This document shows, piece after piece, positions 1-64,000 of a stretch of 64,000 bases of DNA (positions are counted from its first letter, which is position 1; each line of letters begins with the position of its first letter). The translations under genes were made by a program, and so were the position numbers. The DNA lies in the NCBI RefSeq assembly GCF_002854065.1, contig NZ_CP024147.1. One strand, 5' to 3'. Source of the DNA: Escherichia coli (GTDB taxonomy: Bacteria > Pseudomonadota > Gammaproteobacteria > Enterobacterales > Enterobacteriaceae). Under the pieces are notes generated by a model, which was given only the letters and a program-made list of their open reading frames with translations, was not told the DNA's origin and made no database searches.

Positions 1-10449: not shown

Positions 10450-11703
10450 ATGAAAGGCAGTCATAAGATTCGCTGGCGGGTAGCGCTGGCCGTGCTGGTG
10501 GTGGTCGCGGGGGCGGCTGGCATCTGGCACTTTAGCAGCAATTCTGACACCTCGGGTTCCACCGCAGCCAAACCGGTGGGAGCGCCGTCAGCTGGCGGCG
10601 GGCGACACGGTGGACGCTTTGGCGGCGCGCTGGCGCCGGTCCAGGCCGCTACCGCCACCAGTGAAGCGGTACCGCGCTACCTCAGCGGGCTGGGCACCAT
10701 TACCGCTGCCAATACCGTTACCGTGCGCAGCCGCGTCGACGGCCAACTGATGGCCATTCACTTCCAGGAAGGCCAGCAGGTCAAAGCCGGCGATCTGCTG
10801 GCGGAAATTGACCCCAGCCAGTTTAAAGTGGCGCTGGCTCAGGCGCAGGGGCAGTTGGCTAAAGATAAAGCCACGCTCGCTAATGCACGTCGTGATTTAG
10901 CCCGCTATCAGCAACTGGTCAAAACCAATCTTGTCTCTCGCCAGGAGCTGGATACCCAGCAATCGCTGGTGAGCGAAACCGAAGGCACAATTAAAGCCGA
11001 CCAGGCCGCCGTCGCCAGCGCCCAGCTGCAGCTCGACTGGAGCCGCATCACCGCACCGATTGACGGTCGCGTGGGCTTAAAACAGGTGGATATCGGCAAC
11101 CAGATTTCCAGCGGTGATACCACCGGTATCGTCGTGCTGACCCAGACGCATCCTATCGATTTAGTCTTTACCCTGCCGGAAAGCGATATCGCTACTGTAG
11201 TGCAGGCGCAAAAAGCCGGAAAACCGCTGGTGGTAGAAGCCTGGGATCGCACCAATTCGAAGAAATTAAGTGAAGGCACGCTGTTAAGCCTCGATAACCA
11301 AATCGATGCCACAACCGGTACGATTAAAGTGAAAGCACGCTTTAATAATCAGGATGATGCGCTGTTTCCCAATCAGTTTGTTAACGCGCGCATGTTAGTC
11401 GACACCGAACAAAACGCCGTAGTGATCCCAACAGCCGCCCTGCAAATGGGCAATGAAGGCCATTTTGTCTGGGTGCTGAATAGCGAAAACAAGGTCAGCA
11501 AACATCTGGTGACGCCGGGCATTCAGGACAGTCAGAAAGTGGTGATCCGTGCAGGTATTTCTGCGGGCGATCGCGTGGTGACAGACGGCATTGATCGCCT
11601 GACCGAAGGGGCGAAAGTGGAAGTGGTGGAAGCCCAGAGCGCCACCACTCCGGAAGAGAAAGCCACCAGCCGCGAATACGCGAAAAAAGGAGCACGCTCC
11701 TGA
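10450..11703 (+). CDS. mdtA: Multidrug efflux RND membrane fusion protein MdtA
   Basis: ORF 10360..11703; start assigned to the Met at 10450 (MKGSHKIRW...), ~417 aa; HlyD/biotinyl-lipoyl fold; stop overlaps the mdtB start. Confidence 0.9.
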
Positions 11704-14700
11704 TGCAGGTGTTACCCCCGAGCAGCACAGGCGGCCCGTCGCGCCTGTTTATTATGCGTCCTGTCGCCACCACGCTGCTGATGGTGGCGATCTTACTCGC
11801 CGGGATTATCGGTTATCGCGCCCTGCCCGTTTCGGCGCTGCCGGAAGTGGACTATCCGACCATTCAGGTGGTCACGCTCTACCCAGGTGCCAGCCCGGAT
11901 GTCATGACCTCTGCCGTTACCGCGCCGCTCGAACGCCAGTTCGGGCAGATGTCTGGCCTGAAACAGATGTCGTCGCAAAGTTCCGGCGGTGCGTCAGTTA
12001 TCACTTTGCAGTTCCAGCTAACATTACCGCTCGATGTCGCCGAGCAGGAAGTGCAGGCCGCGATTAACGCTGCGACCAACTTGTTGCCGAGCGATCTGCC
12101 TAACCCGCCGGTTTACAGCAAAGTGAACCCGGCAGATCCGCCGATCATGACGCTCGCCGTCACCTCAACCGCCATGCCGATGACGCAAGTGGAAGATATG
12201 GTGGAAACCCGCGTCGCGCAGAAAATCTCGCAGATTTCCGGCGTCGGCCTGGTGACGCTTTCCGGCGGTCAGCGTCCGGCTGTTCGCGTCAAACTTAACG
12301 TTCAGGCGATTGCCGCCCTCGGCCTGACCAGCGAAACCGTGCGCACCGCCATTACCGGCGCTAACGTTAACTCGGCAAAAGGTAGCCTCGACGGCCCTTC
12401 CCGTGCGGTCACGCTTTCCGCGAACGACCAGATGCAATCCGCCGAAGAGTATCGCCAGCTAATCATCGCCTACCAGAACGGCGCGCCGATTCGTCTGGGC
12501 GATGTCGCAACCGTAGAGCAAGGTGCAGAAAACAGCTGGCTTGGCGCATGGGCGAACAAAGAACAGGCCATTGTGATGAATGTTCAGCGCCAGCCCGGTG
12601 CTAACATTATCTCCACCGCCGACAGCATTCGGCAGATGCTGCCACAGCTCACTGAGAGTCTGCCGAAATCGGTGAAGGTGACAGTGCTTTCCGATCGCAC
12701 CACCAATATCCGCGCATCCGTCGATGATACTCAGTTTGAATTGATGATGGCTATCGCGCTGGTAGTCATGATTATCTACCTGTTTTTGCGCAATATTCCG
12801 GCGACCATCATTCCCGGTGTTGCTGTACCGCTGTCGTTAATCGGCACTTTCGCGGTTATGGTGTTTCTCGATTTTTCAATCAATAACCTGACACTGATGG
12901 CGTTAACTATCGCCACCGGATTCGTGGTCGATGACGCCATCGTGGTGATCGAAAACATTTCCCGCTATATCGAAAAAGGCGAAAAACCGTTGGCGGCGGC
13001 GCTCAAGGGCGCAGGTGAAATCGGCTTTACCATTATCTCGCTGACCTTCTCACTGATTGCGGTGTTGATCCCACTGCTGTTTATGGGCGATATCGTCGGG
13101 CGACTGTTCCGCGAATTTGCTATTACCCTGGCGGTAGCGATTTTGATCTCAGCGGTGGTGTCGCTGACCCTGACACCGATGATGTGCGCGCGGATGCTCA
13201 GCCAGGAGTCGCTGCGTAAACAGAACCGCTTCTCCCGTGCCTCGGAGAAAATGTTCGACAGGATAATCGCCGCCTATGGACGTGGACTGGCGAAAGTGCT
13301 GAATCATCCGTGGCTGACCTTAAGCGTGGCACTCAGCACGCTGCTGCTTAGCGTGCTGCTGTGGGTGTTCATTCCGAAAGGTTTCTTCCCGGTACAGGAC
13401 AACGGCATTATTCAGGGCACTTTGCAGGCACCGCAATCCAGCTCCTTTGCCAATATGGCCCAGCGACAACGCCAGGTCGCGGACGTGATTTTGCAGGATC
13501 CGGCAGTGCAAAGCCTGACCTCATTTGTTGGCGTTGATGGCACTAACCCGTCGCTGAACAGTGCACGTTTACAAATCAACCTCAAACCGTTGGATGAACG
13601 TGATGACCGAGTGCAAAAAGTCATCGCCCGTCTGCAAACGGCGGTAGATAAAGTGCCGGGCGTCGATCTCTTCCTGCAACCAACGCAGGATCTGACTATT
13701 GATACTCAGGTCAGCCGCACCCAGTACCAGTTTACCTTGCAGGCCACGTCACTGGATGCGCTCAGTACCTGGGTGCCACAGTTGATGGAAAAACTCCAGC
13801 AACTGCCACAGCTTTCTGATGTCTCCAGCGACTGGCAGGACAAAGGGCTGGTGGCGTATGTCAATGTTGATCGCGACAGCGTCAGCCGTCTGGGGATCAG
13901 CATGGCGGATGTCGATAACGCCCTGTACAACGCGTTTGGTCAGCGACTGATTTCCACTATTTATACTCAGGCTAACCAGTATCGCGTGGTGCTGGAACAC
14001 AACACCGAAAATACTCCTGGCCTCGCGGCGCTGGATACCATTCGCCTGACCAGCAGCGACGGTGGCGTGGTGCCGCTAAGCTCAATTGCCAAAATTGAGC
14101 AGCGTTTTGCGCCGCTTTCCATCAACCATCTGGATCAGTTCCCGGTAACGACCATCTCCTTTAACGTGCCGGATAACTATTCGCTGGGCGATGCGGTGCA
14201 GGCGATTATGGACACCGAGAAGACGCTGAATCTGCCGGTGGATATCACCACGCAGTTCCAGGGCAGCACCCTCGCCTTCCAGTCGGCGCTGGGCAGCACT
14301 GTCTGGCTGATTGTCGCGGCGGTGGTGGCGATGTATATCGTGCTCGGCATTCTGTACGAGAGCTTTATTCACCCGATCACCATTCTCTCGACGCTACCCA
14401 CCGCAGGGGTTGGCGCACTGCTGGCGTTGCTGATTTCTGGTAGCGAACTGGATGTGATTGCGATTATCGGCATTATTTTGCTGATCGGTATCGTGAAGAA
14501 GAACGCCATCATGATGATCGACTTCGCGCTGGCTGCCGAGCGCGAGCAAGGCATGTCGCCGCGCGAGGCAATCTATCAGGCTTGTCTGTTACGTTTTCGT
14601 CCGATCCTGATGACCACTCTGGCGGCTCTGCTTGGCGCGCTGCCGCTGATGTTGAGTACCGGGGTCGGCGCGGAACTGCGTCGTCCATTAGGTATTGGCA

Positions 14701-14825
14701 TGGTCGGCGGTCTGATAGTCAGCCAGGTGCTGACACTGTTCACCACGCCGGTAATTTATTTGCTGTTCGACCGCCTGGCATTGTGGACCAAAAGCCGCTT
14801 TGCTCGTCATGAAGAGGAGGCGTAA
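11703..14825 (+). CDS. mdtB: Multidrug efflux RND permease MdtB
   Basis: 1040-aa ORF, AcrB/RND family with 12-TM architecture; ATG overlaps the mdtA TGA. Confidence 0.95.
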
Positions 14826-17800
14826 GTGAAGTTTTTTGCCCTCTTCATTTACCGCCCGGTGGCGACGATTTTACTGTCGGTCGCCATTACCCTGTGCGGC
14901 ATACTGGGTTTCCGTATGCTGCCAGTGGCCCCGCTGCCGCAGGTCGATTTTCCGGTGATTATGGTCAGCGCCTCGCTGCCCGGTGCGTCGCCGGAGACAA
15001 TGGCATCTTCCGTTGCCACACCGCTGGAGCGCTCACTTGGGCGCATTGCCGGAGTCAGTGAAATGACCTCCAGCAGTTCGCTCGGCAGCACACGCATTAT
15101 TTTGCAGTTTGATTTTGACCGGGATATCAACGGCGCAGCGCGCGATGTGCAGGCGGCGATCAACGCCGCGCAAAGTTTGCTGCCCAGCGGGATGCCCAGC
15201 CGTCCGACCTATCGCAAAGCGAACCCGTCGGATGCGCCAATTATGATCCTCACGCTGACATCCGATACTTATTCGCAGGGTGAACTGTACGATTTCGCCT
15301 CGACGCAGCTAGCTCCGACGATTTCGCAAATCGACGGTGTTGGTGATGTCGATGTCGGCGGCAGCTCACTGCCCGCCGTACGCGTCGGGCTGAATCCGCA
15401 GGCGCTGTTTAATCAGGGCGTGTCGCTGGACGACGTACGCACCGCCATCAGCAATGCCAACGTGCGTAAACCGCAGGGCGCGCTGGAAGATGGCACTCAC
15501 CGCTGGCAGATCCAGACCAATGATGAGCTAAAAACCGCCGCTGAATATCAGCCGTTGATTATTCACTACAACAACGGCGGCGCGGTTCGTCTGGGCGATG
15601 TGGCGACGGTGACCGACTCAGTGCAGGATGTGCGCAACGCCGGGATGACCAACGCCAAACCGGCTATTTTACTGATGATCCGCAAACTGCCGGAAGCCAA
15701 TATTATCCAGACGGTTGACAGCATCCGGGCAAAATTACCGGAGTTGCAGGAAACCATTCCGGCGGCGATTGATCTGCAAATTGCCCAGGATCGCTCCCCC
15801 ACCATTCGCGCCTCGCTGGAAGAAGTCGAGCAAACGCTGATTATCTCGGTGGCGCTGGTGATTCTGGTGGTGTTTTTATTCCTGCGCTCGGGTCGCGCCA
15901 CTATTATTCCCGCCGTTTCGGTGCCGGTTTCGCTGATTGGTACGTTTGCGGCGATGTACCTGTGCGGATTCAGTCTCAATAACCTTTCGTTAATGGCGCT
16001 CACCATCGCTACTGGTTTCGTGGTGGATGACGCCATCGTGGTGCTGGAAAACATTGCACGTCATCTGGAAGCGGGAATGAAACCGTTGCAAGCCGCACTG
16101 CAAGGTACTCGCGAAGTCGGTTTTACGGTGCTGTCGATGAGTCTGTCACTGGTGGCGGTGTTCCTGCCGCTGCTGTTGATGGGCGGATTGCCGGGCCGAC
16201 TGTTACGCGAGTTTGCCGTGACGCTTTCTGTCGCCATTGGTATTTCGTTGCTGGTTTCTCTGACATTAACGCCAATGATGTGTGGCTGGATGCTGAAAGC
16301 CAGCAAGCCGCGCGAGCAAAAGCGACTGCGTGGTTTTGGTCGCATGTTGGTAGCCCTGCAACAAGGCTACGGCAAGTCACTGAAATGGGTGCTCAATCAT
16401 ACCCGTCTGGTGGGCGTGGTGCTGCTTGGCACCATTGCGCTGAATATCTGGCTGTATATCTCGATCCCGAAAACCTTCTTCCCGGAGCAGGACACTGGCG
16501 TGTTGATGGGCGGGATTCAGGCGGATCAGAGTATTTCGTTTCAGGCGATGCGCGGTAAATTGCAGGATTTCATGAAAATTATCCGTGACGATCCGGCAGT
16601 GGATAATGTCACCGGCTTTACAGGCGGTTCGCGAGTGAACAGCGGGATGATGTTTATCACCCTCAAGCCACGCGACGAACGCAGCGAAACGGCGCAGCAA
16701 ATTATCGACCGTCTGCGCGTAAAACTGGCGAAAGAACCGGGGGCGAATCTGTTCCTGATGGCGGTACAGGATATTCGCGTTGGTGGGCGTCAGTCGAACG
16801 CCAGCTACCAGTACACGTTGTTATCCGACGACCTGGCGGCACTGCGCGAATGGGAGCCGAAAATCCGCAAAAAACTGGCGACGTTGCCGGAACTGGCGGA
16901 CGTGAACTCCGATCAGCAGGATAACGGCGCGGAGATGAATCTGGTTTACGACCGCGACACCATGGCACGGCTGGGAATCGACGTACAAGCCGCCAACAGT
17001 CTGTTAAATAACGCCTTCGGTCAGCGGCAAATCTCGACCATTTACCAGCCGATGAACCAGTATAAAGTGGTGATGGAAGTGGATCCGCGCTATACCCAGG
17101 ACATCAGTGCGCTGGAAAAAATGTTCGTTATCAATAACGAAGGCAAAGCGATCCCGCTGTCGTATTTCGCTAAATGGCAACCGGCGAATGCCCCACTATC
17201 GGTGAATCATCAGGGATTATCGGCGGCCTCGACCATTTCGTTTAACCTGCCGACCGGAAAATCGCTCTCGGACGCCAGTGCGGCGATCGATCGCGCAATG
17301 ACCCAGCTTGGGGTGCCTTCGACGGTGCGCGGCAGTTTTGCCGGCACGGCGCAGGTGTTCCAGGAGACGATGAACTCGCAGGTGATCCTGATTATCGCCG
17401 CCATCGCCACGGTGTATATCGTGCTGGGTATCCTTTACGAGAGTTACGTACATCCGCTGACGATTCTCTCCACCCTGCCCTCGGCGGGCGTTGGAGCGCT
17501 GTTGGCGCTGGAGCTGTTCAATGCCCCGTTCAGCCTAATCGCCCTGATAGGGATCATGCTATTAATCGGCATCGTGAAGAAAAACGCCATTATGATGGTC
17601 GATTTTGCGCTTGAAGCCCAACGGCACGGTAACCTGACGCCGCAGGAAGCTATTTTCCAGGCCTGTCTGCTGCGTTTTCGCCCGATTATGATGACCACCC
17701 TGGCGGCGCTGTTTGGCGCGCTGCCGCTGGTATTGTCGGGCGGTGACGGCTCGGAGCTGCGGCAACCCCTGGGGATCACCATTGTCGGCGGTCTGGTGAT

Positions 17801-17903
17801 GAGCCAGCTCCTGACGCTGTATACCACGCCGGTGATGTATCTCTTTTTCGACCGTCTGCGGCTGCGTTTTTCGCGTAAACCTAAACAAACGGTAACCGAG
17901 TAA
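14826..17903 (+). CDS. mdtC: Multidrug efflux RND permease MdtC
   Basis: 1025-aa ORF, RND family, GTG start immediately after the mdtB stop. Confidence 0.95.
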
Positions 17904-19319
17904 ATGACAGATCTTCCCGACAGCACCCGCTGGCAATTATGGATTGTGGCTTTCGGCTTCTTTATGCAGTCGCTGGACACCACCATCGTAAACACCGCCC
18001 TTCCCTCAATGGCGCAAAGCCTCGGGGAAAGTCCGTTGCATATGCACATGGTCATTGTCTCTTATGTGCTGACCGTGGCGGTGATGCTGCCCGCCAGCGG
18101 CTGGCTGGCGGACAAAGTCGGCGTGCGCAATATTTTCTTTACCGCCATCGTGCTGTTTACTCTCGGTTCACTGTTTTGCGCGCTTTCCGGCACGCTGAAC
18201 GAACTGTTGCTGGCACGCGCGTTACAGGACGTTGGCGGCGCGATGATGGTGCCGGTCGGCAGGTTGACGGTGATGAAAATCGTACCGCGCGAGCAATATA
18301 TGGCGGCGATGACCTTTGTCACGTTACCCGGTCAGGTCGGTCCGCTGCTCGGTCCGGCGCTCGGCGGTCTGCTGGTAGAATACGCGTCGTGGCACTGGAT
18401 CTTTTTGATCAACATTCCGGTGGGGATTATCGGTGCGATCGCCACACTGATGTTAATGCCGAACTACACCATGCAGACGCGGCGCTTTGATCTCTCCGGA
18501 TTTTTATTGCTGGCGGTTGGCATGGCGGTATTAACCCTGGCGCTGGACGGCAGTAAAGGTACAGGTTTATCGCCGCTGACGATTGCAGGCCTGGTCGCAG
18601 TTGGCGTGGTGGCACTGGTGCTTTATCTGCTGCACGCCAGAAATAACCACCGCGCTCTTTTCAGTCTGAAACTGTTCCGCACTCGTACCTTTTCGCTGGG
18701 CCTGGCGGGGAGCTTTGCCGGACGTATTGGCAGTGGCATGTTGCCCTTTATGACACCGGTTTTCTTGCAAATTGGCCTCGGTTTCTCGCCTTTTCATGCC
18801 GGACTGATGATGATCCCGATGGTGCTCGGCAGCATGGGGATGAAGCGAATTGTGGTACAGGTGGTGAATCGCTTTGGCTATCGTCGGGTACTGGTGGCAA
18901 CCACGCTTGGCCTGTCGCTGGTCACCCTTTTGTTTATGACCACCGCTCTGCTGGGCTGGTACTACGTTTTGCCGTTCGTCCTGTTTTTACAAGGGATGGT
19001 CAACTCGACGCGTTTCTCCTCCATGAACACCCTGACGCTGAAAGATCTCCCGGACAACCTGGCGAGCAGCGGCAACAGTCTGCTGTCGATGATTATGCAA
19101 TTGTCGATGAGTATCGGCGTCACTATCGCCGGGCTGTTGCTGGGACTTTTTGGTTCGCAACATGTCAGCGTCGACAGCGGCACCACACAAACCGTCTTTA
19201 TGTACACCTGGCTTAGCATGGCGTTTATCATCGCCCTTCCGGCGTTCATCTTTGCCAGAGTGCCAAACGATACGCATCAAAACGTGGCTATTTCGCGGCG
19301 AAAAAGGAGCGCGCAATGA
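17904..19319 (+). CDS. mdtD: MFS transporter MdtD
   Basis: 471-aa ORF, 14-TM MFS drug:H+ antiporter-like; directly follows mdtC. Confidence 0.9.
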
Positions 19320-20719
19320 AGTTCTGGCGGCCCGGTATTACCGGCAAACTGTTTCTGGCGATTTTCGCCACCTGCATTGTCTTGCTGATCAGTATGCACT
19401 GGGCGGTGCGTATCAGTTTTGAGCGCGGCTTTATTGATTACATCAAGCATGGCAATGAGCAGCGGCTGCAAATGCTCGGCGATGCCCTGGGCGAGCAGTA
19501 TGCGCAGCACGGTAACTGGCAATTTCTGCGCAATAACGACCGCTTTGTGTTTCAGATCCTGCGCTCGTTCGAACGCGACAACCCGGAAGACCGAACTGGT
19601 CCCGGTATGCCGCCGCACGGCTGGCGCACGCAATTCTGGGTAATCGATCAAAATAACACCGTGCTGGTTGGCCCGCGCGCGCCCATTCCGCCGGACGGTT
19701 CGCGACGACCCATACTGGTCAATGGTGTTGAAGTTGGCGCGGTGATCGCCTCACCCGTTGAGCGACTGACCCGCAATACTGATATCAATTTCGATAAGCA
19801 ACAGCGGCAAACCAGCTGGCTGATTGTCGCCCTGGCAACGTTACTCGCGGCGCTCGCCACCTTTCTGCTGGCGCGCGGTTTGCTGGCTCCGGTCAAACGG
19901 CTGGTGGACGGCACGCACAAACTGGCAGCGGGCGATTTCACTACCCGCGTGACGCCCACCAGCGAAGACGAACTGGGGAAACTGGCGCAAGACTTCAACC
20001 AGCTTGCCAGCACGCTGGAGAAAAACCAGCAAATGCGCCGCGATTTTATGGCTGATATCTCTCACGAACTGCGTACGCCATTAGCGGTGCTGCGCGGTGA
20101 ACTGGAAGCCATTCAGGATGGCGTGCGTAAATTCACGCCGGAGACGGTGGCGTCTTTACAGGCGGAGGTCGGTACACTGACCAAACTGGTTGACGATCTC
20201 CATCAGTTGTCGATGTCTGATGAAGGCGCTCTCGCCTATCAAAAAGCACCGGTAGATTTGATCCCACTGCTGGAAGTGGCGGGCGGCGCATTTCGCGAAC
20301 GATTCGCCAGTCGTGGCCTGAAACTGCAATTTTCCCTGCCAGACAGTATTACCGTATTTGGCGATCGCGACCGTTTAATGCAGTTATTCAATAACTTACT
20401 GGAAAACAGCCTGCGCTACACTGACAGCGGCGGCAGCCTGCAAATCTCTGCCGGGCAGCGCGACAAAACGGTGCGCCTGACCTTTGCCGACAGTGCGCCA
20501 GGTGTCAGTGACGATCAGCTACAAAAATTGTTTGAACGTTTTTATCGCACCGAAGGTTCCCGCAACCGTGCCAGCGGCGGTTCCGGGCTGGGGCTGGCGA
20601 TTTGCCTGAACATTGTTGAAGCACATAATGGTCGCATTATTGCTGCCCATTCGCCTTTTGGCGGGGTAAGCATTACAGTAGAGTTACCGCTGGAACGGGA
20701 TTTACAGAGAGAAGTATGA
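19316..20719 (+). CDS. baeS: Envelope-stress sensor histidine kinase BaeS
   Basis: 467-aa ORF with HAMP, HisKA (H-box ISHELRTPL) and HATPase_c (GGSGLGLAI) regions; overlaps mdtD stop and baeR start. Confidence 0.9.
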
Positions 20720-21438
20720 CCGAGTTACCAATCGACGAAAACACACCGCGTATTTTGATCGTGGAAGATGAACCGAAGCTGGGGCAGTTGCTCATTGATT
20801 ATCTACGTGCTGCGAGCTATGCGCCGACGCTTATCAGCCACGGCGATCAGGTACTGCCGTATGTGCGCCAGACACCACCGGATCTGATCCTGTTAGATCT
20901 GATGCTCCCTGGCACCGATGGCCTGACGCTGTGCCGGGAAATTCGTCGTTTTTCTGACATTCCGATCGTGATGGTGACGGCAAAAATCGAAGAGATCGAT
21001 CGCCTGCTGGGGCTGGAGATTGGCGCAGATGATTATATCTGTAAGCCGTACAGCCCACGGGAAGTGGTAGCGCGCGTCAAAACCATTTTGCGCCGTTGCA
21101 AACCGCAGCGCGAGTTGCAGCAACAGGATGCTGAAAGCCCGTTGATTATCGACGAAGGTCGTTTTCAGGCTTCATGGCGCGGTAAAATGCTTGACCTGAC
21201 GCCTGCGGAATTTCGTCTGCTGAAAACGCTCTCTCATGAACCAGGAAAAGTGTTCTCCCGCGAGCATTTGCTCAATCATCTTTATGACGACTACCGCGTA
21301 GTAACCGACCGCACCATCGACAGCCACATTAAAAACCTGCGCCGCAAGCTGGAATCTCTCGACGCCGAACAGTCATTTATCCGCGCCGTTTACGGCGTCG
21401 GTTACCGCTGGGAAGCCGACGCCTGCCGCATCGTTTAG
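20716..21438 (+). CDS. baeR: OmpR-family response regulator BaeR
   Basis: 240-aa ORF with receiver domain (ILIVEDEP...DLMLPG) and winged-helix output domain. Confidence 0.9.
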
Positions 21439-21628
21439 TTTTAGCGACATTATTTTGTTAGCCGGAGATGGCGTTCAGACCCGATCCGGCAACATTATCC
21501 CACGCATGGTCAGCAAACTGACATTATCTCTCCGCCCTGGCAGGCATCAGAAAATCGCTCATACTTTAATCGGTAAACAGCACCTTTAGATGCTGTTTTC
21601 GATACACAATTTCAATCAAGGAGTCATT

Positions 21629-21961
21629 ATGGCTGGTTGGTTTGAACTCAGTAAGAGCAGTGATAATCAGTTCCGGTTTGTGCTAAAAGCGGGCAATGGT
21701 GAGACTATCCTCACCAGCGAGCTGTATACCTCAAAAGCCTCTGCGGAAAAGGGCATCGCGTCGGTGCGTAGCAACAGCCCGCAAGAAGAACGCTATGAGA
21801 AAAAAACGGCAAGTAACGGCAAATTCTATTTCAATCTGAAAGCCGCTAATCATCAAATTATCGGCTCCAGCCAGATGTACGCCACCGCACAATCTCGTGA
21901 AACCGGAATTGCCTCCGTTAAAGCCAATGGCACAAGCCAGACGGTGAAAGACAATACGTAA
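21629..21961 (+). CDS. yegP: DUF1508 (YegP) family protein with two internal repeats
   Basis: ORF 21590..21961; start at the Met at 21629 preceded by an aaggag RBS; ~110 aa with two repeated ~50-aa units. Confidence 0.8.
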   Translation: MAGWFELSKSSDNQFRFVLKAGNGETILTSELYTSKASAEKGIASVRSNSPQEERYEKKTASNGKFYFNLKAANHQIIGSSQMYATAQSRETGIASVKANGTSQTVKDNT

Positions 21962-22214
21962 TTACGATGCCGGGCGTGGGTTGTTGGCGTCCGGCTTTAT
22001 ATCCAAATAACGCTTAGTTATTGATAATTAAGAGTAACTGCCGCCATTAAAATAGTGGGCACTGACGAGCACTCGTTGTGCTTTCTTTGTTTACCATCCC
22101 ATACTTATCCTCCTGAACATGTTCATGTGCCAAAATATCTTCTAATACTTTCGTGACGCTATCCGGTTTATGACATACACTGATGTAAGATTTTTACTTA
22201 CAGGCGGGCGTAAA

Positions 22215-22466
22215 ATGGCCAGAACGATGACGGTTGATCTCGGCGATGAGTTGCGTGAATTTATCGAGTCCTTAATTGAATCCGGCGACTATCGCACCCA
22301 AAGCGAAGTGATCCGTGAGTCACTGCGATTACTTCGAGAAAAGCAAGCAGAGTCTCGCCTGCAAGCGTTACGTGACATGCTCGCAGAAGGGTTGAGTAGT
22401 GGTGAAGCTCAGCCGTGGGAAAAGGACGCGTTCTTACAGAAGGTGAAAGCAGGGATAAGGAAATAA
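22215..22466 (+). CDS. Type II antitoxin, ParD/RHH (CopG-like) family
   Basis: ~83-aa product (MARTMTVDLGDELREFIESLIESGDYRTQSEVIRESLRLLREK...) with a ribbon-helix-helix N-terminus typical of ParD; stop lies 1 nt before the toxin start. Confidence 0.75.
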   Translation: MARTMTVDLGDELREFIESLIESGDYRTQSEVIRESLRLLREKQAESRLQALRDMLAEGLSSGEAQPWEKDAFLQKVKAGIRK

Positions 22467-22467
22467 T

Positions 22468-22764
22468 GTGCGTATTATTAAACTCATGCCAAAAGCCAAT
22501 GAGGATTTAGAAGGCATCTGGTATTACAGCTATCACCATTTCGGCGAACCACAAGCCGACAGATATGTGGAACATCTTTCAGACGTTCTCCAGATTCTGA
22601 GTAACAATAATATAGGTACGCCCAGACCTGAATTAGGCGAAGGTATTTTTGTTCTTCCTTTTGAACGCCACGTCATTTATTTCCTGCAATCACCAGGGGA
22701 AATTATCGTCATTCGTATCCTTAACCAAAACCAGGACGCCACCAGACATTTACACTGGAGCTAA
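22468..22764 (+). CDS. Type II toxin, ParE/RelE superfamily
   Basis: 98-aa product (MRIIKLMPKANEDLEGIWYYSYHHFGEPQADRYVEHL...IIVIRILNQNQDATRHL) with the ParE-like pattern; GTG start translationally coupled to the upstream antitoxin. Confidence 0.75.
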   Translation: MRIIKLMPKANEDLEGIWYYSYHHFGEPQADRYVEHLSDVLQILSNNNIGTPRPELGEGIFVLPFERHVIYFLQSPGEIIVIRILNQNQDATRHLHWS

Positions 22765-22866
22765 ACCCGCCGATTGCGCTACAATGCCCGCCCTTAAAGT
22801 GGGGGCACTCCCCTAACCGCTTCATCAGGTGAAGCGGATCTGACCTGTCATCAGAACGAGAGAATT

Positions 22867-24228
22867 ATGTTTAAACCGGAACTCCTTTCCCCGGCGGGAA
22901 CGCTGAAAAATATGCGTTACGCTTTCGCTTATGGCGCAGATGCTGTTTATGCGGGCCAGCCGCGTTATTCCCTGCGTGTGCGCAACAACGAATTCAACCA
23001 CGAAAATCTTCAGCTCGGCATCAATGAAGCCCACGCGCTGGGGAAAAAGTTTTATGTCGTGGTCAACATTGCACCGCACAACGCCAAGCTGAAAACCTTT
23101 ATCCGTGACCTGAAACCGGTGGTGGAAATGGGGCCGGATGCGCTGATTATGTCCGATCCAGGGCTGATTATGCTGGTGCGTGAGCACTTCCCTGAAATGC
23201 CGATCCACCTCTCGGTGCAGGCTAACGCCGTAAACTGGGCGACGGTGAAATTCTGGCAGCAAATGGGCCTGACCCGCGTGATCCTCTCTCGCGAGCTGTC
23301 GCTGGAAGAGATTGAAGAGATCCGCAATCAGGTGCCGGATATGGAGATCGAGATCTTCGTTCACGGCGCACTGTGCATGGCCTACTCCGGTCGCTGCCTG
23401 CTCTCTGGCTATATCAACAAGCGCGACCCGAACCAGGGTACCTGCACCAACGCCTGCCGCTGGGAGTACAACGTCCAGGAAGGGAAAGAAGATGACGTTG
23501 GCAACATCGTACACAAGTACGAGCCGATTCCGGTGCAAAATGTTGAGCCGACGCTGGGTATCGGCGCACCAACCGACAAAGTGTTTATGATCGAAGAAGC
23601 CCAGCGTCCGGGCGAGTATATGACCGCGTTTGAAGATGAGCACGGCACTTACATCATGAACTCGAAAGATCTGCGCGCCATCGCCCATGTTGAACGCCTG
23701 ACCAAAATGGGCGTGCATTCGCTGAAAATCGAAGGTCGTACCAAATCTTTCTACTATTGTGCACGCACCGCACAGGTTTACCGCAAAGCTATCGATGACG
23801 CCGCTGCGGGAAAACCGTTCGATACCAGCCTGCTGGAAACTCTGGAAGGTCTGGCGCATCGTGGCTATACCGAAGGTTTCCTGCGTCGTCATACTCACGA
23901 CGATTATCAGAACTACGAATACGGTTATTCAGTTTCTGACCGCCAGCAGTTTGTTGGTGAGTTTACCGGTGAGCGCAAGGGGGACCTCGCGGCGGTAGCG
24001 GTGAAAAATAAATTCTCCGTTGGCGACAGCCTTGAGCTGATGACGCCGCAAGGCAACATTAACTTTACCCTTGAGCACATGGAAAACGCCAAAGGTGAAG
24101 CGATGCCGGTCGCACCAGGCGATGGTTATACTGTGTGGCTCCCGGTCCCGCAGGATCTTGAGCTAAATTACGCTCTCCTGATGCGTAATTTCTCTGGGGA
24201 AACCACGCGTAACCCACACGGTAAGTGA
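22867..24228 (+). CDS. yegQ: U32-family peptidase-like protein YegQ (RlhA; rRNA hydroxylation factor)
   Basis: 453-aa ORF with U32 peptidase family sequence features. Confidence 0.85.
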   Translation: MFKPELLSPAGTLKNMRYAFAYGADAVYAGQPRYSLRVRNNEFNHENLQLGINEAHALGKKFYVVVNIAPHNAKLKTFIRDLKPVVEMGPDALIMSDPGLIMLVREHFPEMPIHLSVQANAVNWATVKFWQQMGLTRVILSRELSLEEIEEIRNQVPDMEIEIFVHGALCMAYSGRCLLSGYINKRDPNQGTCTNACRWEYNVQEGKEDDVGNIVHKYEPIPVQNVEPTLGIGAPTDKVFMIEEAQRPGEYMTAFEDEHGTYIMNSKDLRAIAHVERLTKMGVHSLKIEGRTKSFYYCARTAQVYRKAIDDAAAGKPFDTSLLETLEGLAHRGYTEGFLRRHTHDDYQNYEYGYSVSDRQQFVGEFTGERKGDLAAVAVKNKFSVGDSLELMTPQGNINFTLEHMENAKGEAMPVAPGDGYTVWLPVPQDLELNYALLMRNFSGETTRNPHGK

Positions 24229-24312
24229 TTAATATCGATTATTTTTCCCGGATGGAAAATTCTTAGAAACCGATCACATACAGCTGCATTTATTAAGGTT
24301 ATCATCCGTTTC

Positions 24313-24399
24313 GCTGAAAAACATAACCCATAAAATGCTAGCTGTACCAGGAACCACCTCCTTAGCCTGTGTAATCTCCCTTACACGGGCTTATTTTTT
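24313..24399 (+). ncRNA. cyaR: CyaR (RyeE) Hfq-dependent sRNA
   Basis: 87-nt sequence gctgaaaaacataacccataaaatgctagctgtaccaggaaccacctccttagcctgtgtaatctcccttacacgggcttatttttt matches CyaR as I recall it, including the terminator hairpin and T-run. Confidence 0.85.
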
Positions 24400-24557
24400 A
24401 TGCATAAGCCCTATCCCTGGTCACCGTCTTCCATTGACCACATCGATAGAATCTCCCTTCATAGCACGATGCCTTTCACGTAACGGCATCGTGCTCGCAC
24501 AGGTTCCGGCTAAGCACAACCAGAACGCGCATGTTTGATGCTTACCAAAAAATATTC

Positions 24558-24875
24558 TCACTCTCCACATTTGAATGTCAGACGAGCGACGCCATGTAAT
24601 CCTGCACCTTCTGTCTTCAGGTCAACTATCTGCATTTTTTTGCCCTGAGTAACACAGAAATGGGCTGCATCATTTTTTACTATATTTTCTGCACCAGATA
24701 TTCTGCCCCTGGCTAAAGAAGCTTCGGCTTCGGTGTAGTATTGGTTATCGAGTTTACGCTGAATATTACTTTTATATGCAAGACCAAATTTACCGATACT
24801 TGTTTCATCATTATGCACAGCACAACCAGATATAAGAAAAATACTAATTAATGATATAGCAGCTATCTTTTTCAT
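24558..24875 (-). CDS. yegR: Small lipoprotein (YegR-like)
   Basis: ORF 24558..24935; start at the internal Met (MKKIAAISLISIFLISGC, lipobox) gives ~105 aa. Confidence 0.7.
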   Translation of the reverse strand: MKKIAAISLISIFLISGCAVHNDETSIGKFGLAYKSNIQRKLDNQYYTEAEASLARGRISGAENIVKNDAAHFCVTQGKKMQIVDLKTEGAGLHGVARLTFKCGE

Positions 24876-25280
24876 CTCACCTTCCCCCATTAAATACCAA
24901 CGACACTCTCTAGTGTTTAAATATAATAATGGCATGATTATTATAATTGAATAGGATTATAATAAATGTTCTGTACAACATTTCCTACATAAGTAGGAAT
25001 TACGGACATTGAGGCCCTTCAGGGTAACTCCATGGGGGCTTTAATATATTATATTGAAGATGCCACTGTTTAGTTGAATATTAGGTATATGCTCTTTTTT
25101 GAAATTTATCGGTGGCAGCCGTTAGTATTCGCTGTCCCCATTGCAAGCTCCTGGTGGTAACCACTGAATCTTCCATACTTGAACTGACTTTTTATCCTCC
25201 GACTTTCATCCTGTTCTGACTCCACCTTTTGTTTTCTGCTCTACACTATCTACAGACCAATCATAAAGGCACATACGATC

Positions 25281-26180
25281 ATGGCAGAATTTCCCGCCAG
25301 CTTACTGATTCTTAATGGCAAAAGTACTGACAATCTACCCTTGCGCGAAGCAATTATGCTGTTGCGTGAGGAAGGAATGACGATCCATGTGCGGGTCACC
25401 TGGGAGAAAGGCGATGCCGCACGATATGTAGAGGAGGCCCGGAAGTTGGGTGTCGCAACGGTGATTGCCGGTGGTGGCGATGGCACCATTAATGAAGTTT
25501 CTACGGCGTTGATTCAGTGTGAGGGGGATGGCATACCCGCGCTGGGAATTTTGCCATTAGGAACCGCCAATGATTTTGCCACCAGTGTAGGGATTCCTGA
25601 GGCACTGGATAAGGCGCTGAAACTGGCAATTGCCGGTAACGCCATTGCGATAGATATGGCGCAGGTCAACAAACAAACCTGTTTTATTAATATGGCGACA
25701 GGCGGATTTGGGACGCGTATTACCACAGAAACGCCGGAAAAATTAAAAGCCGCGCTGGGTGGCGTCTCTTACATCATTCATGGCTTAATGCGCATGGATA
25801 CTCTGCAACCGGACCGTTGTGAAATCCGCGGTGAAAACTTTCACTGGCAAGGTGACGCCCTGGTCATTGGTATTGGTAACGGGCGTCAGGCCGGTGGCGG
25901 TCAGCAATTGTGTCCGAACGCATTAATTAACGATGGCTTGCTGCAACTGCGCATTTTTACCGGCGATGAAATTCTTCCGGCTCTCGTATCAACCTTAAAA
26001 TCTGACGAAGATAACCCGAATATTATCGAAGGCGCTTCGTCGTGGTTTGATATACAAGCCCCACACGAAATCACTTTTAATCTTGATGGCGAACCGTTGA
26101 GCGGACAAAACTTTCATATTGAAATACTTCCGGCGGCGTTGCGTTGTCGATTACCACCAGATTGTCCATTATTGCGTTAA
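25281..26180 (+). CDS. yegS: Lipid kinase YegS (DAGK_cat family)
   Basis: 299-aa ORF with a diacylglycerol-kinase catalytic-domain GGDG motif ([13 protein letters not shown]). Confidence 0.85.
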
Positions 26181-26218
26181 TCAAACTATTCTCTCTTGAA
26201 CCAGGGAGAATCCGAAAT

Positions 26219-26252
26219 GCCGGATGCGGTGTAAATACCTTATCCGGCATAC
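26219..26252. repeat. REP (repetitive extragenic palindromic) element
   Basis: gccggatgcggtgtaaataccttatccggcatac, canonical enterobacterial REP-type sequence between yegS and gatR. Confidence 0.5.
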
Positions 26253-26261
26253 AGAACAATA

Positions 26262-27041
26262 CTACACCGTAATTAATTTTACCCGTGTCTTCTGCAATGC
26301 CAGTTTATCCACCTCTGATACAGCATCATCGGTAATAATAATGTCAATTTTTTCGATTGGCAGTACCTGATTAAAACCGCGACGGTTAAATTTCGATGAA
26401 TCGAGAACGGCAATCACTTTATTAGCGGCGGTGACCATCGCACCGCTAATCGAATAACCTTCATTAAAGGTCGTAATACCATTAACCGCATCAATACCAT
26501 CAGCACCGACAAACATTAAATCGGCATTAATATCCTGCAATGAACGCTCGGCAATGGAACCATGCATCGAGCGCGTTTTATGGCGGACCGTGCCACCACA
26601 GACGACCAGAGTAATGTCTTTATTTTCGGAAAGGGCAAACGCTGCCGGGAGACTGTTGGTAATCACCGTGATATTTTTAGCGGTCATTAATCCTTCGGCG
26701 ATAAGCATTGTGGTACTTCCGCTGTCGAGAATAACGGTCATCCCTTCATGGATCATTTTGACTGCCGCCTGCGCTATTCTGTTTTTTGGCGCGCTGGCGA
26801 GCTGAAATCGCTCTTTAAACCCGACTTCCTGGGTCTCGGTTTCACTATTACCGGACATTATTTTCGCCGCACCGCCATGAAAGCGCGTAACCACGCCTTT
26901 TTGTTCGAGAAAGCGCAAATCGGCACGGATTGTCGCTTCCGAGGCAGCAAATACTCCCGCCAGATCCTGAACAAGCACGGTTCCCTGTTCATTCACTAAT
27001 TGGATGATCTTATTCCTTCGCTCGAATGAATTCATCGTCAT
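26262..27041 (-). CDS. gatR: DeoR-family galactitol operon repressor GatR (apparently intact)
   Basis: 259-aa ORF with N-terminal HTH and C-terminal DeoR sugar-binding domain; uninterrupted here. Confidence 0.8.
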   Translation of the reverse strand: MTMNSFERRNKIIQLVNEQGTVLVQDLAGVFAASEATIRADLRFLEQKGVVTRFHGGAAKIMSGNSETETQEVGFKERFQLASAPKNRIAQAAVKMIHEGMTVILDSGSTTMLIAEGLMTAKNITVITNSLPAAFALSENKDITLVVCGGTVRHKTRSMHGSIAERSLQDINADLMFVGADGIDAVNGITTFNEGYSISGAMVTAANKVIAVLDSSKFNRRGFNQVLPIEKIDIIITDDAVSEVDKLALQKTRVKLITV

Positions 27042-27140
27042 TTACCCATATTCAATTGTGGCTAGTGTAAACGAAGGGGGACCATTGGTGAATGATCTGT
27101 TTTGCACAATACCGGGCCAGCATCACGCTGGCCCGCGGTT

Positions 27141-28181
27141 TCATGGAATGAGCAACACTTTGCCCGGCATGGCATTACGAGCGATGTCACGCACCGCCTG
27201 GGTGAAGCTTTCAAAGCTTCCACGGTGAGCGATTAATGGCTCCAGGCTTAACTTACGTTCTGTCAGCAACCGGCTCGCCGTTTCCCACTCCTGCCCCGGC
27301 CAAGGGCTGGAATAGTTCATCCAACTGCCGAGAACCGTCAGCTCTTTACGCAATATTTTGCCAAACGTTGCCGATGTTAAATGCAGATCCTGATGCAACG
27401 TGCCCACCAGCGCCAGTTGGGCATGAGGACCGGCAATCTCTACCGCCAGTTCGACAGTTTGCGGTACGCCAGCCGTCTCGAGGATAAGCTGATTAAAGCG
27501 CAGTTCGCGTAAAACGCTCTGCATTTGCGGCGCGCTCATTTCGCTACTGTTAAATGTTTGCATCGCACCGAAAGATTTTGCCAGTGCCAGTTTTTCTGAG
27601 CTAATGTCGATCGCCGTCACACTCTTTGCTCCCAGCGCGACAGCGCACTGAATAGCCAGCAGGCCAATGGTTCCGGCACCAATAATAATAACGTTTTTAT
27701 TCTCACAACCTTGCGCTAAATGAAAAGCATGCAGGCCAACGGTAATCGGCTCAATAAAAGCCCCATCCTCAATAGGCATATCCGTGGGTAGAGCAAAGAC
27801 ATTTTTTCGCTTAACGACAATATATTCAGCAAATCCACCATCACGCCGCGAGCCAATAAAATCATATTTTGCGCACTGGGAATAAAACCCTTTCAAACAC
27901 TCTGGACAAGTAAAACAGGGTAATAACGGCACACAGGCAACCGCATCGCCAGGGTGTAAATCATCAACACCGGATCCCACCGCATCAATATAGCCGCTAA
28001 ATTCATGGCCTAACGTTATTGGATAATAATGTGCACCATTTTTAAATATCCTGGGTAAATCGGAACCACATAAGCCCGAGCTGGCAATTTTTACCCGCAC
28101 CTCATCCTGATGTTTAATTTCAGGAATGACGCTTTCTGCAACGCGCACGATACCATCAGTATCATTCACCATTGATTTCAT
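27141..28181 (-). CDS. gatD: Galactitol-1-phosphate 5-dehydrogenase
   Basis: 346-aa zinc-dependent MDR dehydrogenase; position in gat operon. Confidence 0.9.
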   Translation of the reverse strand: MKSMVNDTDGIVRVAESVIPEIKHQDEVRVKIASSGLCGSDLPRIFKNGAHYYPITLGHEFSGYIDAVGSGVDDLHPGDAVACVPLLPCFTCPECLKGFYSQCAKYDFIGSRRDGGFAEYIVVKRKNVFALPTDMPIEDGAFIEPITVGLHAFHLAQGCENKNVIIIGAGTIGLLAIQCAVALGAKSVTAIDISSEKLALAKSFGAMQTFNSSEMSAPQMQSVLRELRFNQLILETAGVPQTVELAVEIAGPHAQLALVGTLHQDLHLTSATFGKILRKELTVLGSWMNYSSPWPGQEWETASRLLTERKLSLEPLIAHRGSFESFTQAVRDIARNAMPGKVLLIP

Positions 28182-28228
28182 AAAAACTCCTGATTGTTAA
28201 GGGGGATAACCTCCCCCTCAGGTAAAAA

Positions 28229-29584
28229 TTATTCTGCGAGAACGGTTTTCTCTTGTTTAATAAAACCACGCGCTCTACGCCAGGTCATGAAAATACCGGT
28301 AAGATAAATTGCGCCGATAATAATGAAACCGGGAATATTTTGCGGGGAGAAAACCTGAATCAGTAACCAGGTAATGGGAGAACCGCCCTGATCCATTGAA
28401 GCCACCATACCCCCGGCTTTTAACGCCCCAGCATTAGCCGCCAGTTGGGTGTGCAAACCAATAGTTTGTGTCGCGATCCACAGGGTGATGCTCATAATGA
28501 TGACACCCGAGATTAAGGTGCGGAACAGATTTCCACGATGCACCGCGACCGCCATCGCCACGAAGAAGCCGATGGTGGCAAGATCGCCAAACGGCAGTAC
28601 CTGATTACCCGGAACACAAACAGCAATTAAAATGGTGAGCGGGATAAAAATCAGGCTTGCCGATACCACCGCCGTATGCCCCAGCAGTAATGCGGGATCC
28701 AGGCCAATCAGGAACTCCTGACCGCCGAACTTCGCCTGTAAACGACTACGGGCCTGCTTAGCGATGGGCGTTAAACCATCCATGATGGGTTTAATCACCC
28801 GTGGCATCAGCAGCATAACTGCCGCCGTTTTTACCGCCAGCTGCAATACACCTTTGACATCGTAACCCGCGAGGATGCCGATAATCAGCCCCATCACAAA
28901 ACCCACGGTGACAGGCTCGCCAAATGGACCAAATTTGCGCTGAATATCGTCGGCGCTAAATTTAATTCGGTTAACGCCTGGGATTTTCTCGATGATAGCA
29001 TCGACCAGCACCGCAATCGGCCCCATATACGCCGACGTACCGTGCGGAATAGCAATACCTTCCAGCTCAAAGAAATTTCGGGTATCGCGGGCAAACCAGT
29101 CGCCGAGCTTATAAACAAACGCCGCGTGAATTACCACACCTGCCATCCCTATCATCCATGAACCGGTTGCCAGATGCAGCAACGCGCCGGTGAAGGTCAT
29201 ATGCCAGATATTCCAGATATCAACATTTACCACCCGCGTCATACGGGTCAGTAACATCGCCACGTTAACCAGAATCGCAATCGGAATCGCCACCAGCGCA
29301 ATTTGCGACGCCCAGGTCATTGGTGAAGAGCCCGGCCAGCCGACATCGACCACATGCAGATTCAGGTCGAAATTTTCCGCCATCGCTTTCGCCGCCGGAC
29401 CAATGGAATCCAGCATTAAGCCAATCACAAGGCCAATGCCAACAAAGCCAATCCCGATATGCAGACCCGCTTTAAAGCAATCGCCTGCCTTCATGCCTAA
29501 TATTTTAGAAAAAATAATGATGACAATCGGAAGCATCACCGTAGGGCCGAGGTCGAGAATATAACGCATGACTTCTGAAAACAT
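28229..29584 (-). CDS. gatC: PTS galactitol-specific EIIC
   Basis: 451-aa polytopic membrane ORF between gatD and gatB. Confidence 0.9.
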   Translation of the reverse strand: MFSEVMRYILDLGPTVMLPIVIIIFSKILGMKAGDCFKAGLHIGIGFVGIGLVIGLMLDSIGPAAKAMAENFDLNLHVVDVGWPGSSPMTWASQIALVAIPIAILVNVAMLLTRMTRVVNVDIWNIWHMTFTGALLHLATGSWMIGMAGVVIHAAFVYKLGDWFARDTRNFFELEGIAIPHGTSAYMGPIAVLVDAIIEKIPGVNRIKFSADDIQRKFGPFGEPVTVGFVMGLIIGILAGYDVKGVLQLAVKTAAVMLLMPRVIKPIMDGLTPIAKQARSRLQAKFGGQEFLIGLDPALLLGHTAVVSASLIFIPLTILIAVCVPGNQVLPFGDLATIGFFVAMAVAVHRGNLFRTLISGVIIMSITLWIATQTIGLHTQLAANAGALKAGGMVASMDQGGSPITWLLIQVFSPQNIPGFIIIGAIYLTGIFMTWRRARGFIKQEKTVLAE

Positions 29585-29587
29585 AGG

Positions 29588-29872
29588 TCACCCCTGTAAG
29601 ATAGTCAGAATTTTATTTTGTAATGCTTCGATACCGACACCAGAAATAAAAGGCATGCCGTGAACTAACGGAATATCGCCAAAACTACGATCCACTTTGG
29701 CAGTGGTGCATATCAAATGTACACCATCCATATAGGTTTCTATTTCATTAACCCGACACTGGATTAATTCAACAGGAATATTATGATTCTGACACAACTC
29801 TTTAATTTCTTCCGCCGCCATCGTAGAGGTCGCAACCGCGCCTCCGCAAGCGACAATAATCTTGCGTTTCAT
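29588..29872 (-). CDS. gatB: PTS galactitol-specific EIIB
   Basis: 94-aa ORF ([16 protein letters not shown]...), EIIB with the active-site Cys. Confidence 0.9.
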
Positions 29873-29902
29873 AAATAGTCCTTTTTATTGTTACAGAGGG
29901 AT

Positions 29903-30301
29903 TTATTCGTCTGAATCTAAAACATACTTTGTGAAGTATTCCTTTAACTGGGTTTCAGGAAGAGTGATTAGTGTCTCGACGATATCGGGCTGTTGTAACT
30001 TGCCAAATAAACAGCGTAAAAGTTTCAATTGCTGCTGCGGATTTTCCACAATCAACGCAATAACCAACGATACCTCCACGTCGTTATCATCATCCGCTTG
30101 CTGAAAATGAACTTTATTTGTTGGCCTTAACAGATAAATGGCTGACGACTTAGCATGAATCGCCTCACAATGCGGTATTGCAATGGCGTGCTGCTCAAGC
30201 ATTATCCCGGTAGGGAATTCTGCTTCTCTGGCAATTAATGCCTGTGGCCAGGTATCATGAACCACACCTTTGGCGAGCATCTCATTACCGATATGGGTTA
30301 A
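29903..30301 (-). pseudogene. gatA: PTS galactitol EIIA gatA, 5'-truncated at the IS5 junction
   Basis: The gatA reading frame continues upstream of the internal Met at 30280 to position 30301 (…LTHIGNEMLAKGVVHD…), where the IS5 terminal repeat begins; about the first 18 codons plus promoter/RBS are missing. Confidence 0.8.
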
Positions 30302-32659
<2,358 letters not shown>

Positions 32660-32660
32660 G

Positions 32661-33572
<912 letters not shown>

Positions 33573-33683
33573 TTAAATGTCGAGATAACGATCACAAAAC
33601 GACAATATGAAAATTGTTCGAGGAGTGAAAGGCAAAAAAACGGCCTCCCGATAGGGAAGCCGTAGCAAAGTGCGCGTGTTTTT

Positions 33684-33719
33684 ATGCCGGATGCAGCGTA
33701 AACGCCTTATCCGTCCTAC
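33684..33719. repeat. REP element
   Basis: atgccggatgcagcgtaaacgccttatccgtcctac between gatY and fbaB. Confidence 0.5.
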
Positions 33720-33746
33720 GGGGTGGTGTTGTTCGTATAAGGCGTA

Positions 33747-34799
33747 TCAGGCGATAGTAATTTTGCTATCGAGATAAACGTCCTGCACGGCGTTAATCAG
33801 TTTCACGCCGTCAGCCATCGATTTCTTGAACGCCTTACGTCCAAGAATCAGCCCCATTCCGCCAGCGCGTTTGTTGATAACCGCAGTACGCACTGCATCG
33901 CTGAGGTCAGTTTCACCGCCCGCAGCACCGCCGGAGTTTATCAACCCAGCCCGGCCCATATAGCAGTTAGCTAACTGATAACGCACCAGATCAATCGGGT
34001 TTTCGCTGGTCAATTTGCTGTAAACACGATCGTCGGTGTAACCGTAATTAATCGCTTTATAGCCGCCGTTATTTTCCGCCATTTTTTGTTTGACGATATC
34101 TGCACCTATGGTTGCCGCCAGATGGTTTGCCTGACCGGTCAGGTCGGCGGAAACATGGTAATCAACGCCATCTTTCTTAAAGGCGGAGTTACGCAAATAG
34201 GCCCACAGCACGGTCACCATGCCCAGCTCGTGCGCACGTTCAAAAGCCGCAGAAATTTCTTCAATCTGGCGACGTGACTCTTCCGAGCCAAAATAGATAG
34301 TCGCACCAACCGCCACCGCGCCCATGTTGAAAGCCTGCTCCACGCTGGCATACAGCGTTTGATCGTAGGTATTCGGGTAACTTAGCGTCTCGTTGTGATT
34401 AAGTTTGACGAGAAATGGAATGCGATGCGCATAGCGCCGCGATACCGACGCCAACACGCCGTAAGTTGATGCCACACAGTTACAGCCCGCTTCGATCGCC
34501 AGTTCAACAATGTTTTTCGGGTCAAAGTAGAGCGGGTTAGCAGCAAATGAAGCTCCGGCAGAGTGCTCAACGCCCTGGTCAACCGGCAGAATAGAAAGAT
34601 ATCCTGTGCCAGCCAGACGCCCGGTGTTGTACAACGTCTGCATATTACGTAACACCGCTGGCGGGCGATTATTGTCAATCATTACGCGGTCTACGTAGTC
34701 ATGTCCGGGGAGATAAAGCTGGTCAGAAGGAATTGTCATACAACGGTGCTGTAAAAGGTTGTCGGCGTCTTTGCCAAGCAACTGCGCAATATCTGTCAT
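33747..34799 (-). CDS. fbaB: Fructose-bisphosphate aldolase class I
   Basis: ORF 33747..34871; start at the Met at 34799 ([19 protein letters not shown]) gives 350 aa. Confidence 0.85.
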
Positions 34800-35055
34800 T
34801 ACTATGCTCCCGTAAATTCCGATTGGATATCGGCTATGGATTGTCCTGGCCCGCCTTTTGCGGGCAATCATAATCCTGGTCGTTACGGGCGAGTTTTTCC
34901 ATCTTTTGGATGTTTTTTCAGCGTTTTCTGTTGGCTCGATTCATCAGAAAAAATGTTAGCGCGGTCAAGTTTTCACCGTAAAGGTATTTAAAAGGTATTA
35001 TTAAGTAGTATTGTCATCGCGTACCTTACATTACCTGTCATGAAGGAATTAAAAG

Positions 35056-36333
35056 ATGAAAACAACAGCAAAGCTGTCGTTCATGATGTTTGTTGAATGG
35101 TTTATCTGGGGCGCGTGGTTTGTGCCATTGTGGTTGTGGTTAAGTAAAAGCGGTTTTAGTGCCGGAGAAATTGGCTGGTCGTATGCCTGTACCGCCATTG
35201 CGGCGATCCTGTCGCCAATTCTGGTTGGCTCCATCACTGACCGCTTTTTCTCGGCGCAAAAAGTGCTGGCGGTATTGATGTTCGCAGGCGCGCTGCTGAT
35301 GTATTTCGCTGCGCAACAGACCACTTTTGCCGGGTTCTTTCCGTTACTGCTGGCTTACTCTCTAACCTATATGCCGACCATTGCGCTGACTAACAGCATC
35401 GCTTTTGCCAACGTGCCGGATGTGGAGCGTGATTTCCCGCGCATTCGTGTGATGGGCACTATCGGCTGGATTGCCTCCGGTCTGGCATGTGGTTTCTTGC
35501 CGCAAATACTGGGGTATGCCGATATCTCACCGACTAACATCCCGCTGCTGATTACCGCCGGAAGTTCTGCTCTGCTCGGTGTGTTTGCGTTTTTCCTGCC
35601 CGACACGCCACCAAAAAGCACCGGCAAAATGGATATTAAAGTCATGCTCGGCCTGGATGCGCTGATCCTACTGCGCGATAAAAACTTCCTCGTCTTTTTC
35701 TTCTGTTCATTCCTGTTTGCGATGCCACTGGCGTTCTATTACATCTTTGCCAACGGTTATCTGACCGAAGTCGGCATGAAAAATGCCACCGGCTGGATGA
35801 CGCTCGGCCAGTTCTCTGAAATATTCTTTATGCTGGCATTACCGTTTTTCACTAAACGCTTTGGTATCAAAAAGGTATTATTGCTTGGTCTGGTCACCGC
35901 TGCGATCCGCTATGGCTTCTTTATTTACGGTAGTGCGGATGAATATTTCACCTACGCGTTACTGTTCCTCGGTATTTTGCTTCACGGCGTAAGTTACGAT
36001 TTTTACTACGTTACCGCTTACATCTATGTCGATAAAAAAGCCCCCGTGCATATGCGTACCGCCGCGCAGGGGCTGATCACGCTCTGCTGCCAGGGCTTCG
36101 GCAGTTTGCTCGGCTATCGTCTTGGCGGTGTGATGATGGAAAAGATGTTCGCTTATCAGGAACCGGTAAACGGACTGACTTTCAACTGGTCCGGGATGTG
36201 GACTTTTGGCGCGGTGATGATTGCCATTATCGCCGTGCTGTTCATGATTTTTTTCCGCGAATCCGACAACGAAATTACGGCTATCAAGGTCGATGATCGC
36301 GATATTGCGTTGACACAAGGGGAAGTTAAATGA
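35056..36333 (+). CDS. yegT: MFS nucleoside:H+ symporter-family transporter YegT
   Basis: 425-aa 12-TM ORF with NupG/XapB-like features. Confidence 0.85.
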   Translation: MKTTAKLSFMMFVEWFIWGAWFVPLWLWLSKSGFSAGEIGWSYACTAIAAILSPILVGSITDRFFSAQKVLAVLMFAGALLMYFAAQQTTFAGFFPLLLAYSLTYMPTIALTNSIAFANVPDVERDFPRIRVMGTIGWIASGLACGFLPQILGYADISPTNIPLLITAGSSALLGVFAFFLPDTPPKSTGKMDIKVMLGLDALILLRDKNFLVFFFCSFLFAMPLAFYYIFANGYLTEVGMKNATGWMTLGQFSEIFFMLALPFFTKRFGIKKVLLLGLVTAAIRYGFFIYGSADEYFTYALLFLGILLHGVSYDFYYVTAYIYVDKKAPVHMRTAAQGLITLCCQGFGSLLGYRLGGVMMEKMFAYQEPVNGLTFNWSGMWTFGAVMIAIIAVLFMIFFRESDNEITAIKVDDRDIALTQGEVK

Positions 36334-37334
36334 AAACAGAACGTATTCTCGGTGCTCTTTATGGGCAGGCGTTAGGGGATGCGATGGGGATGCCCTCCGA
36401 GCTTTGGCCACGCAGCCGCGTTAAAGCACACTTTGGCTGGATTGACCGTTTTCTGCCTGGACCAAAGGAGAATAACGCGGCCTGTTATTTTAACCGCGCC
36501 GAATTCACCGACGATACCTCGATGGCGCTGTGTCTGGCGGATGCGTTGCTGGAACGTAAAGGCAAGATCGATCCGGATCTGATTGGGCGTAATATCCTCG
36601 ACTGGGCGCTGCGTTTCGACGCCTTCAACAAAAACGTGCTAGGTCCGACCTCGAAGATTGCGCTTAACGCCATTCGCGACGGTAAACCCGTTGCTGAACT
36701 GGAAAACAACGGCGTAACCAACGGCGCAGCGATGCGCGTCTCGCCATTAGGTTGTTTGCTTCCGGCGCGCGATGTTGATTCTTTTATTGATGATGTGGCG
36801 CTGGCGTCGAGCCCGACCCATAAATCCGATCTGGCAGTTGCAGGTGCGGTAGTCATCGCATGGGCGATTTCTCGTGCTATTGACGGAGAAAGCTGGTCAG
36901 CGATTGTTGATTCACTGCCTTCAATTGCGCGACATGCCCAGCAAAAACGCACCACCACGTTCAGCGCCTCACTGGCGGCGCGGCTGGAGATTGCGCTGAA
37001 AATTGTGCGCAATGCCGACGGCACCGAATCCGCCAGCGAACAGCTTTACCAGGTCGTTGGCGCAGGTACCAGCACTATTGAGTCCGTTCCGTGCGCCATT
37101 GCGCTGGTTGAACTGGCACAAACCGACCCGAACCGTTGCGCCGTCCTCTGCGCTAACCTTGGCGGCGATACAGACACCATCGGTGCTATGGCGACGGCAA
37201 TCTGCGGCGCGTTGCATGGCATTAACGCTATCGATCCTGCGTTAAAGGCGGAGCTGGATGCGGTAAATCAGCTTGATTTCAACCGCTATGCCACAGCGCT
37301 GGCGAAATATCGTCAACAACGGGAGGCGGTATGA
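36330..37334 (+). CDS. yegU: ADP-ribosylglycohydrolase-family protein YegU
   Basis: 334-aa ORF; overlaps yegT stop and yegV start (operon). Confidence 0.8.
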   Translation: MKTERILGALYGQALGDAMGMPSELWPRSRVKAHFGWIDRFLPGPKENNAACYFNRAEFTDDTSMALCLADALLERKGKIDPDLIGRNILDWALRFDAFNKNVLGPTSKIALNAIRDGKPVAELENNGVTNGAAMRVSPLGCLLPARDVDSFIDDVALASSPTHKSDLAVAGAVVIAWAISRAIDGESWSAIVDSLPSIARHAQQKRTTTFSASLAARLEIALKIVRNADGTESASEQLYQVVGAGTSTIESVPCAIALVELAQTDPNRCAVLCANLGGDTDTIGAMATAICGALHGINAIDPALKAELDAVNQLDFNRYATALAKYRQQREAV

Positions 37335-45913: not shown

Positions 45914-47947
45914 ATGACTCAAGTCGCGAAGAAAATTCTGGTGACGTGCGCACTGCCGTACGCTAACGGCTCAATCCACCTCGGCCATATGCTGGAGCAC
46001 ATCCAGGCTGATGTCTGGGTCCGTTACCAGCGAATGCGCGGCCACGAGGTCAACTTCATCTGCGCCGACGATGCCCACGGTACACCGATCATGCTGAAAG
46101 CTCAGCAGCTTGGTATCACCCCGGAGCAGATGATTGGCGAAATGAGTCAGGAGCATCAGACTGATTTCGCAGGCTTTAACATCAGCTATGACAACTATCA
46201 CTCGACGCACAGCGAAGAGAACCGCCAGTTGTCAGAACTTATCTACTCTCGCCTGAAAGAGAACGGTTTTATTAAAAACCGCACCATCTCTCAGCTGTAC
46301 GATCCGGAAAAAGGCATGTTCCTGCCGGACCGTTTTGTGAAAGGCACCTGCCCGAAATGTAAATCCCCGGATCAATACGGCGATAACTGCGAAGTCTGCG
46401 GCGCGACCTACAGCCCGACTGAATTGATCGAGCCGAAATCGGTGGTTTCTGGCGCTACGCCGGTAATGCGTGATTCTGAACACTTCTTCTTTGATCTGCC
46501 CTCTTTCAGCGAAATGTTGCAGGCATGGACCCGCAGCGGTGCGTTGCAGGAGCAGGTGGCAAATAAAATGCAGGAGTGGTTTGAATCCGGCCTGCAACAG
46601 TGGGATATCTCCCGCGACGCGCCATACTTTGGTTTTGAAATTCCGAACGCGCCGGGCAAATATTTCTACGTCTGGCTGGACGCACCGATTGGCTACATGG
46701 GTTCTTTCAAGAATCTGTGCGACAAGCGCGGCGACAGCGTAAGCTTCGATGAATACTGGAAGAAAGACTCCACCGCCGAGCTGTACCACTTCATCGGTAA
46801 AGATATTGTTTACTTCCACAGCCTGTTCTGGCCTGCCATGCTGGAAGGCAGCAACTTCCGCAAGCCGACCAACCTGTTTGTTCATGGCTATGTGACGGTG
46901 AACGGCGCAAAGATGTCCAAGTCTCGCGGCACCTTTATTAAAGCCAGCACCTGGCTGAATCATTTTGACGCTGACAGCCTGCGTTACTACTACACTGCGA
47001 AACTCTCTTCGCGCATTGATGATATCGATCTCAACCTGGAGGATTTCGTTCAGCGTGTGAATGCCGATATCGTGAACAAAGTGGTTAACCTGGCCTCTCG
47101 TAATGCGGGCTTTATCAACAAGCGTTTTGACGGCGTGCTGGCAAGCGAACTGGCTGACCCGCAGTTGTACAAAACCTTCACTGATGCCGCTGAAGTGATT
47201 GGTGAAGCGTGGGAAAGCCGCGAATTTGGTAAAGCAGTGCGCGAAATCATGGCGCTGGCTGATCTGGCTAACCGCTATGTCGACGAGCAGGCTCCGTGGG
47301 TGGTGGCAAAACAGGAAGGCCGCGATGCCGACCTGCAGGCAATTTGCTCAATGGGCATAAACCTGTTCCGCGTGCTGATGACTTACCTGAAGCCGGTACT
47401 GCCGAAACTGACCGAGCGCGCAGAAGCATTCCTCAATACAGAACTGACCTGGGATGGTATCCAGCAACCGCTGCTGGGCCACAAAGTGAATCCGTTCAAA
47501 GCGCTGTATAACCGCATCGATATGAAGCAGGTTGAAGCACTGGTGGAAGCATCTAAAGAAGAAGTGAAAGCAGCTGCCGCGCCAGTTACTGGCCCACTGG
47601 CAGATGATCCGATTCAGGAAACCATCACCTTTGACGACTTCGCAAAAGTTGACCTGCGCGTGGCGCTGATCGAAAACGCAGAGTTTGTTGAAGGTTCTGA
47701 CAAACTGCTGCGCCTGACACTGGATCTCGGCGGTGAAAAACGCAATGTCTTCTCCGGTATTCGTTCTGCCTACCCGGATCCGCAGGCACTGATCGGGCGT
47801 CACACCATTATGGTGGCCAACCTGGCGCCACGTAAAATGCGCTTTGGTATCTCCGAAGGCATGGTAATGGCTGCTGGTCCTGGCGGGAAAGATATCTTCC
47901 TGTTAAGCCCGGATGCTGGTGCTAAACCAGGCCATCAGGTGAAATAA
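45914..47947 (+). CDS. metG: Methionyl-tRNA synthetase
   Basis: ORF 45905..47947; class I aaRS HIGH motif (ANGSIHLGH) and KMSKS; likely start at MTQVAKK (45914); C-terminal tRNA-binding domain present. Confidence 0.9.
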
Positions 47948-47956
47948 TCCCCCTTC

Positions 47957-47986
47957 AAGGCGCTGCATCGACAGCGCCTTTTCTTT
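47957..47986 (+). terminator. Rho-independent terminator after metG
   Basis: aaggcgctg…cagcgcctt stem followed by ttcttt. Confidence 0.5.
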
Positions 47987-48034
47987 ATAAATTCCTAAAG
48001 TTGTTTTCTTGCGATTTTGGGTAATGACTCCAAC

Positions 48035-48538
48035 TTATTGATAGTGTTTTATGTTCAGATAATGCCCGATGACTTTGTCATGCAGCTCCACCGATTTTGA
48101 GAACGACAGCGACTTCCGTCCCAGCCGTGCCAGGTGCTGCCTCAGATTCAGGTTATGCCGCTCAATTCGCTGCGTATATCGCTTGCTGATTACGTGCAGC
48201 TTTCCCTTCAGGCGGGATTCATACAGCGGCCAGCCATCCGTCATCCATATCACCACGTCAAAGGGTGACAGCAGGCTCATAAGACGCCCCAGCGTCGCCA
48301 TAGTGCGTTCACCGAATACGTGCGCAACAACCGTCTTCCGGAGACTGTCATACGCGTAAAACAGCCAGCGCTGGCGCGATTTAGCCCCGACGTATCCCCA
48401 CTGTTCGTCCATTTCCGCGCAGACGATGACGTCACTGCCCGGCTGTATGCGCGAGGTTACCGACTGCGGCCTGAGTTTTTTAAATGGCGGAAAATCGTGT
48501 TGAGGCCAACGCCCATAATGCGGGCGGTTGCCCGGCAT
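48035..48538 (-). CDS. insB: IS1 InsB
   Basis: 167-aa ORF, differs from copy A InsB by one residue (S for R). Confidence 0.85.
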
Positions 48539-48732
48539 CCAACGCCATTCATGGCCATATCAATGATTTTCTGGTGCGTACCGGGTTGAGAAGCGGTGTA
48601 AGTGAACTGCAGTTGCCATGTTTTACGGCAGTGAGAGCAGAGATAGCGCTGATGTCCGGCAGTGCTTTTGCCGTTACGCACCACCCCGTCAGTAGCTGAA
48701 CAGGAGGGACAGCTGATAGAAACAGAAGCCAC
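48457..48732 (-). CDS. insA: IS1 InsA
   Basis: 91-aa ORF identical to copy A InsA. Confidence 0.85.
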
Positions 48733-48787
48733 TGGAGCACCTCAAAAACACCATCATACACTAAATCAGTAAGTTGGCAGCATCACC

Positions 48788-49282
48788 CTGCTGACGTTAT
48801 CCCTTCCGGCATCTGCCTGTTCTCCTTTTGCCGTTGAACGCATGGCGGCGCTTTTGCAACAAACAGACGACCCCGTGAGTCTGGTTTCTGGCTTTGTCAG
48901 CTTTGTAGAGGGGCAATTGACACTGGAACCACGGGTGATGATGACAAAAACCCGTGCCTGGGCGCTGGACGCGGAAACTGCGCCTGTGGCACCGCTACCT
49001 TCTGCCAGCGTTTTGCCTGTGCCGTCTACCGCTCATCAGTTGCTGATGCGCTGCCAGGCGTTACTTATTCAACTGCTCCATAACGGCTGGCGCTATCAGG
49101 AACAGAGCGCTATTAGTCAGGCAGAGTTGCTGGCGAATGACCTCACCGCGGTGGGTTTTTATCGGCTGGCACATGTGTTGGCACAATTTCGTAATACAGA
49201 AAGCGAGGCACGGGTAGAAGCAATGAATAACGGTGTTTTGCTTTGCGAACAATTATTCCCCATGCTTCAGCAACAAGGATGA
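48788..49282 (+). pseudogene. 3' fragment of an upstream gene (possibly yehQ-like), 5'-truncated by IS1
   Basis: Open frame begins at the IS1 junction and ends at 49282 (146-aa ORF from the first Met at 48842); no promoter or 5' part; lies upstream of yehR, where yehQ sits in K-12. Confidence 0.4.
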
Positions 49283-49406
49283 AATAGTGCTTTTTACTAA
49301 GAGTTCTACTCCAGTTCCGGACTGCTCACACCACGGTATTAGGCATATCCTATATAGCCCCTGGTGAGAGTCACCAGTTTCTTGATTAAATAAAATGGAG
49401 TTTTAC

Positions 49407-49868
49407 ATGAAGGCTTTCAATAAGCTGTTTTCCCTCGTTGTTGCATCTGTTCTGGTTTTCTCTCTTGCTGGCTGCGGTGACAAAGAAGAATCGAAGAAAT
49501 TCAGCGCCAATCTGAACGGCACTGAAATTGCCATTACCTATGTCTACAAAGGTGACAAAGTGCTTAAGCAATCTTCTGAAACCAAAATTCAATTTGCCTC
49601 CATTGGTGCAACCACCAAAGAAGATGCTGCCAAGACACTTGAGCCGTTAAGCGCCAAATACAAAAACATCGCGGGTGTTGAAGAAAAATTAACCTATACC
49701 GATACCTACGCGCAGGAAAACGTGACTATCGATATGGAAAAAGTGGATTTTAAAGCCCTGCAGGGTATTTCAGGAATCAACGTTTCTGCTGAAGATGCCA
49801 AAAAAGGTATCACTATGGCGCAAATGGAACTGGTGATGAAAGCCGCTGGTTTTAAAGAAGTGAAATAA
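49407..49868 (+). CDS. yehR: DUF1307 lipoprotein YehR
   Basis: ORF 49395..49868; start at MKAFNKLFSLVVASVLVFSLAGC (lipobox). Confidence 0.8.
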   Translation: MKAFNKLFSLVVASVLVFSLAGCGDKEESKKFSANLNGTEIAITYVYKGDKVLKQSSETKIQFASIGATTKEDAAKTLEPLSAKYKNIAGVEEKLTYTDTYAQENVTIDMEKVDFKALQGISGINVSAEDAKKGITMAQMELVMKAAGFKEVK

Positions 49869-49873
49869 TCTGT

Positions 49874-49899
49874 CGGCGGCCATGTTTCGCATGGCCGCC
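49874..49899. terminator. Hairpin between convergent yehR and yehS (bidirectional terminator)
   Basis: cggcggccatg / catggccgcc inverted repeat. Confidence 0.45.
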
Positions 49900-49908
49900 A
49901 TACCCGTC

Positions 49909-50379
49909 TTAGCTTTTCTTCACATGCTGGCGCGCTGCCAGTCCACGCAGAAAATAACGTAAAAATTGATCGCCGCATTCGCGGAAGTTTTTATGATCCG
50001 GTGCGCGCATCATCGCTGTAATTTCCGGCATCGAAACGCGGAACTGCTGTTCGGTGAGGATAGCCAGAATGTCATCGGTTTTCAGCGAAAACGCGATGCG
50101 TAATTTTTTCAGCACGATGTTGTTATTAATGCGACGTTCCGGCTCCAGTGCCGGAGCAGACTCATCCTTGCCGCGTTTTTCATAAATCAGGCCATTGAGG
50201 AATGACGACAAAACAATGTCCGGACAACGCTGAAAACCCTCTTCGTCTTCTTTACGTAGCCAGACGGCGATCTGTTCCGCGGTGGCTTCGACATTACCCA
50301 GCGCCAGAATACGCACCAGGTCATTATTATTGGCTTTCAAAATGTAGCGCACGCTACGCAGAATATCGTTACTTAGCAT
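49909..50379 (-). CDS. yehS: DUF1456-family protein YehS
   Basis: ORF 49909..50436; probable start at the internal Met (MLSNDILRSVRYILK) gives ~156 aa. Confidence 0.8.
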   Translation of the reverse strand: MLSNDILRSVRYILKANNNDLVRILALGNVEATAEQIAVWLRKEDEEGFQRCPDIVLSSFLNGLIYEKRGKDESAPALEPERRINNNIVLKKLRIAFSLKTDDILAILTEQQFRVSMPEITAMMRAPDHKNFRECGDQFLRYFLRGLAARQHVKKS

Positions 50380-50425
50380 GAGGCCTTCAGGTGTTGATGA
50401 GGCAAAAAGCCATTTTAGCAGTCTT

Positions 50426-51145
50426 TTACAGGCCAATCGCCTCTTTTAAGCTTTTCAGATAACGGCGGCTGACCGGCACGGTTAAGCCATTACGCAAAAT
50501 CAACTCGGCCTGGCCGTTATCTTCCAGACGAATCTCCTGTAAATGCGCGAGGTTAACCAGATACTGACGATGGCAGCGCAGTAGTGGTGTACGACTTTCC
50601 AGGGTACGTAATGTCAATTCGGTAAAGCCCTCTTTCCCTTCGTGGCTGGTAACGTAGACACCGCTCATTCGACTGCTGACAAATGCCACATCTTTCATTT
50701 GCAGCAAATAAATCCGACTATGCCCCGTACAAGGGATAAATTTCAGCGCCTGTTGATTTTCCGGTAACAGCGAAACATCCTGCTTGCTGCGCTCCTGACG
50801 CAATCGCGCCAGCGTTTTCTCCAGCCGCGCTTCATCAATTGGCTTCAGCAGATAATCAAAGGCATGTTCTTCAAAGGCTTTAATAGCGTATTCGTCAAAC
50901 GCAGTGAGAAAAACAATATACGGCCGATGTTCCGGGTCAAGCATCCCCACCATTTCCAGACCACTGATGCGCGGCATCTGGATATCGAGAAACAGCACAT
51001 CCGGGCGCAGTTTATGCACCGCGCCGATCCCTTCCACGGCGTTTGAACACTCTCCAACGATTTCAATATCGCTCTGCTCCTGCAAAAATACACGCAGGTT
51101 CTCCCGTGCTAACGGTTCATCATCGACAATTAAGACTTTAATCAT
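50426..51145 (-). CDS. btsR: LytTR-family response regulator BtsR (YehT)
   Basis: ORF 50426..51160; start at [16 protein letters not shown] (receiver domain) with C-terminal LytTR DNA-binding domain. Confidence 0.85.
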
Positions 51146-52827
51146 GCCTCGTCCCTCCATGGTAGTCGTAACGTTATTCGGGTGTAACTATCAGGCTCAC
51201 AGGCGACGCTTGTTCCATAGTCATCGCCAAACCGTTCACGTAAACGCTTATCCACCAGATTCATCCCCAGCCCACTGGCATTGGTTACCGGTTGATACAA
51301 ACCGGCATTGTCTTCGATCTCCAGCATCAAATGTTGCCCCTCACGTCGGGCGCTGATTGCCACTCGCCCTGTATCCAGCAGTTGTGATGTCCCATGTTTA
51401 ATGGCGTTTTCCACTATCGGTTGCAGGGTAAACGCGGGCAATTGCTGCTGGGATAATTCTTGCGGAATAGCAATGTTGACCTGCAACCGCGACTGGAAGC
51501 GCGCCTTTTCAATTTGCAGATAAGCGTTCACATGTTCAATTTCGTCGGCGAGAGTAACAAACTCCGAAGGCCGCTTTAAGTTTTTGCGGAAAAAAGTGGA
51601 AAGATACTGCACCAGCTGGCTGGCCTGTTCGCTGTCGCGGCGGATCACCGCTTTAATGGTGTTAAGCGCATTAAACAAAAAATGAGGATTCACCTGGGCG
51701 TGAAGCAGTTTGATTTCTGACTGGGTGAGCATCGCTTTTTGCCGCTCATATTGCCCGGCAAGAATCTGCGCCGAAAGCAGTTGCGCAATCCCCTCGCCCA
51801 GCGTGCGGTTTATTGAACTGAATAAACGGTTTTTGGCTTCATACAATTTGATGGTGCCCATCACCCGCTGATTTTCACCACGCAACGGAATTACCAGCGT
51901 CGACCCCAGTTTGCATTGCGGATGCAAAGAGCAACGATAAGGTACTTCGTTGCCATCAGCGTAGACCACTTCACCGGTTTCAATCGCTTTTAAGGTGTAA
52001 GTCGAAGAAATCGGTTTGCCGGGTAAATGGTGGTCGTCACCAATTCCAGTAAAGGCCAGCAATTTCTCTCGATCGGTAATCGCGACTGCACCAATATCCA
52101 GCTCCTGATACAGCACCTGTGCCACTTTCATGCTGTTCACTTCGTTAAACCCCTGGCGCAAAATGCCTTCCGTCGAGGCTGCCACTTTCAGCGCAGTGGC
52201 AGAAAAAGCCGAAGTGTATTTTTCAAACATCGCGCGTTTATCGAGCAATATACGCATAAACAGCGCCGCGCCGACGGTATTGGTGACCATCATTGGCGCA
52301 GCAATATTACTCACCAGACGCACCGCATCTTCATAAGGTCGGGCGATCGCCAGGATGATCAACATTTGCACCATTTCAGCGACGAACGTGACGGCACCGG
52401 CGGTAATGGGGTTAAAGACTTTATCAGTGCGCCCGCGACGGATCAGGATGCTGTGTACCAGGCCGCCGAGCAATCCTTCAACGATGGTCGAGATCATGCA
52501 ACTTAGCGCGGTCATGCCCCCCATCGAATATCGATGTAACCCGCCGGTCAGGCCAACCAGCCCACCGACGACCGGACCGCCGAGTAAGCCGCCCATTACC
52601 GCGCCTATCGCACGGGTATTGGCAATAGAATCGTCAATGTGCAACCCAAACCAGGTGCCCATGATGCAGAAGATGGAAAAGACGATGTAGCAGAGAAATT
52701 TATGCGGCAGACGAACCGTGACCTGCATTAACGGTATGAATAATGGCGTTTTACTCATTAACCACGCAATGACTAAAAAAACGCACATCTGCTGAAGCAG
52801 CAGCAACACCAGATTAAAATCGTACAT
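51142..52827 (-). CDS. btsS: LytS-type sensor histidine kinase BtsS (YehU), pyruvate sensing
   Basis: ORF 51142..52842; 5TM-LytS N-terminal domain, GAF region, His-kinase ([10 protein letters not shown]) and ATPase domains; overlaps the btsR start. Confidence 0.85.
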
Positions 52828-53048
52828 ACCCGCAAACCACACTTCCCTTTAAAACGCGTAACATACATTGCCTGCGTTTAACTTTCTTTGAACTCTTGCA
52901 GAAAAATGAGAATTCGTGAGTACGATCACTCAAAATCGCCTGGCAAAAATAAAATCACCCTATAAATGCACAAAAAACGGGCAAAACTACCTGGTTCGCA
53001 AAACTGCGTCTAAAGTTAAACCGGGACCTCGCGAGCAAGGGTGAGACG

Positions 53049-53780
53049 ATGGCGCTTTACACAATTGGTGAAGTGGCGTTGCTTTGTGATATTAACCCTG
53101 TCACGTTACGCGCGTGGCAGAGGCGTTACGGATTGCTGAAACCGCAACGGACAGACGGCGGTCATCGGCTGTTCAACGATGCCGATATTGACCGGATCCG
53201 CGAGATCAAACGCTGGATCGACAACGGCGTGCAGGTCAGCAAAGTTAAAATGCTGCTCAGTAATGAAAATGTTGATGTGCAGAACGGCTGGCGCGATCAG
53301 CAAGAAACATTACTGACCTACCTGCAAAGCGGCAATCTGCATAGCCTGCGAACGTGGATCAAAGAGCGCGGTCAGGATTACCCCGCCCAGACACTCACCA
53401 CACATCTGTTTATTCCTCTGCGCCGACGGCTTCAGTGCCAACAACCGACTCTCCAGGCGCTGCTGGCGATCCTCGACGGCGTACTGATCAACTACATCGC
53501 CATTTGTCTGGCTTCGGCACGTAAAAAACAGGGTAAAGATGCGCTGGTGGTTGGCTGGAATATTCAGGATACCACCCGTCTGTGGCTGGAGGGCTGGATT
53601 GCCAGTCAACAAGGATGGCGCATTGATGTCCTCGCCCACTCGCTCAATCAACTACGCCCTGAACTGTTCGAAGGCCGTACATTGCTGGTGTGGTGCGGTG
53701 AAAATCGAACCTCCGCCCAACAGCAGCAACTCACCAGTTGGCAGGAACAAGTCCATGATATTTTCCCACTCGGCATTTAA
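53049..53780 (+). CDS. mlrA: MerR-family transcriptional regulator MlrA (curli/csgD activator)
   Basis: 243-aa ORF with N-terminal MerR HTH (MALYTIGEVALLCDINPVTLRAWQRRYGLLKPQRTDGGHRLF). Confidence 0.8.
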   Translation: MALYTIGEVALLCDINPVTLRAWQRRYGLLKPQRTDGGHRLFNDADIDRIREIKRWIDNGVQVSKVKMLLSNENVDVQNGWRDQQETLLTYLQSGNLHSLRTWIKERGQDYPAQTLTTHLFIPLRRRLQCQQPTLQALLAILDGVLINYIAICLASARKKQGKDALVVGWNIQDTTRLWLEGWIASQQGWRIDVLAHSLNQLRPELFEGRTLLVWCGENRTSAQQQQLTSWQEQVHDIFPLGI

Positions 53781-53839
53781 TGATTCGTTAACAAATGCGC
53801 TTTACTGTACAATCCTTTCGTTAACATAAGGAGTGCATT

Positions 53840-53947
53840 ATGCGCATAGCTAAAATTGGGGTCATCGCCCTGTTCCTGTTTATGGCGTTAGGCGGAATTG
53901 GTGGCGTCATGCTCGCAGGTTATACCTTTATTTTGCGTGCTGGCTAA
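53840..53947 (+). CDS. yohO: Small membrane protein YohO (35 aa)
   Basis: ATG at 53840 preceded by aaggag; [35 protein letters not shown]; too short for the ORF track; overlaps the 3' end of yehW convergently. Confidence 0.6.
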
Positions 53948-54659
53948 GCGCCTGCACCAGCCTTTCAAACAGGCGGTCTGCGATGATCGCCGCCAGTGCC
54001 ACCAGTAACGCTCCCTGGATCACATACGCGGTATTAAATCCGCTAAGCCCGATGATGATGGGCGTACCCAGCGTGCTGGCCCCTACCGTTGAGGCGATCG
54101 TCGCCGTACCAATGTTGATAATCACCGAAGTTCGCACGCCCGCCAGAATCACCGGAGCCGCCAGCGGTAGCTCGACCTTACGCAGTCGCTGACCACGACT
54201 CATTCCCATACCCTTCGCAACTTCTGTCACGCTGGCATCAATCGCTCCCAGCCCGGCAAGTGTCGCCTGCAGGACGGGCAGCACGCCGTATAGGATCAAG
54301 GCGATAATCGCTGGTTGCAGACCAAAGCCGATCACCGGAACAGCAATCGCCAGCACCGCAACGGGCGGAAAAGTCTGCCCAACGGCGGCAATAGTTTCCA
54401 CCAGTGGGCGAAATTCCGCGCCCCACGGGCGAGTGACTGCAATTCCGGCACCAGTACCAATGATCACCGCAAACAGACTCGAAATTCCCACCAGCCAGAA
54501 ATGAGCCAGTGCCAGAGCTGCAAAACTTTCTTGCTGATAAACGGGTCGTGGCAGTTGTGGGAACAAGGCAGCAAACAGCGGCTGGCTGTAAGGCAGCCAG
54601 AAAATCAGTGCCGCAAACAAAGCAATGAGCCAGAACAGCGGATCGCGCAACATCTTCAT
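53928..54659 (-). CDS. yehW: Glycine betaine/osmoprotectant ABC transporter permease YehW
   Basis: 243-aa polytopic membrane ORF, ABC permease fold. Confidence 0.85.
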
Positions 54660-54663
54660 ACGC

Positions 54664-55590
54664 TTACGCCTCCACCAGCAGATCCTGAAAATGCAGCGTG
54701 CCGCAAGGCTGGCCCTGCGTGTTCACCACCGGCAGCACCTCGCATCCCCGCGCGACAAACAGAGAGAGCGCATCGCGTAGCGTCATCTCTTCTGCCAGTG
54801 CCTCACCTTCTGCTCGTTCTTCGCGACGCACGTAATCCGCCACACTACGTAACGAAAGCAGGCGCACACCCAGTTCACTACGTCCAAAAAAATGGCGGAC
54901 AAAATCATTCGCCGGACGAGTCAGCATCGTCAGCGGATTGCCCTGCTGCACCACTTCACCGTGATCCATCAATACCAGATGTTCTGCCAGCCGTAGCGCC
55001 TCATCAATATCATGAGTGACCAGCACAATAGTGCGCCCCAGCAAACGGTGAATGCGCGTCATCTCTTGTTGCAACGCGCCGCGCGTTACCGGGTCCAGTG
55101 CGCCAAAAGGTTCATCCATCAGTAAGACTTGCGGATCGGCAGCCAGTGCACGGGCCACTCCCACACGTTGCTGCTGACCACCGGAAAGCTGATGCGGATA
55201 ACGCTCACGCAAATTTGACTCCAGCCCCAGTAGCGCCATTAATTCGTCGATACGATCGTCAATCCGTGCCCGCGACCATTTTTGTAATTGCGGCACGGTA
55301 GCGATGTTTTGCGCCACGCTCCAGTGGGGGAACAGGCCAATAGATTGAATGGCATAGCCCATCCGGCGGCGCAACTCCAGTACTGGCAGCGAGCGAATTT
55401 CTTCTCCGGCAAAGCGGATCTCTCCGCTGTCATGCTCCACCAGGCGGTTAATCATTTTCAGGGTGGTGGATTTACCGGAGCCAGATGTGCCAATCAGCAC
55501 CGAAAAACTCCCTTCCTGAAAATTGAGATTGAGATCGTTAACGGCTTTTTGTGCGCCAAACAGTTTGCTGACATGGCTAAATTCAATCAT
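54664..55590 (-). CDS. yehX: ABC transporter ATP-binding protein YehX
   Basis: 308-aa ORF with Walker A (GTSGSGKST), ABC signature (LSGGQQQRV) and Walker B. Confidence 0.85.
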
Positions 55591-56740
55591 TACGTTTCAC
55601 CTTCAACAGTGCGATAAGTAAATCGAACAGCGCATCGATCAGCACCGCCAGAACAATTACCGGGATCACCCCCAGCAACACTAAATCAATGGCGCTGCTT
55701 AGCAGCCCCTGGAAAACCAGCGCACCAAAACCGCCTGCGCCGATTAACGCCGCAATCACCGCCATGCCTACAGTTTGCACCATCACCACCCGCAGGCTGC
55801 GCAGAAATACCGGTAACGCCAGCGGTAACTGAACATGCAGGAATCGCTGCGCCCCGCTCATGCCCATCGCTCTGGCGCTCTCCAGCACATCGCGCGGGAT
55901 CTGGTTCAAGCCGACTACCACGCCACGCACCAGCGGCAGCAAGGCATAGAGCACCAGCGCAATCAGTGCGGGTGTCATTCCGGTTCCTGCTATGCCAAGC
56001 TTCCCCAGCCACGGAAAGGCCGTAACCAGTCCGGCAAGCGGCGCAATCAGCAGGCCAAAGAGCGCCACCGAAGGCACGGTCTGAATGACATTGAGCAGAG
56101 AAAAAATCGCCCCCTGCCGCGCGGTGGAAAAGTAGCACCAGATGCCCAACGGCACACCAATCACTAACGCAGGCAGCACCGCACCAAACAGCAACGTCAG
56201 ATGTTGTGCCAGCGCGTCGTCAAACACATCCTGACGGTTGGCGTATTCTTTCATTAGTGAGAGATCGTTAAGCGTGCCGGAGTACAGCAACCACAGCGGA
56301 ATAATGGCAATCTGCATATGCAACAACCAGCGCCACAGCGGATGCGTGGAGATTCGGCGGATGGCATCGCTACAGGCCAGCAATGCCAGCGCCGCAGCCA
56401 GCCAGAAACCACTGCCGAGGCTGGTACGCGCCAGCGAACTGCCATTTTGCGCCAGTTGGGTCGCCGCCTTTCCAGCTCCCCACACCAGCAATACGAAGAC
56501 GAATTGCGCCAGAATGAGTGCAAAAATGCTGCCTTTTTTAGCGGGAATAAAACAGGCTGTCAGCCAGGCGCAACCAACGCCCACCAGCATCCAGATCGTT
56601 TGCGGCCACAGCTGCCAGAGATGTCGCCCTTCACCCGAGACTAAACGATTAGGCGCGTAGCTGATAAACGGCAGCGCTGCTGCGATTGCCGTCAGCAACA
56701 GCAGCAGCGCCAGAACAGGATTAATACGTAGATAAGTCAC
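55583..56740 (-). CDS. yehY: ABC transporter permease YehY
   Basis: 385-aa polytopic membrane ORF overlapping the yehX start. Confidence 0.85.
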
Positions 56741-56746
56741 GGGAAA

Positions 56747-57664
56747 TTACTTCGTCCACCCTTTTTGTTTCAGGTAGTCGGCAGCCACTTTTTTGGCATC
56801 CAGTCCTTCCACTGCAATGCTGGCATTCAGTTGCTGCAATGTTTTTGCATCGAGGCTGGCGAAGACTGGCTGTAGCCACTGTGCCATTTGCGGATACTCT
56901 TTCAGCACCGACTCACGCACCACTGGTGCTGGCGCGTAGATAGGTTGCACGCCTTGCGGATCGCTTAAGGTTTGCAGCCCCAGCGCCGCGACTGGACCGT
57001 CAGTGCCGTAAGCCATTGCGGCATTAACGCCAGAAGTTTGCTGGGCAGCGGCTTTAATCGTCACCGCCGTGTCGCCACCAGCCAGTGACAGCAACTGATC
57101 CTGACCGAGCTTAAAGCCATAGGCTTTTTCAAACACGGGTAAGGCATCGGCGCGTTCGATAAACTCTGCCGAGGCTGCCAGTTTGAAGGTGCCGCCCTCT
57201 TTCAGATAACGACTCAGGTCAGCAAGCGAAGTGAGTTTGTTTTTCTCTGCCACATCCTGACGCACGGCGATGGTCCAGGTGTTATTTGCAGGTGCGGGCG
57301 TCAGCCAGATTAACTTGTTTTGCTCTGCATCGAGTTTTTTGACTTTCTCGTAACCTTGCTGCGCGTTTTTCCACGCTGCATCGTTTTCATCTTTAAAGAA
57401 AAACGCGCCATTGCCGGTATATTCCGGATAGATATCCAGTTCACCGGAAGTAATCGCCCCGCGCACCACAGGAGTCGTTCCGAGTTGCACTTTATTGACC
57501 GTCGGTACGCCGTGGCTTTCCAGTACCTGCAAAATGATATTGCCGAGCAGCGCGCCTTCAGTATCGATTTTTGAACCGACTTTAACGGGAGAAGCTGCCT
57601 GTAGCGGCAGGCTCACGGCTGCCAACATAACCAGTGAACCTGCCCAGACCTTTGAGAGTGGCAT
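56747..57664 (-). CDS. osmF: Periplasmic glycine betaine-binding protein OsmF (YehZ)
   Basis: 305-aa ORF with signal peptide, substrate-binding-protein fold. Confidence 0.85.
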   Translation of the reverse strand: MPLSKVWAGSLVMLAAVSLPLQAASPVKVGSKIDTEGALLGNIILQVLESHGVPTVNKVQLGTTPVVRGAITSGELDIYPEYTGNGAFFFKDENDAAWKNAQQGYEKVKKLDAEQNKLIWLTPAPANNTWTIAVRQDVAEKNKLTSLADLSRYLKEGGTFKLAASAEFIERADALPVFEKAYGFKLGQDQLLSLAGGDTAVTIKAAAQQTSGVNAAMAYGTDGPVAALGLQTLSDPQGVQPIYAPAPVVRESVLKEYPQMAQWLQPVFASLDAKTLQQLNASIAVEGLDAKKVAADYLKQKGWTK

Positions 57665-57807
57665 GATGCTTTCCTCATTCTTTTACTGTTGTTTTCAGCG
57701 AATTAAGAGAAAAGCATAGTTGATAATGGCGGGGTTAGCCTGAGCGGACGGATTCAGTTGCAGAATCAGATAAATACTTAAGAGGCATATTCGGTCCGGC
57801 GTTTCCT

Positions 57808-64000: not shown

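Follow-up and report, generated by a model that had tools for sequence, protein, structure and literature searches.

Between yegP, which ends at 21961, and yegQ (trhP), which starts at 22867, the window (the whole 64,000-nucleotide stretch of Escherichia coli DNA analyzed) has a 905-bp spacer (21962-22866). In all likelihood, this spacer holds an intact chromosomal type II operon pairing a ParD antitoxin (PF03693) with a ParE toxin (PF05016), carried on a 780-bp cassette that was inserted in an Escherichia ancestor and that is one of three alleles found there. The yegP-yegQ site is a three-allele islet hotspot. The module is of a known kind, as both proteins already carry RefSeq names in the genomes listed (WP_001307279.1 and WP_001220181.1); it is a routine, ordinary accessory toxin-antitoxin (TA) module, and its sole unusual feature is the loss of part of the neighbor gene's conserved promoter. 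Searches by gene name, accession, and keyword found no paper and no experimental work on the yegP-yegQ copy.

Borders and contents of the cassette

Positions are those of the window, and all features are on the + strand:

21969..21995, +, yegP terminator hairpin; part of the backbone, flanking the insertion on its left
21996..22775, +, parDE cassette; 780-bp block that K-12 lacks
21996..22057, +, left 62 nt of the cassette, retained in the island allele and in remnant alleles
22067..22093, +, terminator-like hairpin and T-tract in the cassette leader (GAGCACTCGTTGTGCTT plus TCTTTGTTTA)
22153..22181, +, predicted parDE promoter; -35 GTGACG (22153-22158), 17-nt spacer, -10 TACACT (22176-22181)
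22184..22202, +, candidate ParD operator; inverted repeat TGTAAG-N7-CTTACA after the -10, over the expected transcription start
22215..22466 (including stop), +, parD; 83-aa ribbon-helix-helix antitoxin with Pfam, TIGR, and PDB matches
22468..22764, +, parE; 98-aa ParE-type toxin with GTG start and Shine-Dalgarno AAGGA (22457-22461)
22746..22775, +, last 19 nt of parE and 11-nt cassette tail; scar in the island allele
22776..22866, +, backbone with the predicted yegQ/trhP -10 and conserved leader

In a pairwise alignment with K-12, the match ends after ...GGCGTCCGGC (21995) and restarts at GCGCTACAAT (22776). Where the cassette stands here, K-12 has 21 unrelated bases; 21 bp were replaced and none duplicated. 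The initial annotation had described yegP and yegQ as adjacent in K-12 with no gene between them, which the 146-bp spacer there bears out, and had proposed an insertion of ~0.7 kb. The insertion stands, while its size is refined to 780 bp (21996-22775) in exchange for 21 bp. Its point of entry lies between the predicted yegP terminator and the predicted -10 of yegQ (trhP). The stem of that terminator (GCCGGGCG...CGUCCGGC; -18 kcal/mol, z = -2.4) is terminator-like in the scan, and the hairpin is also found in K-12, E. albertii, and Enterobacter. The hairpin in the cassette leader (22067..22093) folds at -15.3 kcal/mol (z = -3.3), a stability equaled by 0 of 200 shuffles, and is kept in E. whittamii; it possibly insulates parDE from yegP read-through.

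The coding content of the cassette is limited to parD and parE, with no third ORF. An autonomous mobile element was considered and rejected, as there is no transposase, integrase, or recombinase and the 21 bp were replaced without duplication. At the cassette ends, 21996 and 22775, a search for direct and inverted terminal repeats returned chance-level 8- to 17-mers only. Two partial resemblances were seen: a 17-nt imperfect inverted repeat (I1) between the yegP terminator and the parE 3' end and a ~25-nt similarity between 22039-22063 and 22784-22808. Both are short and about 75-82% matched, and their use as recombination sites is unproven. The only non-coding RNA that Rfam (E-value search) gave across 21400-25500 is CyaR, which is outside the cassette.

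The antitoxin, the toxin, and their predicted control

ParD matches Pfam PF03693 (ParD_antitoxin) over residues 1-78 (2.9e-19) and TIGR02606 with 89 bits (cut-off, 46.2). Among solved chains it matches PrpA (7YCS_D, 2e-27) as well as Vibrio, Caulobacter, and Mycobacterium tuberculosis ParD. The ORF list places the start of this reading frame upstream, at ATG 22170 (98 aa). ATG 22215, however, is the start codon that aligns across six family members; the extension from 22170 is out of frame in E. whittamii, and in strain GF3-3 it is broken while the 83-aa ParD ORF is intact. We therefore take ATG 22215 as the true parD start. The RefSeq start is 15 codons too long, and this error matters because it produces false "frameshifted" pseudogene calls: RefSeq flags the GF3-3 ParD as frameshifted, and the lesion sits in the spurious N-terminal extension.

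The parE GTG lies one base past the parD TAA (22464-22466), with AAGGA 5-6 nt ahead of it, inside the parD 3' end. These coordinates and the AAGGA agree with the original description of two small coupled genes (22215..22466 and 22468..22764) whose second start falls 1 nt beyond the first stop. ParE matches Pfam PF05016 (ParE_toxin) over residues 4-90 (2e-13). The two Pfam matches, both well past what chance would give, uphold the proposed ParD-like antitoxin and ParE-type toxin. The AlphaFold model of ParE (pLDDT 88; E3-6, H8-25, H27-46, then three strands) has the ParE N-terminal two-helix hairpin.

As PF05016 covers RelE and ParE alike and the RefSeq protein name is "RelE/ParE family toxin", the toxin might not poison gyrase but be a ribosome-dependent mRNA endonuclease of the RelE kind. 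We consider this extremely unlikely. A PDB sequence search at E ≤ 1 gives five ParE-type toxins (PrpT, 2.3e-12; MtParE1; CcParE1; VcParE2; and MoParE2) and one marginal unnamed chain; RelE, YoeB, HigB, and YafQ are absent from these matches. The top 23 PDB chains in Foldseek are likewise all ParE-type, with 7YCS, 7R5A, 8C24, and 3KXE at TM 0.83-0.87, whereas RelE, YoeB, and YafQ reach only 0.5-0.67. The partner antitoxin, moreover, is a ParD (TIGR02606) and not RelB.

By homology to ParEs with gyrase activity, DNA gyrase would be the target of the toxin at yegP-yegQ. Related ParE toxins are described as acting on gyrase (Jiang et al. 2002, cited in PMC7167474), and inhibition of gyrase has been demonstrated for VcParE2 (bioRxiv 10.1101/2025.07.24.666505). 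For PrpT, PMC7848731 and PMC9731233 demonstrate no gyrase activity and define no target; the word "gyrase" occurs 0 times in them. The ParE studied here has Phe where VcParE2 has its key Trp25, and in VcParE2 the Trp25-to-Phe change lowered toxicity without abolishing it (bioRxiv 10.1101/2025.07.24.666505). Some chromosomal ParEs, PaParE1 for example, are described in the same source as weakly toxic or non-toxic. We infer that the ParE at yegP-yegQ is toxic.

The predicted parDE promoter was read by eye from the sequence; with 8 of 12 consensus matches it falls under the threshold of the scan, which explains why it is missing from the scan output. Its -10 aligns with TATAAT on a Klebsiella plasmid and TATAGT on a Pantoea plasmid, in upstream DNA that is otherwise unalignable. 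The six family members, chromosomal and plasmid, share a single conserved upstream block, GTAAGA...CTTACA. The footprinted motif through which PrpA regulates its own promoter, TTTG(T/A)AAT (PMC7848731), has the TGTAA core in common with the repeat at 22184-22202, and the DNA-reading strand of ParD, RTMTVD, matches that of PrpA. The inverted repeat is therefore a likely ParD operator.

Taken together, these elements suggest the following mechanism. GTGACG-17-TACACT would drive parD and parE as one transcript, with translation of parE coupled to termination on parD. With the N-terminal ribbon-helix-helix, ParD dimers would bind TGTAAG-N7-CTTACA over the transcription start and repress the operon, and the C-terminal half of ParD would wrap and neutralize ParE. 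On depletion of ParD, free ParE would be expected to poison DNA gyrase, leading to DNA breaks, SOS induction, and growth arrest.

Alleles, age, and selection

The cassette is present in 1,843 of 5,426 complete E. coli genomes (34%, about a third), while the empty allele with its 146-bp spacer accounts for 3,182 (58.6%), K-12 included. K-12 and most of the complete E. coli genomes thus lack the pair, and the module is accessory, as had been proposed, rather than core. In the third allele (298 of the 5,426) a 5.3-kb island has overwritten the cassette interior; BLAST comparison of the B2 island with the window shows identity stopping at 22057 and resuming at 22746. A leader query (21996-22214, 219 nt) matched 2,142 genomes, 1,836 of them with at least 80% of the query. 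The remaining leader-matched genomes, such as ATCC 11775 (query 1-62), have the left end only. All but 3 of 5,482 E. coli matches are on chromosomes (5,479), the 3 being on records labeled plasmid, and the yegP-yegQ chromosomal site is the single location of the cassette in the E. coli records examined. In the region search, most best places (3,907) reach at least 99% identity, a count that includes short flank-only matches of cassette-less genomes; identity is 97.6-100% across the full-length rows shown.

E. albertii and Enterobacter asburiae keep the empty spacer and, in it, TTTACC-17-TACAAT. The cassette is therefore a derived insertion into a conserved backbone, in line with the first reading of the locus. 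Since E. whittamii has the cassette at identical junctions and deleted remnants persist in Escherichia sp. E1V33 and E3659, the cassette is old and not a recent arrival. Synonymous divergence from E. whittamii is 0.16-0.23 for the cassette, an estimate built on 9-11 synonymous differences only, vs. 0.38-1.05 for the flanks, so that plain vertical inheritance from the time the species separated does not by itself account for the pattern. A scan of species-representative genomes found three loci, including a Pluralibacter copy without an intact ORF.

Both genes are under purifying selection (dN/dS vs. E. whittamii: parD, 0.05; parE, 0.11). These values bear on whether the cassette is a decaying, non-functional leftover of an old insertion, a reading to which the remnants in E1V33, E3659, and the B2 island allele, and the RefSeq flag on the GF3-3 ParD, would lend weight. 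Both ORFs are intact in the window, though, and with the low dN/dS, the intact 83-aa ParD of GF3-3, and the near-identity of the full-length rows, decay is already contradicted for the allele in the window and has hardly any probability as a general account. What the site offers is a clean natural TA cassette without mobility genes, for which the ancestral state, the insertion, the internal-deletion remnants, and the overwriting island are all recoverable; it is useful for studying how islets arrive, persist, and decay.

Persistence, the trhP promoter, and related systems

Judged by analogy to other chromosomal TA islets, selfish self-stabilization, rather than a dedicated host function, most likely lies behind the persistence of parDE: the pair would be hard to delete and would spread by homologous recombination through its conserved flanks. 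We infer this selfish role, together with autoregulation and read-through, as we do any biological role of the cassette.

In K-12 the scan calls a yegQ/trhP promoter, TTTACC-17-TACAAT (two overlapping registers of one site vs. 0.1 expected), and this predicted promoter and the leader are conserved in K-12, E. albertii, and Enterobacter. The 21 bp displaced by the cassette include its conserved -35 (TTTACC in K-12); the window retains the -10 TACAAT (22780-22785), its cognate -35 is gone, and the promoter scan calls no + strand promoter at this site. Neither the terminator scan nor folding finds a terminator between parE and yegQ. With the -35 lost and no terminator in the cassette, trhP in carriers is probably transcribed in part by read-through from the ParD-regulated promoter. 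Because the lost element is conserved across genera, the locus lends itself to testing whether a selfish cassette can rewire a housekeeping gene.

The same observations could be taken further, with the pair retained mainly as a domesticated regulator in which ParD-controlled transcription of trhP makes tRNA U34 hydroxylation depend on the TA system's state. The lost -35, conserved from E. coli to Enterobacter, the missing promoter call, and the open end after parE all favor such a role; yet the window retains the -10 and a complete leader, along with a weak -35, TGGAGC (3/6), so trhP may fire by itself, and a role as promoter donor does not explain purifying selection on parE. We judge it distinctly unlikely. 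Of the functions raised in the initial annotation (addiction, phage defense, persistence), phage defense gains no support from any result here. An abortive-infection or phage-defense module triggered by phage infection would have precedents, in a general way, among type II TA systems, some of which protect against phage, and would fit the position of the pair in a variable islet hotspot. It is, however, very unlikely: in PADLOC-DB 2.0 no family matches ParD or ParE at E ≤ 0.1, no defense genes adjoin the pair, and no complete homolog occurs in 50,697 phage records. The single phage match covers toxin residues 1-42 (43%) in an unannotated 2-kb Salmonella phage record, and PHROG matches of parDE are to generic toxin and antitoxin families only.

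Relatives on plasmids raise a different prospect. PLSDB lists 883 plasmid records with ParDE paralogs (461 from Escherichia) but no true plasmid copy above 80% identity; its two "plasmid" matches at 99.6% are records of 1.4 Mb and 4.8 Mb. A plasmid origin was rejected, as the best true plasmid relatives have ~69-71% DNA identity with saturated synonymous sites and no recent donor was found; saturation (pS about 0.8) makes the chromosome-plasmid split ancient. IncF-type plasmids of Klebsiella, Pantoea, Citrobacter, and E. coli carry ParDE with ParD 92-93% and ParE 62-65% identical to the pair here, and with the same GTAAGA...CTTACA operator repeat and the same parE GTG start. The high ParD identity (Klebsiella pINF078-VP, Pantoea pDSJ09, and a Citrobacter IncF plasmid) includes the toxin-binding C-terminal half. 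The plasmid ParDs differ in being 88 aa long and overlapping parE, and the sampled E. coli IncFIA/FIB copy is a decayed pseudogene.

As an anti-addiction or cross-talk module, the chromosomal ParD might neutralize the toxin of IncF-type virulence and resistance plasmids and/or co-repress their ParDE operons, such that carriers can lose these plasmids or withstand retention by them. The 92-93% identical antitoxin, the shared operator repeat, the abundance of plasmid paralogs, and the decay of the sampled E. coli copy point this way. The cognate toxins, in contrast, are only 62-65% identical and ParD-ParE pairs are often mutually insulated, and we regard cross-talk of this kind as unlikely. The same word applies to the joint proposal that ParD acts in trans on IncF-type plasmids (neutralizing ParE and/or repressing the operons) while the parDE promoter partly drives trhP. 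The unusually conserved antitoxin nonetheless makes chromosome-plasmid cross-talk testable; if true, a trans-acting ParD could influence which plasmids are lost or kept by roughly one in three E. coli strains.

Among known systems, the closest solved and characterized relative is PrpT/PrpA of the Pseudoalteromonas rubra megaplasmid pMBL6842 (7YCS; PMC7848731, PMC9731233). ParD is 61% identical to PrpA (2e-27) and ParE 39% to PrpT (2.3e-12, TM 0.87); the PF03693-PF05016 pairing, the antitoxin-first operon, a near-identical RTMTVD strand, and the TGTAA operator core are all shared, and PrpA represses its own promoter (PMC7848731). PrpT/PrpA is plasmid-borne, and PrpA also binds plasmid iterons and sets copy number, whereas parDE here is chromosomal and without a replicon; the E. 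coli cassette is essentially always chromosomal, unlike a plasmid copy-number controller of the PrpT/PrpA type. ParDE-I of IncI/IncF plasmids was set aside as nearest characterized relative, being 15-21% identical to RK2/Caulobacter ParD/ParE and a separate lineage (Kamruzzaman and Iredell).

Caulobacter ParDE1 (3KXE), Vibrio cholerae ParDE2 (7R5A), and M. tuberculosis ParDE1 (8C24) are chromosomal two-gene operons of the same two families and the same fold (ParE TM 0.83-0.84 at 26-31% identity; ParD matches of 1e-10 to 3e-12). They differ in their low sequence identity and in having Trp25 in VcParE2 where Phe stands here, and gyrase inhibition is shown for some of them. PaaR-PaaA-ParE from E. 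coli O157:H7 prophages (5CW7/5CZF) shares a ParE-fold toxin (TM 0.75, 16-17% identity) but has a third regulator gene, a non-ParD PaaA antitoxin, and a prophage location; the cassette has no third ORF, a ribbon-helix-helix ParD antitoxin, and core-gene flanks. In its setting the pair resembles other chromosomal TA islets, such as ccdO157 of E. coli between folA and apaH and Salmonella parDE between relA and mazG (PMC7167474), which are also small, free of mobility genes, and strain-variable at a conserved intergenic site where alternative cargo is possible. Those islets occupy other sites, and the ccd toxin belongs to another family; at yegP-yegQ, an element of the downstream promoter has been deleted as well.

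The gene pair and its family

yegP stops at 21961 and yegQ/trhP begins with ATG 22867; the spacer separating them is exactly 21962-22866 and holds two ORFs on the same strand. Their coordinates bear out the two adjacent small genes of the initial annotation, with the parE GTG 1 nt after the parD stop. An AAGGA lies 5-6 nt before this GTG.

22215-22466, + strand: parD, 83 aa, start ATG 22215
22468-22764, + strand: parE, 98 aa, GTG start one base past the TAA of the upstream ORF

Two starts are possible for parD, ATG 22170 (98 aa, RefSeq) and ATG 22215 (83 aa, the start first proposed). Sequence comparison indicates that the 83-aa form is correct: ATG 22215 is aligned as the start in six of six family members, with no conserved coding sequence upstream; in Escherichia whittamii a one-base indel shifts ATG 22170 into another frame; E. 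coli GF3-3 has a broken extension but an intact 83-aa ORF (one substitution); and the alignment to the Pfam ParD model begins at residue 1 of the shorter protein. The RefSeq/PGAP start is 15 codons too early (extra stretch 22170-22214), with ATG 22170 inside the inferred promoter; in GF3-3 (comparison locus L019:1364-1661) the early start yields a RefSeq "frameshifted" pseudogene call despite an intact 83-aa ParD.

Both proteins match the profiles expected of the proposed ParD/ParE-like toxin-antitoxin pair. The antitoxin matches Pfam ParD_antitoxin (PF03693, 2.9e-19) and NCBIfam TIGR02606 (89 bits; cut-off 46.2) and, among solved ParD chains, PrpA (PDB 7YCS, 2e-27), then ParD of Vibrio cholerae, Caulobacter and M. 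tuberculosis. The toxin matches ParE_toxin (PF05016, 2e-13); a PDB sequence search returned PrpT (2.3e-12), MtParE1 (5.8e-8), CcParE1 (2.3e-7), VcParE2 (6.8e-7) and MoParE2, besides one marginal unnamed chain (E 0.34), and no RelE, YoeB, HigB or YafQ chain at E ≤ 1. An AlphaFold model of the toxin, built from a 14-sequence alignment (pLDDT 88), has the order strand, two-helix hairpin, three strands; in Foldseek its first 23 matches are all ParE-type (TM 0.83-0.87 to PrpT, VcParE2, MtParE1 and CcParE1), followed by RelE-type RNases (TM 0.5-0.67). On this evidence the pair belongs to the ParE subtype of ParD/ParE modules, a narrower placement than the RelE/ParE superfamily. In carrier genomes RefSeq already names the genes "type II toxin-antitoxin system ParD family antitoxin" and "RelE/ParE family toxin". 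Family, fold and islet behavior are textbook and the element is ordinary and already catalogued; our literature search found no paper on this yegP-yegQ locus.

Alleles of the site and history of the cassette

In K-12 BW25113, yegP and yegQ are adjacent and 146 bp apart, in line with the initial annotation. Alignment to K-12 delimits a 780-bp cassette (21996-22775) that replaces 21 bp of K-12 sequence, GCTTTACCAGAGCCCCCCACA (905 - 146 = 780 - 21). The empty arrangement, including the 21-bp segment, is conserved in E. albertii and Enterobacter asburiae; the empty form is therefore ancestral and the cassette a derived insertion into a conserved backbone, as first read. Its accessory status was likewise confirmed by presence and absence.

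Alleles of the yegP-yegQ site in 5,426 complete E. coli genomes (a biased sample, so that the shares should not be read as population frequencies)
Full 905-bp region with parDE: 1,843 genomes, 34.0%
K-12-type empty spacer: 3,182 genomes, 58.6%
5.3-kb island: 298 genomes, 5.5%
Unresolved (by difference): about 100 genomes, about 2%

The pair lies between yegP and yegQ in both carriers whose context was examined (O103:H2 12009 and GF3-3). E. coli matches are nearly all chromosomal, and the median genome has one of them. Two 99.6% "plasmid" matches are to records of 1.4 Mb and 4.8 Mb; the module is absent from genuine plasmids, whose relatives of it are 69-71% identical.

The island, whose carriers include ATCC 11775, S88, A0 34/86 and clone D i2, has four genes on the opposite strand; one product is hypothetical, and the others are a DUF4034, a DUF1266 and a PcfJ-domain protein. 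It has no convincing PADLOC match. It lies at L010:1894-6609 (A0 34/86) and L020:7091-11806 (ATCC 11775), corresponding to window 22058-22745. The cassette's first 62 nt survive in this allele, and identity with the window resumes at 22746, the last 19 nt of parE; the island therefore overwrote a pre-existing parDE cassette.

E. whittamii (L005) has the cassette with both junctions identical. In Escherichia sp. E1V33 and E3659 the spacer measures 343-344 bp and retains the left ~64 nt and the 3' 43 codons of parE; a deletion has removed the promoter together with parD and the 5' half of the toxin gene. When these remnants (L007:1379-1480, L014:2856-2957) are compared with the island allele (L010:6590-6712), they continue past the shared left ~64 nt with ~14 nt (GAGGATAAGCTTCA) that look more like the island allele (GTAAATAAGTTTCA) than like the parDE allele. 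This stretch, too short to decide, hints that alleles recombined or that a composite ancestor had island and parDE together.

Compared with E. whittamii, parD of the window has a dN/dS of 0.05 and parE one of 0.11; both genes are therefore under purifying selection. The dS of the cassette (parD 0.23, parE 0.16, from only 9-11 synonymous differences) is lower than that of the flanks (yegQ 0.38, baeR 0.50, yegP 1.05), which suggests, as a hint rather than proof, that the cassette moved between Escherichia lineages after their split, most simply by homologous recombination via the conserved flanks. ORF and repeat searches of the cassette found no transposase, integrase, terminal repeats or target duplication.

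Regulatory sequences

The cassette opens with 160 nt of non-coding sequence. Upstream DNA is unalignable among the window, E. whittamii and plasmid paralogues of Klebsiella, Pantoea, Citrobacter and E. coli except for one block: a -10-like hexamer (TACACT in the window; TATAAT and TATAGT in two plasmids), directly followed by an inverted repeat GTAAGA...CTTACA, then the Shine-Dalgarno sequence and ATG.

22067-22093: stable terminator-like hairpin and T-tract in the cassette leader, z = -3.3, conserved in E. whittamii
22153-22158, + strand: inferred parDE -35, GTGACG (from sequence)
22176-22181, + strand: inferred parDE -10, TACACT (from the aligned block)
22184-22202, + strand: inverted repeat TGTAAG-N7-CTTACA, candidate ParD operator

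PrpA, the closest characterized antitoxin, represses its own promoter via a footprinted TTTG(T/A)AAT motif (PMC7848731; PMC9731233), and its DNA-reading strand is virtually the same as that of ParD here (RTMTVD); on these grounds the repeat is a putative ParD operator. Within the cassette no gene lies upstream of the hairpin for it to terminate; it may insulate against read-through from yegP or be left over from the donor context.

At the other end, the replaced 21-bp segment contains TTTACC, with TACAAT 17 nt downstream. A scan of the K-12 spacer called no promoter-like site besides this pair (found in two overlapping registers against 0.1 expected), and both hexamers are invariant as far as Enterobacter. 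The window retains TACAAT (22780-22785) and an intact 91-nt leader but has lost the -35; the best substitute read from the sequence is TGGAGC, a 3-of-6 match, and a promoter scan called no + strand promoter at the yegQ -10 region. There is no intrinsic terminator between parE and yegQ, so read-through from the parDE promoter into trhP is plausible. The 91-nt leader (22776-22866) hardly varies between E. coli and Enterobacter asburiae and has two hairpins that lack U-tracts, GCCCGCCC...GGGGGC and CCGCUUCAUC...GGUGAAGCGG; its fold is not stabler than shuffled sequence (z = -1.1), and it may be a conserved regulatory 5' UTR.

Elsewhere in the window, 10066-10212 holds a single Sib antitoxin RNA (Rfam SIB_RNA, 150 bits) upstream of mdtA; at the equivalent place A0 34/86 has two annotated Ibs toxin genes and K-12 has sibA and sibB, so that the copy number of this type I repeat seems to vary among strains. 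Three other non-coding elements, all of them expected, are as follows.

24311-24396, + strand: CyaR sRNA, 100.7 bits, just downstream of yegQ
41571-41667, - strand: TPP riboswitch, an expected element
63100-63180, - strand: Peptidase-S11 leader RNA, an expected element

Plasmid relatives, mechanism and role

Window 22215-22764 was compared with IncF-plasmid paralogues (L009:2532-3081, L017:1534-2083, L018:1534-1800). ParD is 92-93% identical and ParE just 62-65%; parE has a dN of about 0.24 against about 0.05 in parD, with synonymous sites saturated (pS about 0.8). In this family toxins are reported to be generally more conserved than antitoxins (PMC7848731), a trend that these pairs reverse. 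Trans-acting cross-talk of the chromosomal ParD with plasmid modules is improbable; what keeps it in consideration is this conservation pattern together with the shared operator. The conserved antitoxin and mis-set RefSeq start, like the three-allele hotspot and the lost trhP -35, are testable but incremental side observations.

Decayed relatives also occur. On the E. coli IncFIA/FIB plasmid pRIVM_C039227_1 (L008:2501-3089) ParD is truncated at 60 aa and the locus has no parE ORF; many other E. coli plasmid matches share this 68.8% identity and cover no annotated gene, and may represent the decayed copy too. A parE-like sequence of Pluralibacter gergoviae (L006:4001-4290; 69% identity, tblastn), between alanine racemase-like and aminotransferase-like genes, has no intact ORF of at least 60 aa and is probably a decayed chromosomal copy at a different site.

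By homology, ParD2-ParE2 complexes would form and repress the operon, and free ParE would poison gyrase. Gyrase targeting is documented for RK2 ParE and VcParE2 (PMC7167474; bioRxiv 10.1101/2025.07.24.666505), so toxicity and a gyrase target are predicted for the window ParE by homology; for PrpT, the closest characterized relative, however, no target is defined in PMC7848731 or PMC9731233. Trp25 of VcParE2 is Phe at the equivalent position here, a substitution that in VcParE2 reduced toxicity without abolishing it, and some chromosomal ParEs are reported to be barely toxic (bioRxiv 10.1101/2025.07.24.666505).

A phage-defense role for parDE finds no support: the pair has no PADLOC match, and phage records hold no complete copy, the sole match being toxin residues 1-42 in an unannotated 2-kb record. 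The observation holds up, and the initial interpretation is supported. The module occupies a single site, lacks mobility genes, is patchily distributed, survives as remnants in some lineages and is under purifying selection where carried, a pattern that fits the selfish-islet picture of other E. coli chromosomal toxin-antitoxin loci (PMC7167474).

Follow-up and report, generated by a model that had tools for sequence, protein, structure and literature searches.

The region described here lies in a stretch of 64,000 nucleotides of Escherichia coli DNA, to which we refer as the window, and it comprises the small RNA gene cyaR, the lipoprotein gene yegR on the opposite strand and, beyond a spacer, yegS. 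The features of the region and the basis on which each was assigned are given in Table 1. The position first proposed for cyaR agrees with the covariance search, in which Rfam family RF00112 matched 24311..24396 on the plus strand (100.7 bits for a gathering score of 47, E 8.7e-20, model positions 1-85 of 85); when the T-run is included, the full gene measures 87 nt. A terminator scan placed a Rho-independent terminator at its 3′ end, where a stem of 11 pairs at 24364-24391 is followed by TATTTTTT. This terminator is polymorphic at position 24387, which is a G in the window, in K-12 and in the P2 attP core and forms a G.U pair with 24368, and which is an A giving a perfect pair in the divergent Escherichia genome L008 and in two further loci (L013 and L023). 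A CRP-dependent promoter and Hfq-dependent regulation of targets would further be expected of a CyaR gene. The allele at 24387 may allow phage-derived versions of the cyaR terminator to be separated from older ones.

Table 1. Features of the cyaR-yegS region in window coordinates, with strand and the basis of each assignment.
Feature	Position	Strand	Basis
cyaR (CyaR/RyeE sRNA gene)	24313..24399	+	RF00112, 100.7 bits; terminator scan
P2-type att core AATCTCCCTTACACGGGCTTATTTTTT, 27 bp, 3′ half of the cyaR terminator; current integration site and putative attL of the relic island	24373..24399	+	27/27 with NC_001895
Putative shortened remnant of the P2 IHF-binding region, with a 16-nt gap relative to P2	24400..24418	+	alignment to annotated P2 attP
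Putative fossil of the P2 Int P-arm binding region, GGTCACCGTCTTCCATTGACCACATCGA	24419..24446	+	nhmmer, BLAST
Direct repeat of the initial 10 nt of the core, AATCTCCCTT	24450..24459	+	repeat scan
Hairpin: perfect 11-bp inverted repeat, 11-nt loop, single-copy, E. coli-specific	24463..24495	.	inverted-repeat scan, genome counts
Putative fossil of the right cohesive end (cos) flank, phage 186-type (Eganvirus), profile positions 51-108	24496..24553	+	nhmmer
yegR, 105-aa lipoprotein gene inside the putative relic island	24558..24875	-	translation; RefSeq annotation of identical loci
AT-rich island spacer, GC 0.37, presumably with the yegR promoter	24876..25166	.	composition
Degenerate second att core AATCTTCCATACTTGAACTGACTTTTT, 19/27; putative displaced original cyaR 3′ end (attR relic), right island boundary	25167..25193	+	core match, L131 alignment
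Ancestral cyaR-yegS spacer, where homology to island-free enterobacteria restarts	25203..25280	+	L131 alignment
yegS	25281..26180	+	follows spacer

An alignment with the K-12 junction and with P2 attP had been suggested in the original prediction; it showed that the last 27 nt of cyaR are identical to the attP core annotated in P2 and that the K-12-type remnant is flanked by copies of this core. A P2-like phage integrates here through an Int-mediated exchange inside the 27-bp core and, because attP carries the identical 27 bp, cyaR keeps an intact terminator after integration. Near-contiguous matches across the region were found in 4562 of 5426 complete E. coli genomes, and window positions 24100-24700 are 100% identical to strain SY3626. 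About 860 genomes are occupied, and among the matches listed the two parts of a split match overlap at 24373..24400, the positions of the breakpoints having been read from a 30-row sample of the matches. The core is present at both ends of the prophage in these lysogens, the junctions coincide with it, and P2-type int-C-cox genes (integrase, C repressor and cox) adjoin the right junction (attR) in four of the loci (L003, L004, L007 and L024). We take the cyaR site to be the P2 site 'locI', the preferred one in E. coli C. Barreiro and Haggard-Ljungquist are said to have dealt with P2 locI in E. coli C in 1992. That the cyaR terminator serves as a P2 integration site and is empty in some strains is already published: Archer et al. 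2011 (PMC3032704) reported 'cyaR RNA' as a P2-type insertion site that is filled by Wphi2 in strain W, by P2*B in strain B and by ogr-D' in K-12, and that is empty in Crooks.

In the window yegR, on the minus strand, comes after cyaR without any ogrK or D' fragment, as had been expected from the letters alone, whereas K-12-type loci carry an ogrK and D' insert of 630 bp at the same place, between the full core and an incomplete copy of it beginning at 24382. The K-12 remnant (ogrK-yegZ, or ogr-D') resembles what we describe below in that it is a decayed P2-type prophage in the same core, flanked by one full and one partial copy of it. It differs in being younger, with ogr and its flank 96-100% identical to P2-like phages, and in having kept recognisable phage genes over its 630 bp, which were inserted to the left of the older relic. 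There is neither a recent prophage nor an ogrK/D' remnant at the core in this genome. The idea that the cyaR 3′ region is an unoccupied phage attachment site thus held as far as the perfect P2-type core and the lack of a recent prophage are concerned, but the site is not pristine, since the stretch from 24400 to 25202 is an old insertion.

Between cyaR and yegR the window carries a perfect 11-bp inverted repeat, which had been placed at about 24461..24493; the repeat is indeed perfect, but its true position is 24463-24495, 2 nt further right. The two arms, AGCACGATGCC (24463-24473) and GGCATCGTGCT (24485-24495), make 11 perfect pairs and have their centres 22 bp apart. The computed RNA fold reaches -20.6 kcal/mol on the plus strand and -24.3 kcal/mol on the minus strand, with a z of about -5 relative to shuffled sequences. 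A scan of the 64-kb window for inverted repeats with 11 or more perfect pairs and loops of 3-20 nt recovered two loci, and in Markov simulations 0.38 such repeats were found per 64 kb, 30% of the simulations having at least one. The hairpin is real and uncommon, and it is not statistically compelling by itself. The other of the two loci, at 62126-62159, has 13-bp arms (AATTACGGATGGC) and an 8-nt loop, lies directly after a stop codon and is probably a terminator or a 3′ stem-loop.

Of the 5426 E. coli genomes, 5414 have the segment 24401-24496, with about one copy per genome (5415 records with 5429 places in all), and the hairpin gives one match in the window even when up to 3 mismatches are allowed. 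It is missing in L008, which keeps yegR, and in L124, a metagenome contig from another enterobacterial genus. In L008 the place of the hairpin is taken by about 95 nt of different sequence, among them the cos-proximal hairpin known from 186-type phages, and homology to the window is back at 24496-24497, directly behind the hairpin; L008 is the one genome on which the sister-clade comparison was made, E. albertii, E. fergusonii and E. marmotae being outside the sample. The loop differs among E. coli (ACGTAAC or ACTTATC). B2-type and related haplotypes have variants at 24473 and 24486 that disrupt the two top pairs and are not compensated, and with them the plus-strand stem folds at about -12 kcal/mol instead of about -19. 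In 14 loci taken without selection for the hairpin the lower 9 bp of the stem are constant, where about one change would be predicted from the roughly 5-7% divergence of the spacer. Such constancy could reflect constraint, and we count it as about neutral either way.

The original prediction implied that the hairpin is part of the attachment site, and this did not hold up. The hairpin is located 63 nt beyond the core, it does not occur in the attP arms of the phages, and in lysogens it remains unchanged on the chromosomal flank at attR. A blastn search of INPHARED with the hairpin (E up to 1) returned two records only, both of which include E. coli flank. A pattern scan of IMG/VR returned 94 stretches, of which about 90 come from prophage contigs whose end is E. 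coli flank and four are unrelated hairpins; the retrieval pattern requires the 9 outer bp, so that this set cannot show variation there. The four unrelated hairpins (L030, L099, L100 and L102) have the same nine outer arm bases, AGCACGATGG...CCATCGTGCT, and are flanked by A- and T-runs in the manner of a bidirectional terminator. Their stem top, loop and context differ from those in the window, and we judged the resemblance to be the coincidence of a short palindrome. An origin of the hairpin as a diverged piece of the 186-type cos flank, or as an inverted duplication of it, was tried and is not supported, as deletion of the loop and of either arm raised the profile score only from 16.3 to 17.0 bits and made the alignment no longer.

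It had also been considered that the hairpin might be a known REP element or terminator, and it is neither, being single-copy and without a U-tract. It is similar to intrinsic terminators in that it is a G+C-containing stem-loop located 3′ of a gene and between convergent units, but on neither strand is the stem followed by a U-tract (the plus strand continues with CGCACAGG and the minus strand with ATGAAGGG), its loop of 11 nt exceeds the range that the terminator scan takes (3-8 nt), and the scan made no call. No family was returned by an Rfam scan of the hairpin with E values up to 10. A repeated extragenic element of the REP/BIME kind would typically be found in such a place, an intergenic palindrome between convergent genes, but with one copy in the window and about one place per E. 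coli genome this reading is ruled out by copy number, and we give it a negligible chance. The hairpin is also, as we assume, unlike the REP consensus.

The hairpin could instead be a DNA site, either a palindromic site bound by a protein or the att site of a second integrase or mobile element. Its perfect palindrome with arm centres 22 bp apart and its place within an integration hot-spot region would fit such a role, but the breaks in the 30-row sample fall at the 27-bp core, at 24382 in K-12-type loci and at a 170-bp indel at 24553, and none falls at the hairpin. The sole IS3 insertion seen is at 24453-24456, outside the hairpin; moreover, the latter is single-copy with no second site in the window, and its arms are imperfect in several lineages. 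We regard a DNA site as highly improbable. The IS3 element is that of E. coli 1218KP (L021), where it is inserted in the equivalent of the AATCTCCCTT 10-mer, and this strain also has a P2-like prophage at the core.

A role in RNA was weighed as well: as a 3′ stem-loop the hairpin could terminate or stabilise the convergent yegR mRNA on the minus strand, or it could be a roadblock to read-through between cyaR and yegR. The stability of the stem on both strands, its location 63-95 nt downstream of the yegR stop and between convergent genes, the constancy of the lower 9 bp in the 14 unselected loci while the loop varies, and the retention of the segment in nearly all of the E. coli genomes would all be in keeping with this, and the YegR protein has been detected in proteomes. 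On the other hand, the missing U-tract means that the hairpin is not a canonical intrinsic terminator, no compensatory changes are seen (B2-type and related haplotypes just lose the two top pairs), L008 retains yegR without having the hairpin, and the hairpin matches no Rfam family. We consider such a role unlikely. At most the convergent yegR transcript would fold into a stable stem-loop here, within its 3′ untranslated part, and as far as these comparisons go the hairpin gives no sign of function. Two small ORFs that run across it (67 aa on the plus strand and 49 aa on the minus strand) were dismissed as genes; they have no Pfam match and overlap cyaR or yegR.

The neighbouring gene yegR is patchily distributed and has probably been moved horizontally. 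Its GC content is 0.38, against 0.53 for the window, and the YegR protein of L008 is 91% identical. When yegR was compared by tblastn with 50,697 phage records, no homologue was found except in records with E. coli flank. We therefore rejected yegR as recognisable phage cargo, for it has no phage homologue and its homologues in Klebsiella sp. and Cedecea stand in a non-phage context. A scan of the genome contigs with YegR gave 6 loci, and three lower-identity YegR variants that we looked up turned out to be error-prone E. coli assemblies. Homologues of yegR with 82-84% identity are present in Klebsiella sp. BIGb0407, a Cedecea sp. and an Enterobacteriaceae MAG (L010-L012), in the vicinity of genes for a GNAT acetyltransferase, a nitroreductase and Ivy, and with no cyaR, yegQ or yegS near.

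Just 3′ of the yegR stop, many E. coli (L002 at 1955-2123, L004, L013, L022 and L023) and L008 have about 170 extra nt that the window is without (24553/24554). In L011 and L012 yegR is followed by a second lipoprotein ORF, to which this segment has nucleotide matches of about 30 nt at 84-87%, and these short matches make the segment look like a decayed neighbour gene, which would have been deleted in the window. Upstream of cyaR, between yegP and yegQ, the window carries a parD/parE toxin-antitoxin pair on the plus strand (22170-22466 and 22468-22764; Pfam ParD_antitoxin 4.5e-19 and ParE_toxin 1.8e-13). As only about 147 nt separate yegP from yegQ in the K-12-type locus L001, the pair is another strain-variable insert nearby.

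The extent of the insertion to the right of cyaR was given by a metagenome enterobacterial locus, L131, in which cyaR adjoins yegS directly. Positions 1-429 of L131 correspond to window 23971-24399 and positions 432-1403 to window 25203-26176, and the 803 bp from 24400 to 25202 are missing. Since homology to L131 stops at 24399 and restarts at 25203, the alignment shows this stretch to be an insertion relative to other enterobacteria, and the site is not in an ancestral empty state. A second contig, L129, is consistent with the lack of an insert, its sequence after cyaR having a motif in common with the cyaR-yegS spacer of L131 and the contig ending about 50 nt past cyaR. Other, unrelated inserts of about 0.5-1 kb are found at the same cyaR-yegS point in the metagenome contigs L125-L130. 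Given these unrelated inserts in other enterobacteria, the 3′ end of cyaR is, on the evidence of these alignments, an insertion hot spot well beyond E. coli.

At the right boundary of the insertion there is a degenerate second copy of the core. It is the second-best core match in the 64-kb window on both strands, with a single-position binomial P of about 1e-6 to 2e-5, and it aligns to the 3′ half of the L131 cyaR terminator plus the cyaR-yegS spacer. This second copy is kept in other E. coli at 16-18 of 27 positions. The GC content of the island is 0.40, compared with 0.53 for the window. No recognisable phage protein genes were found in the island, where yegR is the sole gene, and we looked for phage similarity in the yegR-yegS spacer (24876..25166) and found none.

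It might be argued that the site is a pristine empty attB, the right flank with its hairpin and yegR being ordinary ancestral chromosome that was never occupied in this lineage. There are indeed no phage genes between cyaR and yegS, the same layout is shared by most E. coli (the near-contiguous 4562 of 5426), and strains of this kind are scored as empty by Archer et al. (PMC3032704). This explanation seems to us very unlikely, however, in view of the direct junction of cyaR and yegS in L131 and L129, the decayed duplicate of the core at the right boundary, the low GC of the stretch, and the P-arm and cos-flank fossils described below.

Immediately after the core the window has what appears to be a shortened remnant of the P2 IHF-binding region, of which L008 has a less-deleted version that matches P2-like phages. 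Next to it lies a putative fossil of the P arm (GGTCACCGTCTTCCATTGACCACATCGA in the window compared with GGTCACGTCCACACATTGACCACATCGA in P2), which aligns to the attP arm on the ogr side. One arm-type repeat, GACCACA, is intact at 24436-24442 and the other has decayed. When the P2 P arm without the core was used as an nhmmer query, the best match of the 64-kb window was 24407-24458 (E 0.012), in the right place and orientation, and BLAST of the fossil against the K-12 attL arm gave an E value of 4.7e-4. Slightly further on, the 10-mer AATCTCCCTT repeats the beginning of the core; it has only 2 copies in the 64 kb on both strands, in the core and at 24450-24459, against 0.12 expected. The copy at 24450-24459 may be a partial second core copy, left by a second round of integration.

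The hairpin sits exactly between the P-arm fossil and a second putative fossil, that of a cos flank. With a profile built from the right ends of six Eganvirus genomes, nhmmer returned this segment as the top match of the window (E 4.8e-4), and in L008 the top match was far stronger, with E 2.7e-14 over profile positions 2-118. A BLAST search of the L008 spacer against all phage records reached E 1e-3 with the extreme right end of 186, SEN1, PSP3 and others. Both fossils in the window are short and moderately significant (E 0.012 and 4.8e-4 per 64 kb), and their weight would come mainly from their position and from L008 and L124. In the latter contig (MTEY01008772.1; 382-643 and 1389-1460), the core and a P2-like IHF region and P arm, 83% identical over 90 nt, follow that genus's own cyaR and are fused to a 186-like right-end flank; cos and the late genes are missing, and two small ORFs have been inserted. 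The P arm is joined to the cos right flank in all three of E. coli, L008 and L124, the same pattern of collapse.

From the left core, the decayed right core, the P-arm fossil and the cos-flank fossil, we infer that the island goes back to an older prophage of the P2/186 family. We consider it likely that the 803 bp are the relic of such a prophage, once integrated in the same core, and that the hairpin is a neutral by-product of its decay with no role in integration. A P2/186-family prophage would have entered the core long ago and then collapsed to about 0.8 kb, its decay removing the late genes, cos and the early genes. The element would have donated the intact 3′ end at attL, leaving the displaced original cyaR end to decay at attR. 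Given the fossil arm, the cos flank and the decayed second core, the 'empty' site would therefore be the attL of an older relic. Because the 'empty' att site would thus be the edge of an older prophage relic, the present cyaR terminator is probably a copy of the core supplied by a phage, and it has the same G at 24387 as P2.

The remains beside the core might not be inert. The surviving arm repeat and the IHF region could tune the efficiency of P2 integration and excision and so add to the strong preference for this site, the hairpin could insulate cyaR from the yegR transcript, and the joins between P arm and cos could represent a recurrent and specific collapse, for example through cutting at cos in situ with loss of the late-gene side. 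The recurrence of the same join in E. coli, L008 and L124 is the observation that bears on the last of these, and we hold such a scenario to be unlikely. If it were true, the host site, with the surviving arm repeat and the short IHF region (24400-24446), would be similar to one half of an attP.

An inert prophage relic, which is the reading we prefer, can be compared with what is established for the P2 site locI. As at locI, the core shows no difference from P2 attP and overlaps with the cyaR terminator, P2-like prophages occupy the place in many E. coli, ogr-D' is present in K-12, and there is no insert in Crooks or in this strain. In the literature, as far as we found, the flank is treated as plain chromosome, whereas the right flank in the window appears to hold fossil IHF/Int-arm and cos-flank sequences and a decayed second core 0.8 kb away. 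The relic also resembles the decayed islands known at tRNA, tmRNA and sRNA genes (ssrA, rybB and tRNA sites; PMC3032704), attL having the intact, donated 3′ end and attR its decayed duplicate, and with low-GC content that varies between genera at the same point. It differs from them in that almost nothing is left: there is no integrase and there are no phage genes, and what remains would be the arm and cos-flank fossils, one lipoprotein gene and the hairpin.

The new point would be that a classic attachment site, even in the state used as its 'empty' reference, forms the edge of an older prophage that has been almost erased, and the relic island containing yegR would be a new example of a well-known type of genome scar. 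An expressed E. coli lipoprotein gene, yegR, would lie inside such a relic, and in annotation yegR and the cyaR-yegS spacer would be accessory DNA and not core backbone. Experiments on P2 site preference treat this flank as neutral DNA, and their interpretation would be affected. The locus would also provide a clean, small example of how layers of debris build up at attachment sites in sRNA genes.

Follow-up and report, generated by a model that had tools for sequence, protein, structure and literature searches.

The open frame that abuts an IS1 element upstream of yehR in Escherichia coli is the in-frame 3' end of yehQ, very probably a non-functional and most likely silent relic of an IS1-linked deletion. 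It occupies positions 48788..49282 (plus strand) of the 64,000-nucleotide stretch of DNA that was analysed, referred to here as the window, and by translation and by DNA and protein alignment it comprises codons 503-666 of yehQ and the stop codon.

The frame is open from 48788, the base directly after the IS1 element (copy B below), and runs through 164 sense codons to a TGA at 49280..49282; in the other direction it continues five codons back into IS1, as far as a TAA at 48770..48772. The earliest ATG, GTG or TTG in this frame is the ATG at 48842, from which the ORF list mechanically derives a 146-aa ORF (48842..49282, plus strand). The initial annotation of the window had described just such a frame of about 146 aa, starting at the IS1 boundary with no recognisable 5' end, and had tentatively assigned it to the 3' end of yehQ. 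Translation and ORF list bear out the description, and alignment to the YehQ C-terminus bears out the assignment: in BLASTP, 161 of the 164 residues are identical to residues 503-666 of the 666-aa YehQ of strain ABW_A32 (E = 3e-114). Judged by that match, the open frame is not due to chance. The remnant represents the last 164 codons, or 24.7%, of the gene. At the DNA level, the right flank of IS1 gives a gap-free alignment with K-12 that begins at NC_000913.3 2210607 (window 48789), inside yehQ, and window position 48788, at the IS1 boundary, equals K-12 2210606, that is, yehQ nucleotide 1507. Since this is the first base of codon 503, the frame in the window is the yehQ frame. The window DNA is colinear with the yehQ-yehR region of K-12, ABW_A32 and 6EVA, and the yehQ homologue lies at its native site upstream of yehR. 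We also looked for a complete short reference gene to which the fragment might align, and for a failure to match yehQ at all, and found neither; in the intact reference genomes examined, a separate short gene is never annotated at this stretch.

YehQ residues 1-502, the native start and the first 1,506 nt are missing, including the SWIM zinc finger (PF04434; residues 56-88), which is the sole Pfam domain of full-length YehQ and lies outside the remnant; the remnant itself has no Pfam match at E <= 0.01. The native yehL-yehM-yehP co-transcription context of yehQ is absent here as well. Because the first 1,506 nt and all of the upstream yeh genes are gone, we regard the stretch as a pseudogene remnant and not as a functional member of the family. 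The full-length protein, a SWIM zinc finger family protein of 666 aa (e.g. WP_001446943.1), is 98% identical to it over residues 503-666. As a separate observation, codon 615 of yehQ is TAG in K-12 MG1655 (NC_000913.3 2210942..2210944) and GAG in the window (49124..49126), ABW_A32 and 6EVA. With an amber codon at 615, K-12 YehQ is annotated as 614 aa, 52 residues shorter than the 666-aa form, which makes K-12 an imperfect yardstick for the YehQ C-terminus.

On the metG side of IS1, the alignment of the window with K-12 ends at NC_000913.3 2196405, 72 nt past the metG stop. The gap relative to K-12 is exactly 14,200 bp (NC_000913.3 2196406..2210605), replaced by one IS1, and its content is yehF, the yehH pseudogene, yehI, yehK, yehL, yehM, yehP and 1,506 nt (502 codons) of yehQ. 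An IS1-associated deletion between metG and yehR had been proposed before, and this part of the proposal stands; its size of 8-9 kb does not, the figure against K-12 being 14,200 bp, and its gene span of yehH through yehQ has to be widened, as the K-12 alignment shows yehF to have been removed too. On either side the neighbouring genes are intact: metG (methionine--tRNA ligase; 45914..47947, plus strand), an ORF with the same coordinates in the colinear annotation of strain CUWW06, on the left, and yehR (lipoprotein; 49407..49868, plus strand; ORF and CUWW06 annotation) on the right. With strain 6EVA as the reference, which has extra tandem WGR/DUF4132 paralogues and a yehQ 3' end that matches the window at 99.8% identity, the gap grows to 21,748 bp. 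In 6EVA (L010 5133..20120), four to five of these paralogues, of ~3.7 kb each, stand in tandem between metG and yehK; the corresponding stretch in K-12 holds yehF, the yehH pseudogene and yehI only, and the copy number of the family varies between strains.

The element at the junction, IS1 copy B (48020..48787, minus strand), is 768 bp long and of the IS1B type, and has terminal inverted repeats, insA, insB' and the A6C frameshift motif. In the ORF list both of its genes are intact, insA (InsA, 91 aa; 48457..48732, minus strand) and insB' (InsB', 167 aa; 48035..48538, minus strand), and the A6C motif reads GTTTTTT on the plus strand at about 48475-48482. A transposase protein identical to that of copy B is annotated in CUWW06, and PGAP labels the element in CUWW06 and in strain 100416 'IS1-like element IS1B family transposase, programmed frameshift'. 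The GGTAATGACTCC end of copy B faces metG and the GGCAGCATCACC end faces the yehQ remnant. IS1 insertion normally makes a 9-bp target duplication. Around copy B there is none: in the flank read-out the last 9 nt of the left flank (48011..48019, ending 72 nt past the metG stop) are GCGATTTTG, against CTGCTGACG on the right. As a positive control, ABW_A32 has a simple IS1 insertion in the yehQ-yehR interval, and there the alignments overlap by 9 bp (window 49412-49420), which is the duplication. The lack of a 9-bp duplication at copy B thus indicates that the arrangement is not a simple insertion and that a secondary rearrangement has taken place. The window-type metG junction reads TGCGATTTTGGGTAATGACTCC; the IS1|yehQ junction, GGCAGCATCACCCTGCTGACG, is common to the window and to a second public genome, L014 (GCA_900449665.1; a 4.94-Mb NCBI contig).

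Both junctions are also present in two complete, independently assembled E. coli genomes, CUWW06 and 100416 (Thailand wastewater, Gambian stool). These are the 2 of 5,426 complete E. coli genomes that have the IS1|yehQ junction, and both have the metG junction with it; an exact match to the IS1|yehQ junction was sought in a species-representative genome collection with 0 hits. Over 47700..49500, CUWW06 and 100416 are 99.8-99.9% identical to the window. The window and CUWW06 are colinear, with an identity of 99.97-99.98% over the first 50 kb; across the carriers, the flanks are 99.6-100% identical. As IS1 is repeated in many copies and contigs built from short reads end within it, one could imagine the junction to be a false join made by an assembler across collapsed IS1 repeats. 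The chance of this is negligible in our estimation: both junctions are identical in the two independent complete genomes, and the yehQ junction recurs in the 4.94-Mb contig of L014. The yehQ remnant is, in fact, already known as a RefSeq pseudogene in the two near-identical genomes. ACNHKQ_RS14795 (CUWW06) and ACU5SM_RS08700 (100416) are the same feature with the same two junctions, and PGAP marks them 'incomplete; missing N-terminus'. They begin 12 nt inside IS1 (window 48776), whereas we place the start of the remnant at 48788, and they differ in name, being called 'SWIM zinc finger family protein' in 100416 but just 'hypothetical protein' in CUWW06. The exact 146-aa protein is recorded in 249 blocks of a public collection, having been called by gene finders in many assemblies; in all four of the places listed the ORF follows IS1 (one complete IS1 and three contigs that break off inside it).

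How the junction arose may be read from its comparison with L014. There, the junction of IS1 with yehQ nucleotide 1507 is identical to that of the window, the remnant has no differences, and 743 nt covering the metG 3' end and the DNA downstream of it match the window at 100% identity. The far end of its IS1, however, lies at K-12 2197840, inside the yehH/WGR gene and 1,435 bp further from metG, again with no duplication (junction string CAGTTGGCGGGTAATGACTCC), and the deletion measures 12,765 bp versus 14,200 bp in the window. Within one genetic background (window and L014) it is thus the metG-side junction that varies, against a constant yehQ junction; the latter is probably the older of the two, and the deletion probably grew toward metG. 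At first we had inferred the reverse, with the metG-side junction, which is shared with strain GDSC2227PM, as the original insertion; this was dropped since L014 shares the yehQ junction in the same background. Several features of an adjacent deletion are present at the locus: the IS is retained, the duplication is absent, reference DNA is missing exactly from one IS end, and among close relatives one junction is fixed and the other variable.

We propose, then, that IS1 would first have inserted into yehQ at codon 502/503, and that its other end (the GGTAATGAC end) would then, through intramolecular transposition, have produced one or more adjacent deletions in the direction of metG, with IS1 retained at the junction and the flanking DNA lost. 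The 12.8-kb state would have been kept in L014 and the 14.2-kb state in the window, and the 14,200-bp deletion could have grown out of the 12,765-bp one or have arisen independently of it. As metG is an essential gene, a deletion growing in this direction could go no further and would halt there. In the literature, the absence of a target duplication is put down to an adjacent deletion or to recombination of one IS copy with another, and the stepwise growth of deletions beside a fixed IS has been reported (PMC11708052). The ancestor that this model starts from, with a simple IS1 insertion in an intact yehQ and the CTGCTGACG duplication, would read GATAATCTGCTGACGGGTAATGACTCC; it was not found among the 5,426 complete E. 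coli genomes.

Two other routes to the same junction have to be weighed. Homologous recombination between two direct IS1 copies, one at 72 nt past the metG stop (metG+72) and the other at the yehQ or the L014-type position, would excise the interval together with one IS1. The product would be identical, one IS1 without a target duplication, and such recombination is a recognised cause of absent duplications (PMC11708052). There is no shortage of substrate: at least 40 IS1 pieces are listed in each of CUWW06 and 100416, two copies lie within 4.3 kb of the window sequence, and metG+72 is independently occupied by an IS1A in GDSC2227PM (98.25% identical over apbC-metG), so the site attracts IS1. 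In addition, the L014 IS1 differs from copy B at four positions, between 283 and 642, despite identical flanks, which hints at IS1 exchange or gene conversion. Yet these four differences would confine the crossover to the last ~125 bp of the element, and a genome that carries the two IS1 copies together, or a simple insertion at one of the two sites, was not found. We consider recombination a possible but less likely origin of the junction.

The second route places the original insertion at metG+72 and has the deletion run rightwards from the other IS1 end into yehQ. GDSC2227PM has the metG+72 junction too, but its deletion ends on the right where yehL starts, and two further strains from another lineage, EC21Z-063 and P276M, keep one metG-side junction with nested right ends, so rightward growth does occur at the locus. 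GDSC2227PM, however, comes from another background, and its IS1 is another variant: there are 58 mismatches in the 3.3 kb of apbC-metG and 8 in IS1. L014, whose flanks match the window at 100%, has the same yehQ junction as the window but not the same metG junction. An origin at metG+72 thus appears quite unlikely, and insertion into yehQ followed by deletion toward metG remains the reading we prefer.

The remnant is likely to be silent, as far as can be judged from the sequence. Between 47900 and 49950 no plus-strand promoter-like site passes a consensus scan, in agreement with the earlier description of the fragment as promoter-less; the sole promoter-like match in this interval is on the minus strand, inside the IS1 end, and faces inward. 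No Shine-Dalgarno sequence precedes the ATG at 48842. Upstream of IS1, an intrinsic-terminator-like hairpin of metG has been kept (47957..47980, plus strand; a 9-pair stem with 6 G-C pairs, followed by TTCTTTAT). Taken together, the loss of the SWIM domain, the lack of a ribosome-binding site and of a consensus promoter, the IS1 genes reading away from the remnant and the intact metG terminator upstream of it argue for silence, and the remnant will most likely decay. It could be supposed instead that the 146-aa ORF works as a gene of its own, with a C-terminal YehQ module being expressed from an IS1-derived hybrid promoter. Its frame is intact, an identical product is called in the 249 public blocks, and IS1 is known to form fusion promoters, for which its ends can supply the -35 element (PMC9330008). 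A TTGGCA is indeed present 9-14 nt inside the IS1 end and could form a weak outward hybrid promoter with an 18-nt spacer and a TATCCC; this candidate falls below the scan threshold, and the TATCCC, the best -10 available, matches the consensus at 3/6 positions. Against a stand-alone gene stand the failure of any plus-strand promoter to pass the scan, the missing Shine-Dalgarno sequence and Pfam domain, and the fact that the stretch is never annotated separately in intact genomes, while an intact frame is to be expected for an event as recent as the 99.6-100% identity of the carrier flanks implies. We regard such a gene as highly improbable and retain the reading of a silent yehQ relic.

A second terminator-like hairpin was found by the scan between the yehQ stop and the yehR start (49361..49377, plus strand; CTGGTGAGAGTCACCAG followed by TTTCTTG). 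It ends only about 30 nt before the yehR start, and with a hairpin so near, the yehR promoter would have to lie very close to or overlap it, or else yehR would depend on read-through.

The window contains another IS1, copy A (43764..44531, minus strand), which differs from copy B by 1 nt, has the same orientation and likewise lacks a target duplication. It lies between a yehA 3' remnant (43615..43767) and the DNA downstream of apbC, and most of the yehABCDE fimbrial cluster is deleted at copy A, on the opposite side of apbC-metG from copy B. The apbC-metG segment (44532..48019) is in consequence bracketed by two direct IS1 copies. Were copies A and B to recombine, the essential metG would be lost; amplification is also something that such a pair could bring about. 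We considered and rejected a composite transposon IS1-apbC-metG-IS1 (43764..48787): the outer flanks, TTAAATTTG and CTGCTGACG, differ, so that no duplication surrounds the unit, and they are colinear with the usual neighbours on the chromosome, rcnB/yehA and yehQ/yehR. The segment thus sits at its native position. Target duplications swapped between copies A and B, as inversion or exchange would leave them, were also looked for, and no 9-mer flank matches another.

Elsewhere in the window, 187 bp of CUWW06 (L008 31310..31496), including the gatZ 3' end as annotated in that strain, are missing at about 31496/31497, beside the end of an IS5 between gatA and gatZ; the gap resembles a short deletion adjacent to IS5 and peculiar to the window strain. 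The colinear annotation of CUWW06 (L008 coordinates plus 191) also has a split MASE1/PAS (dgcE-like) pseudogene, an mdtD with an internal stop and, between yegP and yegQ, a parDE toxin-antitoxin pair, features of decay or accessory content that correspond to window positions of about 5600..7740, 17900..19320 and 22170..22770.

The loss described here is one of several at the same locus. A segment from yehM to yehP is present at >=80% coverage in 5,215 of 5,426 complete E. coli genomes and absent from 90. In GDSC2227PM (L005 4121..4888), an IS1A sits at exactly the nucleotide of window 48019/48020, 72 nt after the metG stop, in an unrelated background and with the right end of the deletion at the yehL start; this coincidence suggests that metG+72 may be a target hot spot for IS1. 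In the related strains EC21Z-063 (L007) and P276M (L012), a single divergent IS1 (91.5% identical to copy B) with a common metG-side junction has nested right ends: in one strain 84 nt of the yehQ 3' end are left, and in the other the deletion reaches into yehR. These two strains add a further natural series in which an IS1-adjacent deletion has grown at the locus. One IS1 replaces several kb of the same cluster in GDSC2227PM, NT1F34/NT1N28, AR_0369, EC21Z-063 and its relatives, and P276M, but with other breakpoints than in the window and with IS1 variants 91.5-99.6% identical to copy B; in KFu022, yehH-yehP are lost with no IS at the junction. All IS1 copies at the locus appeared to share one orientation. 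We do not count this as a finding, as the queries held IS1 in one orientation and only same-strand pieces were joined. In Shigella sonnei lineages 2 and 3, a deletion of ~7 kb includes yehL and yehM; unlike that in the window, it is reported as not flanked by IS (PMC12795559). The yehF-yehQ cluster is thus dispensable and repeatedly lost.

Of the genes concerned, yehL and yehM are silenced by H-NS in K-12 (PMC3686432), and PADLOC defence models gave no hit for YehL, YehM, YehP, YehQ, YehI or the fragment. One might speculate that metG+72 is a sequence-specific IS1 hot spot, and that the whole WGR/DUF4132-MoxR-VWA-SWIM island of yehF-yehQ is being purged time and again from IS1-rich E. coli and Shigella-like lineages, by selection and not through neutral decay. 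Although we think this rather doubtful, the yehQ tail would, if it were true, mark the recurrent and possibly adaptive loss of an uncharacterised H-NS-silenced system.

More soberly, the locus is one more case of the recurrent loss of the functionally unknown yehF-yehQ cluster. This is ordinary reductive genome evolution, it is not novel, and it matters little beyond correct annotation. The correct label is a yehQ pseudogene remnant, in place of the 146-aa hypothetical protein called in hundreds of assemblies. The two IS1 junctions provide a precise lineage marker that can be tested by PCR, and the junctions of L014 and the window together provide a small natural example of stepwise IS1-driven gene loss that stops at an essential gene.

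The formation of deletions by IS1 is classical in E. coli and Shigella, where IS-linked pseudogenes are also known. The events that have been described in the long-term evolution experiment (PMC11708052) involve IS150, whereas the element here is IS1, and the simple-insertion intermediate was not recovered at our locus. In other respects the two are alike: as in the adjacent deletions of that study, the IS is retained, the duplication is absent and one junction is fixed. As in known IS adjacent deletions, too, it is non-essential genes that have been lost from the window, up to the edge of an essential gene.

Follow-up and report, generated by a model that had tools for sequence, protein, structure and literature searches.

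The 35-codon reading frame at positions 53840-53947 (plus strand) of the window, by which we mean the whole 64,000-nt stretch of Escherichia coli DNA analysed here, is with high confidence best explained as the genuine, translated and evolutionarily constrained gene yohO, coding for a 35-residue protein with a single hydrophobic helix. The gene is already known and annotated and is not a new one, and as yohO has long been listed in E. coli and has its own NCBIfam and Pfam families, it matters little as a finding in its own right; YohO belongs to the numerous small membrane proteins of bacteria that have been validated but have no function assigned to them. A glycine-rich half-helix, a private candidate promoter and an overlap with yehW that extends through the whole family nevertheless make a functional study straightforward.

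The initial annotation had described a 35-codon ORF with a good ribosome-binding site which encodes a hydrophobic peptide with one transmembrane segment, overlaps the 3' end of yehW convergently and corresponds to a known small protein of K-12, and all of this was borne out. Being 35 aa long, the frame lies under the 60-aa default of the ORF lister, and an ORF listing recovered it, with its ATG start, at exactly the coordinates given above. It is preceded by the sequence TAAGGAG, an uninterrupted run of seven bases able to pair with the 16S rRNA 3' end at the canonical spacing, here 6 nt, and it shares its last 20 nt with yehW. The immediate surroundings of the gene are as follows:

53049-53780, plus strand: mlrA, the same-strand neighbour upstream of yohO.
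53827-53833, plus strand: Shine-Dalgarno sequence TAAGGAG, with a 6-nt spacer to the ATG.
53840-53947, plus strand: yohO coding sequence, 35 codons plus TAA, with an ATG start; identified by RefSeq annotation, the family NF010225 and purifying selection.
53928-54659, minus strand: yehW, which closes the osmF-yehY-yehX-yehW operon for a glycine betaine ABC transporter.
53928-53947, convergent: 3' overlap of yohO and yehW, 20 nt, with the yehW stop inside the yohO codons F30/I31.

With respect to the identity of the gene, each of the 12 E. coli genomes among the matches listed carries the RefSeq annotation "yohO: protein YohO". Of 5426 complete E. coli genomes, 5423 contain a match of at least 95% identity to a 401-nt query around yohO, at a median of one place per genome, so that the region is single-copy. 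Over the tested stretch, identity is 100% with the record of a Gambian stool isolate and 99.3% with a K-12 derivative, and the source DNA is not K-12 itself. The encoded YohO is the same protein in both, the accession WP_001216963.1 being common to the Gambian record and the K-12 derivative J53. In addition, the protein scores 80.1 bits (cutoff 57; E = 8.8e-23) with the NCBIfam equivalog NF010225 ('protein YohO'), residues 1-35 aligning with profile positions 1-35 and thus over the full length. A search of a local copy of Pfam returned no family matching YohO, and PF27791 ('UPF0387_membrane') is recorded in the contig index on relatives of the protein.

The yohO reading frame is clearly under purifying selection. 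Using MlrA as an anchor, 80 syntenic loci were collected from about 20 enterobacterial genera, including Escherichia, Citrobacter, Salmonella, Enterobacter, Leclercia, Kosakonia, Buttiauxella, Atlantibacter and Cedecea, and the addition of the loci L082-L089, in which mlrA is not the upstream gene, brings the full comparison to 88 loci. Each of the 80 anchored loci has a yohO-like frame downstream of mlrA, and when the window is included, 80 of the resulting 81 sequences have their ATG at the aligned position. The initial annotation had named conservation of the frame, together with the ratio of synonymous to non-synonymous substitutions, as the way to check the gene, and loss of the frame in relatives as evidence against it; frame and ATG are retained in 87 of the 88 related loci, and 86 of them carry GGAG at a distance of 5-15 nt before the ATG. 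The sole broken frame of the 88 is that of Citrobacter amalonaticus AUH_CA_2023_1 (L009, about 3292-3400), which has an extra T within a run of Ts. Since the contig concerned is 4.9 Mb in size, this is likely to be a homopolymer error of a long-read assembly rather than a pseudogene.

Substitution patterns were compared by the Nei-Gojobori method over codons 2-28, i.e., the part of the gene outside the yehW overlap. For the yohO frame the all-pairs dN/dS amounts to 0.175; the corresponding values are 1.07 and 2.91 for sense +1 and +2, and 1.19, 2.51 and 0.32 for the three antisense frames, so that the yohO frame has the lowest value of the six (about 0.18-0.25 versus at least 0.3 in the other five). 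Nine species pairs, hand-picked from different lineages and therefore only approximately independent, together differ at 90 of 190 synonymous sites and at 64 of 539 non-synonymous sites (pN/pS = 0.25, binomial P = 2.6e-17), with synonymous sites being near saturation (pS about 0.5-0.6). The constraint differs between the two halves of the protein, as pN/pS is 0.079 for codons 15-28 versus 0.45 for codons 2-14.

These data bear directly on the simplest alternative, namely that yohO is a chance ORF in the mlrA-yehW spacer which annotation pipelines have propagated. The protein has no assigned function, and as many as 31 ORFs of at least 20 aa overlap the 1.8-kb stretch around yohO, so that ORF length alone says nothing here; it is conservation that makes yohO real. 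The persistence of frame and start codon in all but one of the 88 loci and across about 20 genera, despite nearly saturated synonymous sites, and the published detection of the protein refute this explanation, the probability of which we consider close to nil. Two other features of the region were dismissed as chance features, an antisense 29-aa ORF (53821-53910, minus strand), antisense dN/dS being no lower than that of the yohO frame, and a promoter-like match on the minus strand (53865-53837).

A phmmer search over 1.84 billion representative proteins yielded 17 YohO clusters at E <= 0.001, all of them with the common core and many of them truncated or frameshifted variants from E. coli. 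With only 17 clusters, the family is narrow.

Published observations are in line with a translated membrane protein. Ribo-seq coverage of yohO has been reported, and a secondary citation describes the protein as membrane-bound. Top-down mass spectrometry also detected it, with less than 50% sequence coverage (Mol Cell Proteomics, 2025). In Shigella flexneri, the yohO mRNA is reduced without oxygen (log2FC -2.96) with no significant effect of fnr listed, and the same anaerobiosis data set lists yohO but not yehW, yehX, yehY or osmF. The viable reduced-genome strain DGF-298 lacks a 29-kb block that includes yohO, which is therefore dispensable in the laboratory. An unrelated screen that selected clones for growth yielded, among others, an IPTG-induced ASKA clone of yohO, an indirect sign that its overproduction is not lethal. 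In the papers searched, no function, phenotype or partner of YohO is reported.

Upstream of the gene, the spacer that separates the mlrA stop from the yohO ATG, roughly 60 nt in length, turned out to be unusually conserved in the alignment, with the consensus ggcAtTTAAtg.TtcaTTAACA...gcgcttcac.gTAtAAT...t...tTaACA.aAGGAG. Besides the Shine-Dalgarno sequence it contains three conserved elements:

53784-53793, plus strand: conserved TTCGTTAACA box just past the mlrA stop, around the -35 position of the candidate promoter.
53808-53813, plus strand: candidate -10 hexamer TACAAT, identified by conservation across the 88 loci.
53820-53826, plus strand: conserved GTTAACA box near the expected transcript start, TTAAC being present here in 66 of 88 loci.

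At the -10 position a perfect TATAAT (6/6) is found in 64 of the 88 loci and a 5/6 match in 23, and in 77 loci the distance from the end of the hexamer to the ATG is 25-28 nt. The TTCGTTAACA box has the consensus TtcaTTAACA, of which TTAACA is conserved at 90% or more; the upstream TTAAC is present in 75 of 88 loci and is kept in L086, which lacks mlrA. A scan with the sigma-70 consensus did not flag the -10 element of yohO, which comes without a good -35. The loci that lack mlrA upstream retain a core of the form TTTCAC-NN-TATAAT-N9-GTTAACA-N-AAGGAG, which in L083 and L084 is preceded by a terminator-like hairpin followed by a T-run and in L086 by a GC-rich hairpin. Because the core persists behind such hairpins where mlrA is absent, it is very probable that yohO has its own promoter, predicted to start transcription near 53820 and to give a leader of about 20 nt. 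A terminator scan detected none between mlrA and yohO, and read-through from mlrA into yohO is thus also possible in E. coli.

Of note, the two boxes containing TTAACA bracket the candidate -10 element, lie about 35 nt apart from start to start and occupy the same places in L002-L081. They could constitute an operator for some regulator, and they are unlike the MlrA box. An MlrA box proper in the yohO promoter was considered and rejected: the -10 region of E. coli reads TGTACAAT, which presumably resembles an MlrA half-site, but other genera have CGTATAAT at this place, and the second half-site is missing.

In the minimum-energy fold of positions 53814-53833, a CCUUU stretch following the -10 element pairs with the AAGGA of the Shine-Dalgarno sequence (z = -0.65 versus shuffled sequences). 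This pairing would be present in mlrA read-through transcripts only and not in those from the candidate promoter, and it is probably nothing, as the fold is no better than that of shuffled sequences and the segment is poorly conserved. More generally, an RNA element, a terminator or an anti-Shine-Dalgarno hairpin at yohO was rejected, there being no Rfam match, fold z-scores ranging from -1.0 to 0.0, and no terminator-like site.

The YohO protein is strongly hydrophobic, with a GRAVY of 1.58 and a best 19-residue Kyte-Doolittle window of 2.41 (residues 8-26). Based on an alignment of 46 orthologues, AlphaFold2 predicts one unbroken helix from residue 3 to residue 34 with a mean pLDDT of 92.6. 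Orthologues are 35, 36 or 37 aa long, and among 46 distinct orthologue sequences the residues M1, G19, I20, G22, V23, M24, L25, G27, Y28 and I31 are invariant, the protein of the window carrying the full invariant core G19 I20. G22 V23 M24 L25. G27 Y28. M15 and A16 are invariant in the 80 anchored loci, position 5 is K in 77 of them and position 26 is A in 73, and M15, A16 and K5 are each conserved at 90% or more among the 46 distinct sequences. Position 18 is either G or S, Enterobacter, Leclercia and related genera having SGIGGV in place of GGIGGV.

The C-terminal half is accordingly near invariant over residues 15-28 (M15 A16. G/S18 G19 I20 G21 G22 V23 M24 L25 A26 G27 Y28), while residues 6-14 in the N-terminal half of the helix are generically hydrophobic and would serve as an anchor. 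The small residues of the conserved half fall into i, i+4, i+8 stripes, one formed by G/S18, G22 and A26 and the other by G19, V23 and G27, and small-xxx-small stripes of this kind mediate tight helix-helix contacts in membrane proteins. The distribution of charges, R2 and K5 at the N-terminus and R33 at the C-terminus, weakly suggests an orientation with the N-terminus inside. A search of the PDB with the YohO profile at E <= 10 matched no chain, and hence YohO has not been seen as a subunit of any solved complex, which is not in itself evidence that it belongs to none.

A small and very hydrophobic protein with a single helix, the 3' end of whose gene is covered by transcription of yehW from the opposite strand, might also be a membrane-damaging type I toxin-like peptide of the Ibs, Ldr, Hok, TisB or ShoB kind that is controlled by an antisense RNA. 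Type I toxin loci are patchy and multi-copy, whereas yohO is single-copy and resides at a fixed locus in essentially every genome. Furthermore, an Rfam search of positions 52000-56000 at E <= 1 gave no match and no antitoxin sRNA family, so that a cognate antisense sRNA is missing and the yehW mRNA is the only opposite-strand transcript to be expected; a strong, unoccluded Shine-Dalgarno sequence together with a consensus -10 element does not fit tight repression; the induced ASKA clone grew; and a search with the PADLOC defence models gave no match to YohO. The toxin explanation is thereby largely refuted and has a very small probability.

Elsewhere in the window, the following elements were recorded:

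10066-10212, plus strand: SIB RNA (Rfam, full-length, 150 bits), the antitoxin sRNA of an Ibs/Sib type I locus.
24311-24396, plus strand: CyaR sRNA, a match at the Rfam gathering score.
41571-41667, minus strand: TPP riboswitch upstream of thiM, a match at the Rfam gathering score.
43749-44500 and 48005-48760, in direct orientation to each other: two IS1 copies, 4256 bp apart, flanking apbC-metG.
63100-63180, minus strand: Peptidase-S11 RNA motif upstream of pbpG, a match at the Rfam gathering score.

The SIB RNA marks a real small-toxin locus in the same window, in contrast to yohO. As seen in the 100%-matching record, the IS1 copies abut a truncated fimbrial gene and a truncated gene for a SWIM zinc-finger protein, on account of which the blocks yehA-E and molR..yehQ, which K-12 carries, seem to have been lost next to IS1 in this strain.

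The tail-to-tail arrangement of yohO and yehW is a constant of the family, the yehW stop lying inside the F30/I31 codons of yohO in every lineage examined. Among the 81 sequences comprising the anchored loci and the window, 72 show an overlap of 20, 23 or 26 nt, the remaining nine being cases in which the ORF picker chose a spurious frame or made no call and not failures of the locus. The YehW homologues recovered by a separate search were all close relatives, with 78% identity or more. The 26-nt class is due to a 6-nt indel within the overlap, which adds two residues to each protein (YohO, 35 to 37 aa; YehW, 243 to 245 aa); it is found in L026-L061 and others (Enterobacter, Leclercia and Kosakonia type), where YohO ends in ...RGGVG and YehW in ...SRHRREQ.

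In the two most divergent YohO clusters (L082-L089), the upstream gene is metG, a gene for an HTH_5 regulator or one for a TonB-dependent receptor. Here, too, yohO (4001-4108, or 3204-3311 in L089) shares 20 nt with a permease gene, the final one in an OpuAC/BPD_transp_1/ABC_tran operon. As the overlap thus persists without mlrA, yohO is tied to yehW and not to mlrA. This tie could reflect a functional link to the transporter, or it may be purely mechanical, given that genes sharing 20 nt are inseparable without damage to one of them.

Moreover, the terminator scan found none between the convergent genes yohO and yehW and none after yohO, so that their transcripts must overlap. This is the transcript arrangement of a convergent excludon, the two genes sharing 20 nt with no terminator-like site. 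The published list of 165 convergent excludons in E. coli MG1655 (ExcludonFinder, NAR 2025, PMC12288877) does in fact include the pair, its transcript overlap being detected in at least 50% of RNA-seq samples.

Taken to its extreme, such an arrangement could mean that the protein is incidental and that yohO and yehW matter to each other solely as convergent antisense transcripts, with either gene being down-regulated when the other is on, through transcriptional interference or through cleavage of the duplex by RNase III. The 20-nt overlap of the coding sequences lacking a terminator-like site, its geometry being conserved in every lineage examined, and the published excludon (PMC12288877) all speak for it. 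It leaves the conserved ATG and Shine-Dalgarno sequence unexplained, however, and it conflicts with the selection at the amino-acid level that acts outside the overlap (pN/pS of 0.079 for codons 15-28) as well as with the reported detection of the protein by Ribo-seq and by top-down mass spectrometry. Nor is there a significant RNA structure (z-scores of -1.0 to 0.0) or a match to Rfam. An exclusive role as RNA is therefore quite improbable, and a yohO gene that acts through its protein remains the preferred explanation.

As to what this protein might do, YohO would be a modulator whose helix packs onto a larger protein of the inner membrane, or else it would associate with further YohO copies, the invariant glycine-rich C-terminal half-helix providing the packing surface. 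Such a mode of action, suggested by analogy with other bacterial small membrane proteins, is plausible, if somewhat short of an even chance. Expression would probably start from the gene's own conserved -10 element about 26 nt upstream, with read-through from mlrA contributing in E. coli. It is also possible, albeit rather doubtful, that the mRNAs of yohO and yehW act on each other as antisense RNAs in addition to the role of the protein.

A partner that could be envisaged is the YehW/YehY permease of the OsmF transporter, put forward because yohO stays at the 3' end of yehW when the upstream neighbour changes; it is the best candidate, yet unlikely to be the true one. An equally unlikely extension of this idea would make YohO an accessory of OsmF-YehYXW restricted to the Enterobacteriaceae, which binds YehW/YehY by way of the invariant glycine-rich half-helix and whose gene, on account of the conserved overlap, is transcribed in mutual antagonism with yehW. 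This would draw on sequence comparisons, in which yohO follows yehW and not mlrA, the family is narrow and the 6-nt indel is shared between the two genes. If it were true, regulator and transporter would be wired together at the level of both RNA and protein. Against a link with the transporter counts the orientation of yohO, which lies on the strand opposite to the osmF-yehYXW operon, since a true small subunit, of which KdpF is an example, shares a transcript with its partner.

Compared with known systems, the protein of the window is a member of the YohO/UPF0387 family (NF010225, PRK13681, PF27791), which comprises proteins of 35-37 residues with one hydrophobic helix; at 35 aa it fits this description and agrees with the family in length, core and genomic position without any difference, the family itself being without an assigned function. 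Beyond its own family, YohO resembles the small inner-membrane modulators represented by the pairs AcrZ-AcrB, MgtS-MgtA, KdpF-KdpABC, CydX-CydAB and MgrB-PhoQ in having fewer than 50 aa, a single transmembrane helix and a strong Shine-Dalgarno sequence, and likewise in its enterobacterial restriction and in the conserved helix face rich in small residues. These modulators have partners, whereas YohO is absent from all solved structures, and KdpF and CydX are co-transcribed with the operons of their partners, whereas yohO, being on the opposite strand from osmF-yehYXW, is convergent to that of its candidate partner. With the toxins of the Ibs/Sib, Ldr/Rdl, Hok/Sok and TisB/IstR systems YohO has in common that it is a short, hydrophobic single-helix peptide, but it differs from them in being single-copy, universal, apparently tolerated on overexpression and without a cognate sRNA. 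Finally, yohO-yehW resembles other convergent excludons, which are defined by mutually exclusive expression, in its 3' overlap without a terminator; in the present pair, one of the partners is a 108-nt gene that is under strong selection at the protein level.
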